Positions 1 through 64,000 of a stretch of DNA of 64,000 bases are shown here, piece by piece. The stretch lies in NCBI GenBank assembly GCA_039967435.1, contig JBDVRS010000006.1, forward strand, positions 507,882-571,881, in the 5' to 3' direction. Source of the stretch: Marinomonas sp. (lineage in GTDB: Bacteria; Pseudomonadota; Alphaproteobacteria; Sphingomonadales; Sphingomonadaceae). Position numbers and translations under genes: made by a program. The number at the start of each line of letters is the position of its first letter. Position 1 is the stretch's first letter. Under the pieces are notes generated by a model. It saw only the letters and a list, made by a program, of their open reading frames with translations, had not been told where the DNA came from and did no database searches.

Positions 1-333
1 AACAAAGTCGCGACCGCTGTGCAATTGCGCGTCGATGTGTTTGCGCTGGGCATGCCGCCTGATGCATTCAATCGCTTAAAAGAGATCGCTGGCAGCAAGT
101 TTACCAAGGATGGCGAAATTGTCCTGACCGCGCGTGAATACCGGACACAGGAGCAAAACCGCGAGGCGGCGCGGGCCCGTTTAACCGCCATGATAAATGA
201 GGCTTTGACCCCGCCAGCCACACGCAAAAAGTCGCGCGTCAACCGCGTCGGCAAGGTCAAACGCCTCAAAGCAAAGAAAGTCCGCAGCACTGTGAAGGCG
301 GGACGGGGCAAAGTCAGCCGGTCTGATTGGTAA
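1..333 (+). CDS. arfB: Alternative ribosome-rescue peptidyl-tRNA hydrolase ArfB (YaeJ), 5'-partial
   Basis: Frame is open from base 1 (NKVATAVQLR, the segment after GGQ). Contains the RTQEQNREAARARL motif and a basic C-terminal tail. Confidence 0.92.
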   Translation, partial: NKVATAVQLRVDVFALGMPPDAFNRLKEIAGSKFTKDGEIVLTAREYRTQEQNREAARARLTAMINEALTPPATRKKSRVNRVGKVKRLKAKKVRSTVKAGRGKVSRSDW

Positions 334-455
334 GATTGCTTGACTTTGGCGGCAGAATCACCCAATTGCCCGCGACTGTACGGCGGCGCGCCAAGCGTCG
401 CCCTTATTTTTTAGGCCTGCTACTCGGCCTTTGACCAAGATTTTAGGAAACCGTC

Positions 456-623
456 ATGGCGAAATCCGCAACCGTCAAGATCAAGCTTGTCTCGACCGAA
501 GGCACTGGCTTTTATTATGTGACGAAAAAGAACCCTCGGAACATCACCGAGAAAATGGTTTTTCGTAAATATGATCCCGTCGCGCGCAAGCACGTCGAGT
601 TCAAAGAAGCCAAAATCAAGTAA
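456..623 (+). CDS. rpmG: 50S ribosomal protein L33, Cys-free form
   Basis: Not in the ORF track (55 aa). Hand translation: [59 protein letters not shown] lies upstream. Confidence 0.97.
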
Positions 624-733
624 TTGGTTTGAATGCGCCAGAGCCGGAGCGTTCCCTGAACAGAGTGGTTCTGAACGAAATGGTTTGGCGAAATTCAGTG
701 ACGGTTCAAATCGCCCGCGTTAAAACGGCGACT

Positions 734-1402
734 ATGATGACTTTGTCCAAATTTTCAAAACGCCCTGCCCTAGCGATCGCCGCTGGCGCATTGGCAATTG
801 GCGTCCCCAGCGTAGCGATGCTGGCACCAGCCGCCCCTGCAACCGCACAATCCGCTGGAACGATGGATAGCGCCGTGACGGCATTGCGCGCGATCAGCAC
901 GATGCGCGCAGATTTCACGCAAACTGACCGGCAGGGCCAAACCTTGCGCGGAACGATGACGCTGAAACGTCCGGGCAAAATTCGCTTCGAATATGCCAAG
1001 GGCACCGACATGCTGGTCGTGTCCAATGGCAAATCGCTTTATTTGGTCGATTATGCAGTGAAGCAAGTGCAGCGCTGGCCGATTAAAAACTCGCCGCTTG
1101 GCGCGCTGCTTGATCCCAATCGCGACATCAAAAAATTCGGCAAGCTGGTCCCAACGGGCAATTCCAAAGTCGTCAGCATCGAAGTGCGCGACCCGAAACG
1201 TCCTGAATTTGGCGTGATGAATATGATCTTCGTCAAAAACCCATCTGCGCCCGGCGGATTGCAATTGACCCATTGGGTTGCGCTCGATTCGCAGAATCAC
1301 CGCACCACTGTTCGCCTAAGGAATCACAATTACGGCCTCGCGGTCGCGGACAGCGCGTTCAAGTTTAAAGACCCGCGCAAAACCACTCGTCGCCCGCGCT
1401 AA
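734..1402 (+). CDS. lolA: Outer-membrane lipoprotein carrier protein LolA
   Basis: Signal peptide, then ADFTQ...G..TLKRPGKIRFEY and QVQRWPIKNSPLGALL. Start moved from 629 to the ATG at 734 (737 is also possible). Confidence 0.88.
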   Translation: MMTLSKFSKRPALAIAAGALAIGVPSVAMLAPAAPATAQSAGTMDSAVTALRAISTMRADFTQTDRQGQTLRGTMTLKRPGKIRFEYAKGTDMLVVSNGKSLYLVDYAVKQVQRWPIKNSPLGALLDPNRDIKKFGKLVPTGNSKVVSIEVRDPKRPEFGVMNMIFVKNPSAPGGLQLTHWVALDSQNHRTTVRLRNHNYGLAVADSAFKFKDPRKTTRRPR

Positions 1403-1472
1403 ACGCTTCGGCCCCGACAAGTTTGTCAATTGCGGTCAATGCCTGCCTTTCGTTCATTTTGGCGAAAGCGGC

Positions 1473-1487
1473 TTAAGGGTAATTTAC
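1473..1487 (+). promoter_or_regulatory. CtrA-type binding site (TTAA-N7-TTAC)
   Basis: TTAA-GGGTAAT-TTAC, one mismatch from the TTAA-N7-TTAA consensus, about 20 nt upstream of a structured, terminated intergenic segment. Confidence 0.5.
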
Positions 1488-1505
1488 AATTCTAAAGCGG
1501 TTCAC

Positions 1506-1620
1506 TGGCGAGGGTTTCCCCCCTGTTGCCCCAGCCGATGAATTAAGCCGCTTTGGTCCAAGCGTGACGAACGCTCACTAGGAACCTCTGGCCCATTGCC
1601 CCCGGGTCAGAGGTTTTTTG
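1506..1620 (+). ncRNA. Candidate small RNA (family not recognised)
   Basis: Non-coding lolA-phoA gap. Successive hairpins with C-rich loops (CTGGCGAGGG-tttcc-CCCTGTTGCCCCAG; AGCGT-gacga-ACGCT) end in an intrinsic terminator. Confidence 0.45.
1583..1620 (+). terminator. Rho-independent terminator
   Basis: AACCTCTGGCCC / GGGTCAGAGGTT 12-bp stem with one G-U pair, running into a T tract. Confidence 0.8.
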
Positions 1621-1794
1621 TTTCTTAAGTGCTTTTGTATTCCGCACGCCATCCGGCGCGCGAGATCCTCGCTCATGCGATCCAAAGATCGCGTCGCTGC
1701 GGGCGGCCACAAGGGCCTTGCGGCTCACTGCGTTCGCCGAGGCAATCCATTTAGCTGGCACCGAACGATAGGTCTGTAGGACTAAGCTGAAACC

Positions 1795-3243
1795 CTATTT
1801 TTCCCACCCAAGCGCCTTGACGATAATGTCATAGACAAGGTTCTGCTCAATCACGCCGCGCACGCGGTCTGCGCCTGGTCCATTGCCGTAAAGCGCCACA
1901 TCCTCGCCCGCATGCGTTTCGCTGCCCGTGGGGATCGCCGATTGCTGCTGCGCATGAATGCCGGTTTCTGGCATTGGGCGCTCCGCCATATTGGCAATTG
2001 AGCCCGGCCCATTGCCATAGCCCAGCGTTGTGTAAGGCTTGCCGTCCTTTGCTTTCGCCGCTGAAGCCACTTCATCGCCGCCATCAGAGGGCGGCACAAC
2101 TAGGCCAAGAATATCATTCCCGCGCCGAGGATATCCAGCAATAGTGAACACATGGCTGTGATCTGCCGTCACCAAAATCAGTGTTTCAGCAGGGTCCGTG
2201 TTATCAATCGCATATTGAATGGCATTGGCGAACTCATCGGCTTCTTCCAGCGCAAAACCGGCTTTGCCTGCATGGTGCCCGTGATCAATCCGGCCGCTCT
2301 CAACCATCAGATAATAGCCATCGGGATCATCTTTGATCCGCGCCATAGCAGCCGATGTCATTTGTGTGAGAGTGGGCTCAGATGCGCCCTTATCACCGGT
2401 CTTTTCAGCCATATAGGTCATGTGGCTAGGCGAGAAGAGGCCGAGCACGGGCTTGCCCATCGGCGCAGCGGTCAAGGCCGCCAAATCCTCGACATAGGTT
2501 CCGCCTTTTAAAGCGGTCCATTCGCCCGGCAGATTGGCCTCCGCCTCCAGCCGGCGTCCGTCCATATCCTTGCCAAAGAAGCTGCGCCTGCCGCCGCCAA
2601 GCGCGACATCGAAATCACTCGCGATCAATTGGCTGGCAATGTCATCGCAGCCTTTGCCGCGCTCGCCTTCGGGAATCGCGGCGTCCGCTTCCCAATTCCG
2701 GTCAGCTGCGCGTGCATAGACACTGGCGGGCGTCGCATGGGTAATGCGCGCGGTGGAGACAATGCCCAGCGCCATACCGCGCCCTTTTACCTGCTCGCCC
2801 AGCAAAGGCAGTTCATTGGCAAGACCCGATGCGCAATCGCCGCGGGTTACGCCAGGGCCTACGCCCAAAACGCCAATCTTGGTTTTCTTGCCGGAATGCA
2901 TCGCGGTCGCCGTGCCCGCGCTATCGGCGACCTGCGCATTGGTGTTGTACGTTTTCACCAAGGCGACATTCTCGAACTTTTCAAACGGCAGGACATATTC
3001 CTCGCCCGTCTGCCCGCGCTTTTGCCCAGCATATATCCGCGCCGCTGTAATGGTGGAGATCCCCATGCCATCACCGATAAACAGGATGACATTCTTTGCC
3101 TTCTTAGGGGCTTCTGCTTGCTGCATCACAGGCGCTGGCGTGCTCGCCACGCTCTGCCCGCTCTGATCATAAGAGCATGCGCCCAGCGGCAAAGCAGCCA
3201 CCGCAATGACGAGCGAAGAACGATGAAAAATGGTCATGAGCAA
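1795..3243 (-). CDS. phoA: Alkaline phosphatase (PhoA family), lipoprotein
   Basis: Motifs IGDGMG, DSAGTAT (Ser nucleophile), THATPA, GRIDHGHH, TADHSH and ETHAGEDV; lipobox LGAC. Confidence 0.9.
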   Translation of the reverse strand: MLMTIFHRSSLVIAVAALPLGACSYDQSGQSVASTPAPVMQQAEAPKKAKNVILFIGDGMGISTITAARIYAGQKRGQTGEEYVLPFEKFENVALVKTYNTNAQVADSAGTATAMHSGKKTKIGVLGVGPGVTRGDCASGLANELPLLGEQVKGRGMALGIVSTARITHATPASVYARAADRNWEADAAIPEGERGKGCDDIASQLIASDFDVALGGGRRSFFGKDMDGRRLEAEANLPGEWTALKGGTYVEDLAALTAAPMGKPVLGLFSPSHMTYMAEKTGDKGASEPTLTQMTSAAMARIKDDPDGYYLMVESGRIDHGHHAGKAGFALEEADEFANAIQYAIDNTDPAETLILVTADHSHVFTIAGYPRRGNDILGLVVPPSDGGDEVASAAKAKDGKPYTTLGYGNGPGSIANMAERPMPETGIHAQQQSAIPTGSETHAGEDVALYGNGPGADRVRGVIEQNLVYDIIVKALGWEK

Positions 3244-3285
3244 ATCCTCTTAGATCGAATGCTCATCAACCTATCCCCTTTCCGT

Positions 3286-3313
3286 ATGGCATTACAATGA
3301 CAGACAATGACAA
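3286..3313 (-). promoter_or_regulatory. PhoB (Pho) box upstream of phoA
   Basis: Minus strand reads TTGTCAT-TGT-CTGTCAT-TGTA-ATGCCAT, i.e. tandem CTGTCAT-like units at 10-11 bp spacing, about 43 nt from the phoA start. Confidence 0.65.
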
Positions 3314-3368
3314 CGCACTGCCGCGCAGGTGTTTATTTTTGCACGAGCGCCCTCTAAGCCCCATATCC

Positions 3369-4172
3369 ATGATCTCTGTAGCCACTTGGAATATCAATTC
3401 GGTCCGCTTGCGCCTGCCGATAGTCGAACGCTTTCTGGCAGAGGAAGCACCCGATGTGCTGTGCCTGCAAGAAATCAAATGTCAGGAGCATCAATTTCCT
3501 TATGAGGCGCTGGCAGCAGCAGGCTATGAACATGCCGCTGTGCACGGACAAAAGGGCTATCACGGGGTCGCTACGATTAGCCGTCTTCCTTTGAAGGAAT
3601 ATTCCCGCCACGATTGGCAAGCCAATGGCGAAGCGCGGCATGTTGGCGTGGAATTGGAAGGCAGCGGCATGCGCGTGGACAATGTCTATGTGCCCGCAGG
3701 CGGCGATGAGCCGGACCGCGATAAGAACCCCAAATTCGGCCAAAAGCTCGATTTTCTTGCCCGCATGACAGATTGGGCCGGCGATATTGACGCAGGCGGC
3801 CACAAGACCGGCACATTGATCGTCGGCGACTTTAACATTGCGCCCTTGCCCAGTGATGTTTGGGGCCACAAGCAATTGCTCAAAGTCGTGAGCCACACGC
3901 CGCTAGAATGCGAGACCCTAGACCGCTTTAAAGTCGCGCATGATTGGGTCGATGTTGGCCGCGAATTTATCAAAGACCCAGATCGCTATTACAGCTGGTG
4001 GAGCTACCGCTCGAAAGATTGGACAGCGAATGATCGCGGGCGGCGTCTGGATCATATGTGGGCCAGCCCCGTGCTCGCAGCCAAAGCATCGGGCCACCGT
4101 TTGCGCGAAGACATTCGCAGCTGGGAAAAACCATCCGATCACATCCCGCTCATCACGGAATTTGACCTCTGA
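3369..4172 (+). CDS. xth: Exodeoxyribonuclease III
   Basis: ATWNINSVRLR, LCLQEIK, VGDFNIAP, GRRLDH and PSDHIP motifs. Start moved to ATG 3369. Confidence 0.93.
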   Translation: MISVATWNINSVRLRLPIVERFLAEEAPDVLCLQEIKCQEHQFPYEALAAAGYEHAAVHGQKGYHGVATISRLPLKEYSRHDWQANGEARHVGVELEGSGMRVDNVYVPAGGDEPDRDKNPKFGQKLDFLARMTDWAGDIDAGGHKTGTLIVGDFNIAPLPSDVWGHKQLLKVVSHTPLECETLDRFKVAHDWVDVGREFIKDPDRYYSWWSYRSKDWTANDRGRRLDHMWASPVLAAKASGHRLREDIRSWEKPSDHIPLITEFDL

Positions 4173-4195
4173 GTAATCCGTCACCTGAACGCCGT

Positions 4196-5233
4196 GTGGC
4201 GCTGGCGATTGACGCATTGCGTCATGGCTGGCCGATTGCGCTTGATGGTGGTCCAATATTGCTGCCCGTGGAAACAGCCATGGGAAGCGGGCATTCTTCG
4301 CAAATGCTGATTTCATCCGCGCGCGCGGCCACGTTGAAACTGGTCAATCAGGCCGATGCTGCTGTCCCCCATGCGCCCGTTCTAATCCGCGGCGCAGAAG
4401 CGTTTTCACTGGATAGCGCCCGCCCTATCGCAGACCCAGCATTGGACTTGGGCTCTCCGTTTAAAGGACCATTCAAGGCGGAGGCTTTGGCTTGGGAAGA
4501 CGCCGCCAAAACCGCTTTGGAGTTGGCAAGAATTGCGGGGATTTTGCCTGCCTTTATGGTCGATCCATCGGATTCTGGCGAAGCGCAAGCGGTGGCTGCA
4601 AGCGATCTTGCGGCATGGAGTGATACAGGAAACCTCGCCATTGCAACCCGCGCGCGTCTGCCGGTGGATGCCAGCGACACGGCCGAGATTATCGCCTTCC
4701 GCAGCCCCCATGATTTGCGCGAACATGCAGCGCTCGTAATCGGCAAACAATCGGGCGACACTGTGCCGCTGGTGCGCCTGCATTCGGAATGCCTGACCGG
4801 CGATGTTCTGGGCAGCCTGAAATGCGATTGCGGCCCGCAATTGGACGCCAGCCTGCATGCCATGGCGGCAGAAGCGCGGACGCAAAACGGTTGGGGCGTG
4901 CTGCTTTATATGCGGCAAGAAGGGCGCGGGATTGGCCTCATCAACAAGCTGCGCGCCTATCAATTGCAGGATCAAGGATTTGATACGGTTGAGGCGAACG
5001 AGCGCCTCGGTCTGCCGGATGAAGCCCGCGATTTTCCTGTGGCTGCGCGGATGCTCGATTTGATGGGCGTGCGGCAAATTCGTTTGATGACGAACAATCC
5101 GAAGAAAGTCGCGGCGCTATCTCAAGCCGGCGTGACAGTCACCGAGCGCGTTCCGCATCAGCTGCCCGATAATCCGCATAATGCCCGCTATCTAGCAACG
5201 AAGCGCGACAAGTCCGGCCATTTGCTGAAGTGA
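4196..5233 (+). CDS. ribA: GTP cyclohydrolase II with a degenerate N-terminal RibB-like region
   Basis: VRLHSECLTGDVLGSLKCDCG, QEGRGIGLINKLRAY and LMTNNPKK motifs. Confidence 0.92.
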   Translation: MALAIDALRHGWPIALDGGPILLPVETAMGSGHSSQMLISSARAATLKLVNQADAAVPHAPVLIRGAEAFSLDSARPIADPALDLGSPFKGPFKAEALAWEDAAKTALELARIAGILPAFMVDPSDSGEAQAVAASDLAAWSDTGNLAIATRARLPVDASDTAEIIAFRSPHDLREHAALVIGKQSGDTVPLVRLHSECLTGDVLGSLKCDCGPQLDASLHAMAAEARTQNGWGVLLYMRQEGRGIGLINKLRAYQLQDQGFDTVEANERLGLPDEARDFPVAARMLDLMGVRQIRLMTNNPKKVAALSQAGVTVTERVPHQLPDNPHNARYLATKRDKSGHLLK

Positions 5234-5730
5234 TTTTGCCGGTCATCCGTCCTGAAATTCCCAGCGACATTCCAGCCATACATGCGCTGACCAAAGCGGC
5301 ATTTGCGCCCATGTGGTTCAGCAATGGCAGCGAAGCTGATATTATCGATCAATTGCGCAAAGATGGTGATTTGACGCTGTCATGGGTGGCGGTGCAGGAC
5401 GGCAAACTCGTCGGCCATATCGCCTTTTCGCCCGTGACCATTAGCGATGGACCATCAGGCTGGTTCGGCCTTGGCCCCGTGTCTGCTGCGCCCGATTTAC
5501 AGCGCAAAGGGATTGGCTCAGCGCTTATCAATGCAGCCCTAGTTGAGTTACGAAAGTCCGGCGCCAAGGGCGTGGTTCTGCTCGGCAGCACCGATTATTA
5601 CCCGCGCTTCGGCTTTGAACATAGAGAAACGCTTACCTATGGCGAGGACCCCACAGAGTTCTTCCAAGTTCTGAAGCTGAGCGGCGACTGGCCCTCGGGC
5701 GCTGTAAAATATGCGCCTGCCTTCGGGTAA
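5230..5730 (+). CDS. GNAT N-acetyltransferase (YhbS-like)
   Basis: LGPVSAAPDLQRKGIGSALI acetyl-CoA motif and VLLGSTDYYPRFGF; 4-nt overlap with ribA. Confidence 0.85.
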   Translation: MILPVIRPEIPSDIPAIHALTKAAFAPMWFSNGSEADIIDQLRKDGDLTLSWVAVQDGKLVGHIAFSPVTISDGPSGWFGLGPVSAAPDLQRKGIGSALINAALVELRKSGAKGVVLLGSTDYYPRFGFEHRETLTYGEDPTEFFQVLKLSGDWPSGAVKYAPAFG

Positions 5731-5734
5731 CGAA

Positions 5735-6718
5735 TTACCGCTTTTGGTAGCGCGTTAATCCTGATGCGAGCTCATTGGTGCCAATTGCCAAATTATGCCC
5801 TGTCCAATCGGCAACAAACACTGAACCGCGCTTGAGACCAGGCACAAAGCGCGCGACATTGCCGTCAATTTTCAGGCCGTCTGCGCGGTGCAACAATTGC
5901 TCTGCGCCCACAGCGATAAAGGCGGAGTAATTCTCTTTATTGCGACCTTGCACAAACCAGTTTTGTTGGATTGTGCCAGTGCCGCCTGCAGGCAGGTCGA
6001 TCATGTAATTGGTCGCACGACCATTGGCATCATCGAAGCTATTGGCGGTAATATCGTGCCGCGCGGCGCGTGATTTGAGGTAATGCCCGCCCATGCCGCG
6101 CTCAAACCGGCTGCGGCTGACTTTCAGCGAACCATAATCGCCAATGTAAATGGAATGCGCGCAGCCTGCGGAATTTTCGCAAGTGCCAAGGCCTGAAAAC
6201 GTGACTTTGTCGATCACAATGCGCCCGCCGCGATCATTGCCGGTCAAAATGCCTTGCTGGCTTTTATCGAACCAGCTTTGCGTGACGGTCAGATTGCCCT
6301 TTTCAAGACGGATGCCTGCGCCATTGCCATCGCCAACCCGCATATTTCGGAAGGTCAGCCCGCTGACCTCTGCGCTTTGACCGCGCAAAACCAAGGCTGC
6401 TTTACCCTCGCAAGTTGCGCTGTCGAAGACCACCTTGCCTGCTTGACGCGCAACATAACGGATCGCCCCGCCCTGTTGCACAGCGCATTGGCGGTAAGTT
6501 CCCGCTGCGATTTCAATCGTCGCGCGCGCATTGCCGATGCGGCTGACGGCGGCTTGTAGATTGCCGAAACTCTCGCCTGATTCCTTAATCGTAAAGGCGT
6601 TTGCGCCTTGCGCATTGGCCGTGCTGAGCGGGAATGCTGCCAGCGTACACGCGGCGAGAGCGCCGAATGCCAAGGGCTTCAAGGTCGGGCGAGCGGTGTG
6701 TGCGATTGGATATTTCAT
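5735..6718 (-). CDS. Secreted right-handed parallel beta-helix (pectate-lyase-like) protein
   Basis: Signal peptide followed by repeating beta-helix strands (GAGIRLE, GILT, HSIYIG, GHYLKSRA, YMIDLPAGG). Start moved to ATG 6718. Confidence 0.7.
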   Translation of the reverse strand: MKYPIAHTARPTLKPLAFGALAACTLAAFPLSTANAQGANAFTIKESGESFGNLQAAVSRIGNARATIEIAAGTYRQCAVQQGGAIRYVARQAGKVVFDSATCEGKAALVLRGQSAEVSGLTFRNMRVGDGNGAGIRLEKGNLTVTQSWFDKSQQGILTGNDRGGRIVIDKVTFSGLGTCENSAGCAHSIYIGDYGSLKVSRSRFERGMGGHYLKSRAARHDITANSFDDANGRATNYMIDLPAGGTGTIQQNWFVQGRNKENYSAFIAVGAEQLLHRADGLKIDGNVARFVPGLKRGSVFVADWTGHNLAIGTNELASGLTRYQKR

Positions 6719-6969
6719 GATGCGAATCTCTAAAGCATCCAGGGCCTGCTGAGCAGCGATTCCGTGCCATTGTCCCTGTTCTGCACACCCGTCTGGCGAC
6801 ACCTTAACCGCCGAACGCCATTGGAAAACCCGCAGAAAACCAAGGGTAATGGGGCCATAACACGATTTAGGAATCAATCATTTGCTTGCGCTGAACCTCG
6901 GCACTATACCTAGTCTTCTTGCGCGTTTTGGGACGGGCGGGACTTATGAGAGTTATGGAGAAACGGGTT

Positions 6970-7383
6970 ATGAAAAAATTTGCACATGTGCTGATCGCCT
7001 CTGGCGCCGCGCTTACACTGGCTGCTTGCGGCAGCTCTGACGACGCTTCGGTTGAAGCGGAAGAAGATACCGTAGAAATGCCTGCGGATAGCGCAATGGA
7101 AGGCGCTGACGAAGCACCTGCTGAAGACGGTGAAGCGGCTGCTGCTGAAGGCACTGCTGGCGAAGGCGCTGCTGCTGAAGCTGCTCCTGCTGATGCGGGC
7201 GATACCGCTGCAACTGCTGCTCCTTCCGAAGCAGAAGTTTCAGCTGCTGCTGACGATGCTGCCAATGTTGCTGCAGACGTTGAAGCGGCTGTTGCAAAGG
7301 CTGAAGGCGCTGTTGAGCAAGGCAAAGACGTTATTGGCCAAGCCAAAGACGCTGCTGATTCAGTAGGCGCAATCGTAGAATAA
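6970..7383 (+). CDS. Ala/Glu-rich low-complexity lipoprotein
   Basis: MKKFAHVLIASGAALTLAAC lipobox, GCT/GAA-rich coding, and a terminator downstream. Confidence 0.8.
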   Translation: MKKFAHVLIASGAALTLAACGSSDDASVEAEEDTVEMPADSAMEGADEAPAEDGEAAAAEGTAGEGAAAEAAPADAGDTAATAAPSEAEVSAAADDAANVAADVEAAVAKAEGAVEQGKDVIGQAKDAADSVGAIVE

Positions 7384-7426
7384 GCGCTTTTGCGTTTCGC
7401 GCGGCCCCGTGCTGCGCGCAGATTTC

Positions 7427-7473
7427 GGGCGGAAAGTTTGGTGGATCACTCCATCGGCCTTTCCGCCCTTTTT
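7427..7473 (+). terminator. Rho-independent terminator
   Basis: GGGCGGAAAG ... CTTTCCGCCC stem followed by TTTTT. Confidence 0.8.
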
Positions 7474-7524
7474 GTTGCTATTTTGGGGATATGCCCGCCG
7501 CGCAATTGCGCTATTGTTGGACGC

Positions 7525-7776
7525 ATGAAAAACCGTCAACTCGCAGTAGCTGCTCTCATTCTCTCCCTCACCCTGGCCGCTTGCGGCCAAGAGGATGAAG
7601 AAGCTGGGCCCGGCGGCGTAAGCGCGGGCGAGGCAGAAGCATTGGATGCGGCCGCTGAAATTATCGAAGCGCGCCGCCTGCCGGTCGATGCTCTGCCAGA
7701 CGATGCGGCCAATAGCGGCGCGCCGCTGCCCCCTGAAAGACCGGCTGAAGAGACTTCACAAGAACCCGCAGAATAA
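7525..7776 (+). CDS. Small acidic lipoprotein, hypothetical
   Basis: MKNRQLAVAALILSLTLAAC lipobox, then GPGGVSAGEAEALDAAAEII. Confidence 0.7.
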   Translation: MKNRQLAVAALILSLTLAACGQEDEEAGPGGVSAGEAEALDAAAEIIEARRLPVDALPDDAANSGAPLPPERPAEETSQEPAE

Positions 7777-7806
7777 TCCCTTTTCGACAATAAGGACCAC
7801 ACGAGC

Positions 7807-8991
7807 ATGAGCCAAGATGGCCACCAAACAGGTATGGACGCAGACATTTTCGAGCAGTTCATCGAGCAATTGCACCGCTATGTGCGCGAGCGGCTGATCC
7901 CTGCCGAGCCAGATGTGATCGCCAATGACCGCGTGCCAGACGATATCCTTTCCGAAATGCGCGAGATGGGTCTGTTCGGCCTGACAGTGCCAGAAGAATT
8001 TGGCGGCGCTGGCCTCAACACATCGCAATATGCCCGCGTCGTGCATTGCCTCGCTTATGCTGCGCCCGCTTACCGGTCGATCGTTTCCATCAATGTCGGC
8101 ATGTTCAATTCTGCGCTGAAGAACGGCGCGACGGACGCTCAAAAAGCCGAATGGTTCCCGCGTATTGCGGCGGGCGAGATTGCTTGCTTTGGCCTAACGG
8201 AGCCTGGCTCTGGCTCTGACAGCGCAGGCCTTGCCACCACCGCCGTGCCCGATCCGGACGGCAATGGCTGGATTTTGAACGGCTCCAAACGCTACATCAC
8301 CAATGCCCCGCAAGCGCGTGTGGCGCTGATTATGGCGCGCACGGAAAAGGAGGCTCTGCCCAAAAACGCCCATGTCAGCGCCTTTATCGTGCCAATGGAT
8401 AGTGCCGGCATGTCGACCAGCAGCGCGGATAAAAAGATGGGCCAAATGGGCAGCCAAATCTCCGACATTATGCTCGATGATGTGAAAGTTCCCGGCGATG
8501 CACTGCTTGGCGGAGAGACCGGCAAGGGCTTCCGCTTTGCCATGCAGAGCCTTGATAATGGCCGTATTTCGGTGGGCGCAGCGGCGACAGCATACGCCCG
8601 CCGCGCTCTCGATAGCGCGCTGAAATATGCCAATGAACGCAAAGCCTTTGGCGAGCCGATTGCGAATTTTCAGCTGATCCAGCAAATGCTGGCGGAAAGC
8701 GATATGGAGATTTACGCCGCCGAGGCGATGATGGCCGATGTCACTGCGCGGGCCGACAAGGGCGAGAATATCCTGCGCAAAGCCGCCGCCTTCAAAGTCT
8801 TCGCATCCGAAATGTGCGGGCGGGTCGTGGACCGCGTTGTGCAGGTTTACGGCGGCGCAGGCTATCTGGCGGAATATGATGCGGAACGCTTTTACCGCGA
8901 TGCGCGCATCTACCGGATTTACGAGGGCACAACGCAAATCCTCTACCTCCAAATCGCCAAACACATGCTGAGAGAATTTGAAAATGTATAA
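7807..8991 (+). CDS. Acyl-CoA dehydrogenase
   Basis: CFGLTEPGSGSD, LNGSKRYITNA, RKAFGEPIANFQ, GGAGY and RIYEGTTQI motifs. Confidence 0.93.
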   Translation: MSQDGHQTGMDADIFEQFIEQLHRYVRERLIPAEPDVIANDRVPDDILSEMREMGLFGLTVPEEFGGAGLNTSQYARVVHCLAYAAPAYRSIVSINVGMFNSALKNGATDAQKAEWFPRIAAGEIACFGLTEPGSGSDSAGLATTAVPDPDGNGWILNGSKRYITNAPQARVALIMARTEKEALPKNAHVSAFIVPMDSAGMSTSSADKKMGQMGSQISDIMLDDVKVPGDALLGGETGKGFRFAMQSLDNGRISVGAAATAYARRALDSALKYANERKAFGEPIANFQLIQQMLAESDMEIYAAEAMMADVTARADKGENILRKAAAFKVFASEMCGRVVDRVVQVYGGAGYLAEYDAERFYRDARIYRIYEGTTQILYLQIAKHMLREFENV

Positions 8992-10210
8992 CCTTCTCAG
9001 CGACCTTAAAATCATCGAGGTTTCGAGCTTCGTCGCCTCGCCCACTGCAGGGCTGTATGCAGCGCAAATGGGCGCCGATGTGGTGCGGGTTGATCACACC
9101 GCAGGCGGGCTGGATTACCACCGCTATATGCTGACCAAGGAAGGGCGTTCGCTTTCTTGGGAAAACCTCAATCGCGGCAAGAAATCGGTCGCATTGGATT
9201 TGCGCAGCGGAGAAGGGCGCGAGCTGTGTGCAGAATTGGCGCGCAAAACCGGACAGCTCATCACGAACCTGCCAGAGAAAAGTTTCCTTAGCCACGACGC
9301 GCTGGCGAAGGGGCGTGAAGACCTTATCAGCGTGCGGATTATGGGCTGGCATGATGGCCGCCAAGCGATGGATTTCACCGTCAACGCCGCCAGTGGATAT
9401 CCGCTGATGTGCGGGCCTGCCGATTGGGATCAAAACACCGCGCCGCCGGTCAATCAAGTGCTGCCGGCTTGGGATTTCATCACCGGCGCTTATGCGGCAT
9501 TTGCGCTGCTCGCAGCATTGCGCCACCGCGATACGACGGGCGAAGGTCACGAGGTCCGCATCCCGCTCGGCAATGTCGCGATTGGCACGATGGCAAACGC
9601 GGGCGCTATGGCCGAAATGCGCTACAGAGGCAGCGACCGCGAACGGCTTGGCAATGCAATTTGGGGCGCATTTGGAACGGATTTCAAATCACGCGATGGC
9701 AAGCGCTTCATGGTTGCCGCGCTTACCGAAAAGCAATGGGCAGGCCTGATCGAAGCTTTCGGTGTATCGGGCGAAATCGCCGCATTGGAAGCCAAGCTTG
9801 GCGTGCGTTTTGCCGATGGCGACACACCGCGCTTCGTCCATCGCGAAGCATTGTTCGCGCTGTTCCAAACAGCCGCTGACCGCCATGATTACGATGAACT
9901 CGCCGCGCGGATGGGCAAAGCGGGCACGACATTTGAACGCTACCGCACCATGCATGAGGCATCCTATGATCCCGTGCTGATTGATGACAATCCGATGTTT
10001 GGCCCCTCGCCTGACAACCCATCGGGCTTTGACTATCCCGCCACCCGCAGCTTTGCACAAATGCATGGTGAGCCAGTGGGTGACCCCGCTCGCGCGCCTT
10101 ATCTTGGCGAACACAGCGAGGAAATTTTGGCCGAGCGTTTGGGACTGTCCTCCGGCGCGATTGCCAAATTAATTGACGCGGGAACAGTCGCGCTCTCAGA
10201 TAAGGATTAG
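8984..10210 (+). CDS. Family III CoA-transferase, mesaconyl-CoA isomerase (Mct)-like
   Basis: IIEVSSFVASP...AQMGADVVRVD...GGLDY, NRGKKSVALDL and LPAWDFITG. The SxFVAxP/GGLDY/LPAWD pattern is recalled as the Mct subfamily. Confidence 0.75.
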   Translation: MYNLLSDLKIIEVSSFVASPTAGLYAAQMGADVVRVDHTAGGLDYHRYMLTKEGRSLSWENLNRGKKSVALDLRSGEGRELCAELARKTGQLITNLPEKSFLSHDALAKGREDLISVRIMGWHDGRQAMDFTVNAASGYPLMCGPADWDQNTAPPVNQVLPAWDFITGAYAAFALLAALRHRDTTGEGHEVRIPLGNVAIGTMANAGAMAEMRYRGSDRERLGNAIWGAFGTDFKSRDGKRFMVAALTEKQWAGLIEAFGVSGEIAALEAKLGVRFADGDTPRFVHREALFALFQTAADRHDYDELAARMGKAGTTFERYRTMHEASYDPVLIDDNPMFGPSPDNPSGFDYPATRSFAQMHGEPVGDPARAPYLGEHSEEILAERLGLSSGAIAKLIDAGTVALSDKD

Positions 10211-10213
10211 AGA

Positions 10214-11440
10214 ATGACAAGAAGAGCAGCCATCGTATCGCCCCTTCGCACACCCGTGGGCAAATTCCTCGGCACGCTAGCCCCCATGAACGCTGGCGAA
10301 TTGGGCGGAATTATCCTCAAAGCTTTGATCGAGCGCAGCGGCATTGATCCCGCGCGCGTCGATGATGTCGTTTTCTCCCAAGGCTACGGCAATGGCGAGG
10401 CGCCTTGCATCGGGCATTGGTCTTGGCTGGCGGCTGGTCTGCCTTTGGAAGTGCCGGGATATCAGCTTGACCGGCGCTGCGGATCGGGCGTTCAAGCCAT
10501 CGCCAACGCCGCCATGATGGTGGAAACCGGCATGGCCGATGTGGTCGTTGCAGGCGGGTGCGAGAGCATGTCCAATGTCGAGCATTACACCACGGCGGCA
10601 CGCGGCGGCGCGCGCATGGGCGATATGACCTTGCATGACCGGCTCAGCCGAGGCCGCGTGATGAGCCAGCCGATTGAACGCTTTGGCGCGATCTCTGGCA
10701 TGATTGAAACGGCAGAGAACTTGGCCGCTGATTACGACATCAGCCGCGAGGAATGTGACCAATTTGCCGTGCGAAGCCACCAAAACGCCGCCGCCGCATG
10801 GGAAGCTGGCAAGTTCGATGAGCAGCTTGTGCCAATCGAAGTGCCCCAACGCCGCAAAGACCCCATCCAATTCAACCGCGACGAAGGTTTCCGCGCTGAT
10901 GCTACACTCGAAAGCCTCGGCAAGTTGCGCGCATTGGAAGGCAAGCAAAACCCCGCAGCCGTGGTCACCGCAGGCAATGCGAGCCAGCAAAATGATGCCG
11001 CCGCTGCATGCCTTGTCGTGGCGGAAGATAAGCTCGAAGAGCTCGGCCTAACCCCAATGCTGTGGTTCGGCGGATGGGCGGCGGCAGGCTGCGATCCTTC
11101 ACGCATGGGCATTGGCCCTGTGCCAGCGGTTGAGCGTCTGTTTGAGCGGCGCGGCATGTCTTGGGATGACATCGATATGGTCGAGCTGAATGAAGCCTTC
11201 GCACCCCAAGTGCTGGCCGTGCTGAAAGGCTGGGGCTGGAGCGCGGATGATTCGCGCCGCGATATTCTAAACGTCAATGGCTCGGGCATTTCGCTGGGCC
11301 ATCCCATCGGCGCAACCGGCGGGCGCATCCTTGCCGATATGGCGCATGAAATGCACCGCCGCGATGCCAAATGGGGGCTGGAGACAATGTGCATTGGCGG
11401 CGGTCAAGGGATTGCCGCTTTGTTTGAGCGCGCCGTTTAA
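10214..11440 (+). CDS. Acetyl-CoA C-acetyltransferase (thiolase)
   Basis: DRRCGSG, ELNEAFA, NGSGISLGHPIGATG and TMCIGGGQG motifs. Confidence 0.93.
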   Translation: MTRRAAIVSPLRTPVGKFLGTLAPMNAGELGGIILKALIERSGIDPARVDDVVFSQGYGNGEAPCIGHWSWLAAGLPLEVPGYQLDRRCGSGVQAIANAAMMVETGMADVVVAGGCESMSNVEHYTTAARGGARMGDMTLHDRLSRGRVMSQPIERFGAISGMIETAENLAADYDISREECDQFAVRSHQNAAAAWEAGKFDEQLVPIEVPQRRKDPIQFNRDEGFRADATLESLGKLRALEGKQNPAAVVTAGNASQQNDAAAACLVVAEDKLEELGLTPMLWFGGWAAAGCDPSRMGIGPVPAVERLFERRGMSWDDIDMVELNEAFAPQVLAVLKGWGWSADDSRRDILNVNGSGISLGHPIGATGGRILADMAHEMHRRDAKWGLETMCIGGGQGIAALFERAV

Positions 11441-12300
11441 TGAGCGATTGGGACGCATGGGTTGGGCGGCAAGATAGCCGCGGCGATCAGCTCAGTCCGG
11501 AGCTGGCAGCGCGTTGGCTCGCGATGTTTGACCATGCTGGAAAAGGCAGCGCGAGCTTGCCGCAAGGCGTGCATTTTGCACTGTGCTGTCCCGATGCGCC
11601 CACAGCAGCACTTGGGCCAGACGGGCATCCAAAACGCGATGATAGCGCGAGCAGCTTCATGCCGCCCATTCCCGAAAACATCATGCCGCGCCGCATGTGG
11701 GCATCCTCGAAAATCGCTTTCCATGCTCCCATTAATGTTGGCGCGGCCATTGAACGAACCTCGACAGTCGCGTCGATCAAAGAGAAATCCGGCGGCAGCG
11801 GTTCGCTGATTTTCGTCAATGTGGATCATGCCACGCATGCAGATGGCGCGCTTGCCGTAAAAGAGACGCAGACGCTGGTGTACCGCGCGGCTGCTCCCGC
11901 TGATGCGCCGCTGTCTCCGCCAGCGCTTGGCGAGCCCAATTTTGACCCGTCACAATGGGATGCCCACCGCGTCATCACGCCCGACCCGCGCCTGCTGTTT
12001 CGCTTTTCCGCGCTGACCTTCAACACGCACCGCATTCACTATGATGCGCCTTATGCGGGGGATGAAGAGCGCTATCGCGGGCTAGTCGTTCACGGGCCGC
12101 TGACCGCATCGCTGCTGCTGCAATTGGTGGCGAGCCAGCTGGGTGACAACGCGCTTCTGACGTTCCAATTTCGCGGGATGTCACCGGCAATTGCGGATGA
12201 GCCATTGCACCTCGTTATGAGAGGCAGCGGCGCAGATATTGAACTCGCAGCTTTTGCTGATGATGGGCGTCAGGTGACGGCGGCCAGCGCCTCTGTTTGA
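11440..12300 (+). CDS. Double-hotdog (R)-specific hydratase, mesaconyl-C4-CoA / itaconyl-CoA hydratase-like
   Basis: LGPDGHP, PRRMWA, LFRFSALTFNTHRIHYD and GLVVHGPL; TAATG coupling to the thiolase. Confidence 0.78.
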   Translation: MSDWDAWVGRQDSRGDQLSPELAARWLAMFDHAGKGSASLPQGVHFALCCPDAPTAALGPDGHPKRDDSASSFMPPIPENIMPRRMWASSKIAFHAPINVGAAIERTSTVASIKEKSGGSGSLIFVNVDHATHADGALAVKETQTLVYRAAAPADAPLSPPALGEPNFDPSQWDAHRVITPDPRLLFRFSALTFNTHRIHYDAPYAGDEERYRGLVVHGPLTASLLLQLVASQLGDNALLTFQFRGMSPAIADEPLHLVMRGSGADIELAAFADDGRQVTAASASV

Positions 12301-12345
12301 TACTTCCCAACTCCCTCGCCCCCTGATAAAGTTGCAGTTGTAACT

Positions 12346-13287
12346 ATGACCCAGCCAAGCAACACACCCGAGGATTACACGCTCCTGCCCGAACTGCCGG
12401 AGGATGTGTTCACCGCGCCTTTGCAAAAACCAGAAGGTTTGGGCGATGATTGGATTGAGGCGGCACAGGCCGATTACGGCGCGGATGACCATGCAATTTG
12501 GGACGATCTGTTCGCGCGGCAAATGGAGATTTTGCCCGGCCGCGCCGCCAGTGCCTTTATGGCGGGGCTCGACAAACTTGATCTTTCGCGCGGCGGAGTG
12601 CCTGAATTTGCTCGGCTTTCTGAAGAACTCGGCGCGCTAACCGGATGGAGCGTTGTGCCTGTCCCCATGCTGATCCCTGATCACGTCTTCTTCTGGCATC
12701 TCGCCAATCGCCGCTTTCCAGCGGGCAATTTTATCCGCACCCGCGAGACGTTTGATTACATCCAAGAACCCGATGTCTTCCACGATGTCTTCGGCCATGT
12801 GCCCATGCTCAGCGACCCGACCTTCGCCGATTATATGCAAGAATATGGCCGCGCCGGATGGAAGGCGATGCGCTATAACCGCTTGAAAGCATTGGGCGCG
12901 CTCTATTGGTATACGGTCGAATTTGGCCTGATCGAAGAAAGCCCAGGCGATATTCGCGCCTATGGTGCTGGCATATTATCCGGCCCGACAGAAGCGCAAT
13001 TTGCAGTCGAGGCGCAAAGCCCAAATCGCATCATGCTCAACGTCGACCGCGTCATGCGCACCGATTACGTCATCAGCGATTTGCAGCCGACATATTTCGT
13101 GATTGAGAGTTTCAAAAACCTCTTCCGCCAAACGGTGGAGCGCGATTTTGATCGGCTCTATCGCAATCTTGCTCCAGCGTTCAAATATGCCAATTCAGCC
13201 GTGATCGATGTCGATTATGTGGTGCATCGCGGCACTCAAGAATATCTGCTTCGCGGAGGTCGCGGGAGCGGTGCATCTGCCGTTTGA
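12346..13287 (+). CDS. phhA: Phenylalanine 4-monooxygenase
   Basis: DYIQEPDVFHDVFGHVP, LYWYTVEFGL and AYGAGILS motifs. Confidence 0.93.
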   Translation: MTQPSNTPEDYTLLPELPEDVFTAPLQKPEGLGDDWIEAAQADYGADDHAIWDDLFARQMEILPGRAASAFMAGLDKLDLSRGGVPEFARLSEELGALTGWSVVPVPMLIPDHVFFWHLANRRFPAGNFIRTRETFDYIQEPDVFHDVFGHVPMLSDPTFADYMQEYGRAGWKAMRYNRLKALGALYWYTVEFGLIEESPGDIRAYGAGILSGPTEAQFAVEAQSPNRIMLNVDRVMRTDYVISDLQPTYFVIESFKNLFRQTVERDFDRLYRNLAPAFKYANSAVIDVDYVVHRGTQEYLLRGGRGSGASAV

Positions 13288-13359
13288 AACAGGCGTCTAG
13301 GGGGTATCTCGCTTTTGGCCTCATTTGGCCTCGCCATCTTTTAGGGCCGTTTTCAGCCG

Positions 13360-14217
13360 CTAAAACATCCACAAAAGCGCGACGCCCATCGCCACGCGGT
13401 AAAGCACAAAGACCATCATGGATGCTTTTTTGAGGAAGTTCATCAGGAACGCCATGGTCAAGAACGCAGCGATGAAAGTCAGCACGCCCGCGATCAAAGC
13501 ATCCCAGGCCAGCGCCGTGCCAGCCTCGAAAATCTCCGGCACGATTAGCACGCCTGCGCCCGCCACAGCGGGGATCGACAGCAGGAAGGAAAAGCGCGCT
13601 GCCTCGACCCTTTTATAGCCCAAGGCGCGCGCCGCCGTCATAGTGATACCCGAACGGCTCGTGCCCGGAATAATCGCCAGAGCCTGCGCCAGACCGACGA
13701 TCACGCCATCGCGCCATGTCATATCTTCGAAGACTTTGACCTCTTTGCCGATCCAATCCGCAATGCCGAGCAGGATGCCGTAAAAGATCAGATTGAAGGC
13801 AATCAAATCGGTGAAACGGATCGATGACATCAGATCATCATCGATAATTTCTACGCCGAAAACATCGGTCGCAATACCGTTAAACACGCCCATCTTAATC
13901 GACAGTCCGAACACCACAGCAGGGATCGTGCCCAGCACAATCCACCAGAACAAACGCCGTTCCGCAGGCGCTTTGGGAGCCGAAGCGCCAACACCAATGC
14001 TGGCAAAACCGCCGCGCGCCAGAACCAGCACATCTTTGAAGAAATAGACAATAATCGCCAGCAGCGAGCCGACATGCACCGCCACATCAATCAGCGGGCC
14101 TTGATCGGAGAAATCCGTCAAATGCGGGATCAGGATCAAATGGCCTGACGAGGAAATCGGCAGGAATTCGGTAATCCCTTGCACGACGGCAATGATCAAA
14201 AGCTGGAGAAAAGTCAT
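13360..14217 (-). CDS. uppP: Undecaprenyl-diphosphate phosphatase
   Basis: QGITEFLPISSSGH, PGTSRSG and AARFSFLLSIP motifs. Confidence 0.95.
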   Translation of the reverse strand: MTFLQLLIIAVVQGITEFLPISSSGHLILIPHLTDFSDQGPLIDVAVHVGSLLAIIVYFFKDVLVLARGGFASIGVGASAPKAPAERRLFWWIVLGTIPAVVFGLSIKMGVFNGIATDVFGVEIIDDDLMSSIRFTDLIAFNLIFYGILLGIADWIGKEVKVFEDMTWRDGVIVGLAQALAIIPGTSRSGITMTAARALGYKRVEAARFSFLLSIPAVAGAGVLIVPEIFEAGTALAWDALIAGVLTFIAAFLTMAFLMNFLKKASMMVFVLYRVAMGVALLWMF

Positions 14218-14258
14218 GACCCGCGCTCTGCGATGTAAGCGCGGGCCAAGTCAATCCC

Positions 14259-16439
14259 TTACCAAATGCGCACGCGGTCCTCTGGGGCCAAATAGAGCGC
14301 ATCGCCCGGCTTCACATTGAACGCTTTATACCAAGCATCATGATTGCGAACCGCGCCGTTCACGCGCGCAGTTGCAGGTGAATGTGAATCCGTTTTCAGC
14401 AATTGGCGCCCGGTTTTATCGCGCACCATAGAGCGCCAAACTTGCGCCCATGCCATGAAGAAACGTTGGTCACCAGTTAGCCCGTCAATCACTGGGGCTT
14501 CCTCTCCATTCAGGCTCTCACGGTAAGCGCGATAGGCCATAGACAGCCCGCCCACATCACCAATGTTCTCGCCCAAAGTCAGGCGGCCATTTACGCAGGT
14601 CTCGCCATCATCATAAGGGCAATAGGCGTTATATTGCGCAACCAAAGTATCGCCCATGGCGGTGAAGCGTTTGAGGTCTTCCTCCGCCCACCAATTGCGC
14701 AAAGTGCCAGTGCCATCATATTTCGCGCCTTGGTCGTCAAAGCCGTGGCCGATCTCATGGCCAATCACGCCGCCAATCGCGCCGTAATTCACCGCTGGAT
14801 CATTGGTGATCGCAAAGAAAGGCTGCTGCAAGATTGCTGCAGGGAAGACGATTTCGTTGAATACCGGATTGTAATAGGCATTCACCGTTTGGGGCAGCAT
14901 GAACCATTCGGTTTTATCAACCGGCTGTCCGAGGCGCGACAAATTGTCTTCTGTGCCCCATTTCGCCGCCGACAAGGCGTTTGCGACCGGATCGGTTGTG
15001 ATCTCCAAACCTTCATAGGTTTCGAATGTGTCAGGGTAGCCAATTTTGGTGTCGAAAGCCTCAAGCTTTTTGAGCGCCTCGACCTTGGTTTCCTCGGTCA
15101 TCCAAGTGTTCTCGCGAATGCCGGCGGCCTGCGCCTTGCGCAAATTGCCGACCAGATCGAGCATCGCTGCTTTGCTTTCGGCGGGGAAATAGCGCGCGGC
15201 ATAGACCTTGCCCAAAACCTCGCCAAGCTGGCTTTCGGTGGTGGCAATGGCGCGTTTCCAGCGCGGCTCTTGCGCCTCGCGTCCGCCAAGGGTTTTGCCG
15301 TAGAAATCAAAGCTGATCGCATCCAATTCGCTCGACAATACAGACGCGCTGCCGCCCAGCATGCTCTTTGCCATATAGGCTTTGATTGTCGGCAGATCAG
15401 CCGTTGTCAGCAATTGCATCATGCCCGGCAGGCCGCCGCCAATCATGCCGCGCATTTCTTCGCTAAGGCCGAGCTTTTCTGCTTCTTCATCGCTCGGCGG
15501 AATTTGCGGCGCGAGGTAGAATGGCTGATCCGCAATGCCTTTCTCGCCAAGATAAGTCATGATCGGGAAGTCGCCCGCCAAAGCGATCAATTCCTCAGGC
15601 GTGACCTTATTGTAAGTGATGTCGCGGTTGCGCATGGCTGTGCGCGCCCATTCCACTTCGGCGACTTGCTTCTCAAATGCATAAACGGCGCGCGCTGCGC
15701 TGGCAGGCTGCGTATAACCCGCTTTGCCAAGCACCGTTTCGAGATATTTGAGATAGGCGGCGCGGATCTCTGTATTGCGCTCATTATCGACGAGGTAATA
15801 ATCGCGGTCAGGCAGGCCCATTCCATTAAAACCGATGGAAACGGCATGGGTGTTCGGCGCTTTCGCATCCACGCCAACGCCCGCGCCAACTAGGCTAGGG
15901 AAAGCAGGCTGAGCGAACAATTTGACCAAATCTTCGAGCGTTTCCGCGCCGTATATTTGCCCGAGATAAGGCTGCGCCGGGGCAAGTCCGGTGGCGTCAA
16001 TCGCCTCGACATTGAGGAAGGCGTTATAGGCATCGACAATGCGTTTCTCATCGCCTGTCAGCGTCGCAGGGTCCTGCTCCACAAGCTCGTTGATCAATGT
16101 TTTTACATCCGCGCGCGATACTTCGCGAAGAGCATCAAACGCGCCATAGCGGCCCTTGTCCGCAGGGATGTCATTTTCCGCGACCCATTTGCCGTTCACA
16201 TGGGCGAAGAAATCCTCGCCGGGGGTGACGCTATTGTCGATAGTCGATGGGTCAATGCCCCATGTCCCGTAGGTCATGACCGGCGCTTTGATCTCTGCAG
16301 CAGCGTCTGCTCCAGAGGTTTCAGCGGCATCTTCAAGAGTGTCGAGAACGGGTAATGTGCTCACCGGCTCAGCCAAAGCGGGCGCGGCCAGTGTTAATGC
16401 CAGCGCGCTTGCGCCGATCATTGCTGTCAAACGTGTCAT
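14259..16439 (-). CDS. M13 (neprilysin/PepO-like) zinc metallopeptidase, exported
   Basis: Signal peptide, VNAYY, GHEIGHGFD (HExxH), GENIGD and DSHSP motifs. Confidence 0.93.
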   Translation of the reverse strand: MTRLTAMIGASALALTLAAPALAEPVSTLPVLDTLEDAAETSGADAAAEIKAPVMTYGTWGIDPSTIDNSVTPGEDFFAHVNGKWVAENDIPADKGRYGAFDALREVSRADVKTLINELVEQDPATLTGDEKRIVDAYNAFLNVEAIDATGLAPAQPYLGQIYGAETLEDLVKLFAQPAFPSLVGAGVGVDAKAPNTHAVSIGFNGMGLPDRDYYLVDNERNTEIRAAYLKYLETVLGKAGYTQPASAARAVYAFEKQVAEVEWARTAMRNRDITYNKVTPEELIALAGDFPIMTYLGEKGIADQPFYLAPQIPPSDEEAEKLGLSEEMRGMIGGGLPGMMQLLTTADLPTIKAYMAKSMLGGSASVLSSELDAISFDFYGKTLGGREAQEPRWKRAIATTESQLGEVLGKVYAARYFPAESKAAMLDLVGNLRKAQAAGIRENTWMTEETKVEALKKLEAFDTKIGYPDTFETYEGLEITTDPVANALSAAKWGTEDNLSRLGQPVDKTEWFMLPQTVNAYYNPVFNEIVFPAAILQQPFFAITNDPAVNYGAIGGVIGHEIGHGFDDQGAKYDGTGTLRNWWAEEDLKRFTAMGDTLVAQYNAYCPYDDGETCVNGRLTLGENIGDVGGLSMAYRAYRESLNGEEAPVIDGLTGDQRFFMAWAQVWRSMVRDKTGRQLLKTDSHSPATARVNGAVRNHDAWYKAFNVKPGDALYLAPEDRVRIW

Positions 16440-16599
16440 ATTAAAATCCCCAAAATCTGTGACGCGTTTGAGAGGCTAACCAAGCCGCATAGCGTCCATC
16501 ATACTGAATTAACTATAGAACCAAACTTCGGTTCCCGATTGTCGCTGGTCGGGCATGCATGCATTTGGTCGAATTTGCACGGAGGCGGGTTTAGCGCGC

Positions 16600-18501
16600 C
16601 TAACCTGCAGCTGCGGTGAATTGCAAATTCGCAAGCTGGGCGTAAATCCCGTCCGCTTTCACCAGGCTGTCATGCGTGCCTTGCTCGGCAATCCGGCCAT
16701 TATCGAGCACGATAATCCGGTCCGCATCGCGCACCGTGGCAAGGCGGTGTGCAATCACAAGGGTCGTGCGGTCTTGCATCAAACGGTCGAGCGCTTGCTG
16801 CACCAATTGCTCGCTTTGCGCATCCAATGCGCTCGTCGCCTCATCAAGCAGCAAGATCGGCGCATCACGCAGCAGAGCGCGCGCAATCGCTAGACGTTGT
16901 TGCTGGCCGCCAGAAAGCCGCGTGCCGCTCTCGCCCAAGAATGTATCAAGGCCATCGGGCAAAGCTTCGAGGAATTCAGCGGCATTGGCCGCGCGCGCAG
17001 CCTCCCAGATTTGCTCGTCACTTGCATCCCATCCGCCATAGCGCAGATTGTCGCGGGCATTCGCGCTGAACAAAACGCCGTCCTGCGGCACAAAGGCTAT
17101 GCGGCTGCGAATATCAGCAGGGTCAGCTTTGGTCAGCGGGACACCGTCCAAACGGATCGTGCCCGCCTGAGGGTCATAAAACCGCTCCACCAATTGGAAG
17201 AGCGTCGATTTGCCCGCGCCTGATGGGCCAACGATAGCCACCGTTTCGCCCGGCTCCACTTCCAAGGTAAAGTCGGTCAGTGCCGCAGTTTCAGGCCGTG
17301 TTGGGTAGCGGAAAGTGACATTGCGAAAGGACAGCGAACCGCGCGGCGGCACAGGCAGTTTCTCAGGCCGAGCAGGCGGCGCAATATCAGGCTTAGCTTG
17401 CAGCAATTCATTCAACCGGCTGGCCGCCCCTGCCCCGCGAAGCAAATCGCCATAGACTTCGGTCAGCGCGCCGAAAGAGCCGGCAATCAAGCCTCCCGTA
17501 ATTACGAAAGCTGTAATTTCGCCGCCGGTCATAATGCCATCATTGACCGCCAAAGCCCCGCGCCACATCAACATGACTATCGAGCCAAAGATCAGCAAAA
17601 TGATGATCGAGGTCATGGCTGCGCGGATAAGAATCCGCTTCTTTGCAGTTGCGAAAGTCTCTTCCACCGCTTGACCAAATCGTACAGATTCGCGGGCCTC
17701 TTGGCCGAAGCTCTGTACCACTTTCATGGCCGCCAGAACCTCTGTCACCATCGCGCCAACACCCGCCACACGGTCTTGGCTCGTGCGCGAGATATTGCGC
17801 AATCTGCGCCCAAACAGGGTAATCGGGATGACCACCAAAGGGATGACCAGCACAAGGCCCAAAGTCATCTGCGGCTGAAGGTAAAACAGATAGGCTGTTC
17901 CGCCAATTGCCATCAGCGTATTGCGCAAGGCCACCGACACAGTCGTACCAACCACCGTTTCGATGATCGCTGTATCCGATGTCATCCGGCTGGAGATTTC
18001 CTTGGGGCTGTTCTCTTCGTAAAAACCGGGCGCAAGGCGCAGTAAATTGGCATGCACATCGCGGCGAATATCGGCGACAACGCGCTCACCAATCCAACTG
18101 ACGAAATAGAACCGGAAAGCTGTGGCTATTCCAAGAACCACTACGATCATCAGCAAATATTGGAACCAAACGCCAATTTCTTCGCGAGAGCCGTCAGCGG
18201 CAAAGCCTTGGTCGACGACTTGCATCAAACCCGCCGGTATCGCCAAAGTGGCTCCAGCCGTGATCAGCAAAGCCGCAAATGCCAGACCAACTTGCGTGGG
18301 GTACTTTGCCGCCGCGGCGTAAATCATCTTAAGCGGACCCAGCGATTTGGCTTTTGGCGCCTCCTTGGAAGCCCCCTCTTTTGCCGGCACGTCCTTCACA
18401 TCCTTGCCCTCTGGCGATGGCGCGCTTTGCTCATTGCTGACACCGGAAAGGGCGTCAGAACGGCGCGGTGAAGAAGTGGGTTGGTCCATTGCCAGTGTCA
18501 A
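16600..18501 (-). CDS. ABC exporter, fused permease/ATPase (MsbA-like)
   Basis: Six-TM domain, Walker A GPSGAGKS, LSGGQQQR, LLDEATSALD and IAHRL. Confidence 0.92.
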   Translation of the reverse strand: MTLAMDQPTSSPRRSDALSGVSNEQSAPSPEGKDVKDVPAKEGASKEAPKAKSLGPLKMIYAAAAKYPTQVGLAFAALLITAGATLAIPAGLMQVVDQGFAADGSREEIGVWFQYLLMIVVVLGIATAFRFYFVSWIGERVVADIRRDVHANLLRLAPGFYEENSPKEISSRMTSDTAIIETVVGTTVSVALRNTLMAIGGTAYLFYLQPQMTLGLVLVIPLVVIPITLFGRRLRNISRTSQDRVAGVGAMVTEVLAAMKVVQSFGQEARESVRFGQAVEETFATAKKRILIRAAMTSIIILLIFGSIVMLMWRGALAVNDGIMTGGEITAFVITGGLIAGSFGALTEVYGDLLRGAGAASRLNELLQAKPDIAPPARPEKLPVPPRGSLSFRNVTFRYPTRPETAALTDFTLEVEPGETVAIVGPSGAGKSTLFQLVERFYDPQAGTIRLDGVPLTKADPADIRSRIAFVPQDGVLFSANARDNLRYGGWDASDEQIWEAARAANAAEFLEALPDGLDTFLGESGTRLSGGQQQRLAIARALLRDAPILLLDEATSALDAQSEQLVQQALDRLMQDRTTLVIAHRLATVRDADRIIVLDNGRIAEQGTHDSLVKADGIYAQLANLQFTAAAG

Positions 18502-18575
18502 ATAGCGATGGTGGACGCGAATTTCACGTGATTAATTTTCCTAATGCGGGACAAATGTGCACAGCCGTCCAAAAA

Positions 18576-18590
18576 TTGTGCGTTGCACAA
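18576..18590. promoter_or_regulatory. Palindromic operator, PhaR-like, upstream of phaZ
   Basis: TTGTGC-GTT-GCACAA perfect 6-bp inverted repeat. It contains TGCGTTGCACAA, which fits the TGCRNYGCASMA motif recalled for rhizobial PhaR. Confidence 0.5.
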
Positions 18591-18668
18591 TGGTTCAAAT
18601 GGGTGCAGTCCTGCCGTTCTGTATAAGATCAGTCGGGAAATTGTGCCTTGGCTCAGCGAGGAAATTCA

Positions 18669-19916
18669 TTGCTTTATCACGCCCACGAAATGCAAAAAGC
18701 ATGGCTGTCGCACGCCAGCTCTTTGGCCTCAATCGGCGCAGAAATGCTGACCAATCCGCTTAATCCTTTGGGGTATACCGGGCTTGGCCCAATGGCGGCA
18801 TCTGCGCTCGAAGTCTTCGCCCATGCCACGGCTGTTTATGGCAAGCCGGCCTTTGGGATTGAAGTGATTGAAACGGGCGGCAAAAGCTACCCTGTGATCG
18901 AATCCACCGTCGTCAATAAAGCGTTTGGCGATTTGAAGCGTTTCCGCCTCGAGGGCCTCGACACTGAAGGCGGCACAGACCGCCCGAAATTGCTCATCGC
19001 AGCGCCGATGAGCGGGCATTACGCGACCCTGCTGCGCGGCACGGTCGAACGCATGCTGCAATCTTGCGAGGTCTACATCACCGATTGGGCCGATGCGAAG
19101 ACGGTTCCAGTCAGCGAGGGCCATTTCGATCTAGATGATTACATCGATTATCTCATCGAATTCCTCGACCATATCCGCGCCAGTCAAAATGGTGAGCGCC
19201 CGCATATGATGGCCGTGTGCCAGCCTTCTGTGCCTGCCTTTGCTGCCACCGCTCTGATGAACGCGCAAAAGCATCCCGCACGCCCGCAAACCCTCACTAT
19301 GATGGGCGGGCCGATTGATACGCGCGAGAGCCCGACTTCGGTCAATGATATGGCGATGAAGCGCCCGATTGAATGGTTCCAGAACACCGTCATTGCGACC
19401 GTGCCGATGCAGCACCGCGGGGCAGGCCGCGAGGTCTATCCCGGCTTTATGCAGCTCGCCAGCTTCATGAGCATGAACCTCGGCAGCCACATGACCAGCC
19501 ATTATGAAATGTTCAAACATTTGAACGCGGGCGATGATGATAGCGCGCAAGCAACCAAGGATTTCTACGACGAATATCGCAGCGTGTGCGATATGACCGC
19601 CGAATTTTACCTGCAAACGGTGGAAGAGGTGTTCCAAACCCACTCCATCCCCAACGGCGAATTTCGTCATAAGGGCGAGCTGGTGGATTTGAACGCGATC
19701 AAAGACACCGCATTGCTGGCCATCGAAGGCGAGCGCGATGATATCTCAGGGCTCGGCCAAACCAAAGCTGCGCTGAAATTGGCGGGCAAATTGGCTGAGA
19801 AGAAAAAGCGCTATTACATGGCCGAGGGTGCGGGGCATTACGGCATTTTCAACGGCAGCCGCTGGCGGGGCAAAGTTGCGCCAGTGGTTGAGGAATTTAT
19901 CGCGCAACACGGATAG
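18669..19916 (+). CDS. phaZ: Intracellular polyhydroxyalkanoate depolymerase
   Basis: APMSGHYATLLRGTV, VYITDW, AVCQPSVP, MGGPID, EGERDDISG and GHYGIFNG. Start is probably TTG 18669, after GAGGA. Confidence 0.92.
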   Translation: MLYHAHEMQKAWLSHASSLASIGAEMLTNPLNPLGYTGLGPMAASALEVFAHATAVYGKPAFGIEVIETGGKSYPVIESTVVNKAFGDLKRFRLEGLDTEGGTDRPKLLIAAPMSGHYATLLRGTVERMLQSCEVYITDWADAKTVPVSEGHFDLDDYIDYLIEFLDHIRASQNGERPHMMAVCQPSVPAFAATALMNAQKHPARPQTLTMMGGPIDTRESPTSVNDMAMKRPIEWFQNTVIATVPMQHRGAGREVYPGFMQLASFMSMNLGSHMTSHYEMFKHLNAGDDDSAQATKDFYDEYRSVCDMTAEFYLQTVEEVFQTHSIPNGEFRHKGELVDLNAIKDTALLAIEGERDDISGLGQTKAALKLAGKLAEKKKRYYMAEGAGHYGIFNGSRWRGKVAPVVEEFIAQHG

Positions 19917-19940
19917 ACGCATGGGTAAGTGGACGCTGAC
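19884..19940 (+). repeat. 57-bp imperfect direct repeat, copy 1 (phaZ 3' end, stop, and start of next gene)
   Basis: 49/57 identical to 20704-20760 by hand alignment. Confidence 0.88.
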
Positions 19941-20736
19941 AGAAACGGTCTCCACACAGGCCGGAACGGTGGCCGCAGGACGGGCCGGCGATGGCCCGCC
20001 ATTGGTTCTTGCGCATGGCTGGCCGTGGTCCTCTTTTTCGTGGCACCGCGTCATTCCAGCACTTGCCGAACGCTACAGCCTCTATTGGTACGACATGCCC
20101 GGCTATGGCCGTTCGGATCAGCAGCAGGCGCGCACATCCTTGGACGTGCAAGGCGCAGTTTTTGCCGAAATGCTAGAGCATTGGGGGCTGTCAAAGCCGG
20201 GGGTTCTCGCCCATGATTTTGGCGGAGCGACGACGTTGCGCGCGCATTTGCTGCATGGCTGCGAATATGAACATCTCACCTTGCTGAATGTGGTGGCGAT
20301 CAGCCCATGGGGATCGGATTTCTTCGATCATGTCGGCAAGCATGTTGCCGCCTTTGAAGGCCTGCCCCCGCATATTCACCGCGCTATTGTTGACGCCTAT
20401 ATTGGCGGCGCATTCGCAGCTCCGATCGATGAGAATGACAGCAAATGCCTGGCCGAGCCATGGCTATCAGCAGAGGGCCAGCGCAGTTTCTATCAGCAAT
20501 TTGCGCAGGCCGATGAAGCCTACACAGATGAGTTTGAAGACCTGCTGAGCGCAGTCCGCTGCCCTGTCAAAATACTGTGGGGCGAGGATGACCCGTGGAT
20601 CCCGCTGGCACGCGGCAAGCGCCTGCATGATTTGATCCCGGGTTCGACATTCAAGGCTTTACCGAATGCTGGCCATATGCCGCAATTGGAGGTTCCGGAG
20701 TTGGTGGTTGAGGAATTCATCGCCCAAAACGGGTAG
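19921..20736 (+). CDS. Alpha/beta-fold hydrolase
   Basis: LVLAHGWPWSS, YDMPGYGRS, AHDFGG (Asp at the nucleophile elbow), ILWGEDDPWIP and AGHMPQLE. Confidence 0.88.
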   Translation: MGKWTLTETVSTQAGTVAAGRAGDGPPLVLAHGWPWSSFSWHRVIPALAERYSLYWYDMPGYGRSDQQQARTSLDVQGAVFAEMLEHWGLSKPGVLAHDFGGATTLRAHLLHGCEYEHLTLLNVVAISPWGSDFFDHVGKHVAAFEGLPPHIHRAIVDAYIGGAFAAPIDENDSKCLAEPWLSAEGQRSFYQQFAQADEAYTDEFEDLLSAVRCPVKILWGEDDPWIPLARGKRLHDLIPGSTFKALPNAGHMPQLEVPELVVEEFIAQNG

Positions 20737-20760
20737 ACGCATGGGTGAGCAGACGCTGGC
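20704..20760 (+). repeat. 57-bp imperfect direct repeat, copy 2 (hydrolase 3' end, stop, and a 7-codon ORF start)
   Basis: 49/57 identical to 19884-19940, 820 bp downstream. Confidence 0.88.
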
Positions 20761-20877
20761 CTAAGCAGGCCAAACGCACCAAAAGCAGACATTCTGCTAA
20801 CGACCCAATTGCGGACCTAGACTGAGAGTTTGGCAAATTGATCTCTTGCCATTGCACTGCTGGTTCGAAAGCAGGCC

Positions 20878-20892
20878 ATAACTATAGGCTAT
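20878..20892 (+). promoter_or_regulatory. LysR-type box upstream of the D-amino acid dehydrogenase
   Basis: ATAAC-TATAG-GCTAT, a T-N11-A core with near-dyad arms; similar to 29542-29556. Confidence 0.5.
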
Positions 20893-20948
20893 GTTGAACG
20901 GCAGAGTTTGCCCTCGTAGTTGCCAAACATATCTCACACGCTTTTCAC

Positions 20949-22166
20949 ATGGCGCGCGCTAAGAATGTTATTGTGGTTGGAGCTGGTATTGTTGGTGCCG
21001 CTAGCGCCTTTGCATTGGGCAAAGCAGGGTGGAAAGTTCGGATCATTGAGGAAGCAAAGGGGCCTGGTTTAGGTGCTTCTTTCGGCAATGGTCGCCAGCT
21101 CAGTTACAGCTATACAAATGCCCTTGCGAGCCCAGCGATATTGCGCGAATTACCCAGACTAGCTTGTGGCAAAGACGATGCCTTTCGCATGGCGCTTCCT
21201 TTTACATTTTCGAGCATGATTTGGCTGACGCGATTCTTGCGTAATTGTGCCGCTCACCGATCTACTCACAACACTCTATCGGCTCTTGCTCTGGCGGAGA
21301 AATCACGTTGTGAAATGGAGTCTCTGCTTACCCAATTTCCTATCGATTTCGAGCACAAGAGAGCAGGGAAATTGACTGTTTTTCAGACAGACAAAGCGTT
21401 CAGGGTCGCTCAAAAATTGATGCAGACAAAGGTCTCTGCAGGATCAAATCAAAAACCGCTCACCGCTGAGGAGGCGATCGAAGTCGAGCCCGCACTTGCC
21501 CAATATGCGAAGCTGGCTGGAGCAATTTATGCACCCGGCGACAGCACCGGCAATTGCTCACTGTTCGCCGAAAGTTTGATCGACTTGGCGTGCGAGAAAT
21601 TTGGCGCTGAGTTTCATGGCGGGGTCCGCGCAAGCTCGATTGAAGATTACGGCAAGACAGCGGGCCTCGTCTGCGATGATGGAGCCGTGTATGAAGCGGA
21701 TCAATTGGTGGTTTGTGCAGGCCATTATTCACATCGCTTGCTTGAGCCATTGGGCTACCGGCTTCCGGTGGTAGCGATGAAAGGCTATTCCTTTACAGCC
21801 CCAAAATCGGCGCTCGCACCGAAAGTCTCGGTTACCGATAGCTCCAGAAGAATTGTGCTGACCGATTTAGGGGACCGTCTTTTGGTCGCAGGCGCTGCCG
21901 ATTTGGGCGACGATAGATCCGGATACTCAATGACGCGGATGGGCAGCGTCCTAAATGCTGCCAGAACTGCCTTTCCAGATGCCGCAGACTACAGCTGTGC
22001 GGGGGAATTTTGGGCAGGTCATCGGCCGCTCACACCCAACAGTCTGCCAGTTACAAAGCGTTTGTCGCATTCGGTTGCAGTGAATACCGGTCACGGCATG
22101 CTGGGTTGGACATTGGCGATGGGATCGGCTGCGGTGCTTACAGAGGTACTAAAAGATACGCTCTAA
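20949..22166 (+). CDS. FAD-dependent D-amino acid dehydrogenase (DadA family)
   Basis: VVGAGIVGA dinucleotide fold, GASFGNG, KGYSFT, WAGHRPLTP and NTGHGMLGWTLAMGSA. Confidence 0.85.
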   Translation: MARAKNVIVVGAGIVGAASAFALGKAGWKVRIIEEAKGPGLGASFGNGRQLSYSYTNALASPAILRELPRLACGKDDAFRMALPFTFSSMIWLTRFLRNCAAHRSTHNTLSALALAEKSRCEMESLLTQFPIDFEHKRAGKLTVFQTDKAFRVAQKLMQTKVSAGSNQKPLTAEEAIEVEPALAQYAKLAGAIYAPGDSTGNCSLFAESLIDLACEKFGAEFHGGVRASSIEDYGKTAGLVCDDGAVYEADQLVVCAGHYSHRLLEPLGYRLPVVAMKGYSFTAPKSALAPKVSVTDSSRRIVLTDLGDRLLVAGAADLGDDRSGYSMTRMGSVLNAARTAFPDAADYSCAGEFWAGHRPLTPNSLPVTKRLSHSVAVNTGHGMLGWTLAMGSAAVLTEVLKDTL

Positions 22167-22172
22167 TATCGA

Positions 22173-23408
22173 TCATACGTCATCGTCAGAGATATATTCC
22201 TCAACATCAATCTCACCCGCCATACGGCCAACAGCAACGGCAACGGTCGCATCGCCTGTGACATTGGTCATGGTCCGCATCATATCCATGATGTGATTGA
22301 TTCCGGCGACAAAGGCGATGGTTTCAAGCGGCACGCCAATGGAGGTGAGCACCAAGCTCATCATGATCAGTCCAGATCCCGGAATGCCCGCAGCGCCAAC
22401 AGAGCCCAAAGTCGCGGTAAGCGCGATCAAGAGGTAAGAGGTTAGCGTCAGGTCGATGCCGTAAAGCTGCGCCCCGAATATCGCCACCAACCCAAGATAC
22501 ATGGCTGTGCCGTTCATATTGATTGTCGCACCCAGCGCGACAACAAAACTTGAAACAGAGCGCGAGACGCCAAGGTTGCGTTGCACACATCGCAAGGTGA
22601 CAGGCAAAGCGGCATTGGAGGACGCGGTTGAGAACGCGACCACTTGGGCATCCAATATCCCGCGATAAAAGTCGACCACAGGCAGTTTTGCAATTGTCTT
22701 GAGGATCAGTGGATAGACAAGCAGAATGATGATTAGGCACCCAGCGTAATTTAAACCCACCATCGTCGCCAAGGGGACCAAGGCTGCAAAACCAAATGTG
22801 CCCATGACCCACGCCATTAGAGCGAAGACACCGAAGGGCGTTAGCTCCATTACGATCATGGTCATTTTCTGCATCACAGCAGCGCCTGCATCGACGAATT
22901 TTATGATCGGTTCAGCTTCTTTGCCAGCCATCAGCAAGGAAATGCCGAACAGGACTGCAAAGATAATCAGTGGCAGTATTTGCCCCTCTGCCATGGTCAT
23001 GACAGGATTTTCCGGAACCAATGCAAGTAGCCTGTCGGTCCATGACAAATTGGCAGGCGGCGGAATGCTTGCCCCATCGGGCAGCGTCACGTTTAACCCT
23101 ACACCAGGTTCAAAAACCGTCCCCATTGTTAGGCCCAGCGAGATCGAGACCAGCGCTGTGAAGAGAAAAAGCATCAACGCCTTGCCGCCAACATTCCCAA
23201 GCTTTTTCAAATCGCCCAATGCGGCGATCCCGGAGACGAGCGAAAAGAATATGAGAGGAACGATCAGCATTTTGATCGAGCGGATAAATAGATCGCCAAT
23301 CCACTTTATGCTCTCCGCTTTTTCGCCGAATAGATAACCGGCAATTATGCCCAGCACTAACGCTGCGATTACCCGCTTCCACAAGGGAATTGCGAACCAG
23401 CTTTTCAT
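22173..23408 (-). CDS. Dicarboxylate/amino acid:cation symporter (DAACS, GltP/DctA family)
   Basis: FSTASSNAALP, GATINMNGTA, GAAGIPG and DMMRTMTNVTGD. Start moved to ATG 23408, after AAGGA. Confidence 0.93.
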   Translation of the reverse strand: MKSWFAIPLWKRVIAALVLGIIAGYLFGEKAESIKWIGDLFIRSIKMLIVPLIFFSLVSGIAALGDLKKLGNVGGKALMLFLFTALVSISLGLTMGTVFEPGVGLNVTLPDGASIPPPANLSWTDRLLALVPENPVMTMAEGQILPLIIFAVLFGISLLMAGKEAEPIIKFVDAGAAVMQKMTMIVMELTPFGVFALMAWVMGTFGFAALVPLATMVGLNYAGCLIIILLVYPLILKTIAKLPVVDFYRGILDAQVVAFSTASSNAALPVTLRCVQRNLGVSRSVSSFVVALGATINMNGTAMYLGLVAIFGAQLYGIDLTLTSYLLIALTATLGSVGAAGIPGSGLIMMSLVLTSIGVPLETIAFVAGINHIMDMMRTMTNVTGDATVAVAVGRMAGEIDVEEYISDDDV

Positions 23409-23419
23409 CTCAGCATCCT

Positions 23420-25084
23420 TCAATCAGGTTTAGTTACGGTTGGAGGTTTGCTCATCATTGCGCAGTCAGCATGGGCCGATCGTCCCGCTCTCAACAAAGG
23501 TTGGCCGGCCAATTCAGAGCTATATTGCCCTTCTGTGATTGCCAGCTTGCCATTTACGATGACAAAAACAGCGCCAGAAGACAGCTCTTTGGGCTGCGCA
23601 TAAGTCGCATTGGGCCGAAAAGTTCTCGGATCGAACACGGCCACATCTGCGGCCATACCGGCGGCCAATGCGCCGCGATCTTTCAAGCCCAAAATTTGAG
23701 CCGGTAGCGCCGTACTGCGTCTGATGAACTGGGCCATTGATAGCAATTTTTCATCCACTACCAAATCCCGATAGGCCTTGGGGAAGCTGGCATATTTGCG
23801 CGGATGTCCGGTGCTACCATCTGAACCTGTTGCGACCCAAGGCTGAACAGCCAATGCATTGATGTCCTGTGTATTCATGACAAAGGAGGCCACACGCATA
23901 TCTCCTTGCTGCAGCAATCCAATCGCCGCTTCGACAGGACCCATTCCTTGTGCTTGGGAATAATCCGATAAGGTCTGGCCTGTTTTTGCTTTGAAAGCTC
24001 CCAAGCTGCCGGTGAAGAGCAATCTCTCAGCCCCGCCGCGGCGCTTTAGATTGGCCTCCATCTCTTCAGCAATTTTTGCTCTGGTTACTGGCTCTTTTAA
24101 GCGAAGGCGTAGGCCCTCAAGGCCGCCATCCAGCGCCCAACGCGGCACAATCGCATTGCTGATACGCGTGCCGGATGCTTCCCAAGGATATTGATCAGCG
24201 GTGACAGATTGGCCGGTCGCTCTCGCCGCGGAAATCATGTCGATAATTCGCTTGCTTCGGCCCCAAACGCTGGGGCCTAAAGCCTTAATATGGGCAATAT
24301 GCACCGGTATTTGTGCGCGTTTGCCAATCGCTAGAGCCTCTGCAACTGACCTCTCAAGGCCTATAGAATAGTCGCTTTCATCGCGCATATGCGTATCATA
24401 ATAGCCGCCATGCTCGCCCGCTACAGCAGCAAGCGCCGCGACTTCGTCAGTTTTTGCAAAGTTCTGGGGAGCATAATAAAGTCCAGCTGAAAAACCGGCC
24501 GCCCCTTCGCACATTGCGCGCTCCAATTTGGCTTTCATCAACTCCAATTCAGCTGTTTGCGGAGAGCGGTTTTGTTTGCCGAGTACACTTTCGCGCAAAG
24601 GGCCAAAGCCAGCAAGATACACTGCATTGGTGCCAATACCCCTTGCTCGCGCAGTTTGGGCCTGTGCCGCGATATCACTGCCGCCAAAGCCATCATTCCC
24701 AACCACCACAGTTGTGACCCCTTGGAAAAGATAAGGTAGGTTTGCGCGCCTTTTGCGGTCTTGGGAGACGAGATCTTTGTCAGCATGCGTGTGCGGATCG
24801 ATGAAACCAGGGGCAACAATTAGATCGGCGGCATCCAAGGTTTGTTTGGCAGCGGCTTCCGAATGCGCTTCACCCACAAACACGATCTTATTCTCGGCAA
24901 TTCCAATGTCGCCGATCCGCCCCTGCGCACCCAATCCATCATAGATGAGCCCTCCTTTGATAAGCAGATCAAGTTTAGCCTCTTGGGGCACTTCGATAGG
25001 CTCTGGTAACGCGGCGCATGAAGTCAAAAAAAGGCCTGCTGTCAGGCTGGTAAGAACGTGAGTCTTTAACTTCCAACTCATCAT
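23420..25084 (-). CDS. N-acyl-D-amino acid deacylase-like amidohydrolase, lipoprotein
   Basis: APGFIDPHTH, THMRDE, HIAHIK, TGSDG, HPRKYASFP and GMAADVAVFD; lipobox LTSC; GNDG where GNCG is expected. Confidence 0.85.
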   Translation of the reverse strand: MMSWKLKTHVLTSLTAGLFLTSCAALPEPIEVPQEAKLDLLIKGGLIYDGLGAQGRIGDIGIAENKIVFVGEAHSEAAAKQTLDAADLIVAPGFIDPHTHADKDLVSQDRKRRANLPYLFQGVTTVVVGNDGFGGSDIAAQAQTARARGIGTNAVYLAGFGPLRESVLGKQNRSPQTAELELMKAKLERAMCEGAAGFSAGLYYAPQNFAKTDEVAALAAVAGEHGGYYDTHMRDESDYSIGLERSVAEALAIGKRAQIPVHIAHIKALGPSVWGRSKRIIDMISAARATGQSVTADQYPWEASGTRISNAIVPRWALDGGLEGLRLRLKEPVTRAKIAEEMEANLKRRGGAERLLFTGSLGAFKAKTGQTLSDYSQAQGMGPVEAAIGLLQQGDMRVASFVMNTQDINALAVQPWVATGSDGSTGHPRKYASFPKAYRDLVVDEKLLSMAQFIRRSTALPAQILGLKDRGALAAGMAADVAVFDPRTFRPNATYAQPKELSSGAVFVIVNGKLAITEGQYSSELAGQPLLRAGRSAHADCAMMSKPPTVTKPD

Positions 25085-26292
25085 TTCTCAGGAGTTTTCA
25101 GCAAGGTTTCCATCACCGCCATCGCGGATTGTTTGCCGATCCGGCCAATCAGTTTTCTATCGGTTTCGTCCCCAATCTCGAAGGTCACGCCGGGCACGCC
25201 ATATGTGTCGAAGACATGGGCTTTGGAAACGGGTCTTCCGACAGTATGGCGAGCATCGCGCACCACTTCATAATCTGTCATCCGTTCTTGATAACGGGCA
25301 AGCCAATCGCGCGTAAATAACGGCGGGTCAGTCGGAAGCTCATCTGGGATAGAATAAAATATATCGCGCTGGGTCGAATGGAAATCCAACATCAGACGCA
25401 AGTTTTGATTGGGGGCACTTTCAACCCTCTCCAAAACGCCCTGCATCAGCCTCGTCTCTGGCTGTGTAAATGGTCCCCAATCACGGTTGAGATCAATCCC
25501 GCCAGTATTGTGGCGCCAATGGCCTTTCACCACACCATCAGGGTTGAGCAATGGCACCGCGATGACTTCGAACCGATCCCGAAAACGTTTGGCAAGCGGG
25601 TCATCCCCCAGAAGGGTTTCGACAAACGGGAACATTGCCAAAGCCCCGGTGACTTCTGGTGGATGCTGCCGTCCCACCAAAACCAACTGTTCGCGCGCAG
25701 CCTTATTGCCAAATCGAATGATTTCAATTGGGCGCCCTTCAGCAGAGCGGCCAAGCAAAGAGCGCCTTATGCTGCGTTCCGCCTCCAAACCATCAAGCCA
25801 GCTATCATATGTTGCAGGCACGACAATCTCTTGGGCAGAGACGAAAATTGGGTCGGTGCCAGCAGTCAAAGTGAGCCGCGCCATTTTCTTTCCGGCGAAT
25901 TCGGACAGCTCGACATGGCTCTCGCTTAATCGTGTCCAGACTTTGCCATCTGTGCTGACTTTGGGCCAATAGCGATGCCCGCACTCTGTATAATTCAGAT
26001 CGATTTTGACCTGCTGCTTCATCCCGGCTTGCACTCGAAACGCATACCAAGCGCTGCAATTGATCGGAGGGGCATCCTCGGGCGAGAGCACGATTTTGAC
26101 ATTGCCGGATTGACCGACTGAACAAGAGGCTAGGGCCCCGGCAGGAAAGTCGGTGTCGATCGCAACTATGCCGTTGCTACAACGCGCATTCTCTACATTG
26201 AGCGGCATTGGTTGCGCAGGCCTTGTCGGCGCAGTCATGCAACTTGAAAGCATGACCGCGCCGCTCAAAGCAAATATCAGGCGGCGAAACAT
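25081..26292 (-). CDS. M14 zinc carboxypeptidase (cytosolic-carboxypeptidase/Nna1-like), lipoprotein
   Basis: RQHPPE (HxxE), NPDG, DLNRDW, DFHST, and an N-terminal WYAFRV domain; lipobox LSSC. Confidence 0.87.
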   Translation of the reverse strand: MFRRLIFALSGAVMLSSCMTAPTRPAQPMPLNVENARCSNGIVAIDTDFPAGALASCSVGQSGNVKIVLSPEDAPPINCSAWYAFRVQAGMKQQVKIDLNYTECGHRYWPKVSTDGKVWTRLSESHVELSEFAGKKMARLTLTAGTDPIFVSAQEIVVPATYDSWLDGLEAERSIRRSLLGRSAEGRPIEIIRFGNKAAREQLVLVGRQHPPEVTGALAMFPFVETLLGDDPLAKRFRDRFEVIAVPLLNPDGVVKGHWRHNTGGIDLNRDWGPFTQPETRLMQGVLERVESAPNQNLRLMLDFHSTQRDIFYSIPDELPTDPPLFTRDWLARYQERMTDYEVVRDARHTVGRPVSKAHVFDTYGVPGVTFEIGDETDRKLIGRIGKQSAMAVMETLLKTPEK

Positions 26293-26352
26293 TCGGGTGT
26301 CTCCTTTTGCTGAAACAATGGTGAATGGCCGCCAGACTGCGGATTTATCAGA

Positions 26353-29300
26353 TCAGAAGTCCTTCCGCAGCGATACTGTAAATTGGCGTCCGCGAGCAGA
26401 ATGAAGGTTGCTGAAGAAACCGAAGCTCTGATCCGCGATCGGTGGCTGCTTGTTGAAAATATTATTGAAGCCGACCCGCAAGCGGGTGCCGTCAAGGCCC
26501 GTGTCATTTTCAATTTTGTAGCTAATCGCAGCGTTCATCGTGAACCAATCATCGACTTGGAACAGATCACCAGTGTCGTCTTGCACAAGGCTGGTATCAG
26601 ACACTTTACCGACATAACGGCCAAACAAACTCACCCGAACAGGCCCGCTGTCCCAGCGCACAGAACCACTGAAACGCCATTTGGGACGACCATTCAACTG
26701 GCGCACCTGCCCGGTGTTAGCAATGCTAATGCCTGGCAAGGTTCCGTCGTCGACAGCATCAAGCAAGGTCTGGCCATCTGCACCAGGGCTTTGGAAGAAT
26801 GAATCCAGATAGGCTGCATTCACTTTGAGGTTGAAATCACCAAGGCCAAAATCAGGCACTTTGTAGAACACACCAAAGTCCCAACCCTTTGATACACGTG
26901 TATCCAGGTTCAGATATGGATCGAGCACACGAATAATATCGCCTGCAGCCTCTAAGCCGGTGCCAGCGAACAAGTCGATCTGATCTTGATCGGGTGCAGC
27001 ACGCTCAACATTGGGATTGGTGCCGCCATTCAGACGCTGAACAAGGTCTAGTGCGATTTGGTTGGAGTCTCCGAACACACCTACAATGCCCTCTTGTTTG
27101 ACGCGCCAATAATCAGCAGTCAGAGTGAGGCCAGGAATAAAGCCCGGCTCAAGGACTAGACCAAGATTGACGCTTTCAGTGTCCTCTGGTTGCAGTTCGT
27201 TTGTACCCGTCCGCAAACTGACGGTTCCTGAACCTGAGCAGTCATCAAAACTGGCAATCTCGGCCTTCGCAATTTGTGCTGCGCATTGCACAAAATCATC
27301 GCGAGTGTTCGACCGTGTTGTTCCCAGATCATTGACCTGGATTAGGTTAGGCGCACGGAAGCCTTGCGACCATGCCCCGCGCAGCAGGATTCCATCGGTG
27401 ACAGTCCATGCCGCTGCAGCGCGCGGCACAATCGCCGTTTCCTTAATATCGCTGAAGCGCTCCAACCGGCCAGCGAGCTGAACGGTCAATTCTTCCATCA
27501 ATGGTATGCCCATGTCAGCTGACACAAGCGGTATGAAGGTTTCAGCGAAGACTGAATATACCTCGCGATTGCCGCTAGTGTCGGGTGATGGGCTGGAGCC
27601 CATCACATCGCTGCCAAAGAAGTTTCCATTGAACGCGTTGGTGAAGGTGGTTGTGCCATCCAAGCGTGGATCGCGATCATCTTCGAATGTCTCGCGCCGG
27701 AATTCCACCCCGGTTGCGAGGCCCACGTTACCGCCAGGCAATGTGAATAGATCAGACTTGGAAAGCTTGAAATCTGCCAATGCAAGGGTCGTCTCGCCCT
27801 TACGGAATACATCAATCACAAATGTATCAATCACAGACTGCGGGTTTGCGGTGCAATCGCCGCTATCCACATTGTCAACGCAGGCGCCATTAAACGGATT
27901 GTAGGCCGTGCTATCTGTGCGGTTAATTGCAGCTTGGAACAGTGAATTTGAGATCCGATTGCTCGTGAAATCATTCGTGTTGGCTTGCGAATACAGCAGA
28001 CCGGCATCGAAATCCCACCCAAAGAAGTCACCGCGCAGACCGCCGACAAGACGGAATACATCTTTCTTCACACGAACGTTGCGCGGCCCAGCGTCGATCG
28101 GGCGATAGTCTTCGATAATAATCGTAGCGCCATCAGGGCCAATGCCGTCAATACCACTGGTTAAGCGGTTCGGATTAGGAGAACCGTCAGCCAAGGTTGC
28201 GGCCCCGAGCGGGTTCCAAAACGCAGTTGGCAGAACAGGAATCGGTGCTGCTGTGAGGTTTGAGCGCTGTTCAAGATTACGGTTGGAATCCGAACGATAA
28301 TATGATCCCTCTGCATAGAATTCGACAGCCGGACTTAGCTCATAGCGAAACAGACCCGATACGCTGTAGCGATCCTTTTCTGAGAAAAGGTCACGATCGC
28401 CTTCGATATTGTAACGCTGGGCGCGCGTCTGTGTCGTGCCGTTATCTGCACAAATGCCGTTGCCAAGGTCAAGAAAACGGCTGTCAGAAATCGCATTGAC
28501 GTCTTCGAATGCTCCGCATGGGCGAACGAAAAAGTCATCGTCGTTGAGATCAGTTGACCCACGGGATGCTTGAATATCGAACTCACCCCACGGGCTGTCA
28601 TTCGAACTGTTGTCAATCTGGGTATCGCCTTCAAACGCGGTACCCTCAACGAACCGGCGGCGATCACTGTCAGAGGCGTAATCGCGGATGGAGGACGGCG
28701 CGCCATTCTCGTGGAAGTAATAACCGTAGAGCGAGAAATTGCCGCGCCCTTCGCCAAAATCAAAGCCATATCCGGCACGCAGCGAAGTGCTGTAGAGGCT
28801 GGTTCCCGTCGATGCGCGGTAATTGCCTTGGACATAACCTCCGTCCAAATCACCTCGAAGAATGGTATTGACCACGCCAGCAACAGCGTCTGCTCCATAA
28901 ACCGCTGAGGCGCCATCACGCAGAACCTCAACACGGCGCACACTCCCGGGCAGAATTTGGTTGGTATCAGGCGACACGACCGGGACCAAAAGCTCAGTTT
29001 GGAAGCCAGGGTTAAGCACCATTCGGCGTCCGTTGACCAAAAGCAATGTATTGCCAGTTCCGATGCCTCGAAGGTTAATCGATGCGATATCGCCGCGCGC
29101 ACCATTGACACCGCCAACGGTGCTTTGGTCGTTAAAAGCTACAGAGCCTGCTTGCGGGATCGCCCGAAACAGTTCGTCGCCCGATGCCGGATCAATAACA
29201 TCAACATCTGCTTCTCCCACGACAGTGATTGGAAGGATATCGTTGATCTGTGCGCCTTGAATGCGCGTACCAGTAACCACAATGGCAGTTTCTTGCGCAT

Positions 29301-29424
29301 CAGCATTGGCTGCAGCAGCCTCGCCCTCGCCAGCACTATCTTGGGCGATTGCGCCTTGCGAAGACAAACACCCAATCGCTGTTCCGGATAGCAAAATGGC
29401 GACCTTCTTGCCGAGTTTCTTCAT
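26353..29424 (-). CDS. TonB-dependent receptor
   Basis: Signal peptide, TonB box IVVTGTRI, plug motifs LLVNGRR and RVEVLRDGASAVYGADAVAGVVN, C-terminal Phe. Start moved to ATG 29424. Confidence 0.95.
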   Translation of the reverse strand: MKKLGKKVAILLSGTAIGCLSSQGAIAQDSAGEGEAAAANADAQETAIVVTGTRIQGAQINDILPITVVGEADVDVIDPASGDELFRAIPQAGSVAFNDQSTVGGVNGARGDIASINLRGIGTGNTLLLVNGRRMVLNPGFQTELLVPVVSPDTNQILPGSVRRVEVLRDGASAVYGADAVAGVVNTILRGDLDGGYVQGNYRASTGTSLYSTSLRAGYGFDFGEGRGNFSLYGYYFHENGAPSSIRDYASDSDRRRFVEGTAFEGDTQIDNSSNDSPWGEFDIQASRGSTDLNDDDFFVRPCGAFEDVNAISDSRFLDLGNGICADNGTTQTRAQRYNIEGDRDLFSEKDRYSVSGLFRYELSPAVEFYAEGSYYRSDSNRNLEQRSNLTAAPIPVLPTAFWNPLGAATLADGSPNPNRLTSGIDGIGPDGATIIIEDYRPIDAGPRNVRVKKDVFRLVGGLRGDFFGWDFDAGLLYSQANTNDFTSNRISNSLFQAAINRTDSTAYNPFNGACVDNVDSGDCTANPQSVIDTFVIDVFRKGETTLALADFKLSKSDLFTLPGGNVGLATGVEFRRETFEDDRDPRLDGTTTFTNAFNGNFFGSDVMGSSPSPDTSGNREVYSVFAETFIPLVSADMGIPLMEELTVQLAGRLERFSDIKETAIVPRAAAAWTVTDGILLRGAWSQGFRAPNLIQVNDLGTTRSNTRDDFVQCAAQIAKAEIASFDDCSGSGTVSLRTGTNELQPEDTESVNLGLVLEPGFIPGLTLTADYWRVKQEGIVGVFGDSNQIALDLVQRLNGGTNPNVERAAPDQDQIDLFAGTGLEAAGDIIRVLDPYLNLDTRVSKGWDFGVFYKVPDFGLGDFNLKVNAAYLDSFFQSPGADGQTLLDAVDDGTLPGISIANTGQVRQLNGRPKWRFSGSVRWDSGPVRVSLFGRYVGKVSDTSLVQDDTGDLFQVDDWFTMNAAISYKIENDTGLDGTRLRVGFNNIFNKQPPIADQSFGFFSNLHSARGRQFTVSLRKDF

Positions 29425-29541
29425 GAATTTCCCTCCCTGTTTTGTTGCCCTAGCATCGCTGGGACAATATCTATGCGCGTTCTGGTGCCGCAACTGGAGC
29501 AGCAACGCAAACTCTTCGCTCAATCAAAGCGGGGCTTAGGT

Positions 29542-29556
29542 ATAAATGGAGGTTAT
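29542..29556 (-). promoter_or_regulatory. LysR-type box upstream of the TBDR operon
   Basis: Minus strand reads ATAAC-CTCCA-TTTAT, T-N11-A, with the same ATAAC arm as 20878-20892. Confidence 0.5.
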
Positions 29557-29563
29557 GGATTTG

Positions 29564-30481
29564 CTAAGTTCTGGACGATTGCATGGCGCCAATGCCGCGC
29601 TGCAAATCTTTCACCGCCCGCTCTAGCGCTGCAGTAGCTTCATCAATTTTTTGCCCGAATGGGTGGTCAACCAATCGGCTCGCAAAAATTGGAAACGAAG
29701 GAAAATCTTTCAGGAGATGTCTTTGGAGTCCGGCACCTAAGTAGGAATAAGCTGTATATTGGTCCGTAATTGCAATGCCCAATTGCTTGCGCGCGAGCGA
29801 CAATGCAACGTGGTAAGTGTGGGCCGTAATCACTGTCTTAGGCACGATATCACGGCGCAAAAGCTCTTGCTCAACTATCCCGCCCAAAGGGCCGCTTTCT
29901 TGAATGCCGATAAAGTCTTCATTTGCGAGCAATCCGGCAACATCTTGCTCATTCCCCTCATGCAAGGCGTGCGCTGAGACCATTGCAAATGCGCCTGTGC
30001 CGACTTGTTTGGTCAGAATTCGTGAGTCATGGATCGGCTCAAAACCAATGGAGAGATCGCTTTGTTTTTCGAGCAATACCCTCGCCAAATCAGCAGAATG
30101 GAGCGTTGTCAGTTCAAAACTAAGACTGTCATCTGTGACGCGCATCCGCGAAATTAATTCTGGCCCTACCGATAGGCTAAGCGAGGGAAGGACACTCAAT
30201 CGCATGTGCCCGCCGCGGCGCTGTCGAATGTTATCCAGAGAACGGTTGAAGGATGCTAGCCGCCCATAAAGATCGTCTGCTTCTCCAAACAATTCATCGG
30301 CAGCAGGCGTTGGTTTTAACCTGCCTTTGCTGCGCTGAAAAAGCTCTATTCCAAGCTGATCCTCGGTATGGCGCAGCACCTTGCTTACCGAAGGTTGCGA
30401 GACATTCAAATCGCGCGCCGCCCCGCTAATCGAGCCTGCGCGATAGACGTGATAAAAGATCTCTAACTGCCTGATTCGCAT
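29564..30481 (-). CDS. LysR family transcriptional regulator
   Basis: N-terminal HTH (GSISGAARDLNVSQPSVSK...LFQR...PTPAA) plus a substrate-binding domain. Confidence 0.93.
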   Translation of the reverse strand: MRIRQLEIFYHVYRAGSISGAARDLNVSQPSVSKVLRHTEDQLGIELFQRSKGRLKPTPAADELFGEADDLYGRLASFNRSLDNIRQRRGGHMRLSVLPSLSLSVGPELISRMRVTDDSLSFELTTLHSADLARVLLEKQSDLSIGFEPIHDSRILTKQVGTGAFAMVSAHALHEGNEQDVAGLLANEDFIGIQESGPLGGIVEQELLRRDIVPKTVITAHTYHVALSLARKQLGIAITDQYTAYSYLGAGLQRHLLKDFPSFPIFASRLVDHPFGQKIDEATAALERAVKDLQRGIGAMQSSRT

Positions 30482-30692
30482 TCGGCACTTTCATCCACAT
30501 GTGCAGGCTTTGGCAATGGCAAAGAGTGAAGTCAGGACGACAGATTTGATCGAGGGCAGGCAAAATCATTCGGAGTATTCAGGCGGGCGGTCAATATCTG
30601 AAACGGCCAACCCATGTTGCATTAAGTCCGCTTTCCACCCCAATTTCAAACATTAGATTAAATCGTCTACCCGACCAGAGCAGACAAAATGC

Positions 30693-31304
30693 CTAAGCCG
30701 GGGGCTCGTCACCTGCCCCGCTCACAGCCCCAATGATCTTCTTAATCATCCGCCGCGCCATCAGCAGTAGGCCTGCGACAAAGGCGAACAGAACCAGCGC
30801 AATGCCGCCTGCTACCCATGGGTATTCATAGGTGGTGTAGAGAAGCCCAGCGGTCGCGACATCCTCTGCGGTGGAGACCATCACATTGCTCACCGGCTCT
30901 GGCGAGGCGTTGACCACGCCGCGCGCGCCGGCCTTGCCTGCATGGGCTGCAAAGCTCGCGCCGCCGCCCAGCAGAAACGCGATGATCTGCATAGTTGGGT
31001 CGGAGGGATCAACGATGGCCAGCGCCAGCAATGCGCCGCCCACGGGCCGCACGAGTGTGTGGATCGTGTCCCATGCGCTATCGAGCCACATGACTTTATC
31101 AGCAAAGAACTCCGCCAGCGCGCCGACCGCCGCAATGCCGAGCACCCAAGGGTTGGCGAGCACTTCAAGGCTGGCGAGATGTTCGGGGATGGGAATGGCA
31201 TTGAATCGCATCGCAAGACCGGTTGCAAAGACACACAGATACAGCCTCCAGCCCGCCAAAAGGCTAACGCTGCCCGCGATCCCGATGATCTCCATAATGC
31301 CCAT
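30693..31304 (-). CDS. DUF4126-like membrane protein
   Basis: LAGWRLYL, AEFFADK, WDTIHT..RP.GGA, HAGKAG.R and SPEP.SN...S..ED pattern. Confidence 0.75.
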   Translation of the reverse strand: MGIMEIIGIAGSVSLLAGWRLYLCVFATGLAMRFNAIPIPEHLASLEVLANPWVLGIAAVGALAEFFADKVMWLDSAWDTIHTLVRPVGGALLALAIVDPSDPTMQIIAFLLGGGASFAAHAGKAGARGVVNASPEPVSNVMVSTAEDVATAGLLYTTYEYPWVAGGIALVLFAFVAGLLLMARRMIKKIIGAVSGAGDEPPA

Positions 31305-31385
31305 AAATGTGTCCCCTCTTCCCAATAGGTGGGGTGAAAAGGGCGAAATTTCAAGGTTTAGAGCGTGCTCGCTGATTGCAGAGGA

Positions 31386-31970
31386 TTACTCAGCGTAAAG
31401 GTCAGGGTCCGCCTCATCGCCATCTTCGAGTTGAATGCCGAAGGAATTAAGCATCATCGACACCTGCGTGTACTGTCCCACGGTCATCACCAGATCCATC
31501 CGGCCCCGGTCGCCCAGATCATCCAGCGCATCCCAAGTGGCTTGGCTGACATGGTGGTTTGCGACCAGCTCATCGGCCGCGCGCAGCATTGCCGCCTCGC
31601 GCTCGCTCCAACCGTCTGCCTCTGCGCCCAGTTTGATGCGGGCAATATCCGCCTCGCTCAGCCCGCAAGCTTTGCCAATGCGCGTATGTTGAACGAATTC
31701 ATAACCGGATTTGCAGAGCCAGCCGGTGCGCAAAATCACTATCTCTCGCTCGCGCGCATCCAGTGAATTGCGCCGCGACATGATGTAATTGCCCCAGCCG
31801 ATAAAGGCGGTCAGCGCCTTGGGCGAATGGGCAAGAGTGCGAAAAATATTGAGCACTCGCCCCCCGCCGACCTTATTATTGGGGTCGGCAAAGGGGGCAA
31901 GCGCCTCGCGCTGCGCCTCGTCGAGCTGCTCCATCAGGAGCGGCTCAATCCGAGGTTTGCGCAGTCTCAT
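31386..31970 (-). CDS. Carboxymuconolactone decarboxylase/AhpD-like protein
   Basis: NIFRTLAHSP, REIVILRTGWLC...YEFVQH. Confidence 0.78.
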   Translation of the reverse strand: MRLRKPRIEPLLMEQLDEAQREALAPFADPNNKVGGGRVLNIFRTLAHSPKALTAFIGWGNYIMSRRNSLDAREREIVILRTGWLCKSGYEFVQHTRIGKACGLSEADIARIKLGAEADGWSEREAAMLRAADELVANHHVSQATWDALDDLGDRGRMDLVMTVGQYTQVSMMLNSFGIQLEDGDEADPDLYAE

Positions 31971-31988
31971 GTTAAGAGGGGCTCATTC

Positions 31989-33167
31989 TTACAGTACTTC
32001 GAACATGCCAGCAGCACCCATGCCGCCGCCAACACACATGGTCACAACGACATATTTCGCGCCGCGACGTTTGCCTTCGATCAATGCGTGGCCAACGCAG
32101 CGCGCGCCAGTCATGCCATATGGGTGGCCGATGGAGATCGAGCCGCCATTGACGTTCAAAATGCTGTTATCAATGCCGAGCTGATCGCGGCAATAAAGAA
32201 CCTGAACTGCGAAAGCTTCGTTCAGCTCCCACAGGCCAACCTCTTCCATTTTCACGCCAGTTTGCTTGAGCAATTTCGGGATCGCGAAAACGGGGCCAAT
32301 GCCCATTTCGTCAGGCTCGGTTCCAGCCACTGCCATGCCGACATAACGGCCAAGCGGAGTGAGACCTTTTTGCTCAGCAAGCTTGGCTTCCATCACGACG
32401 CTGGCCGATGAACCATCGGAAAGCTGCGATGCGTTGCCCGCGGTGATGAACTTATCAGGGCCCATGACAGGCTTCAGGCTTTGCAGGCCTTCCAATGTGG
32501 TTGAAGGACGGTTGCCTTCATCCTTGGTCACGGTGTGCTCAACCTGAGACACTTCGCCGCTTTCCTTGTCTTTCACCATCATGGTGGTGGTGACAGGCAC
32601 GATTTCATCGTCAAACTTGCCCGCTTCTTGAGCAGCAGCCGTGCGCATTTGCGATTCCAGCGCATATTCATCCTGCGCTTCGCGGCTGATATTGTAGCGC
32701 GAAGCCACGGTTTCAGCAGTGCTCAGCATTGGCATGTAAATGTCTTTGTGCATTGCGATCAGCGAAGGATCAGCAGCCACCCGCATTTCAGGAGTTTGCA
32801 CGAGGCTGATCGAATCTTGGCCGCCGCCAACGACAATGTCCATATTGTCGACAATGATCTGCTTGGCAGCGGTTGAAATCGCCATCAGGCCGCTGGAGCA
32901 CTGACGGTCAATCGTTTGGCCCGACACTGTTGTCGGCGCGCCGCCGCGCAAAGCAACCAAACGGCCAAGGCCGCCCGCTTGCGTGCCCTGTTGCAGCGCG
33001 CTGCCCCAGATCACATCATCAATTTCTGCTGGATCAATGCCTGCGCGTTCAACCGCTGGGGCAAAGGATGCGGCACCAAGAGTAGCGCCAGGTGTGGCGT
33101 TAAATGCGCCTTTATATGCACGGCCAATTGGGGTCCGAGCGGTGGATACGATGACTGCGTCGCGCAT
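31989..33167 (-). CDS. Acetyl-CoA C-acyltransferase (thiolase)
   Basis: [26 protein letters not shown] and TMCVGGGMG motifs. Confidence 0.93.
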
Positions 33168-33251
33168 GGCGAGCTCCTTATATTGTGTAGCAAAATCTGC
33201 GGCCCCTCCCCAGCTCTAGTTCGAGCGCAGAGATGAGCCGTTAGGGGGTTA

Positions 33252-33704
33252 TTAGACGAAGAATTGCGTGATCCACTCGCAGATCAGCGCAGGCTTATCT
33301 TCGCCTTCGATCTCAAGTGTAATTTCGCAAGTTTGCTGCCATTGGCCGGGGCGCTTTTCGACCATTTCGGTCAGCTTCCAATGGCCGCGAATACGTTTGC
33401 CTGCGCGCACTGGTGCGATAAAGCGGGTTTTGTTGCCGCCATAATTTACGCCCATTTTCACGCCGTCCATTTTCGGAATGTTCGAATTGGCGGAAAGATA
33501 TGGGATCATCGAAAGCGTCATAAAGCCATGCGCAATTGTGCCGCCAAACGGCGTCATTTTGGCAGCTTCTTCATCGATGTGAATGAATTGATGATCGCCA
33601 GTGGCATCGGCGAACATGTTGATTTTTTCCTGAGCCATTTCGACCCATTCGCTGGTGCCGATATTTTCGCCGACTTTTGCAGCGATTTCTTGTGGGGTGG
33701 TCAT
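33252..33704 (-). CDS. MaoC/NodN-like dehydratase
   Basis: FADATGDHQFIHID, PFGGTIAHGF and NYGGNKTRF. Start moved to ATG 33704, after GAGGAG. Confidence 0.88.
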   Translation of the reverse strand: MTTPQEIAAKVGENIGTSEWVEMAQEKINMFADATGDHQFIHIDEEAAKMTPFGGTIAHGFMTLSMIPYLSANSNIPKMDGVKMGVNYGGNKTRFIAPVRAGKRIRGHWKLTEMVEKRPGQWQQTCEITLEIEGEDKPALICEWITQFFV

Positions 33705-33931
33705 ACGCCTCTCCTCTTGCAGGTTAACTCTATAACCCACTTCATGAAGCATCATGACGATAAGCGCAATGTAGTTTCCGTAGACGTCAACCTGCCGCTA
33801 CGGCATGGCGTATTCGCCGGTAAGAAGACTGCGGCGCGTTGCAAATCTGATCGGCTTTGGACCCAAATTTGCGGCCAGAAAACGAATCGCAAAGGGACGT
33901 TCATGAGGCATTTGGGTGCGTCTAAGCGCGT

Positions 33932-35047
33932 CTAAACGCTGGGGCTCGGCTTCATCCGCACGGATTTGGCAAAGGGCGAGCGCGCATTCATCCAGCGCTG
34001 TGCCGGTTTTTCAAACCCGCAATAGAGCGCCGCAGACATCGCCATAATACCGGCCAGAAACGCCGCCAGCTGCATCCAGCTCAGTTGCAAGTCCGGCCCA
34101 ACAAATGCGATCTTGAACAGGATAAAGGCGAAATAGTGCACCAGGTAGGTCGCATAGCTAATATCGCCCAGCCACAGCAGCGGCTTGGCCGAAAGCACAG
34201 CGGCAAACTTGCCGGCGTTGCTGGCGAAAATCATCAATATGCTCGCAATCAGCACCGGCATAAAGGCGGTTTCTGGTACATTGGCGAACATGCCGATCAG
34301 CGCCGCAGCGCAGGCTGCCAATGCCCAGCACAATGTAGCGCTAAGCCCTTGCCCGAAACGCTGCCAAATATTGGCCAGAACGATGCCAATGAAAAACTCA
34401 ATGATACAGCGTACTAGGCCCATTTGCGCGATATTGTCGCCCAAATCAGTGAGGCCGTTCAGCGCGAAAAAGCCGTAAAGCCCCGCCAATGCTGCGCCCA
34501 ATATGGCGAGCAAAACCGGCGCGCTCAGCTGCCGCCAAGCAATAGCGCACACGATGAGCGGAAAGACCAGATATGCGCCGAGCTCTGTGCTGATCGACCA
34601 AGCGGGATGGTTCCAACTAAGAGCATCGGTAAAGCCCCAGTTTTGCACCAGCATAATATGCAAAGGCAGCTCACCCAAGGGATACTCATCAATTGGCCGC
34701 TTTGTCACAATCAACAAAGCAGCAAATGCGATCATTCCCGCCATGATGAGCGCATGAAGCGGCCAAATGCGAGCAACGCGCTTCCAAAGAAAGCTGGGTG
34801 TTTCGCGTAGGCCATTTTGCGCAAAGCGGTCGCCGTAATTCAGCCACATGACAAAGCCCGACAGCATGAAAAACAGGTCCACCGCAAGATAGCCCTTGGC
34901 CAGAAATGCGATCGTATCGCTGGGCAAAAGAGCCGTCAGGCTGAGGCGAATGTGGTAAAATACGACGAGCCATGCCGCGATACCGCGCAGGCCGGTTAGC
35001 GCATCAAGTTGGAGAACTGGCGCTTTACCCGTCGCTGGACCGCTCAC
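33932..35047 (-). CDS. Acyltransferase family 3 (OafA-like membrane O-acyltransferase)
   Basis: LTGLRGIAA..VV.YH, AVDLFFMLSGF, WSISTE and GDISYATYLVH. Confidence 0.88.
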   Translation of the reverse strand: MSGPATGKAPVLQLDALTGLRGIAAWLVVFYHIRLSLTALLPSDTIAFLAKGYLAVDLFFMLSGFVMWLNYGDRFAQNGLRETPSFLWKRVARIWPLHALIMAGMIAFAALLIVTKRPIDEYPLGELPLHIMLVQNWGFTDALSWNHPAWSISTELGAYLVFPLIVCAIAWRQLSAPVLLAILGAALAGLYGFFALNGLTDLGDNIAQMGLVRCIIEFFIGIVLANIWQRFGQGLSATLCWALAACAAALIGMFANVPETAFMPVLIASILMIFASNAGKFAAVLSAKPLLWLGDISYATYLVHYFAFILFKIAFVGPDLQLSWMQLAAFLAGIMAMSAALYCGFEKPAQRWMNARSPFAKSVRMKPSPSV

Positions 35048-36489
35048 GGTTTTTCAATGTTGAGTTGCGGCGCGGCGGGCTGCGGCCATCCGCCGGCGGG
35101 CTTCGCGCGTTTGCCGCGTGATGGCCCTGCATGTTTCACGGCCCGTTTGCTTGAGCGTTTGCCGCGCCTTGGCGTTTCTTCGCTTTGCTCTTCGCGGTTC
35201 AAATAGGTCGTCAGGCCAATCTGGATCGCCAACAGAACCAGCATAAACGGCTGATAGGCAATGCCAGTGAACAAAGCGCCCACCAAATAGATGATCTGCG
35301 CTTTCATCAGCGCAGCGGCCAGCGGCGCTTTCCATTTGTGCGCGTCATCCTGCGTATCGCGCCATTTGCGAATGATCAGGCGCATATGCAGCAATCCGGT
35401 GATTTGCAGAATGCTCCAGATGATCAAGCCGATGAACCCTTGCTCGCCCAGCACTTCGAAATAGGCGGAGTGATAGGCGCGGCCTTCATCGGTCACTTCT
35501 TGATAGCTGACGACGCTGGTGTTGCCGTTTTCCTCTTCCACCGGCAGCGTGTAGGTGAAGGAATTGCCTTTAAATGCATCAAAGCCGCCGCCCATCGGAT
35601 TGGTCGCGACATATTCCATCGTCCATGTCCAAACCGCAACGCGGGTGGAGGCGGATTCGTCCGACTGATAGTTAGAGATCGTCGACATGCGGTCGTAAAA
35701 ACTGGACGGCAGGAATGGCAAAGAGATCAGGCCAAGCACCATACCGCCTGCGGCGAACAAAGCCTTTTGCTTCACATGGCGGAACATGATCGCGCCCAGC
35801 ACGGCAATACAGACCAGACCCGTGCGCGCTTCTGTGCCGACAGGGATCAGCAGGCACGCAAAGATCAGCGCAATGCAGAAGGTTTTGGAGCGCCAATCGG
35901 GCGGGAAGATGGTGCTGTTTTGCATCGCCCAAATGACCATTGGAATGACCGCAATGGCGATACAGGCGAGCACAGAACTTTCGTAAAGTCCGCTATTGGT
36001 GCTCACTAGGAACAGCTGGTTCTCATAGCCGCCGCCGCCAAGAACAGTCTTTATGCTCGCGCCGATGACAATGGAGGCTACGCTCAGCAACAGCACGATA
36101 ATCGCGCTTTCAATCCGCAATTTGGTTGTCAGCGTCAGCGGCAGAAAAATCGCAAAGAGCAGCGCTTTCCAGACCCAATCCCATTTGGTGAGAGCGGATT
36201 CGAGGAAATCGGCGCTTTGCGTGGTCCACCAACAATAGAGCAGCAATGCGACCATTAAGCCCTGGCGGAATGTGAAGCGCGCAGGGGCTTTATTGTCGAT
36301 CATCAACCAACCGCCAAAGGCCGCTGCAAAGGCGATCATCGATACGGGCACCGATTGAATAACGCCGTAGCCAATTTGCTGCGGCGCAACGATGTCGATG
36401 TAGAGATACAATAGCACCCAGATAAAGGGTCGCCGCACGCCAAGCATTAGGACGCAGCCGATAAAGCCAAGGAAGACGAGATCAATCAT
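35044..36489 (-). CDS. O-antigen ligase-like O-glycosylation ligase (exosortase A system-associated type)
   Basis: Multi-TM protein with DESASTR..W and AYHSAYFEVLGEQG. Confidence 0.8.
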   Translation of the reverse strand: MIDLVFLGFIGCVLMLGVRRPFIWVLLYLYIDIVAPQQIGYGVIQSVPVSMIAFAAAFGGWLMIDNKAPARFTFRQGLMVALLLYCWWTTQSADFLESALTKWDWVWKALLFAIFLPLTLTTKLRIESAIIVLLLSVASIVIGASIKTVLGGGGYENQLFLVSTNSGLYESSVLACIAIAVIPMVIWAMQNSTIFPPDWRSKTFCIALIFACLLIPVGTEARTGLVCIAVLGAIMFRHVKQKALFAAGGMVLGLISLPFLPSSFYDRMSTISNYQSDESASTRVAVWTWTMEYVATNPMGGGFDAFKGNSFTYTLPVEEENGNTSVVSYQEVTDEGRAYHSAYFEVLGEQGFIGLIIWSILQITGLLHMRLIIRKWRDTQDDAHKWKAPLAAALMKAQIIYLVGALFTGIAYQPFMLVLLAIQIGLTTYLNREEQSEETPRRGKRSSKRAVKHAGPSRGKRAKPAGGWPQPAAPQLNIEKP

Positions 36490-36677
36490 GCGGCGTCATC
36501 TGCCCCTGATTGCGCGTCCAAGGACAGATCATCGCTCGCCGGTGTATCATTCTTGGCTGCATTATGGCGGCGCTGAGGCCGGGCGACCAGAGGATCGAGC
36601 GCTTTGTTGCGCGCAATACGAAACAGGCACAGCAGTAGTAGGCCATGAGAGAGCGCCAAAGAGAAATAATCGATCAC
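36486..36677 (-). CDS. Small membrane protein, hypothetical
   Basis: GTG start gives MIDYFSLALSHGLLLLCLFRI..., one TM helix, with a 4-nt overlap to the ligase gene. Confidence 0.6.
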   Translation of the reverse strand: MIDYFSLALSHGLLLLCLFRIARNKALDPLVARPQRRHNAAKNDTPASDDLSLDAQSGADDAA

Positions 36678-36795
36678 GGTATTTGCATGCCTACGAATTG
36701 CTCTGCGCCAGAACATAATGCCCTGACTACAAACGCGCTCTAACAGCAGTCAGTTGACGCTCCGTTAAGCACATTGTGCCAAAGACATAATCATC

Positions 36796-38022
36796 ATGCG
36801 CATACTTCACGTTCTCGACCATTCGCTCCCGCTGCATAGCGGCTATACCTTTCGCACCCGTGCGATCCTCAAGGCGCAGCAGGCTGCCGGAATGGATGTG
36901 CGCGGCGTGACCGGCCTTCGTCACGAGCATGATGGCCCGCCTGTCGAAACCGTCGAAGGGCTGATGTTCCACCGCTCAGACGGTGTTGCCGAAGGGCCAG
37001 CTGGTCTGCGCGAATGGCGCGAGATTGGCCTGTTTGCAGAGGGCATCGACAAAGTGATTCGCGATTGGCGGCCCGATGTCATTCATGCGCACTCACCCGC
37101 CATTTGCGGCCACGCGGCCTTAAAGGCGGCACGCAAACACAATATTCCGCTGGTCTATGAAATCCGCGCCTTTTGGGAAGATGCCGCTGTTGGCAATGGC
37201 ACTGGACGCGAAGGTTCGGTCAAATATCGCCTCACCCGCCAGCTTGAAAATCGCGCTGTTGCAGGCGCGGATGCGGTCTTCACCATTTGCCACGGCCTGC
37301 GCGATGACTTGATGTCGCGCGGATTTAGCGGCGGCAAAATCGGCATTTCGCCCAATGGCGTTGATATGTCGCTATTTGGCGAGCCTGCCCCGCGCGATGA
37401 CGCTCTGGCAAAAGAGCTCGGCATTGGTGATGAGCCTGTGATTGGCTTCATCGGCAGCTTTTATGATTACGAAGGCATGGACGATTTGATCGCTGCCGTG
37501 CCGATATTGCGCAAGCGCCAGGCTGGTGCAAAATTGCTGCTGACCGGCGGCGGCCCGCGCGATGAAGCTTTGCGTGCCCAAGCCGCCGCTCTGCCCGATC
37601 CCGATGCCGTGATCTTTACCGGACGCGTGCCGCATAAAGAGGTTGAGCGCTATTATTCGCTGATCGACATTCTCGCCTATCCGCGCAAAGCCAGCCGCTT
37701 GACCGATCTGGTCACTCCGCTCAAACCCTTAGAGGCTATGGCGCAGCAGCGCCTAGTGGCTGCCTCTGATGTCGGCGGGCACCGCGAATTGATGACCAAT
37801 GGCGACACTGGCATACTCTTTCCCGCCGATGACCCTGCCGGATGTGCAGCAGCATTGGCCGATTGGCTGGAGCGCCGCCACGAATGGGATGCGATAAAAT
37901 CTCAGGCATTGACCCATGTTGAGGCAAGCCATGATTGGGCGAAGAATATTCAGCGTTATCAACTCGTTTACCACAATCTGCTAGCTAACACTCAACCGTC
38001 CACAATGGCCGCAGTTGCTTGA
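36796..38022 (+). CDS. GT4 glycosyltransferase (PEP-CTERM/exosortase A-associated type)
   Basis: LDHSLPLHSGYTFRT, YEIRAFWEDA, VTPLKPLEAMA and SDVGGHREL. Confidence 0.88.
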   Translation: MRILHVLDHSLPLHSGYTFRTRAILKAQQAAGMDVRGVTGLRHEHDGPPVETVEGLMFHRSDGVAEGPAGLREWREIGLFAEGIDKVIRDWRPDVIHAHSPAICGHAALKAARKHNIPLVYEIRAFWEDAAVGNGTGREGSVKYRLTRQLENRAVAGADAVFTICHGLRDDLMSRGFSGGKIGISPNGVDMSLFGEPAPRDDALAKELGIGDEPVIGFIGSFYDYEGMDDLIAAVPILRKRQAGAKLLLTGGGPRDEALRAQAAALPDPDAVIFTGRVPHKEVERYYSLIDILAYPRKASRLTDLVTPLKPLEAMAQQRLVAASDVGGHRELMTNGDTGILFPADDPAGCAAALADWLERRHEWDAIKSQALTHVEASHDWAKNIQRYQLVYHNLLANTQPSTMAAVA

Positions 38023-38052
38023 ACCCTTTGAAGGGTAAGTGATTCGTCCAAA

Positions 38053-39363
38053 TTGGACATGAATGAAGCAATGAGGAAACTGCCCAAGATGTTTGGCGCA
38101 AACACATCCACTAGCAATCAGCCGAGCGCTCCGCTCGCCTCTCATCCTGCGTTTGTCTGGATCATAATTGCTTGGACCACGATCCTATTCGGAGCCGCTG
38201 CATATGTGGTGGCCTCCGCCTGGTCGAGCTCCCCGAACCTCCCCTTCATTCTCGCATTCGTTGCCGCTGTTCTTGGCGCGATTGGCGGATTTATTCTGGC
38301 ACGCAGCGTTGGCGCAAAATTGCCCATGCGCACCAAATCCAAGCGCAGCCGCGAAGCAGAAGAGCCTGAAGTCGACGTTGTCACTGGCCGCCGCGCAGCA
38401 TCCATCATCTCCACACAGGATTTGGGCAGCGACAGCCTGGATGCACCGCTGGAATTGGCGGAAAGCGATATTGAAGTTGGCGATGAAGAATGGCCGACTG
38501 AGCCGCTGACGCAAGATGCCCGCGTTGCTGAAAAAGCAGCAGCATTCGAGCATTTCGAAGAAAGCCCTGCTGAATTCTCAGAGGAAGTTTCCGAGGAACC
38601 CTTGGAACTGACTGAGCCAGCGGTAGAAGAGCTGATTGAAAATACTGAAGAGCAGGCTGAAAAGCCCAGCACTTATTATGAAGACCCCTTCGCCGACGAT
38701 AGTTTTGACGAAGCGCCCTCGCCCAATGATCGTCATCGCCGCGCAGCCCTTGGCCGCCACAAATTCATGGCTGACGAACCGCTTCCTCTGGATGCTTTCG
38801 CCAATTTCGAAGAGGAGCCTGTGGCCGAGCCTGCAACTCCGATTGATTTGGACAGGCTGACCAACAAGGCCGCCGATACAGCGGGTGATTTGGACGGTGA
38901 TTTCCCATTGGAGCTCGACGGTTCTTACGCCGATATCGGCCCTAGCGGCGATGAAAGCGCTTCCTTGCTTTCTTGCGCGACGCCTGCAGCTGTGCCTGCC
39001 GGCAAAAAGGCTGTGGACCTTGATTCCACCGCCCCGCATGAAGCAGACGCCCCATTGCTGGAGCAGACCCGCGAAGCTGAAATTATTGAGCTGAAAGAGC
39101 GCGATTTGAAAGACCTAAGCCTTGTGCAAATGGTTGAACGATTCGCTGTTGGTCTCGATGATCACCGCGTTGCACGGGTCAATGATCCTGCATCACGCCG
39201 TGTCCGCCCCAGCGATCCTCGCATTGCCCAAGCGATCCGCGATTTGCCGATTGCCGAGCTGAAACCCAGCGGCGATCCAGAAACACGCGCCGAGGCAGAG
39301 CAGACAGAAGCGGCTTTGCGCGAAGCGTTGGAAAAGCTCCAACGGATGAGCGACCCCAGCTAA
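38053..39363 (+). CDS. Hypothetical membrane-anchored protein with a long acidic disordered region
   Basis: Two N-terminal TM segments, a D/E/P-rich middle, and C-terminal helices (LSLVQMVERF; EAALREALEKLQRM). Start is uncertain (38053-38071). Confidence 0.75.
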   Translation: MDMNEAMRKLPKMFGANTSTSNQPSAPLASHPAFVWIIIAWTTILFGAAAYVVASAWSSSPNLPFILAFVAAVLGAIGGFILARSVGAKLPMRTKSKRSREAEEPEVDVVTGRRAASIISTQDLGSDSLDAPLELAESDIEVGDEEWPTEPLTQDARVAEKAAAFEHFEESPAEFSEEVSEEPLELTEPAVEELIENTEEQAEKPSTYYEDPFADDSFDEAPSPNDRHRRAALGRHKFMADEPLPLDAFANFEEEPVAEPATPIDLDRLTNKAADTAGDLDGDFPLELDGSYADIGPSGDESASLLSCATPAAVPAGKKAVDLDSTAPHEADAPLLEQTREAEIIELKERDLKDLSLVQMVERFAVGLDDHRVARVNDPASRRVRPSDPRIAQAIRDLPIAELKPSGDPETRAEAEQTEAALREALEKLQRMSDPS

Positions 39364-39636
39364 TCCACTGAATTTTCTACAGCGTTCTACATAGAGGCGC
39401 CGCATTCTCGCGGCGTTTCTGCATATTTGCGACTAAAGTTTAGCCTTGCACGGCTGAAACAATGCTTCCGTATTCATTGTTGCAAAATTCCTATCCTGTC
39501 GGCAAAGAAGCCCTAAGCGATATGATTGCTGCGCGCGTGGCGGCGGCGAATCATCTGCGCAACACTGCCGGTTAGCTTTGGGAGACATCCCAATGGCGCC
39601 CGACAGACCGGCATCTGACAGGACAGGAATTTTCGA

Positions 39637-42600
39637 ATGGGACACCCAGGGCCCCAAGGCTTGTATGATCCGCGCAATGAACATGACGCCTGCGGCGTTG
39701 GCTTTGTTGCGCATATCAAAGGCGATGCGTCGCATGATATTGTTAGCCAAGCGCTTGAGATTCTGAAAAACATCGATCACCGCGGCGCTGTTGGCGCCGA
39801 CCCATTGCTGGGCGATGGTGCCGGTATCCTGCTGCAAATTCCCGACACTTTGCTGCGCAATTGGGCGAAGAGCGAAGGCTTAGAATTGCCTGCTAAAGGC
39901 GATTACGGCGTGGCCATGTGCTTTATGCCGCAAGATGATGCGGCGCGCGCTTTTGTAACCGAACAGTTTGAAAAATTTACCGCCAAAGAAGGCCAGACCT
40001 TAATTGGCTGGCGCAATGTGCCTGTCACTCTCGATGGTTTGGGCAAAGCGGTTGTCGATTCGATGCCGGTTATCCAACAAGCGATTGTGGCGCGCGGCGA
40101 CAATTGCACCGATCAAGATGCGTTTGAGCGCAAGCTGATGGTGATCCGCAAGCAGACGCTCAATCCTTTGCGCGCTCAAGCGGAAAAGCTGGACATGCCT
40201 GGGCTTACTGAAAGCTATATGCCGAGCCTGTCTTCGCGGACCATCGTCTACAAAGGCTTGCTGCTGGCGGACCAAGTTGGCTCATTTTACGATGATCTGC
40301 GCAATCCAGAGTGCAAATCGGCGCTGGGTCTGGTTCACCAACGCTTTTCCACCAACACATTCCCAAGCTGGCGTCTTGCCCACCCTTACCGTTTGATCGC
40401 GCATAATGGCGAAATCAACACGGTGCGCGGCAACGTCAATTGGATGAATGCGCGCCGCCGCACCATGGAAAGCGACCTTTTGGGCGTTGATCTTGATAAG
40501 ATGTGGCCGCTGATCCCGCATGGCCAATCCGACACGGCCTGCCTCGACAATGCATTGGAACTGCTTTTGGCAGGCGGATACAGCCTTGCCCATGCGATGA
40601 TGATGCTGATGCCAGAGGCTTGGTCCGGCAATGAAATGATGGATGCAGAGCGCCGGGCATTTTACGAATATCACGCTGCTCTCATGGAGCCATGGGATGG
40701 CCCCGCAGCCGTGGCCTTTACCGATGGCCGCCAAATTGGTGCGACGCTCGACCGCAATGGTCTGCGTCCTGCCCGTTTTTGTGTGACCAAAGACGATATC
40801 GTCTGCCTATCATCGGAAAGCGGCGTTCTGCCCTTTGCTGAGGAAGACATTACCCGCAAATGGCGTCTCCAGCCCGGCAAAATGCTGCTGATCGACCTGG
40901 AGCAAGGCCGGATCATCGAAGATGGCGAGCTGAAAGCCGATCTGGCGAGCACAGAACCTTATGCCGACTGGCTCAAACGCGCTCAGTATAAGCTGTCTGA
41001 CATTGCCGATATTGAGCCGGAATTGTCCGAAGTGGTTGAGCGCGATGAGGCCGATGGCAATTCGCTGCTGATGCGTCAGCAGGCTTTCGGCTATACTCAG
41101 GAAGACATTTCCAAATTCTTGGAGCCAATGGCGACCAAGGGCGAGGATCCATTGGGTTCGATGGGCACAGACACGCCGATTGCGGTGCTGTCGAACAAAT
41201 CGCGGCTGCTTTACGACTATTTCAAGCAGAACTTTGCGCAGGTAACCAATCCGCCGATTGATCCCATCCGCGAAGAATTGGTGATGAGCCTGATCTCTAT
41301 GATTGGCCCGCGTCCCAATCTGCTAGGCCATGATGGCGGCACGCATAAGCGGCTTGAGGTGAAGCAGCCGATCCTCACCAATGATGATTTGGCGAAAATC
41401 CGCACAGTGAAAACGGCGCTTGATGGCGCGTTCCGCTGCGAAACGGTTGATATGACTTGGGATGCCAGCACAGGCGCTGCCGGGCTTGAGATGGCTCTGA
41501 AGGAAATGTGCTGGGCCGCGACCGAAGCCGTTTTGCAAGATCAGAACATTCTGATCTTGTCTGATCGCGCGCAAAATGCTGACCGCATTCCTATGCCGGC
41601 TTTGCTCGCCACTGCGGCTGTGCATCATCACCTTGTTCGCCAAGGCTTGCGGATGCAAACCGGCCTTGTGGTGGAAACAGGTGAAGCGCGCGAAGTGCAT
41701 CATTTCTGCGCATTGGCAGGTTATGGTGCCGAGGCGATCAATCCCTACATGGCGTTTGAAACTCTGGAGCAATTGCGCTGCGACAAGCATGCCGATCTGA
41801 CCGCAGAAGAAGTGCAAACCAACTACATCAAAGCGGTTGGCAAAGGCATTCGCAAGGTCATGTCCAAAATGGGCATTTCGACCTATCAATCCTATTGCGG
41901 GGCGCAAATCTTTGACGCGGTTGGGCTTTCAACACCCTTCATCGACAAATATTTCACCGGCACGGCGACCACGATTGAAGGCATTGGCCTGTCTGAAGTG
42001 GCCGAGGAAACTGTGCGCCGCCACGCGCAGGCTTACGGCGACAATCCAATCTATAAAAGCATGCTCGATGTTGGCGGCATCTACCAATTCCGCCTGCGCG
42101 GCGAGGACCATGCATGGACACCGGAAAACGTGGCTGACCTCCAGCATGCTGTGCGCGGCAACAATGCCAGCAATTACGAGGAATTCGCCAAATCGGTGAA
42201 TGAGCAATCCGAACGCCTGCTGACCATTCGCGGTCTGCTGGAGTTTAAAAACGCTGACACGGCCATCGACATTGACGAGGTTGAGCCAGCAGTAGACATC
42301 GTCAAACGGTTCAGCACTGGCGCGATGAGCTTTGGCTCCATCAGCCATGAAGCGCATTCGACCCTTGCGATTGCGATGAACCGTATGGGCGGCCGCTCCA
42401 ACACGGGCGAAGGCGGCGAAGAACCAGCACGCTTTACCCCGATGGACAATGGCGATTCCATGCGCAGCCGCATCAAGCAGGTGGCATCGGGTCGCTTTGG
42501 CGTGACAACCGAATATCTCGCCAATTCTGATGATATTCAGATCAAAATGGCCCAAGGCGCAAAGCCTGGCGAAGGCGGGCAATTGCCTGGCCACAAGGTC

Positions 42601-44289
42601 GACAAACGCATCGGCGCAGTGCGTCACTCTACGCCAGGTGTAGGCCTTATCTCGCCGCCGCCGCACCATGACATTTACTCGATTGAGGATTTGGCGCAGC
42701 TGATCCACGATCTTAAAAACGTCCAACCAAAATCACGCATTTCGGTGAAGCTTGTCTCCGAAGTCGGCGTTGGCACGGTTGCTGCGGGTGTTTCCAAAGC
42801 ACGCGCGGATCACGTCACTATCTCTGGTTATGAAGGCGGCACGGGCGCATCACCGCTTACTTCACTGACCCATGCCGGTTCGCCGTGGGAAATCGGCCTT
42901 GCCGAAACACAGCAAACATTGCTGCTGAACGACTTGCGCAGCCGTATCGCCGTGCAGGTTGATGGCGGATTGCGGACGGGCCGCGATGTTGCGATTGGCG
43001 CACTGCTGGGCGCGGATGAGTTTGGTTTTGCCACGGCTCCGCTGATCGCGGCAGGCTGTATTATGATGCGCAAATGCCATCTCAACACATGCCCCGTTGG
43101 CGTCGCAACACAAGACCCCGAACTGCGCAAGCGCTTCACTGGACAGCCTGAGCATGTCATCAATTACTTCTTCTTCGTTGCTGAAGAGCTCCGCGCCATC
43201 ATGGCCGAAATGGGCTTCCGCACTTTGCAAGAAATGGTTGGCCGCGTGGACCGGCTCGACATGCGCCGCGTGCACCGCCATTGGAAAGCCGACGGCGTTG
43301 ATTTGAGCCGCCTGCTGCACGAAGTCGAGATTGATGAAGACGCGCAGCTGTTCCACACAGAAACGCAGGATCACGGTCTTGATGCAGCGCTTGATAATGA
43401 GCTGATTGCTGCCTGCGCACCTGCATTGGAAAAAGGCGAAGCGGTTCAGCTTGATCGCGAAATTCGCAATGTGAACCGCACCGCTGGCACCATGCTATCG
43501 GGACGCATCGCAGAGAAATATGGTCATGCAGGCCTTGCCCCTGACACCATTCGCATCAATTTGACCGGTGTTGCCGGACAGAGCTTTGGCGCATGGCTGG
43601 CTCACGGCGTCACTCTCGATCTGACAGGCGATGCCAATGACTATGTCGGCAAAGGCATGTCGGGCGGGCGGATCATCGTAAAACAGCCTGCGAACGTAGA
43701 CCGCGATCCATCCAATAACATCATCATCGGCAACACAGTGCTTTACGGCGCGATTGCTGGCGAGGCGTATTTTGGCGGTGTTGGCGGCGAGCGTTTCGCG
43801 GTTCGCAATTCCGGCGCGATTGCCGTTGTCGAGGGCACGGGCGACCACACCTGCGAATATATGACCGGCGGCGTTGTTGTTGTGCTTGGCAAAACAGGCC
43901 GCAATTTTGCAGCCGGGATGAGCGGCGGCATCGCCTATGTCTATGACGAGGACGGCGAGTTTGAAAAGCTGGTGAACCCTGCGCAGGTCGAATTGCGCAG
44001 CATCCCAGCTGGACCAGACGCCGATGAGGGCACAGGCCGTCCAAGCCAGCGCCCCAGCAATGTGAATGATTTCGGCATGGGCGACATGCTGCGTCATGAT
44101 GCAGAGCGCCTGAAAATTCTAATCGAGCGGCACCAGCTCCACACCGGCAGCGCCAAAGCAGGCGAATTGCTGGACAATTGGGACGCCGCTTTGGGTAAAT
44201 TCATCAAGATCATGCCGCGCGATTATGAGCGAGCGCTCAAGCAGCTGGAGGCCGAGCGCCTCGAAGCCGCCAGCGTGGCAGCGGAGTAA
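39637..44289 (+). CDS. gltB: Glutamate synthase large subunit
   Basis: ACGVG catalytic Cys, [29 protein letters not shown] and [13 protein letters not shown]. Confidence 0.98.
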
Positions 44290-44294
44290 AAGAT

Positions 44295-45731
44295 ATGGGC
44301 AAGGACACAGGTTTTCTCGAACTGGACCGCCGCGAGCGCGATTATCTCGACCCGAAAGACCGGCTTGAGAATTACCGCGAATTTATCGTGCAGCCCGATG
44401 ATGCGACGCTGAAAGGCCAAGCCAGCCGCTGCATGGATTGCGGCATTCCCTATTGTCACAACGGCTGTCCGGTGAACAATATCATCCCCGATTGGAACCA
44501 TTTGGTTTATGAGGGTGATTGGAAAAATGCGCTGGATGTTCTGCACTCCACCAATAATTTTCCCGAATTCACTGGCCGCATTTGCCCCGCCCCATGCGAG
44601 GCAAGCTGCACGCTGAACATTGTCGACCAACCGGTTACGATCAAAAGCATTGAATGCGCGATTGTTGATCGCGGATGGGATGAAGGCTGGGTCACGCCGC
44701 AAGTGCCAGCCGTGAAAACCGGCAAATCCGTGGCCGTTGTCGGCTCCGGCCCTGCTGGCCTTGCTTGCGCACAGCAATTGGCGCGCGCTGGCCACACTGT
44801 TTCCGTGTTTGAAAAGAGCGACCGCATCGGCGGCTTGCTGCGCTACGGCATCCCTGATTTCAAAATGGAAAAGCAGCTGATCAACCGCCGCGCTGTCCAG
44901 ATGGAAGCCGAGGGCGTGACGTTCAAAACCAGCAAAGAAGTGGGCGTCGATGTCTCCTTCAAAAGCTTGGAAGAAAACTTTGATGCAGTGGTGCTTGCTG
45001 GCGGATCAGAAGATGCGCGCGGGCTTGCTATTCCTGGCGCGGAACTCAACGGTGTGCGCCTCGCGATGGAATTCCTGACCCAGCAAAACAAGCGCAATGC
45101 CGGCGATGATGAAGTGCGCGCGGCTCCGCGCGGATCGCTCACCGCAACCGGCAAGAATGTCGTTGTGATCGGCGGCGGCGATACTGGCAGCGACTGTGTT
45201 GGTACATCTAACCGTCAAGGCGCGAAAAGCGTTACGCAATTGGAAATCATGCCCAAGCCTCCTGAAAAGGAAGACAAAGCGATGACTTGGCCGAACTGGC
45301 CACTGAAATTGCGCACATCGTCTAGCCATGAAGAAGGTGCAGACCGCGATTGGGCTGTCCTGACCAAGCGTGTTGTGGGTGACGGTGAAAATGTGACCGG
45401 CCTTGAATGCGTACGGGTTGAATGGCGTGATGGCAGCATGCACGAGATCGAGGGCAGTGAGTTTACAATCGAAGCCGATTTGATCTTCCTTGCTATGGGT
45501 TTTGTCGGCCCGATTAAAGCAGGCATGATCGACCAATCCGGTGTTGAGCTAACCGGCCGCGGCAATGTCGCTGCCAATGAGCAAGATTACGCCACAACGG
45601 CTGACAATGTCTTTGCATGCGGCGATATGCGGCGCGGTCAGTCTCTGGTCGTTTGGGCTATCCGCGAGGGGCGCCAATGCGCACGTAGCGTGGATGAGGC
45701 TCTGATGGGCGTGTCGGAATTGCCGCGCTAA
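44295..45731 (+). CDS. gltD: Glutamate synthase small subunit
   Basis: [34 protein letters not shown] and [14 protein letters not shown]. Confidence 0.97.
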
Positions 45732-45779
45732 TCTGGCTCTACCTTGGCAGAATTGTGCTCAGTCTCTAGGCTGCTCGGC

Positions 45780-46535
45780 ATGCATCATAAGCTAGAATTG
45801 TTCGCCTGTTTTGGCGCGCTGCTGCTAAGCGGCTGCGCGAATAGCTCTGCGCTTGCGCCAATCAAATCGGCTGCGGCCATGCCAGAGACCTCCACCGCGG
45901 CAGATCGATCCAATTTCATCGGCGATTACACCGGCAATTCATTTGAAACCGCCATGGGCATGCGTCTGGCTGAAGACGGTACATTCAACTGGCGTCTATC
46001 GGTTGGCGCGCTGGATATGCGGGCGAAAGGCAGCTGGCAGCAGCAGGGTGAGACAATCACTCTCACCTCAGACCCCAAGCCCCTGCCTGCGCGTTTCAAC
46101 TGGTCAGGCTTTGAAAAAGCAGAAGGCGGCAAGCTGGTTAAAGTGGTCTGGGCCGAGACTGGAAAGCCCTTTGCCTATGCCACCGCCGGTTTAATCTGCT
46201 CGGATGGGAGCCGGATCACCGCCCAGGTTCCAGCAGAAGGATGGTCGCCTGACCCCGCGAAATGCCCAAAGCCTGTCTCGCTCACTTTGCAAGAAGGCAT
46301 CTACAAGGTTCGCTCTGAACCATACGATCTGGCCGCCTTCGACATGCCCCAAGGCACCACTATTCGCTTTGCTTTTGAACGCAATGATCTGGGTGTGGCA
46401 GACTTCACCGGCATGACCGGGCGCTTGGAAGACAATATGCTGAAATTCACCGGTGGCAGCGGCTTGCTGGGCGATGAAACACGGCCAAGGCCTGGAGAAG
46501 ACGTTCTGGAATTGCGGAAATTACCGCCGCGCTAA
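45780..46535 (+). CDS. Hypothetical lipoprotein
   Basis: Lipobox LLSGC and a beta-rich body. Start moved to ATG 45780. Confidence 0.7.
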   Translation: MHHKLELFACFGALLLSGCANSSALAPIKSAAAMPETSTAADRSNFIGDYTGNSFETAMGMRLAEDGTFNWRLSVGALDMRAKGSWQQQGETITLTSDPKPLPARFNWSGFEKAEGGKLVKVVWAETGKPFAYATAGLICSDGSRITAQVPAEGWSPDPAKCPKPVSLTLQEGIYKVRSEPYDLAAFDMPQGTTIRFAFERNDLGVADFTGMTGRLEDNMLKFTGGSGLLGDETRPRPGEDVLELRKLPPR

Positions 46536-46548
46536 TGCGGCCTCAAAC

Positions 46549-46884
46549 TTAGCCGCGACTGCTTGCGCATGAAATGCAGGCGGGCACGCTGGGATCATTA
46601 ATCAGGCGCTTGCTAGCAATCGCTTCGCCGCATTGCATACAAAAGCCCCACTCGCCTTCGTCCAAGCGTTTGAGCGCTGCTGCGATGCGCGACTTATAGG
46701 CCTCGCGCCGCTCATCAGCGGCCATCGCCATGGCTTGTTGCTGCAAAGCGTCCATGCGCGACAGTCGCCCGACGCTATCCTGCTGCAACTCAACCACGGC
46801 GCGCGCGCTAATATTGGCGGCACCTTCTTGCTCCAGCTCTTTTTGCCGGTTGAGCAGCGCTGTTCGGGCTTCTTCCTGCGTCAT
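46549..46884 (-). CDS. TraR/DksA C4-type zinc-finger protein
   Basis: Coiled coil followed by GFCMQCGEAI..KRL...P....CISC. Confidence 0.88.
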   Translation of the reverse strand: MTQEEARTALLNRQKELEQEGAANISARAVVELQQDSVGRLSRMDALQQQAMAMAADERREAYKSRIAAALKRLDEGEWGFCMQCGEAIASKRLINDPSVPACISCASSRG

Positions 46885-46893
46885 AACAGTCTC

Positions 46894-47580
46894 TTACCAT
46901 TCTATTGGCGCAAGACCATGGCTTTCGAGAAAGGTGTTGGTTTGGCTAAACGGCTGTGACCCAAAAAACCCTCTATAGGATGACAGCGGAGAGGGATGCG
47001 GAGCGCTCAAAACCAAATGCTCACTGCTCTTACCAAGGCGCGGCACACGCCCAGCCTTCTTTTGCGCATGACTGCCCCATAGGATAAAAACGCAGGGGCC
47101 GCCGCGCGCAGCAACGGCTTCAACGCAGGCATCGGTAATCGCATCCCAGCCTCGCCCTGCATGACTGCCTGCTTTGCCGGCCTCAACCGTCAGCGTATTG
47201 TTGAGCAATAACACGCCCTGCTTCGCCCAATGCGTGAGATTGCCTTTCGCAACGTCAGGGCGAGCAATGCCCAGATCGCTCTCGCGTTCCTTGTAAATAT
47301 TGACCAGCGAGGGCGGCAATTTAACGCCGTCTGCGACTGAAAATGCCAACCCATGCGCTTGGCCGGGGCCGTGATAGGGGTCCTGCCCAAGGATCACGAC
47401 GCGCACATCCTCCAGCGCCGTCAAAGACAGCGCTGCCAGCCTTTGTCCGCGCGGAGGGTAAATCACCTTGCCTGCTGCCTCCTCATCGCGCAGCCAAGCG
47501 CCCAGCTTGCGTGCTTCATCCGTTTGCAAAGCCGGTTCCAGCGCCGCGCGCCAGCTTTCAGGAATGGCATCCTTGGTCAT
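46894..47580 (-). CDS. ung: Uracil-DNA glycosylase (family 1)
   Basis: GQDPYH, GLAFSV, PPSLVNI, GVLLLN and HPSPLS motifs. Confidence 0.96.
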   Translation of the reverse strand: MTKDAIPESWRAALEPALQTDEARKLGAWLRDEEAAGKVIYPPRGQRLAALSLTALEDVRVVILGQDPYHGPGQAHGLAFSVADGVKLPPSLVNIYKERESDLGIARPDVAKGNLTHWAKQGVLLLNNTLTVEAGKAGSHAGRGWDAITDACVEAVAARGGPCVFILWGSHAQKKAGRVPRLGKSSEHLVLSAPHPSPLSSYRGFFGSQPFSQTNTFLESHGLAPIEW

Positions 47581-47670
47581 GGGCGCAGCGGTAACGCGCA
47601 AGACCGGTTTGGGGCAAGCATTTACGCCCCCTTTCCCTCAACGCGCATCTGCCCTAAAGCCTGCGCCTAT

Positions 47671-48291
47671 ATGGCTGTACATTTTCATGAAGAAGACCTT
47701 CCCGAAGGCGTCTTAACCGGGACAAGCCCCTTGGCTGTCGATACTGAAACCATGGGTCTCATCACCCACCGCGACCGGCTGTGCCTTGTGCAAATCAGCG
47801 ACGGCAGCGGGGATGAGCATCTCGTCCGCTTTTCACCGGGCAGCGCTTATGACGCGCCCAATTTGAAGGCGATTTTGGCCGATCCAGCCCGCGTTAAACT
47901 CTATCATTATGCGCGCTTTGATTTGGCCGCGATCGAATATTACCTTGGCGTGATGGCAGCGCCGGTATTCTGCACGAAGATCGCCAGCAAGCTGACGCGC
48001 ACCTATACCGACCGGCACGGGCTGAAAAACCTCGTCAATGAATTGCTAGGCGCCGAAATTTCCAAGCAGCAGCAATCCAGCGATTGGGGCGGGCCAGAAC
48101 TCAGCCCAGCGCAGCGCGATTATGCCGCCAGCGATGTGCGGTTCCTGCATGCCATGCGCGACAAGCTGATCCCGCGTCTAGAACGCGAAGGGCGTCTGGA
48201 AATGGCGCAAGCTTGCTTTGATTTTCTACCGACACGCGCGCGGCTCGATATGGCAGGCTGGGCCGACCACGATATATTCAGCCACGCCTAA
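47671..48291 (+). CDS. rnd: Ribonuclease D-like DEDDy 3'-5' exonuclease
   Basis: AVDTETMGL, RLCLVQ, HYARFDL, CTKIASKL and YAASDV. Start at ATG 47671. Confidence 0.9.
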   Translation: MAVHFHEEDLPEGVLTGTSPLAVDTETMGLITHRDRLCLVQISDGSGDEHLVRFSPGSAYDAPNLKAILADPARVKLYHYARFDLAAIEYYLGVMAAPVFCTKIASKLTRTYTDRHGLKNLVNELLGAEISKQQQSSDWGGPELSPAQRDYAASDVRFLHAMRDKLIPRLEREGRLEMAQACFDFLPTRARLDMAGWADHDIFSHA

Positions 48292-48317
48292 GAACGCGGC
48301 TGCTAGAGTGCGACAGG

Positions 48318-49076
48318 ATGACTGAAAAGCGGATCGAAACCATTAAAGCCAAGGCGCTGCGCGGAAAGCGGCAGAACGCTGCTGCGCCGGGCGGGTTTCA
48401 TGACGGCCTTGTTCGCTTCCTCGCCCATGCTCTGCCAATTGGCGTCGGCATTATGGCCGCGATTATGATCATCACTCCTTTGTCACCGCGCGGCGAGATC
48501 AGCTTCCTTCTCGACCGCAATAAAGTCGCGATGATTGATGAGCGGCTGCGAGTGGAAAATGCGATGTACCGCGGCAAGGATAACAAGGGCCAGCCTTTCT
48601 CCTTAACCGCTGGCGAGGCCGTGCAGCAATCCAGCGCAGAAGGCGTCGTACGGATGAGCGATCTGACCGCGCGCATCGCTTTGCCAGAGGGGCCTGCAAT
48701 CGTGAATGCGGGCGCAGGCGCCTATACAATCGAAGATGAGACGGTCGCAGTTATCGGCCCGCTCAAAATGACGGCCGCCGATGGTTATTCCATCACCGCA
48801 AGCGGCGTGACGCTGGATTTGGACGAACGTAGCATGACCGCCACTGGCACGGCAGCGGGTGAAGCGCCCGAAGGAACGGTCGCAACCAACGGGCTCAGCG
48901 TGGATTTGCGCGGGCAGCGCGTGAAGGGATCAGGCGGCATTTCTGGCACTGTGCCTTCAGGCACTTTTTCTGCCAATTCAATTGATGTAGACATGGAAGC
49001 ACGCACCATCATTTTGGACGGCAATGCCCGCCTGAGAATGGTACCGGGCAAATTGAGGATACCGCAAAAGCCATGA
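48318..49076 (+). CDS. lptC: LPS export periplasmic protein LptC
   Basis: Single N-terminal TM, Y.G.D.KGQPFSLTA, a beta-jellyroll region, and position between rnd and lptA. Confidence 0.8.
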   Translation: MTEKRIETIKAKALRGKRQNAAAPGGFHDGLVRFLAHALPIGVGIMAAIMIITPLSPRGEISFLLDRNKVAMIDERLRVENAMYRGKDNKGQPFSLTAGEAVQQSSAEGVVRMSDLTARIALPEGPAIVNAGAGAYTIEDETVAVIGPLKMTAADGYSITASGVTLDLDERSMTATGTAAGEAPEGTVATNGLSVDLRGQRVKGSGGISGTVPSGTFSANSIDVDMEARTIILDGNARLRMVPGKLRIPQKP

Positions 49077-49669
49077 CAATATTCAACCGCTCTTTGATTG
49101 GCTCAGGTCTTCGCTCTGGCGCCGCTGCCTTTGCGCTAAGCGCGCTCGCTCTGGGCGGATTGCAATGGCATATGCAAGCAAACGCTCAGGCAATTGCGGG
49201 TCACAATTCGCGCGCGCCTGTGGCGTTTGATGCGGGCCGGATTGAGATGCAGGACAAGCAGAACCGCGTTGTTTTGTCGGGCAATGTGATCGTCACACAG
49301 GCTGGTCTGCGCGTGAATTCGCAGCGCATGCTGGTCAATTACACCAATGCCGGATCACTCAGCATTCAACGCATCACTGCCACTGGCGGCGTGACAGTAT
49401 CGCGCGGCGGTGAAAGCGCATTGGGCGATGTTGCCATTTACGATTTCAACCGGCGGATCATTACGCTGGCGGGCAATGTTCGCCTGAAACGCGGCGGCGA
49501 TACTTTGTCGGGCGGACGATTGGTGATTGATTTGGCGAGCGGCGTATCGAGCATTGATGGGCGCTCATCAGGCGGCTCTGCACCATCCGAGGCGCAAAAC
49601 CCAGACGGTGTACCGGTTACTCCAAGCAATGGACGCGTGCGCGGCACATTCTCCGTTCCGCAAGGCTAA
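49073..49669 (+). CDS. lptA: LptA/OstA family LPS transport protein
   Basis: Signal peptide, VLSGNVIVTQ, ATGGV and ITLAGNVRL..G...SGGRLVIDL. Confidence 0.85.
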   Translation: MTIFNRSLIGSGLRSGAAAFALSALALGGLQWHMQANAQAIAGHNSRAPVAFDAGRIEMQDKQNRVVLSGNVIVTQAGLRVNSQRMLVNYTNAGSLSIQRITATGGVTVSRGGESALGDVAIYDFNRRIITLAGNVRLKRGGDTLSGGRLVIDLASGVSSIDGRSSGGSAPSEAQNPDGVPVTPSNGRVRGTFSVPQG

Positions 49670-49690
49670 TCACTACTGGGATAGCGGTCA

Positions 49691-51109
49691 TCAAAACGCG
49701 CGGTCATGCCGCAACACTTTGAACGTTCCCGCGATAATCCCAATATCGCGGCCAAGCGACCAATCCTTGATATATTCAAGGTCAGCCTGCAGCCGGTCGG
49801 TCAAATCTTGTTCCAATTCAGTGCTGCCTCGCAGCCCGCGCACTTGCGCTAGGCCAGTGAGACCCGGGCGCAATGAGTGCCGCCGCCAATAGCGATTGTC
49901 GACTTCCCAAAATAACTTCGCATCCTCTTCCACTCCGGCACGCGAACCCAAAGCATGCGGACGCGGGCCAACGATCGACATTTCGCCGAGCAGCACGTTC
50001 CACAATTGCGGCAATTCATCCATGCTGGTGGAACGGATAAAGCGGCCCACCCGCGTGATGCGCGCGTCACCGCGGCCCGTTGAAACTGTGCCCTGTGCAT
50101 CGCCCTTATCCGCCGACATGCTACGGAATTTGAGCATTGTGAAAAACCGGTTGCCGCGGCCCATTCGCTGCTGTTTGAACAGCACTGGTCCGCCATCGCC
50201 TAGCTTAATCGCGGCGGCGACCAACAGCAAAACAGGGCTCAACAGCAGCAGGCTCACGCTCGCCACAAACACATCAAACCCGCGCTTCGTGATCCGCGAA
50301 CGCAGACCCAATGGCCCGGTGGAGACCATCAGCGTGCTGGCATTTTGTGCGTCATATCGCTGCACACCGAGCGCACCGAGCTGATGCAATGGCTCGCTAA
50401 CAATCTCGCCGTTCACTCCCGCTGCTTTGAGCAAAAACGCCCAATCATCGCGGCGCTGTTTGGGGCAAGAGACAATGACCTTATCTTGGTTCTGCAATAT
50501 CAGACCCAGCCGGTTGAACATCATTGGATCATCGCGGTTGGGCACAAGCTGCGCTAGTCCCGCATCCAACACATTGGCCCCGGGTAAGGTGAATGCTGGG
50601 CCGCCATCATCGAGGATCAGTTCATTGCGGATTTTCCCATTCCAAAACCGCGCCACAAAGCGTGTAGTCATTGCCCTAGAAGCGATCAGCAAAGGCAATG
50701 AAAACCCAAGACCGAGCGTAAACACAACCCGGGAAAATTCCGCATTGGCTTTCAAATAAAACGCGATGAAATTCAGCAAGGCCGCTGCAATCAGTAGGGC
50801 CAATGCCAATTTCCGGGCAGCGAACCGCAGGTCCACGAGGCTTTTTGCAGAATAGGATTCATTGTAGAACGAAATGGTGAAAAACAGCGGGACAAGCAAT
50901 TCCGCGCCCAACATAGCGCGCGCCTGCCACCAGATGCCTTCATAAATCAGGCCGGCGACTGCAAAGGCCAGCAAAATCAAAGCGCCATCACCAATAATCA
51001 TTGCAGCGATAAGACGCAGCCGTCTGCGCTCAATCGATGTATCCAATTCAAGAGATACATGAATTGCGTCGAAATCTACGCCGTATTTATCACCGAATGG
51101 CTTATTCAT
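49691..51109 (-). CDS. Polyprenyl-phosphate glycosylphosphotransferase (priming sugar transferase, WcaJ/WbaP-like)
   Basis: N-terminal TMs; KRGFDV, KFRSM, DELPQLWNVL.GEMSIVGPRP, PGLTGLAQV and DLEYI. Confidence 0.9.
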   Translation of the reverse strand: MNKPFGDKYGVDFDAIHVSLELDTSIERRRLRLIAAMIIGDGALILLAFAVAGLIYEGIWWQARAMLGAELLVPLFFTISFYNESYSAKSLVDLRFAARKLALALLIAAALLNFIAFYLKANAEFSRVVFTLGLGFSLPLLIASRAMTTRFVARFWNGKIRNELILDDGGPAFTLPGANVLDAGLAQLVPNRDDPMMFNRLGLILQNQDKVIVSCPKQRRDDWAFLLKAAGVNGEIVSEPLHQLGALGVQRYDAQNASTLMVSTGPLGLRSRITKRGFDVFVASVSLLLLSPVLLLVAAAIKLGDGGPVLFKQQRMGRGNRFFTMLKFRSMSADKGDAQGTVSTGRGDARITRVGRFIRSTSMDELPQLWNVLLGEMSIVGPRPHALGSRAGVEEDAKLFWEVDNRYWRRHSLRPGLTGLAQVRGLRGSTELEQDLTDRLQADLEYIKDWSLGRDIGIIAGTFKVLRHDRAF

Positions 51110-51196
51110 TACGAACCTTCATCAAGTGAACACTACAAATGAATGCAGCTTATGCAATTCGTACGGCATTAAATTTACGCAACTTTTATCGCTCGA

Positions 51197-52234
51197 TTAC
51201 CGCGAAGCAAAACGCGTAATAGCGACTAGTTCCTGCGATAAGAGAGTTTCGGCCATCTGGCTATTGCTCAGCAAGGATTGATGCGCTGAAATGAGCCGTG
51301 CATTCAGCCGGTCGAGTTTTTGCGGGCTCCAACGCGCCAATTGGTTTCGGATTTCGCGCTCTTCCCGGAAGAAAATGCCAAGCATCGCCTTTTCGCCCTT
51401 GCTGAGCCGATCGACATCGCCGCCTGGCCCAACATGCGCTCTGATCCGTGTCAGCTGCGAAGCGCGCCGCTCTACCGCTAGCAATAAGCCAACAGGGTTC
51501 ATCGAATGCTCGCGCATCCGCCGCAATTCGCCATCAATTTTGCTGGTCTCGCCCGCAAGCACAACATGAACCAGAGGGCGAAAACCATCCTCTTCTGTTG
51601 CCGCCCCAATCGCGTCCAAATCCTCTGCCGAGACAGCCTGCGGAGATTGTGGCGAGGCATCGCAATAAATCGCGAGCTTAGAAACTTCCGACTGCGCCAA
51701 ACGCACATCAAGCCCCGCCCCGCGCGCAATGCGTTCTGCCAAATCACCGCCCAGCCTTAATCCTGCCGCATCCGCCATTTCGCGCACAGACGCCGTCACT
51801 GTGCCAAGGTCTGGCGGCCAGAACATCGCAACCAGTCCGTCTTTGCGCTTTTCCAGTAGCTTGGCTGTGCGTGCTTTGTCGGTGGCAGATGTCGCGATGA
51901 TAAACACCGGCGCTGCATCGCCTGCGCCTGCTTCTGCCGTTTCGATCAAAGCCTTCACCGCATCATGCGCTTCATCGCCATTTGCGCGCACGAGGATATG
52001 GCGTTTATCGCCGAAAAGAGAGGATGATCTCGCTTCATCTCCCAATAGAACGGGATCATTTCGCAATTGGCCTCCGGATATTTCTATCCGTTCACCGGGA
52101 TCGTCAAGCTGACCGATGAGGGCTGTAGCCGCCGCGCTCGCGCCCGCTTCATCTGGTCCGCAGAAGAAAAACATGGAACATTGCGATGCCGCCCGCGCAG
52201 CGACACCACGAAAGTCGCGCTGGGTCGCCTTCAC
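51197..52234 (-). CDS. holA: DNA polymerase III delta subunit
   Basis: FFCGPDE, EARSSSLFGDKR, EVSKLAIY, and leuS-lptE-holA synteny. Confidence 0.87.
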   Translation of the reverse strand: MKATQRDFRGVAARAASQCSMFFFCGPDEAGASAAATALIGQLDDPGERIEISGGQLRNDPVLLGDEARSSSLFGDKRHILVRANGDEAHDAVKALIETAEAGAGDAAPVFIIATSATDKARTAKLLEKRKDGLVAMFWPPDLGTVTASVREMADAAGLRLGGDLAERIARGAGLDVRLAQSEVSKLAIYCDASPQSPQAVSAEDLDAIGAATEEDGFRPLVHVVLAGETSKIDGELRRMREHSMNPVGLLLAVERRASQLTRIRAHVGPGGDVDRLSKGEKAMLGIFFREEREIRNQLARWSPQKLDRLNARLISAHQSLLSNSQMAETLLSQELVAITRFASR

Positions 52235-52764
52235 GGCTGAACCGGAGCTGCTGATCCATCCGTTTCGCGGGACCGCAAAGTCAGCGCAACCCGCGTCACA
52301 ATCCGGTCTGCAATCTCTGTGCTGAGATTTTCCAGCGCGCGCTGCTCTGCGGCAATCGTCGCATATTCAGACGACACGACATCAATGCCCGCATCCGCGC
52401 CAGCGGTCGCATCCAGCAGGATCGCATCGCTGGCAATATCCACCAGCTGATAGCGCGCGCGCAAAGTCCGGCGTTCGCGGCCAATCGTATCATCGCCCAA
52501 AATGCCGAGGCCCTGCAGCGTATCATCCAAGCGAATGTCTAGGCGGTAGCGCGGGTTTTGTGAGCCTGCCGCTGACAATTTTTCATTGATTGCATTGCGC
52601 ACCAACCAACCGGCACGCCCTTCAATCGCGGGTACATCAACCGCAGCCAAGCCTTGCGTCACAGCAGGTGATCCAGCGCCTGCGTAAAGCGGCTTTAGTC
52701 CGCAAGCCGAAAGCGCCGGAACCATTGCCGCAAGGACGATCAAGGCGAGGCCTTTGCGCATCAT
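52231..52764 (-). CDS. lptE: LPS assembly lipoprotein LptE
   Basis: Lipobox LSACGLKPLYA; lies between leuS and holA. Confidence 0.87.
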   Translation of the reverse strand: MMRKGLALIVLAAMVPALSACGLKPLYAGAGSPAVTQGLAAVDVPAIEGRAGWLVRNAINEKLSAAGSQNPRYRLDIRLDDTLQGLGILGDDTIGRERRTLRARYQLVDIASDAILLDATAGADAGIDVVSSEYATIAAEQRALENLSTEIADRIVTRVALTLRSRETDGSAAPVQP

Positions 52765-55322
52765 GCTACAATATTCACCAAACGGTCGGGCACCACGATC
52801 ACCTTGCGAATTTCTTTGCCATCAATGGAACGCTGGACCTTCTCGCTGCTGAGCGCAAGTGCCTCAAGCGTATCCTTATCCGCACCCTTAGGCGCAGTAA
52901 TTGTATCGCGCAGCTTGCCCATATGCTGGACCGCGATGGTCACTTCATCTTCAACTAGCAGCTCCTCATCGACCTTAGGCCAAGGCGCATCAGCGATCAG
53001 GCCGGAATGGCCTAAGGCAGGCGCGAGCACATCCCATGCCTCCTCTGCCAAATGCGGGATCATCGGCGAAACCAGCTGGAGCAGCGTGACAATCGCATGA
53101 TTGCGCGAGGCGGAAGGAGCCGCTTTTTCTGCCGCCGCCGTCAATTCATACAGGCGCGCAACCGCCTTGTTGAAGGACAATGCTTCGATATCTTCGGCAA
53201 CCGCTGCAATGGTTTGATGGGTTTTGCGGGCAAGATCTTTGTTCTCGCCATCGGCTGATACATCGACATTACCGCATAGCCGCCAGACGCGCTGAACAAA
53301 GCGGTGACACCCTTCGATACCAGCAACAGACCACGGCAAATCGCGCTCTGGCGGACTATCGGATAGCATGAACCAGCGCGCGCTATCTGCACCAAAATCT
53401 TCCAGAATGGCATCGGGATCGACGACATTTTTCTTCGATTTCGACATTTTGACAACGCGGCCAATATCAACCGGCTCGCCATCTGATATCAGCGTCGCAG
53501 CCTCGCCAGTGCGGTTCACTTCAGCAGGGCTGAAATAGGTTTCACGGCCATCATCACCTGCGCGGCGCGAATAGAGTTCATGCGTCACCATGCCTTGCGT
53601 AAACAGCGAGGCAAACGGTTCAGCAAAATCAATCTGGCCGATATGCTTCAAGGCCCGCGTCCAGAAGCGCGCATAGAGCAAATGCAAAATCGCATGCTCA
53701 ATCCCGCCAATATATTGCTCCACCGGAAGCCATTTGGCGACTTCTTCTGGGTCAAATGGGCGGTCATCGGGCTGGCTAGCAAAGCGCAGGAAATACCAAG
53801 AGCTGTCCACAAATGTGTCGAGCGTATCGGTTTCGCGCTGAGCATCTGCGCCGCATTTGGGGCAGCTGGTGTGCTTCCATGTTGGATGGCGCAGCAAAGG
53901 ATTGCCCGGCTGTTTGAAATCCACATCCTCTGGCAACACGACCGGCAATTGATCTTTGGGAACAGGAACCACGCCGCATGCATCGCAGTGGATGAAGGGG
54001 ATCGGCGTGCCCCAATAACGTTGGCGCGAAACGCCCCAATCGCGCAGCCGCCAGACGGTAGTGCCATTGCCCCAACCATCGGCCTCTGCATGGCCAATGA
54101 CCTTAGCCTTGGCATCCTCAACGCTCATCCCATTGAGCATGTCGGAATTTACGATAACGCCGTCACCAGCTTCTGCCTCATTGCCAAACGGCTTATCCGC
54201 ATCGGCTGGATCGCTGGCGACAACGCGCAGGATTGGCAGCTCATATTTGGTCGCAAATTCAAAGTCGCGCTGATCATGGCCCGGCACGCCCATCACTGCG
54301 CCAGTGCCGTAATCCATCAACACAAAGTTTGCGATGAAGACCGGCAAAGCTTCGCCAGTGAAAGGATGGCGCGCGGTCAGATCGGTTTTGAAACCCTTCT
54401 TCTCGCCCGCTTCGATTTCAGCAGCAGTTGTGCCGCCGCGCTTGCATTCCTCGCAAAATGCTTTGGCCGCAGCGTCATTTGCCGCCTGCTCCTGCGCAAT
54501 CGGATGATCGGCAGCCACAGCGACAAAGCTTGCGCCATAAATCGTGTCAGGACGCGTGGAATAGACTGGCAGTTTTTCGCCATTGGATATTTCGAAAGAA
54601 AATTCGAGACCGGTGGATTTGCCGATCCAGTTTTCCTGCATCAAGCGCACCTTATCGGGCCAACCATCAAGCGGGCCAAGCCCGTCGAGCAAATCATCGG
54701 CAAAGTCGGTGATTTTCAGGAACCATTGGTCCAACTTGCGCTTTTCGACCTCGGCGCCGCTGCGCCAGCCCTTGCCATCAATAACCTGCTCATTGGCGAG
54801 CACAGTCATATCCACCGGATCCCAATTCACCGTCGCTTGACGGCGATAGACGAGGCCCGCTTCGTACAAATCGATGAAAAGCGATTGTTCGTGGCCGTAA
54901 TATTCTGGCTCGCATGTCGCCAGCTCGCGGCTCCAATCGAGCGCAAAGCCAATGCGCTTCAATTGCGCCTTCATCGCTTCAATGTTTTGCCGGGTCCATC
55001 CGCCGGGATGCACACCTTTTTCCATCGCGGCATTTTCTGCCGGCATGCCAAACGCATCCCAGCCCATCGGATGCAGCACTTCAAAGCCGCGCATTTTCTT
55101 ATAACGCGCTAGAACATCGCCCATGGTGTAATTGCGCACATGGCCCATGTGAACGCGGCCACTGGGATATGGGAACATCTCCAAAACAAAGCTCTTCGGC
55201 TTGTCGGAATTGCTATCCGCTTCGAATGTTTGCGCCTTTTCCCATGCGCTTTGCCAGCGCGGGTCGGCCTTGCCCGGTTCAAACTTCTCGCTGAACCGTG
55301 CTTTGGAAACTGAATCTGTCAT
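52761..55322 (-). CDS. leuS: Leucine--tRNA ligase
   Basis: MFPYPSGRVHMGH, DWGVSRQRYWG, GGIEHAILH and KMSKS. Confidence 0.98.
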   Translation of the reverse strand: MTDSVSKARFSEKFEPGKADPRWQSAWEKAQTFEADSNSDKPKSFVLEMFPYPSGRVHMGHVRNYTMGDVLARYKKMRGFEVLHPMGWDAFGMPAENAAMEKGVHPGGWTRQNIEAMKAQLKRIGFALDWSRELATCEPEYYGHEQSLFIDLYEAGLVYRRQATVNWDPVDMTVLANEQVIDGKGWRSGAEVEKRKLDQWFLKITDFADDLLDGLGPLDGWPDKVRLMQENWIGKSTGLEFSFEISNGEKLPVYSTRPDTIYGASFVAVAADHPIAQEQAANDAAAKAFCEECKRGGTTAAEIEAGEKKGFKTDLTARHPFTGEALPVFIANFVLMDYGTGAVMGVPGHDQRDFEFATKYELPILRVVASDPADADKPFGNEAEAGDGVIVNSDMLNGMSVEDAKAKVIGHAEADGWGNGTTVWRLRDWGVSRQRYWGTPIPFIHCDACGVVPVPKDQLPVVLPEDVDFKQPGNPLLRHPTWKHTSCPKCGADAQRETDTLDTFVDSSWYFLRFASQPDDRPFDPEEVAKWLPVEQYIGGIEHAILHLLYARFWTRALKHIGQIDFAEPFASLFTQGMVTHELYSRRAGDDGRETYFSPAEVNRTGEAATLISDGEPVDIGRVVKMSKSKKNVVDPDAILEDFGADSARWFMLSDSPPERDLPWSVAGIEGCHRFVQRVWRLCGNVDVSADGENKDLARKTHQTIAAVAEDIEALSFNKAVARLYELTAAAEKAAPSASRNHAIVTLLQLVSPMIPHLAEEAWDVLAPALGHSGLIADAPWPKVDEELLVEDEVTIAVQHMGKLRDTITAPKGADKDTLEALALSSEKVQRSIDGKEIRKVIVVPDRLVNIVA

Positions 55323-55347
55323 GCCAGTGATGTTAGGCGAGTTTCGC

Positions 55348-55812
55348 TCAGGAAGCGACAGTGGAACGGCGCAAATCGCGCGCTTTGGTGAGGATAATAT
55401 CCTCTAGCTTTTGCACGGTCGCCGCTTGAACGGGGGCATTCACCCATGCTCCGCCTTGTGCAACTTGGCGGCTGGCCGCGACACGGATGGCATCAGCGCG
55501 CAAATCTTGGTCGAGGATCGTGACGGTAACCTTCACGCGCTCGCCCTGATTGCCCGGGTTCGTGTACCAATCGGTCACAATCACGCCGCCCGCACTATCG
55601 GCCTGAAGCAGCGGCGCGAAGCTGACCGTTTCCAGCGATGCACGCCACAAATAGGAATTCACGCCAATCGTATTGACCTGCGATGCAGCAACATCGGCTT
55701 GCGGGCGATTGCCGCCGCCGCATGCCGCAAGCGCGCCCATGCCTGCGACCAGCGCAAGAGTGCGTCCGCAATTACGGGCCGAGATGCGAAAGGCTGAAAG
55801 TGGAGCGCTCAT
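55348..55812 (-). CDS. DUF3576-like lipoprotein
   Basis: Lipobox LAAC; GVNSYLWRASLET and GGVIVTDWY. Start moved to ATG 55812. Confidence 0.8.
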   Translation of the reverse strand: MSAPLSAFRISARNCGRTLALVAGMGALAACGGGNRPQADVAASQVNTIGVNSYLWRASLETVSFAPLLQADSAGGVIVTDWYTNPGNQGERVKVTVTILDQDLRADAIRVAASRQVAQGGAWVNAPVQAATVQKLEDIILTKARDLRRSTVAS

Positions 55813-56201
55813 TGAATAATGTCCTGCGAGATTGACTGTATTATCTGTTCTATAGCCGCCACGTGGCACCGAGCAAGAGCCATGGGCGCTTATTCATGCG
55901 CTCTGGCCCCAGCTTTTGCACCGCCAAGCGGGCTAAGCAGGCGCCTTTTGCGCGCTTCGGCGCTTTACCCAAGCTGAATAGGTGCCGGATCGCGGCAAAG
56001 CCTGTGGGTGCTTTGCAACAGGTTCGCGGCAGAAATGAGAATTTTCGAAAATTCCTTAGGTTTGCAGCGCCATGTGCAGTAAACAAAGGATATCGAGTCC
56101 TTTTGCGCAATATATGTTTGCAATATTGAGGGTGGCGGTCAGGGGGCGTTAAGCCCCAGAACAATATCACAAGGCTGATTTTCAAATGATCAGCGAATCG
56201 G

Positions 56202-57050
56202 ATGGGGCATTTAATGGCTAACGGTCAAACAGCGAAAGTGGCGGGCAAATTGCCCTTGCTGCTGGGCGCTGCTGGCCTGGCCTTTGGCATTCCATCTGCT
56301 GGATTAGCCGTTGTTGGTTTTACCGGCCAAGATGCGACTATCTCCGAAAATGTCCGCTCGGTTTTCACGCCTGCATCTGTCGATCCGCAGCTTGCTCGCC
56401 GTGTGGCTGAGCAAATGCGGGCACGCGGCTACCGCTTCACACCGACCAATTCGGTTGGCACGGGTGACCGAACAGTAACCGTTGCCGTTCGGGTAGACAG
56501 CGACACAGCCCAAGCAATTTCAGTGCGTTCCGCAGTGGACGCAGCCAAAGCAAACGCAGGCACGCGCACAGCGATCACCGCGATTGAGCCAACACGCTAC
56601 AATCTGGGTATTGCGCGCGGCTATAAGAGCTTTGCACGCCCAATTTCTGCGACGCAGAATCGCGACGCAACCGGAGCAGCTATGCGCCCGGGTACACGTT
56701 CAATCAGCCGTTCGGTTAGCCGCGCGATCACTTTGCCGGACAATGTTCGCAAGCTGGATATGCCTGATCTCGCCAGTTTTGAGCCGGGCCAAGGCAGCGC
56801 TCCTGACAAGCCAAGCCGGTTCAAGCCGCGCCTAGAGCTTGAGGACAATGGCAAAGCCGGACGCGCACAAGGCACTTTGCAAGGCCAAGGCTCGCAAAGC
56901 GTTGATGTTGGCGGCTCTTACCGTGTTGCCAAAAACTTGGATGTGACCGCCGGTGTACGGATCACACAAGAGAACGACCGCCTCGCGCCTATCACTGATT
57001 CGGTGAAGGACAATCAGGCCGTTTATGTTGGAACACAGTTCAAGTTCTAA
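56202..57050 (+). CDS. Hypothetical exported protein with an outer-membrane beta-signal-like C terminus
   Basis: Signal-like N terminus; ends QAVYVGTQFKF. Start is 56202 or 56214. Confidence 0.72.
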   Translation: MGHLMANGQTAKVAGKLPLLLGAAGLAFGIPSAGLAVVGFTGQDATISENVRSVFTPASVDPQLARRVAEQMRARGYRFTPTNSVGTGDRTVTVAVRVDSDTAQAISVRSAVDAAKANAGTRTAITAIEPTRYNLGIARGYKSFARPISATQNRDATGAAMRPGTRSISRSVSRAITLPDNVRKLDMPDLASFEPGQGSAPDKPSRFKPRLELEDNGKAGRAQGTLQGQGSQSVDVGGSYRVAKNLDVTAGVRITQENDRLAPITDSVKDNQAVYVGTQFKF

Positions 57051-57203
57051 CGACCAGACCGCGCGGTGTTCGGCAGGAACGAGACCGCGCCTCAAACAAC
57101 AAATTGAATTCGTATGCGATGGGCCGCTTGCCAGCTTTACTCTTGCGCGCCGCTTTCATCCGCGTAACTTACCATCCATCGTAACAGCAAAAGGATGGTG
57201 GAT

Positions 57204-57926
57204 ATGACGCGTGTAGCAGTGGTGACCGGCGGAACCCGCGGTATTGGCAGAGCGATTTGCGAACAATTGCAGAGCGAAGGCTACACTGTCCTTGCCAATT
57301 ACGCGGGCAATGATTCAGCCGCGCAGCAGCTGAAAGCAGAAACCGGCATTGAGAGCTATAAGTTCGACGTTGGCGATCATGCCGCCTGCCAAGACGCCTG
57401 CGCCCAAATTGCTGCCGACATCGCGCCGGTAGATGTGGTGGTCAACAATGCCGGCATCACCCGCGATGGCACTCTGCATAAGATGAGCTTCGATGATTGG
57501 AACGAAGTGATGCGCATCAATCTTGGTGGATGCTTCAATATGGCGAAAGCCTGCTTCCCAGGAATGCGCGAGCGCGGCTGGGGCCGGATCGTCAATATTG
57601 GCTCAATCAACGGTCAGGCGGGCCAATATGGTCAGGTCAATTACGCCGCTGCCAAATCCGGTATTCACGGCTTCACCAAGGCCTTGGCGCAGGAAGGCGC
57701 GAAATCTGGCGTCACCGTCAATGCCATTGCGCCGGGTTATATCGACACCGATATGGTCGCCGCTGTGCCAGAACCAGTGCTGGAGAAAATTGTCGCCAAA
57801 ATCCCTGTGGGCCGCCTTGGTCAAGCAGGCGAAATTGCGCGCGGCGTTAGCTTCCTATGTTCCGATCAGGCCGGTTTTGTCACCGGCTCCACTATGAGCA
57901 TCAATGGCGGCCAACACATGTATTGA
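57204..57926 (+). CDS. phbB: Acetoacetyl-CoA reductase
   Basis: TGGTRGIG, NNAGITRD, NGQAGQYGQVNYAAAKSG, KIPVGRLG and NGGQHMY. Confidence 0.95.
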   Translation: MTRVAVVTGGTRGIGRAICEQLQSEGYTVLANYAGNDSAAQQLKAETGIESYKFDVGDHAACQDACAQIAADIAPVDVVVNNAGITRDGTLHKMSFDDWNEVMRINLGGCFNMAKACFPGMRERGWGRIVNIGSINGQAGQYGQVNYAAAKSGIHGFTKALAQEGAKSGVTVNAIAPGYIDTDMVAAVPEPVLEKIVAKIPVGRLGQAGEIARGVSFLCSDQAGFVTGSTMSINGGQHMY

Positions 57927-57984
57927 TGCATGGTCAGATGGGGGAGTGCTTGCGCAAAATATATGGCTCCCCATCTTTAGTGTC

Positions 57985-58197
57985 ATGGCAAAAGCAATCC
58001 TCAACGCAGCAGAGATCAGCGCGATCATCGAGATGGCGCTGTCGGATCATACCAGCTTTGCTCAGATTGAACGCGAATATGGCCTGTCGGATGCCGAGTT
58101 GAAAACCCTGATGCGCAGCAATCTAAAACCCTCCAGTTACCGCACATAGCGTAAACGTGTGCGCGCATTTGGCGACCGGCGCGAGCATTATAAATAG
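57985..58197 (+). pseudogene. TIGR03643/DUF2805-like small protein interrupted by an in-frame TAG at 58147-58149
   Basis: Reads IIEMALSDHTSFAQIEREYGLS...LMRSNLKPSSYRT*RKRVRAFG...; the recalled family motif is KPSS[FY]RxWRKRV. Confidence 0.7.
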
Positions 58198-58263
58198 TGG
58201 GCATGGCCACGCGCCGCGCCCACAGTGTTCCTTCAAACACTGGTTTTAAGGGCATGATGCGCA

Positions 58264-59049
58264 ATGGGTATTCTCGACAATTTCAAGCTTGATGGCGAAG
58301 TCGCCGTGGTCACTGGCGCTGGCAAAGGGATCGGCCGCGCGATTGCGATCGCATTGGCTGAGGCTGGCGCAGATGTAGCGATTGCCTCGCGCACTCAAGC
58401 AGATTTGGACGCAGTTGCCGCTGAAATTGAGGCGCTGGGACGGCGCGCCTTGCCGCTAGCGACCGATGCGACCGATATGGCCGCGCTGCAAAACCTTGCT
58501 GATCAAACCGTGGCAAAGATGGGCAAGCTTTCGATCTGGATCAATAATGCAGGCGGAATTCCTGATGGCTCCCCGCGCTATCTCACGCGCACATCGGAGG
58601 AACAATTTGCCGCACAAATCGACCTCAATTTGAAAGCAGTTTGGATGGGCGCAACCATTGCGGCCAAGGCGATGAGCGAGACCGGCAATGATGGGCACGG
58701 CTCAATAATCAACATATCTTCGCGCTCTGCATTCGGCCCGCAGGTGAAGAACGGGCCTTACGGCGCATCCAAAGCAGCGGTGAACAGCTTGACCAGCACT
58801 ATGTCTGTGGAGCTTGCGCCCAAAATTCGCGTCAATGCCGTCGCACCCGGCCCAGTGCCGACAGAGAATTTCAACGATTGCATGGGTACGGAAACCGATG
58901 AGCAGCGCAAAAAACTGCTCGATATGATCGGTATCCCCTTGCAGCGTTACGGCACGCCGGAGGATATTGCCGCGGCGGTGGTCTATATGGCCTCGCCCGC
59001 ATCCAGCTGGGTCTCGGGGCAATGCCTTTATGTGACCGGCGGGCGGTAG
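58264..59049 (+). CDS. Short-chain dehydrogenase/reductase (7-alpha-HSDH/glucose dehydrogenase-like)
   Basis: TGAGKGIG, NNAG, YGASK and RVNAVAPG. Confidence 0.9.
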   Translation: MGILDNFKLDGEVAVVTGAGKGIGRAIAIALAEAGADVAIASRTQADLDAVAAEIEALGRRALPLATDATDMAALQNLADQTVAKMGKLSIWINNAGGIPDGSPRYLTRTSEEQFAAQIDLNLKAVWMGATIAAKAMSETGNDGHGSIINISSRSAFGPQVKNGPYGASKAAVNSLTSTMSVELAPKIRVNAVAPGPVPTENFNDCMGTETDEQRKKLLDMIGIPLQRYGTPEDIAAAVVYMASPASSWVSGQCLYVTGGR

Positions 59050-59094
59050 ACAGGTTTGCAACTGCGGTGGTCTTGGCGCTATTCACCTTAGCGC

Positions 59095-59325
59095 ATGACG
59101 ACGCCCTATCATCCTCCGGTTAAACGCTCGGTACAAATCGCCGGTCACAAAACCAGCATCTCTCTCGAGCCCGTGTTTTGGGATTTGCTGCGCGATGCAG
59201 CGGAAGCAGACGGCGTGCCGATCAATGCCTTGGTCGCGCAGATTGATGGTGAGCGAATCAAAGCAGACACACCGCCCGGCCTCGCCAGCGCCATCAGGGT
59301 TTGGTTGGTGGCTCGGGAGGATTGA
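59095..59325 (+). CDS. Ribbon-helix-helix domain protein
   Basis: KRSVQIAGHKTSISLEPVFW and LASAIRVW. Confidence 0.87.
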   Translation: MTTPYHPPVKRSVQIAGHKTSISLEPVFWDLLRDAAEADGVPINALVAQIDGERIKADTPPGLASAIRVWLVARED

Positions 59326-59353
59326 CCACTCCCGCCCCGCAATATCATAGGCC

Positions 59354-59388
59354 TTGACTAATAACTCTACATATGTAGATTAAATGCC
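59354..59388 (+). promoter_or_regulatory. Sigma70-type promoter with an overlapping 14-bp palindromic operator; leaderless padR start
   Basis: TTGACT (59354)-N16-TAGATT (59376), then 7 nt, then ATG 59389. TCTACATATGTAGA perfect palindrome at 59366-59379. Confidence 0.65.
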
Positions 59389-59700
59389 ATGCCAAGACTA
59401 CCGCACACTTCCAATCAAGCCGCAAAAGTGTTCATCACTTTGTTGGAGCAACCCGAACAATGGTGGCATGGCTACGGTCTAATGCAGGCCACTCAGCTAA
59501 AATCGGGGTCACTTTATCCCTTGCTAATTCGATTGTCTGATGAAGGATTGCTCGATAGCCGCTGGGAAACTGACGCTGATAGTGGCCGTCCTCGGCGCGA
59601 ATATCAGCTTACTTTAGAAGGGCGCATACTTGCAGCAGAACGAGTTGCACGTTTTCAAGCAAGGCAAGCCAAACACAGCAACAGTGCCGCTACCGCATGA
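59389..59700 (+). CDS. PadR family transcriptional regulator
   Basis: HGYGLMQ...SGSLYPLLIRL..EGLL..RWE...RPRREYQLT.EG. Confidence 0.9.
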   Translation: MPRLPHTSNQAAKVFITLLEQPEQWWHGYGLMQATQLKSGSLYPLLIRLSDEGLLDSRWETDADSGRPRREYQLTLEGRILAAERVARFQARQAKHSNSAATA

Positions 59701-60245
59701 ACGCCGCGGATCTCATTTTTACGCTCGCAAGGGCATTAGCTCCCGTTTCACGTCAAAAATGGCTGGACGCGATGCAGCACGAAATACCCCACGTTCCAGA
59801 TACGCAAAGACCAAGCTTCGCATTTGGCTGCCTCATCACCTCCATCCAGCAAAGGATACAGACCATGACTCAACTCCCTCCACTCCGCATTGTACCAGGC
59901 CTTTTGGGAGCAGCTCTGCTGACTGTCATATGCATCGGCAATGGCGCAATACTGCTGCCTGAAGAGCCTGTGCTCGGCGTGTTTCTGCTTGGAGCAGGCG
60001 CTCTTTGGATCGCGGTCTATAGTGTTGTCAGCGCACAAGAGCGTGACAGGCTGATGAGCCTATCGGTTGCTGGGATCGCTTTCTATGCGGCCATTGGTAT
60101 CCTTAGCCTGACCAGAATATCCGCATTTTCTGACAATGCCATGATGTACGGCGCGCTATCCTTAGAAGGAATTGCTCTGTTCATGACCGCACTAGTCATA
60201 TCACGCATACCTTTTTTCTGGGCTTTGGCTGACAAACCAGCCTAA
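59697..60245 (+). CDS. PadR-associated membrane protein, hypothetical
   Basis: ATGA overlap with padR; N-terminal WLDAMQHE helix; about four TM segments. Confidence 0.75.
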   Translation: MNAADLIFTLARALAPVSRQKWLDAMQHEIPHVPDTQRPSFAFGCLITSIQQRIQTMTQLPPLRIVPGLLGAALLTVICIGNGAILLPEEPVLGVFLLGAGALWIAVYSVVSAQERDRLMSLSVAGIAFYAAIGILSLTRISAFSDNAMMYGALSLEGIALFMTALVISRIPFFWALADKPA

Positions 60246-60249
60246 GCAC

Positions 60250-61530
60250 CTAGTCCCCCAAACGCTCAATATCCGCGCCGACTAGCTGAAGCTTTTCCTC
60301 CAATCGCTCGTAGCCGCGATCAAGGTGATAAAGCCGCCGCACGGTCGTCTCACCTTCTGCTGCTAGGCCGGCAATCACAAGGCTCATCGAAGCGCGCAAA
60401 TCGGTCGCCATCACTTCGGCGCCAGTCAGTTCTTGCGGGCCTTTAACAATCGCAGTGCGGCCTTCTGTGGCAATATCGCAGCCCATCCGGCTAAGCTCGG
60501 GAACGTGCATGAAGCGATTTTCAAAGATCGTTTCTTTCAGCACGCTGGTTCCTTCTGCTTTGCAAAGTAGGCTCATCAATTGCGCCTGCATATCGGTGGC
60601 AAGGCCGGGATAGGGCGCTGTGGTCAGATCGGTGGCATTCAGCGGTCCGTCAGCTTTGACTGTCACGCTTTTCGCATCGCTTTCAACGGTTACGCCCATG
60701 GCTTCCAAAGCATGCAAAGTCGCGCCCATTTCATCGGCGCGCGCGCCCTCTAAACGAACTTCGCCGCCAGTGATCGCTGCGGCGCAGGCATAGGAGCCCG
60801 CTTCGATACGGTCAGGCATCACTTTATATGTCGCCCCGTTCAAGCGTTTGACGCCGTGAATGGTGAGGTCGCTGCTGCCAATGCCTTCAATCTCTGCGCC
60901 CATTGCGGTGAGCAAATTGCACAGGTCGACAATTTCGGGCTCCCGCGCGGCATTGAACAAGCGGCTTGTGCCATTGGCCAAAACTGCCGCCATCAGCGCG
61001 TTTTCAGTCGCACCAACCGATACAACGGGGAAGTCAAACTCACCGCCGGGTAGTCCGCCATCAGGAGCAATTGCTTTCACATACCCTTGAGCCAGTTCAA
61101 TCTCTGCACCGAAAGCTTCGAGAGCCTTTAAATGCAAATCAATCGGGCGGTTTCCGATGGCACAGCCGCCCGGCATGGACACTGTCGCCTCGCCAGCGCG
61201 GGCAAGCATCGGACCGAGCACAAGGATGGAAGCGCGCATCTTGCGCACCAGATCATAGGGCGCAACGCTGCTGGTAAGGCGCGAGGCTTCGTAAGTGACT
61301 ACGCGGCCAAAATCCTCTGGCCGATTGCCTTGAATGCTGATCGAGACACCAAATTGCCCCATCAAATGCTGAAACCCGTCAATATCCGCCAGCCGCGGCA
61401 AATTGCGCAGCGTCAATGGCTCTTCCGTTAGCAAAGCGCATGGGATGAGTGTCAGTGCGGCATTCTTTGCGCCTGAAATCGGAATGGTGCCGGCGAGCCT
61501 TTTGCCGCCGCGAACGATCAATTTATCCAT
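60250..61530 (-). CDS. murA: UDP-N-acetylglucosamine 1-carboxyvinyltransferase
   Basis: [37 protein letters not shown] and HLDRGYE. Confidence 0.97.
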
Positions 61531-61596
61531 GGCTTACGCTTTAGCCGATTGATCGCGGGTCGCAAGGCTGGCGGGCATGATTACACCCCAGCTCAG

Positions 61597-61633
61597 TTGA
61601 CGCGCCTTGGACATGCCGCGTATCTTTGCTGTC
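61597..61633 (+). promoter_or_regulatory. Sigma70-type promoter of galU, probably leaderless
   Basis: TTGACG-N18-TATCTT, then 7 nt, then ATG 61634; no Shine-Dalgarno sequence. Confidence 0.45.
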
Positions 61634-62515
61634 ATGACCAGTCAAAAACCCATCAAAAAGGCCGTCTTTCCCGTCGCCGGCCTTGGCACACGCTTTCTGC
61701 CCGCGACCAAGGCCATCCCCAAAGAATTGCTTCCCATCGTCGACCGTCCGCTGATCCAATATGCAGTGGATGAAGCGCGCGAGGCGGGGATCGAGCAGAT
61801 GATCTTTGTCACCGGACGCGGCAAAACCGCCATTGTTGAGCATTTCGACGTTGCCTTCGAGCTTGAGGCAACCATGGGCAATCGCGGCAAGGATATGGAT
61901 GTGCTGGAGGCAACCCGCGCAGTGCCCGGCGATATTATCACCGTTCGCCAGCAAGTGCCGATGGGGCTTGGCCACGCGATCTGGTGCGCGCGGGCCATCG
62001 TTGGCGATGAGCCTTTCGCGATCTTCCTGCCGGATGAGTTGATGATCGGTAAAAAGGGCGGAACCGGATGCATGAAGCAAATGGTCGATGCCTATGCGCA
62101 AACCGGCGGCAATTTGATCAGCGTTTTAGAAGTGCCTCAAGAAGAGGTTTCAAGCTACGGCGTGATTGATCCGGGCGCTGAAAATGGCGCTTTGACAGAA
62201 GTGCGCGGGCTGGTCGAAAAACCGGCAAGGGAAGATGCCCCTTCCAACAAAATCATCTCAGGCCGCTATATTCTTCAGCCAGAAGTCATGCGCACATTGG
62301 AGAACCAAGGCAAAGGCGCAGGCGGCGAGATCCAATTGACCGATGCAATGGCGCGGATGATTGGCGAGCAAGCCTTTCATGCAGTCACCTTTGACGGCAA
62401 ACGCTATGATTGCGGCAGCAAATTGGGCTTTGTCGAGGCGACTTTAGCGCTGGCATTGGAGCGCGAGGATATGGGCGCAGATGTGCGCGCCATGGCGCAG
62501 CGCCTGCTGAAATAG
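61634..62515 (+). CDS. galU: UTP--glucose-1-phosphate uridylyltransferase
   Basis: KAVFPVAGLGTRFLPATK..PKE, GLGHAIWCA, VEKP, GEIQLTDA and YDCG. Confidence 0.96.
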   Translation: MTSQKPIKKAVFPVAGLGTRFLPATKAIPKELLPIVDRPLIQYAVDEAREAGIEQMIFVTGRGKTAIVEHFDVAFELEATMGNRGKDMDVLEATRAVPGDIITVRQQVPMGLGHAIWCARAIVGDEPFAIFLPDELMIGKKGGTGCMKQMVDAYAQTGGNLISVLEVPQEEVSSYGVIDPGAENGALTEVRGLVEKPAREDAPSNKIISGRYILQPEVMRTLENQGKGAGGEIQLTDAMARMIGEQAFHAVTFDGKRYDCGSKLGFVEATLALALEREDMGADVRAMAQRLLK

Positions 62516-62517
62516 AC

Positions 62518-62549
62518 GAACCCTCCAAGCGTTTAGGCTTGAAGGGTTC
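62518..62549. terminator. Hairpin between the convergent galU and flotillin genes
   Basis: GAACCCTCCAAGC / GCTTGAAGGGTTC, 12 of 13 bp paired; no long T tract. Confidence 0.5.
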
Positions 62550-62590
62550 GCTGTGTTTTCTTGCGCATTTCCGCGCAGAAGTTTGCCGCT

Positions 62591-64000
62591 TTAGCTCGGT
62601 GTCGAGCCTGATCCGCTAGGTGCAGTTTTGGGCACGGATGGCGTCGCGGCTGGCTTCTTGGGCGCAGCGGTCACGGCCGGATCACTTGCGACCTTTGCCT
62701 TTGCAGATTTGCCCGAAGACTTGGCTGGCTTTGCAGCCTTAGGCGCTTCAATCGCCGCTGGCGCATCGTCGTCATTTTCCTCGCTATCGGCAACTTCCGC
62801 TGCCGCACCGCCCACCAGGCTACCGAGCGATGAGCCATCCAGCCCAAGCTCTTTCATCAACCCATCAAGGACGGGAGCCTGCGCACGGTACGCCAATGCC
62901 GCAGACACAGCGTCACCGGCAAGATTGCCGCTGCCGCCTCCGGCAGCCGGGGCGCCGCCTCCAGAACCGCCATTCGATCCTTGGGTGAGTCCATCAACTT
63001 GCACGATCTTAATGGAGTCAATCGCCTCCATCGGCTTCGCGCTTTCCTTGATGACTTCAGGCAGAACATTCAGCAGAGCCAGCTTGGTTTGCAGGCTGAT
63101 CTGATCCATCGATAGGATATTGGCTGCCTCATTGACCGCTTGCTGACCGGCTGCTTCGACTTCGAAGCGGACGCGGTCAGCCTCGGCGCGCAGAACTTCT
63201 GCATCGGCTTCACCCTTGGCTTCCATCCGTGCTGCTTCAGCGCGGTTGGTGGCTGCGTCTTTTTCAGCTTCGGCCTCGACTTTAACGCCGATGGCTTCGC
63301 GTTCAGCAACCTTCGCCGCCTCGATCAGTTCGATCTTCTTCTGACGTTCCGCGATTTCGCTTTCCCGCGATGTGGAGACTTGCTCCTCAGCTGCCACAGC
63401 TTTCGCTCTTGCAGCATCCGCCTCAGCTTTGGCTTGGCTTTCCTCGCGGCTCTTGTTTTGAACGGCAATTTGCTGTTCCTGACGCGCGATTTCTAGTGCA
63501 CGGGTTTGATCAATCCGCGCTTCTTCGACCAAACGATCGGCTTCAATTTGTTGCGCATCTACTTGCTTCTTAGCTTCAATCTGCGCAGCCTCAGCTTCGC
63601 GATTGCGCTCGGCTTGTTCGCGCGCAATTTCGGCAGCTTGCGACGCGCGGCGGATTTCCACCTCGCGCTCTTGACCAAGCCGGGCATATTCATTGTCACG
63701 GCTAATCTCGAAGCTCTTTTGATCGGCTTCAAGGTTCTTCGTTTCCATCTGAACGCGCGTGTCCTGCTCAATATCATTGCGCAGTTTCTTGCGGGCTTCG
63801 ATTTGCTCGGTCAGCTTGGTGAGACCCTCAGCATCAAATGCGTTGTTCGCGTTGAAATGCTCAATCGATGTTTGATCAAGCCCGGTGAGCGATACTGATT
63901 CCAGCTCCAGCCCGTTCATCGCCAAATCGTTGGAGGATACTTGCTGCACCTTTTGCACAAAGTCAGCGCGCTGTTCGTGCAGCTCATTCATGCTCATACC
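62591..64000 (-). CDS. Flotillin/SPFH-domain protein (YqiK-like), 5'-partial
   Basis: GLELESVSLTGLDQT, NNAFDAEGL, EA-rich coiled coil and PMEAIDSIKIVQV. Frame runs off the window end. Confidence 0.9.
   Translation of the reverse strand, partial: GMSMNELHEQRADFVQKVQQVSSNDLAMNGLELESVSLTGLDQTSIEHFNANNAFDAEGLTKLTEQIEARKKLRNDIEQDTRVQMETKNLEADQKSFEISRDNEYARLGQEREVEIRRASQAAEIAREQAERNREAEAAQIEAKKQVDAQQIEADRLVEEARIDQTRALEIARQEQQIAVQNKSREESQAKAEADAARAKAVAAEEQVSTSRESEIAERQKKIELIEAAKVAEREAIGVKVEAEAEKDAATNRAEAARMEAKGEADAEVLRAEADRVRFEVEAAGQQAVNEAANILSMDQISLQTKLALLNVLPEVIKESAKPMEAIDSIKIVQVDGLTQGSNGGSGGGAPAAGGGSGNLAGDAVSAALAYRAQAPVLDGLMKELGLDGSSLGSLVGGAAAEVADSEENDDDAPAAIEAPKAAKPAKSSGKSAKAKVASDPAVTAAPKKPAATPSVPKTAPSGSGSTPS

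Follow-up and report, generated by a model that had tools for sequence, protein, structure and literature searches.

We describe a six-gene island in a marine Erythrobacteraceae genome that is best explained as a LysR-controlled accessory island scavenging acidic peptides or polyamides with D-residues, a reading to which we assign a probability of about 0.5. In this scheme, the TonB-dependent receptor (TBDR) would carry an anionic oligomer across the outer membrane, and two lipoprotein hydrolases, complementary in stereochemistry, would shorten it in the periplasm, starting at the C-terminus. The CCP-type M14 peptidase would free L-acidic residues (Asp/Glu), and the D-aminoacylase-like amidohydrolase would free the C-terminal D-residue, treating the remaining chain as an acyl group. 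The GltP-like DAACS symporter would then take up the liberated acidic amino acids, and the DadA-like dehydrogenase would convert the D-enantiomer into a 2-oxo acid (oxaloacetate or 2-oxoglutarate), with the LysR protein probably binding ATAAC-N7-TAT boxes before the TBDR operon and the DadA-like gene. We infer every substrate and reaction here from sequence. Among substrate classes, oligo- or poly-aspartate that is Asp-rich and partly racemised or beta-linked appears most likely; peptidoglycan peptides and gamma-poly-glutamate (gamma-PGA) come after it. The scheme builds on observations of gene content, export signals, catalytic residues, synteny, a shared box and the insertion of the island.

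Features of the island and their positions in the window
Feature	Position	Strand	Remarks
Limits of compositionally atypical island	20737..30692	.	Between PhaZ/abhydrolase and DUF4126; GC minimum of the window
Putative LysR-type (T-N11-A) box CCATAACTATAGGCTAT	20876..20892	+	Centre ~65 nt upstream of DadA-like start codon
DadA-like FAD-dependent D-amino acid dehydrogenase paralog	20949-22166	+	No signal peptide; convergent with operon; Pfam DAO 5.7e-57
DAACS (SDF) symporter, Glu/Asp type	22173-23423	-	Start TTG 23423 or ATG 23408; Pfam SDF 5.4e-129
D-aminoacylase-like amidohydrolase without bridging cysteine	23420-25084	-	Lipobox LTSC, Cys23; Amidohydro_3
CCP-type (M14D) metallocarboxypeptidase	25081-26292	-	Lipobox LSSC, Cys18; Pfam M14, CCP N-domain, AstE_AspA_cat
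TonB-dependent receptor, ~1020 aa	26353..29424	-	Pfam Plug and TBDR barrel; ORF 26353-29523
Putative LysR-type box CCATAACCTCCATTTAT	29542..29558	-	Between lysR stop and TBDR start
LysR-family regulator	29564-30481	-	Same direction as operon; HTH_1 2.8e-20, LysR_substrate 2.2e-18

A first-pass annotation of the window (the whole stretch of 64,000 nucleotides analysed here) had described an AT-rich block with five co-oriented genes and a convergent DadA-like one. All six open reading frames are present as described: LysR, TBDR, M14 peptidase, amidohydrolase and DAACS on the minus strand, and the DadA-like gene running towards them, with 6 nt between its stop and that of the symporter. The short junctions it noted are also there, namely a 4-nt overlap between the M14 and amidohydrolase genes and an 11-nt gap between the amidohydrolase and an ATG-started DAACS (a 4-nt overlap with the TTG start), and its family assignments are upheld by Pfam, NCBIfam and PDB matches. 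The AT-richness is genuine, yet modest: GC content is 52.5% in the block versus 56.5% in the remaining window, the lowest value among all 9.9-kb segments of the window is at 20751, and GC3 is 0.50-0.61 in the six island genes versus 0.60-0.71 in the flanking genes.

The island was acquired horizontally and occupies a variable spot within a backbone conserved across Erythrobacteraceae. Of 80 retrieved loci of the Erythrobacteraceae type, the majority keep the order ABC-PhaZ-(variable)-DUF4126-(CMD)-thiolase; PhaZ and DUF4126 are direct neighbours in at least 10, and none of the 80 carries the module at this site. Elsewhere, the gene set is widespread among marine bacteria. Among 55 M14-centred related loci with enough flank, the TBDR adjoins the M14 ortholog in 50, and the amidohydrolase, DadA-like and LysR genes are found in 36, 32 and 31, respectively. 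The five-gene core is present in 31 of the 55 (27 of these 31 with a DAACS or DASS transporter), and all six genes occur together in 17. The regulator is always accompanied by both the amidohydrolase and the DadA-like gene (31/31 LysR loci), so that relatives of D-aminoacylase and of DadA travel with it. Gene order differs, the Maricaulaceae/Hyphomonadaceae and Woeseiaceae/Lysobacterales loci (Alpha- versus Gammaproteobacteria) being rearranged. Since the gene set is kept across many genomes, the objection that the first-pass annotation had raised against itself, that these genes might not co-occur elsewhere, does not hold. Ten related TBDR-M14 pairs lie under FecR/ECF sigma control without D-amino acid genes, and thus the TBDR-M14 core need not handle D-residues. 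Some related loci also contain a second large M14 and an M28. A secreted PGA_cap/CapA protein is found in 11 related loci and weakly matches MslH, a C-terminal peptide epimerase (PMC10406935); pgsA controls the D-content of PGA (PMC6029982).

Our data support a discrete and probably co-regulated uptake and catabolism module. A putative LysR-type box is conserved ahead of the TBDR operon and the DadA-like gene: CCATAAC-N7-TAT occurs exactly twice in the window, once in each of these promoter regions. In 23-24 of 62-65 related loci (37%), none of them FecR-type, the shorter ATAAC-N7-TAT precedes the TBDR, and it precedes DadA-like genes in 6/45 (13%), against a background of 1.3% of random 360-bp windows; no copy was seen ahead of PahZ1, lyase or DASS genes in related loci. 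The TBDR itself, whose likely true start is the ATG at 29424 preceded by the ribosome-binding site AGGGAGGG, has a signal peptide and the TonB box ETAIVVTG, and Pfam finds no STN signalling domain in it. Because SusD is absent and the TBDR is not of the SusC type, the island is not PUL-like in the strict sense, contrary to the earlier proposal.

The M14 peptidase is not of the MpaA type, one of the two M14 groups named in the earlier proposal. Its AF2 model (pLDDT 85) gives full-length Foldseek matches to 4b6z, 3k2k, 3l2n, 4a37 and human CCP5 (TM ~0.7), and MpaA is absent among the top 50 structural matches; together with the CCP N-domain, this speaks against an MpaA-like identity. Residues H210, E213, R260, N269, R270, H305, E372 and S356-K357 are invariant among 40 homologs. 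The Ser-Lys pair, 15-16 residues ahead of the catalytic Glu, resembles the S329-K330 S1' pocket of the B. cenocepacia CCP, which has been interpreted as acidic-residue-specific and judged suited to Glu (PMC3940198). Bacterial CCPs have been inactive or nearly so towards the substrates offered to them (PMC3940198). Its lipoprotein signal places the enzyme in the periplasm, not the cytosol, unlike the named CCPs. Lipoboxes are present in both hydrolases of the window and nearly all their orthologs have signal peptides, in line with the periplasmic placement suggested before; being exported, both would act after outer-membrane import.

The amidohydrolase has D-aminoacylase (1m7j, 3e-58) and N-acyl-D-Glu deacylase (3gip, 1e-54) as its closest solved relatives. 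Its assignment as a D-aminoacylase stands in part: fold, metal ligands (H98/H100, H232, H265, D422) and the alpha-carboxylate binders Y299 and R429 are retained, but where 1m7j has the metal-bridging Cys96, the island protein has Asp131 (GNDG), a residue kept in 47 orthologs. Since this defining cysteine is missing, D-specific deacylation is an activity that we infer. The insertion domain is ~37 residues longer, and the alignment gave no position for the D-Glu determinant Arg295. The missing cysteine is a defining feature of subtype-V D-aminoacylases; for relatives without it, a review raises the possibility of different substrates (PMC12149444). The sister family, OngB, removes the acetyl group of an amino sugar acid (PMC12017989).

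The DadA-like protein scores 314.7 bits (E 1e-93) against the NCBIfam DadA subfamily, below the cutoff of 383; this is its best NCBIfam match, far above ThiO (1e-28). Its PDB matches are glycine oxidases, and it is 32% identical to E. coli DadA over the full length (E 3e-60). As for the symporter, the Glu/Asp-type carrier proposed earlier agrees with an alignment to E. coli GltP (36% identity) and DctA (31%), in which the GltP-type D-M-x-R-T motif (IMDMMRT) is present and the S-E-A-R-A of DctA is absent. DAACS carriers generally take D-Asp better than D-Glu.

The lead towards aspartate comes from the poly(aspartic acid) hydrolase PahZ1; no other enzyme that we found linked to the pan-locus has been characterised by experiment. 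A secreted hydrolase in 12/80 related loci is ~50% identical to PahZ1 (6ve6, E 6e-64) and keeps its triad and R246. In the reverse search from PahZ1 homologs, 18/61 loci had an M14, amidohydrolase or DadA-like gene within 10 kb, in both Alpha- and Gammaproteobacteria; for ~70% of the homologs the gene neighbourhood is a different one. The PahZ1 enzyme resides in the periplasm, where it hydrolyses beta-Asp bonds with a preference for L-Asp-D-Asp (PMC13017698, PMC4456602). The window itself contains no PahZ1, CapA, DASS, lyase or DUF4886 gene.

Other substrates have to be weighed against this one. Salvage of peptidoglycan stem peptides, in which the TBDR would import free L-Ala-gamma-D-Glu-mDAP(-D-Ala), is unlikely, and heads the alternatives in probability. 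The amidohydrolase would remove D-Ala, the M14 enzyme would cut gamma-D-Glu-mDAP like MpaA, itself an M14 enzyme, and the amidohydrolase would split L-Ala-D-Glu, with D-Glu and D-Ala being oxidised. Related families offer precedents for every step (MpaA, and Bb3285 with the 3gip match), two enzymes would suffice for full C-terminal degradation, and a Glu/Asp-type symporter and a marine habitat are compatible; Bb3285 reportedly hydrolyses N-acyl-D-Glu and L-Xaa-D-Glu dipeptides, in work attributed to Cummings in 2009. However, the M14 is CCP-type, the regulator is just 24% identical to the DAP-sensing E. coli LysR, amidase, muramidase, NagZ, AmpG and DAP-handling genes are absent from the loci inspected, and the linked accessory genes indicate polyanionic polyamides instead. 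Nothing specific to stem peptides, the substrate named first in the first-pass annotation, was found, the sole characterised linked enzyme being PahZ1; what survives of that interpretation is the co-regulated module with its exported hydrolases and Glu/Asp symporter. The use of D/L gamma-PGA ranks third among the alternatives and is improbable. Here the M14 would remove gamma-linked L-Glu like CCP5, which is among its best structural matches, and the amidohydrolase would take C-terminal D-Glu for oxidation as by Pseudomonas DguA. The S1' pair suited to Glu, the close relationship to N-acyl-D-Glu deacylase and the CapA protein of related loci speak for it; the lack of CapA in the window, the absence of both gamma-glutamyl transferase and PghP-type hydrolase from the inspected loci, the unplaced Arg295 and the D-Asp preference of DAACS carriers speak against it.

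Second in rank, and likewise doubtful, is a module unrelated to D-amino acids, whose amidohydrolase would act on an amino sugar acid, an N-acyl/N-carbamoyl compound or an isoaspartyl peptide, and whose DAO-family enzyme would act on glycine, sarcosine or an opine-like amine. The replaced Cys96, the alternative activities raised for Cys-less members, the ability of the OngB fold to switch to a sugar acid, and the subthreshold DadA score with glycine oxidase matches would fit. Against this, the oxidoreductase matches DadA best, the Tyr and Arg binding a D-configured alpha-carboxylate are retained, a carboxypeptidase and a Glu/Asp-type or dicarboxylate carrier always accompany the set, and PahZ1 prefers a D-residue-containing substrate. 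Least probable, and very unlikely, is the piracy of xenosiderophores or metallophores, with the TBDR importing a peptidic chelator with D-residues, the hydrolases freeing the metal and the fragments being recycled. Siderophores are classical TBDR cargo, metal chelation and D-residues are features of polyaspartate and of many marine acyl-peptide siderophores, and FecR/ECF sigma pairs precede ten related TBDR-M14 pairs; the window, however, has a LysR gene and no FecIR pair, TBDR STN domain or iron-handling gene, and a catabolic dehydrogenase with an amino acid symporter suits nutrition better.

The first-pass annotation knew of no characterised locus of such composition, and we found none in the literature either. 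The nearest report, by Tang et al. in 2012, concerns gammaproteobacterium NOR5-3, where a TBDT adjoins a D-aminoacylase gene and N-acyl-D-amino acid derivatives were guessed as substrate (PMC3400609); a Halioglobus locus among our related loci belongs to the same type. That one-line guess from genome context came without the M14, DadA-like, LysR and symporter genes, conservation statistics, the box or PahZ1. The PahZ1/PahZ2 system of Sphingomonas sp. KT-1 (also Pedobacter sp. KP-2) likewise consists of sphingomonad periplasmic hydrolases, which release free Asp from an acidic polyamide whose units are D/L and whose links are alpha/beta. In contrast, the window has neither PahZ gene, and exo-cleavage would fall to the CCP-type M14 and the D-aminoacylase-like enzyme instead of PahZ2; a TBDR, LysR, symporter and D-amino acid dehydrogenase lie outside the described system, whose published account does not discuss natural substrate or genomic context.

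The island M14 shares with the bacterial M14D CCPs (PaCCP 4a37, BcCCP 4b6z, 3k2k, 3l2n) the two-domain fold, the zinc and catalytic residues and the Ser-Lys at the predicted S1' (PMC3940198), but is only 16-20% identical to them and carries a lipoprotein signal, and its TBDR neighbour provides a physiological setting, which is missing for the solved CCPs. The amidohydrolase agrees with subtype-V D-aminoacylases and N-acyl-D-Glu/Asp deacylases (1m7j, 3gip; EC 3.5.1.81-83) in fold, HxH, two His, catalytic Asp and carboxylate-binding Tyr and Arg; it differs in the conserved Asp for the bridging Cys, the longer insertion domain, lipoprotein export and its proposed role, which would be to free C-terminal D-residues from peptides and not to deacetylate. 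Murein tripeptide catabolism in E. coli (MpaA, YcjG, PepD) also has an M14 step before an L-Xaa-D-Glu unit is cleaved, but it is cytoplasmic, relies on an epimerase and not on a D-specific hydrolase, and has an M14 of the MpaA type, not the CCP type. Finally, dguRABC (D-Glu/D-Gln) and dadRAX (D-Ala) of P. aeruginosa pair a dedicated regulator (LysR-type in dgu) with a DadA-family dehydrogenase serving a single class of D-amino acid, and the island has a comparable pair. It differs from them in lacking RidA (DguB), a periplasmic binding protein (DguC) and a racemase; with its additional outer-membrane import and pair of periplasmic hydrolases, it would start from bound, not free, D-amino acids.

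The six genes that the first-pass annotation had read as a system for the uptake and catabolism of D-amino-acid-containing peptides recur together in other genomes. In this wholly computational analysis, the M14 protein was searched against a single genome of each species, which gave 231 relatives, of which the best 80 were analysed; the synteny counts come from tblastn and are based on 55 loci whose M14 ortholog is flanked by at least 6 kb on its upstream side and at least 5.5 kb on its downstream side. A TonB-dependent receptor (TBDR) stands beside M14 in 50 of these, the amidohydrolase in 36, the DadA-like gene in 32 and LysR in 31. The earlier proposal had been staked on the genes co-occurring elsewhere, and they do: the five-gene core (LysR, TBDR, M14, amidohydrolase and DadA-like) is found in 31/55 loci, the core plus a DAACS or DASS carrier in 27, and all six genes in 17. 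Across the related loci, LysR, the amidohydrolase and the DadA-like gene are gained and lost as a group, and loci lacking them keep only the TBDR-M14 pair, ten (among the 55) with a FecR/ECF sigma pair in place of LysR. The gene order varies by lineage: LysR-TBDR-M14-amidohydrolase-(DAACS) with a convergent DadA-like gene in Sphingomonadales, LysR-TBDR-DadA-M14-amidohydrolase-DAACS in Maricaulaceae and Hyphomonadaceae, and a TBDR divergent from LysR-DadA-M14-amidohydrolase in Woeseiaceae and Lysobacterales. Such variation speaks for selection acting on the gene set, not for descent of a single operon. ORF clusters in these loci rest on simple longest-ORF calls and include a few opposite-strand artefacts (clusters c23-c25).

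TBDR-M14 pairs without the amidohydrolase or DadA-like gene lie behind an ECF sigma factor and a FecR anti-sigma factor in related loci L029, L030, L031, L034, L050, L054 and L057, and further ECF/FecR-controlled pairs of this kind occur in L064, L067, L069, L071, L073 and L079. In such pairs, one and the same receptor-peptidase core is under different regulatory wiring.

In the window, all six ORFs were recovered where they had been placed, every family call was upheld by Pfam, NCBIfam and PDB sequence searches, and the junctions are as described: a 4-nt overlap between M14 and the amidohydrolase and, between the amidohydrolase and DAACS, a 4-nt overlap if the TTG start is used or an 11-nt gap if translation begins at the ATG.

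Features of the island and its borders (window coordinates)
Feature	Position	Strand	Remark
LysR	29564-30481	-	ORF call and domain search
LysR-type box, copy 1	29542-29558	-	between lysR stop and TBDR start
TBDR ORF	26353-29523	-	likely start ATG 29424 behind AGGGAGGG ribosome-binding site
M14	25081-26292	-	ORF call and domain search
Amidohydrolase	23420-25084	-	ORF call and domain search
DAACS	22173-23423	-	TTG start, or ATG at 23408
DadA-like	20949-22166	+	convergent with the operon
LysR-type box, copy 2	20876-20892	+	~65 nt 5' of DadA-like start
Alpha/beta hydrolase	19828-20736		gene next after PhaZ
39-nt direct repeat	19900-19938 and 20720-20758		3' ends of PhaZ and the next gene
Inverted GGGTAGACG	~30663-30672		in terminator-like hairpin

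The block is an inserted island. Its flanks are housekeeping genes (ABC exporter, PHB depolymerase PhaZ, alpha/beta hydrolase, DUF4126, CMD, thiolase and glutamate synthase), and among 80 loci centred on PhaZ orthologs, fetched from Erythrobacteraceae and relatives, most of those with enough downstream sequence share the backbone ABC(-), PhaZ(+), a variable stretch, DUF4126(-), (CMD) and thiolase(-). PhaZ directly adjoins DUF4126 in at least ten of these genomes, and the six genes occupy the PhaZ-DUF4126 site in none of the 80 loci. Genomes that do carry the module have it at another position; the module of Erythrobacter sp. HA6-11, for example, maps to 2.76 Mb and PhaZ to 0.94 Mb. Besides this strain (L006), culturable carriers include Qipengyuania aquimaris JCM 12189 (L003) and Erythrobacter crassostreae WH158 (L043). 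The nearest PhaZ match (96%) belongs to an Altererythrobacter MAG, which assigns the window to a member of the Erythrobacteraceae. Composition agrees with the AT-rich block seen earlier, GC being 52.5% against 56.5% in the rest of the window; the island is the lowest of all 9.9-kb windows (minimum at 20751), and GC3 is 0.50-0.61 in the six genes versus 0.60-0.71 in their neighbours. No tRNA (by tRNA scan), integrase, IS element or long terminal repeat marks the island ends, an Rfam search returned no RNA match, and a promoter and terminator scan performed no better than on shuffled sequence.

Close to one border there is a direct repeat of 39 nt, 85% identical between its copies. As it brackets the alpha/beta hydrolase gene, this gene may itself be an insertion at a variable spot. 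A short motif, GGGTAGACG, is found again, inverted, beside the other end of the island.

The M14 protein combines an N-terminal beta-sandwich domain (N-domain; PF18027, 4.7e-6) with the M14 catalytic domain, the two-domain layout of the cytosolic carboxypeptidases (CCPs, M14D). Its AlphaFold model (pLDDT 85) matches 4b6z, 3k2k, 3l2n, 4a37 and human CCP5 over the full length in Foldseek (E 1e-20 to 1e-23, TM ~0.7), and classical carboxypeptidases match only its catalytic domain. The protein is not of the MpaA type (single-domain gamma-D-Glu-mDAP amidases), one of the M14 groups named in the first-pass annotation, as the N-domain is present and MpaA is absent from the top 50 Foldseek matches. 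H210, E213, H305, R260, N269, R270 and E372 do not vary across 40 homologs; with the N-terminal half aligned to CCPs, they correspond to the zinc ligands HxxE...H and to the equivalents of Arg127, Asn144, Arg145 and Glu270. Unlike what the name of the family says, this CCP relative carries a lipoprotein signal peptide (MFRRLIFALSGAVMLSSC; lipobox LSSC, Cys18), and its orthologs have lipoprotein or ordinary signal peptides. In the public protein collection, it appears as a 375-aa product starting at Met29 (P0001), on 91 contigs. That start removes the signal peptide kept in full-length orthologs, so the automatic name 'M14-type cytosolic carboxypeptidase' is misleading for the subfamily.

Bacterial CCPs are represented by four crystal structures, and their function and substrates are stated to be unknown (PMC3940198). 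In the Burkholderia cenocepacia enzyme BcCCP (4b6z), S329-K330 form part of a shallow S1' pocket to which specificity for acidic residues has been ascribed (PMC3940198). In our protein, S356-K357 do not vary either; they precede E372 by 16 and 15 residues, versus 15 and 14 in BcCCP, and from this similar spacing the two pairs may correspond.

The amidohydrolase is also a predicted lipoprotein (lipobox LTSC, Cys23). In sequence, the solved structures nearest to it are the D-aminoacylase 1m7j (3e-58) and the N-acyl-D-Glu deacylase Bb3285 (3gip, 1e-54), followed among the PDB matches by the amino-sugar-acid deacetylase OngB (8e-42). Bb3285 reportedly also has dipeptidase activity (Cummings 2009). 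H98/H100, H232, H265 and D422 are conserved and align with H67/H69, H220, H250 and D366 of 1m7j, and Y299 (QYPW) and R429 (HPRKY), conserved in at least 95%, are the counterparts of the PYP-motif Tyr and the Arg that in subtype V hold the alpha-carboxylate of the D-amino acid (PMC12149444). A metal-bridging Cys is the defining feature of the subtype-V D-aminoacylases, EC 3.5.1.81/82/83 (PMC12149444, PMC12017989). The bridging Cys96 of 1m7j (GNCG) is replaced here by Asp131 (GNDG), an Asp conserved in 47 orthologs. Thus, the enzyme shares the HxH, the two His, the catalytic Asp and the Tyr/Arg pair of subtype V but lacks its Cys, which bears on how the enzyme class is defined. For the Arg295/Leu298 specificity position of the D-aminoacylases, whose Arg295 lies in the insertion domain and pairs with the D-Glu side chain in Bb3285, the alignment breaks at 307/290, and the insertion domain of our protein is ~37 residues longer; carrying the HMMER alignment across the break and scoring ortholog conservation, the ungapped counterpart I312 is variable, and nearby R307 and R315 are conserved.

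In the carrier, the motif IMDMMRT, aligned with E. coli GltP (ILDMART) and DctA (FMSEARA), is of the GltP type (D-M-x-R-T), with a GltP equivalog score of 259 against a cutoff of 638. From the GltPh literature, we take the Asp and Arg of D-x-x-R-T in helix 8 to bind the amino group and the side-chain carboxylate. From the GltP-type motif, the predicted cargo is an amino acid whose side chain is acidic, and not a simple dicarboxylate. The NMDGT motif, conserved in DAACS carriers, reads NMNGT (INMNGT) here and in the closest orthologs; the Hyphomonadaceae-type ortholog of locus L061 keeps NMDGT. In GltPh, the Asp of this motif is a cation-site residue, so ion coupling in the NMNGT-type carriers may be different. 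The DadA-like protein scores 314.7 bits against NF001933, below the cutoff of 383 yet its best match by far (E 1e-93); it shares 32% identity with E. coli DadA, has the FAD GxGxxG motif and lacks a signal peptide.

The regulator has HTH_1 and LysR_substrate domains (Pfam). A LysR-type T-N11-A box, CCATAAC-N7-TAT, occurs exactly twice in the 64 kb, 5' of the TBDR and DadA-like genes, and its consensus is nearly the palindrome ATAACC-N3-GGTTAT. Since the motif was defined from these two sites, the orthologous loci provide the independent test. There, ATAAC-N7-TAT lies upstream of the TBDR in 23 of 62 loci, of the DadA-like gene in 6 of 45 and of LysR in 4 of 34, against 1.3% of random 360-bp windows from the same loci; it is absent from FecR-type loci and upstream of the M14, amidohydrolase, PahZ1, lyase and DASS genes of the related loci. 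The two copies and this enrichment predict a LysR regulon made of the TBDR operon and the DadA-like gene, and the accessory PahZ1, lyase and DASS genes are not placed in it because they lack the box. A hint of DAP sensing, from the E. coli LysR model as the regulator's best NCBIfam match, was dropped since direct identity is only 24%.

Several accessory families absent from the window recur among the best 80 of the 231 related loci. A DASS carrier occurs in 26 loci, in many cases ones that lack DAACS; 14 have a DUF4886 lipoprotein, 14 an adenylosuccinate-lyase-like protein that bears a signal peptide, and 11 a secreted PGA_cap/CapA protein containing a carbohydrate-binding-like domain; occasionally there is a second large M14 or an M28 peptidase. 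Also recurrent is a secreted alpha/beta hydrolase, found in 12/80 related loci and without a match in the window, which is closely related to PahZ1, a poly(aspartic acid) hydrolase of Sphingomonas sp. KT-1 (6ve6; E 6e-64, ~50% identity), and conserves the Ser/Asp/His triad and the R246 equivalent. In a reciprocal, alignment-based PahZ1 scan (a single-protein scan matched only itself), we examined the best 80 of 554 loci. An M14, amidohydrolase or DadA-like gene lay within 10 kb of the PahZ1 homolog in 18 of the 61 loci with at least 15 kb; these 18 belong to Erythrobacteraceae, Woeseiaceae and other Gammaproteobacteria and differ in gene order. PahZ1 and its partner PahZ2 are periplasmic; at the scissile beta bond, the Pedobacter PahZ1 favours L-Asp followed by D-Asp (PMC4456602).

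The CapA-family protein has a weak NCBIfam match to MslH, which epimerises the C-terminal residue of a peptide in a Ca-dependent manner (PMC10406935). When pgsA, the family's founding member, is lost, the D content of Bacillus poly-gamma-glutamate falls from 75% to 5% (PMC6029982). As a group, these accessory genes suggest anionic polyamides of mixed stereochemistry.

Some details of these accessory genes deserve mention in their own right. The CapA-family protein (L032:15376-17463 and 10 others, cluster c11) has a CBM_4_9-like C-terminal domain and adjoins the DadA-like gene in both Alpha- and Gammaproteobacteria. The adenylosuccinate-lyase/fumarase-superfamily protein (L009:13994-15463 and 13 other loci, c8), encoded between the DadA-like and DASS genes, has XcbD, PurB and CMLE as its best NCBIfam matches, all far below cutoff; with its N-terminal signal peptide it appears periplasmic, which is unusual for this superfamily. 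The larger M14 (856-926 aa) lies directly 3' of the M14 or amidohydrolase gene (L036:11458-14238, L075:12807-15377). A PahZ2 identity for the M28 peptidase of L050 was rejected, as it matches no poly(Asp) hydrolase entry.

How might these genes work together? We propose that the TBDR would import an acidic oligomer, which two periplasmic lipoproteins would trim from the C-terminus: the CCP-type M14 would take L-Asp or L-Glu, and the D-aminoacylase-like enzyme a C-terminal D-residue, with the rest of the chain as the acyl group. The GltP-like carrier, or DASS in other genomes, would import the free acidic amino acids, the DadA-like enzyme would convert the D-forms to oxaloacetate or 2-oxoglutarate, and LysR would switch on the operon and the dehydrogenase gene. 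For this general scheme of import, dual C-terminal trimming, symport, D-amino acid oxidation and LysR control, we see even odds. The more specific reading is that the six genes form the heart of a system so far unrecognised but widespread among Alpha- and Gammaproteobacteria of the sea, which would consume acidic polyamides of aged or synthetic origin (D/L poly-Glu, or oligo- or poly-Asp containing D-Asp and beta-links), imported as oligomers by the TBDR, with the CCP-type M14 and the Cys-less D-aminoacylase relative acting in the periplasm as carboxypeptidases of opposite stereospecificity; this we hold tentatively, at a probability of roughly 0.3. Within the general scheme, the association with PahZ1 puts oligo- or poly-Asp containing D-Asp and beta links first as substrate, followed by peptidoglycan stem peptides and gamma-PGA. 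It is tempting to speculate that aged, racemised Asp-rich proteins could be a natural source of poly-Asp.

Two alternatives lie outside the general scheme. D-amino acids might not be the substrates of the Cys-less amidohydrolase and the DAO-family enzyme at all; the replacement of the hallmark Cys by Asp and the sub-cutoff DadA score count for this, the conserved Tyr/Arg pair against it. Alternatively, the FecR-type loci, in which the TBDR-M14 core stands apart from the other genes, suggest that this core may serve metallophore uptake.

D-Asp, D-Glu and D-Ala make up a sizeable share of refractory marine dissolved organic nitrogen and, to our knowledge, the uptake and degradation of bound D-amino acids are poorly known. 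If the acidic-polyamide reading is true, it would give bacterial CCPs a first physiological role, complete the pathway around PahZ1 with the import and the later reactions that it lacks, and provide a route for D-Asp and D-Glu remineralisation in the sea. The conserved, TBDR-linked periplasmic CCP subfamily is a concrete place to seek the substrates of bacterial CCPs. PahZ1 enzymes are studied for poly(aspartate) recycling, and the PahZ1 literature consulted names no natural substrate or outer-membrane route and does not discuss neighbouring genes; the recurrent adjacency suggests both a natural substrate and such a route.

The TBDR has a signal peptide and a TonB box without an STN signalling domain. 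Among known systems, the label 'PUL-like' had to be given up: the receptor scores 27 bits against a cutoff of 368 for the SusC-type TIGR04056, and there is no SusD-like ORF in the locus, which therefore falls outside the Bacteroidota PUL class. The locus also differs from the D-glutamate locus dguRABC, which has DguB (RidA) and the binding protein DguC, in having no RidA or binding-protein ORF. We found no characterised locus of such composition in the literature searched, and the exact gene combination is unmatched save for a one-line mention (PMC3400609). The locus fits best as a variant of TBDR-linked loci for nutrient scavenging, assembled from known families, and it is the variant that is new.
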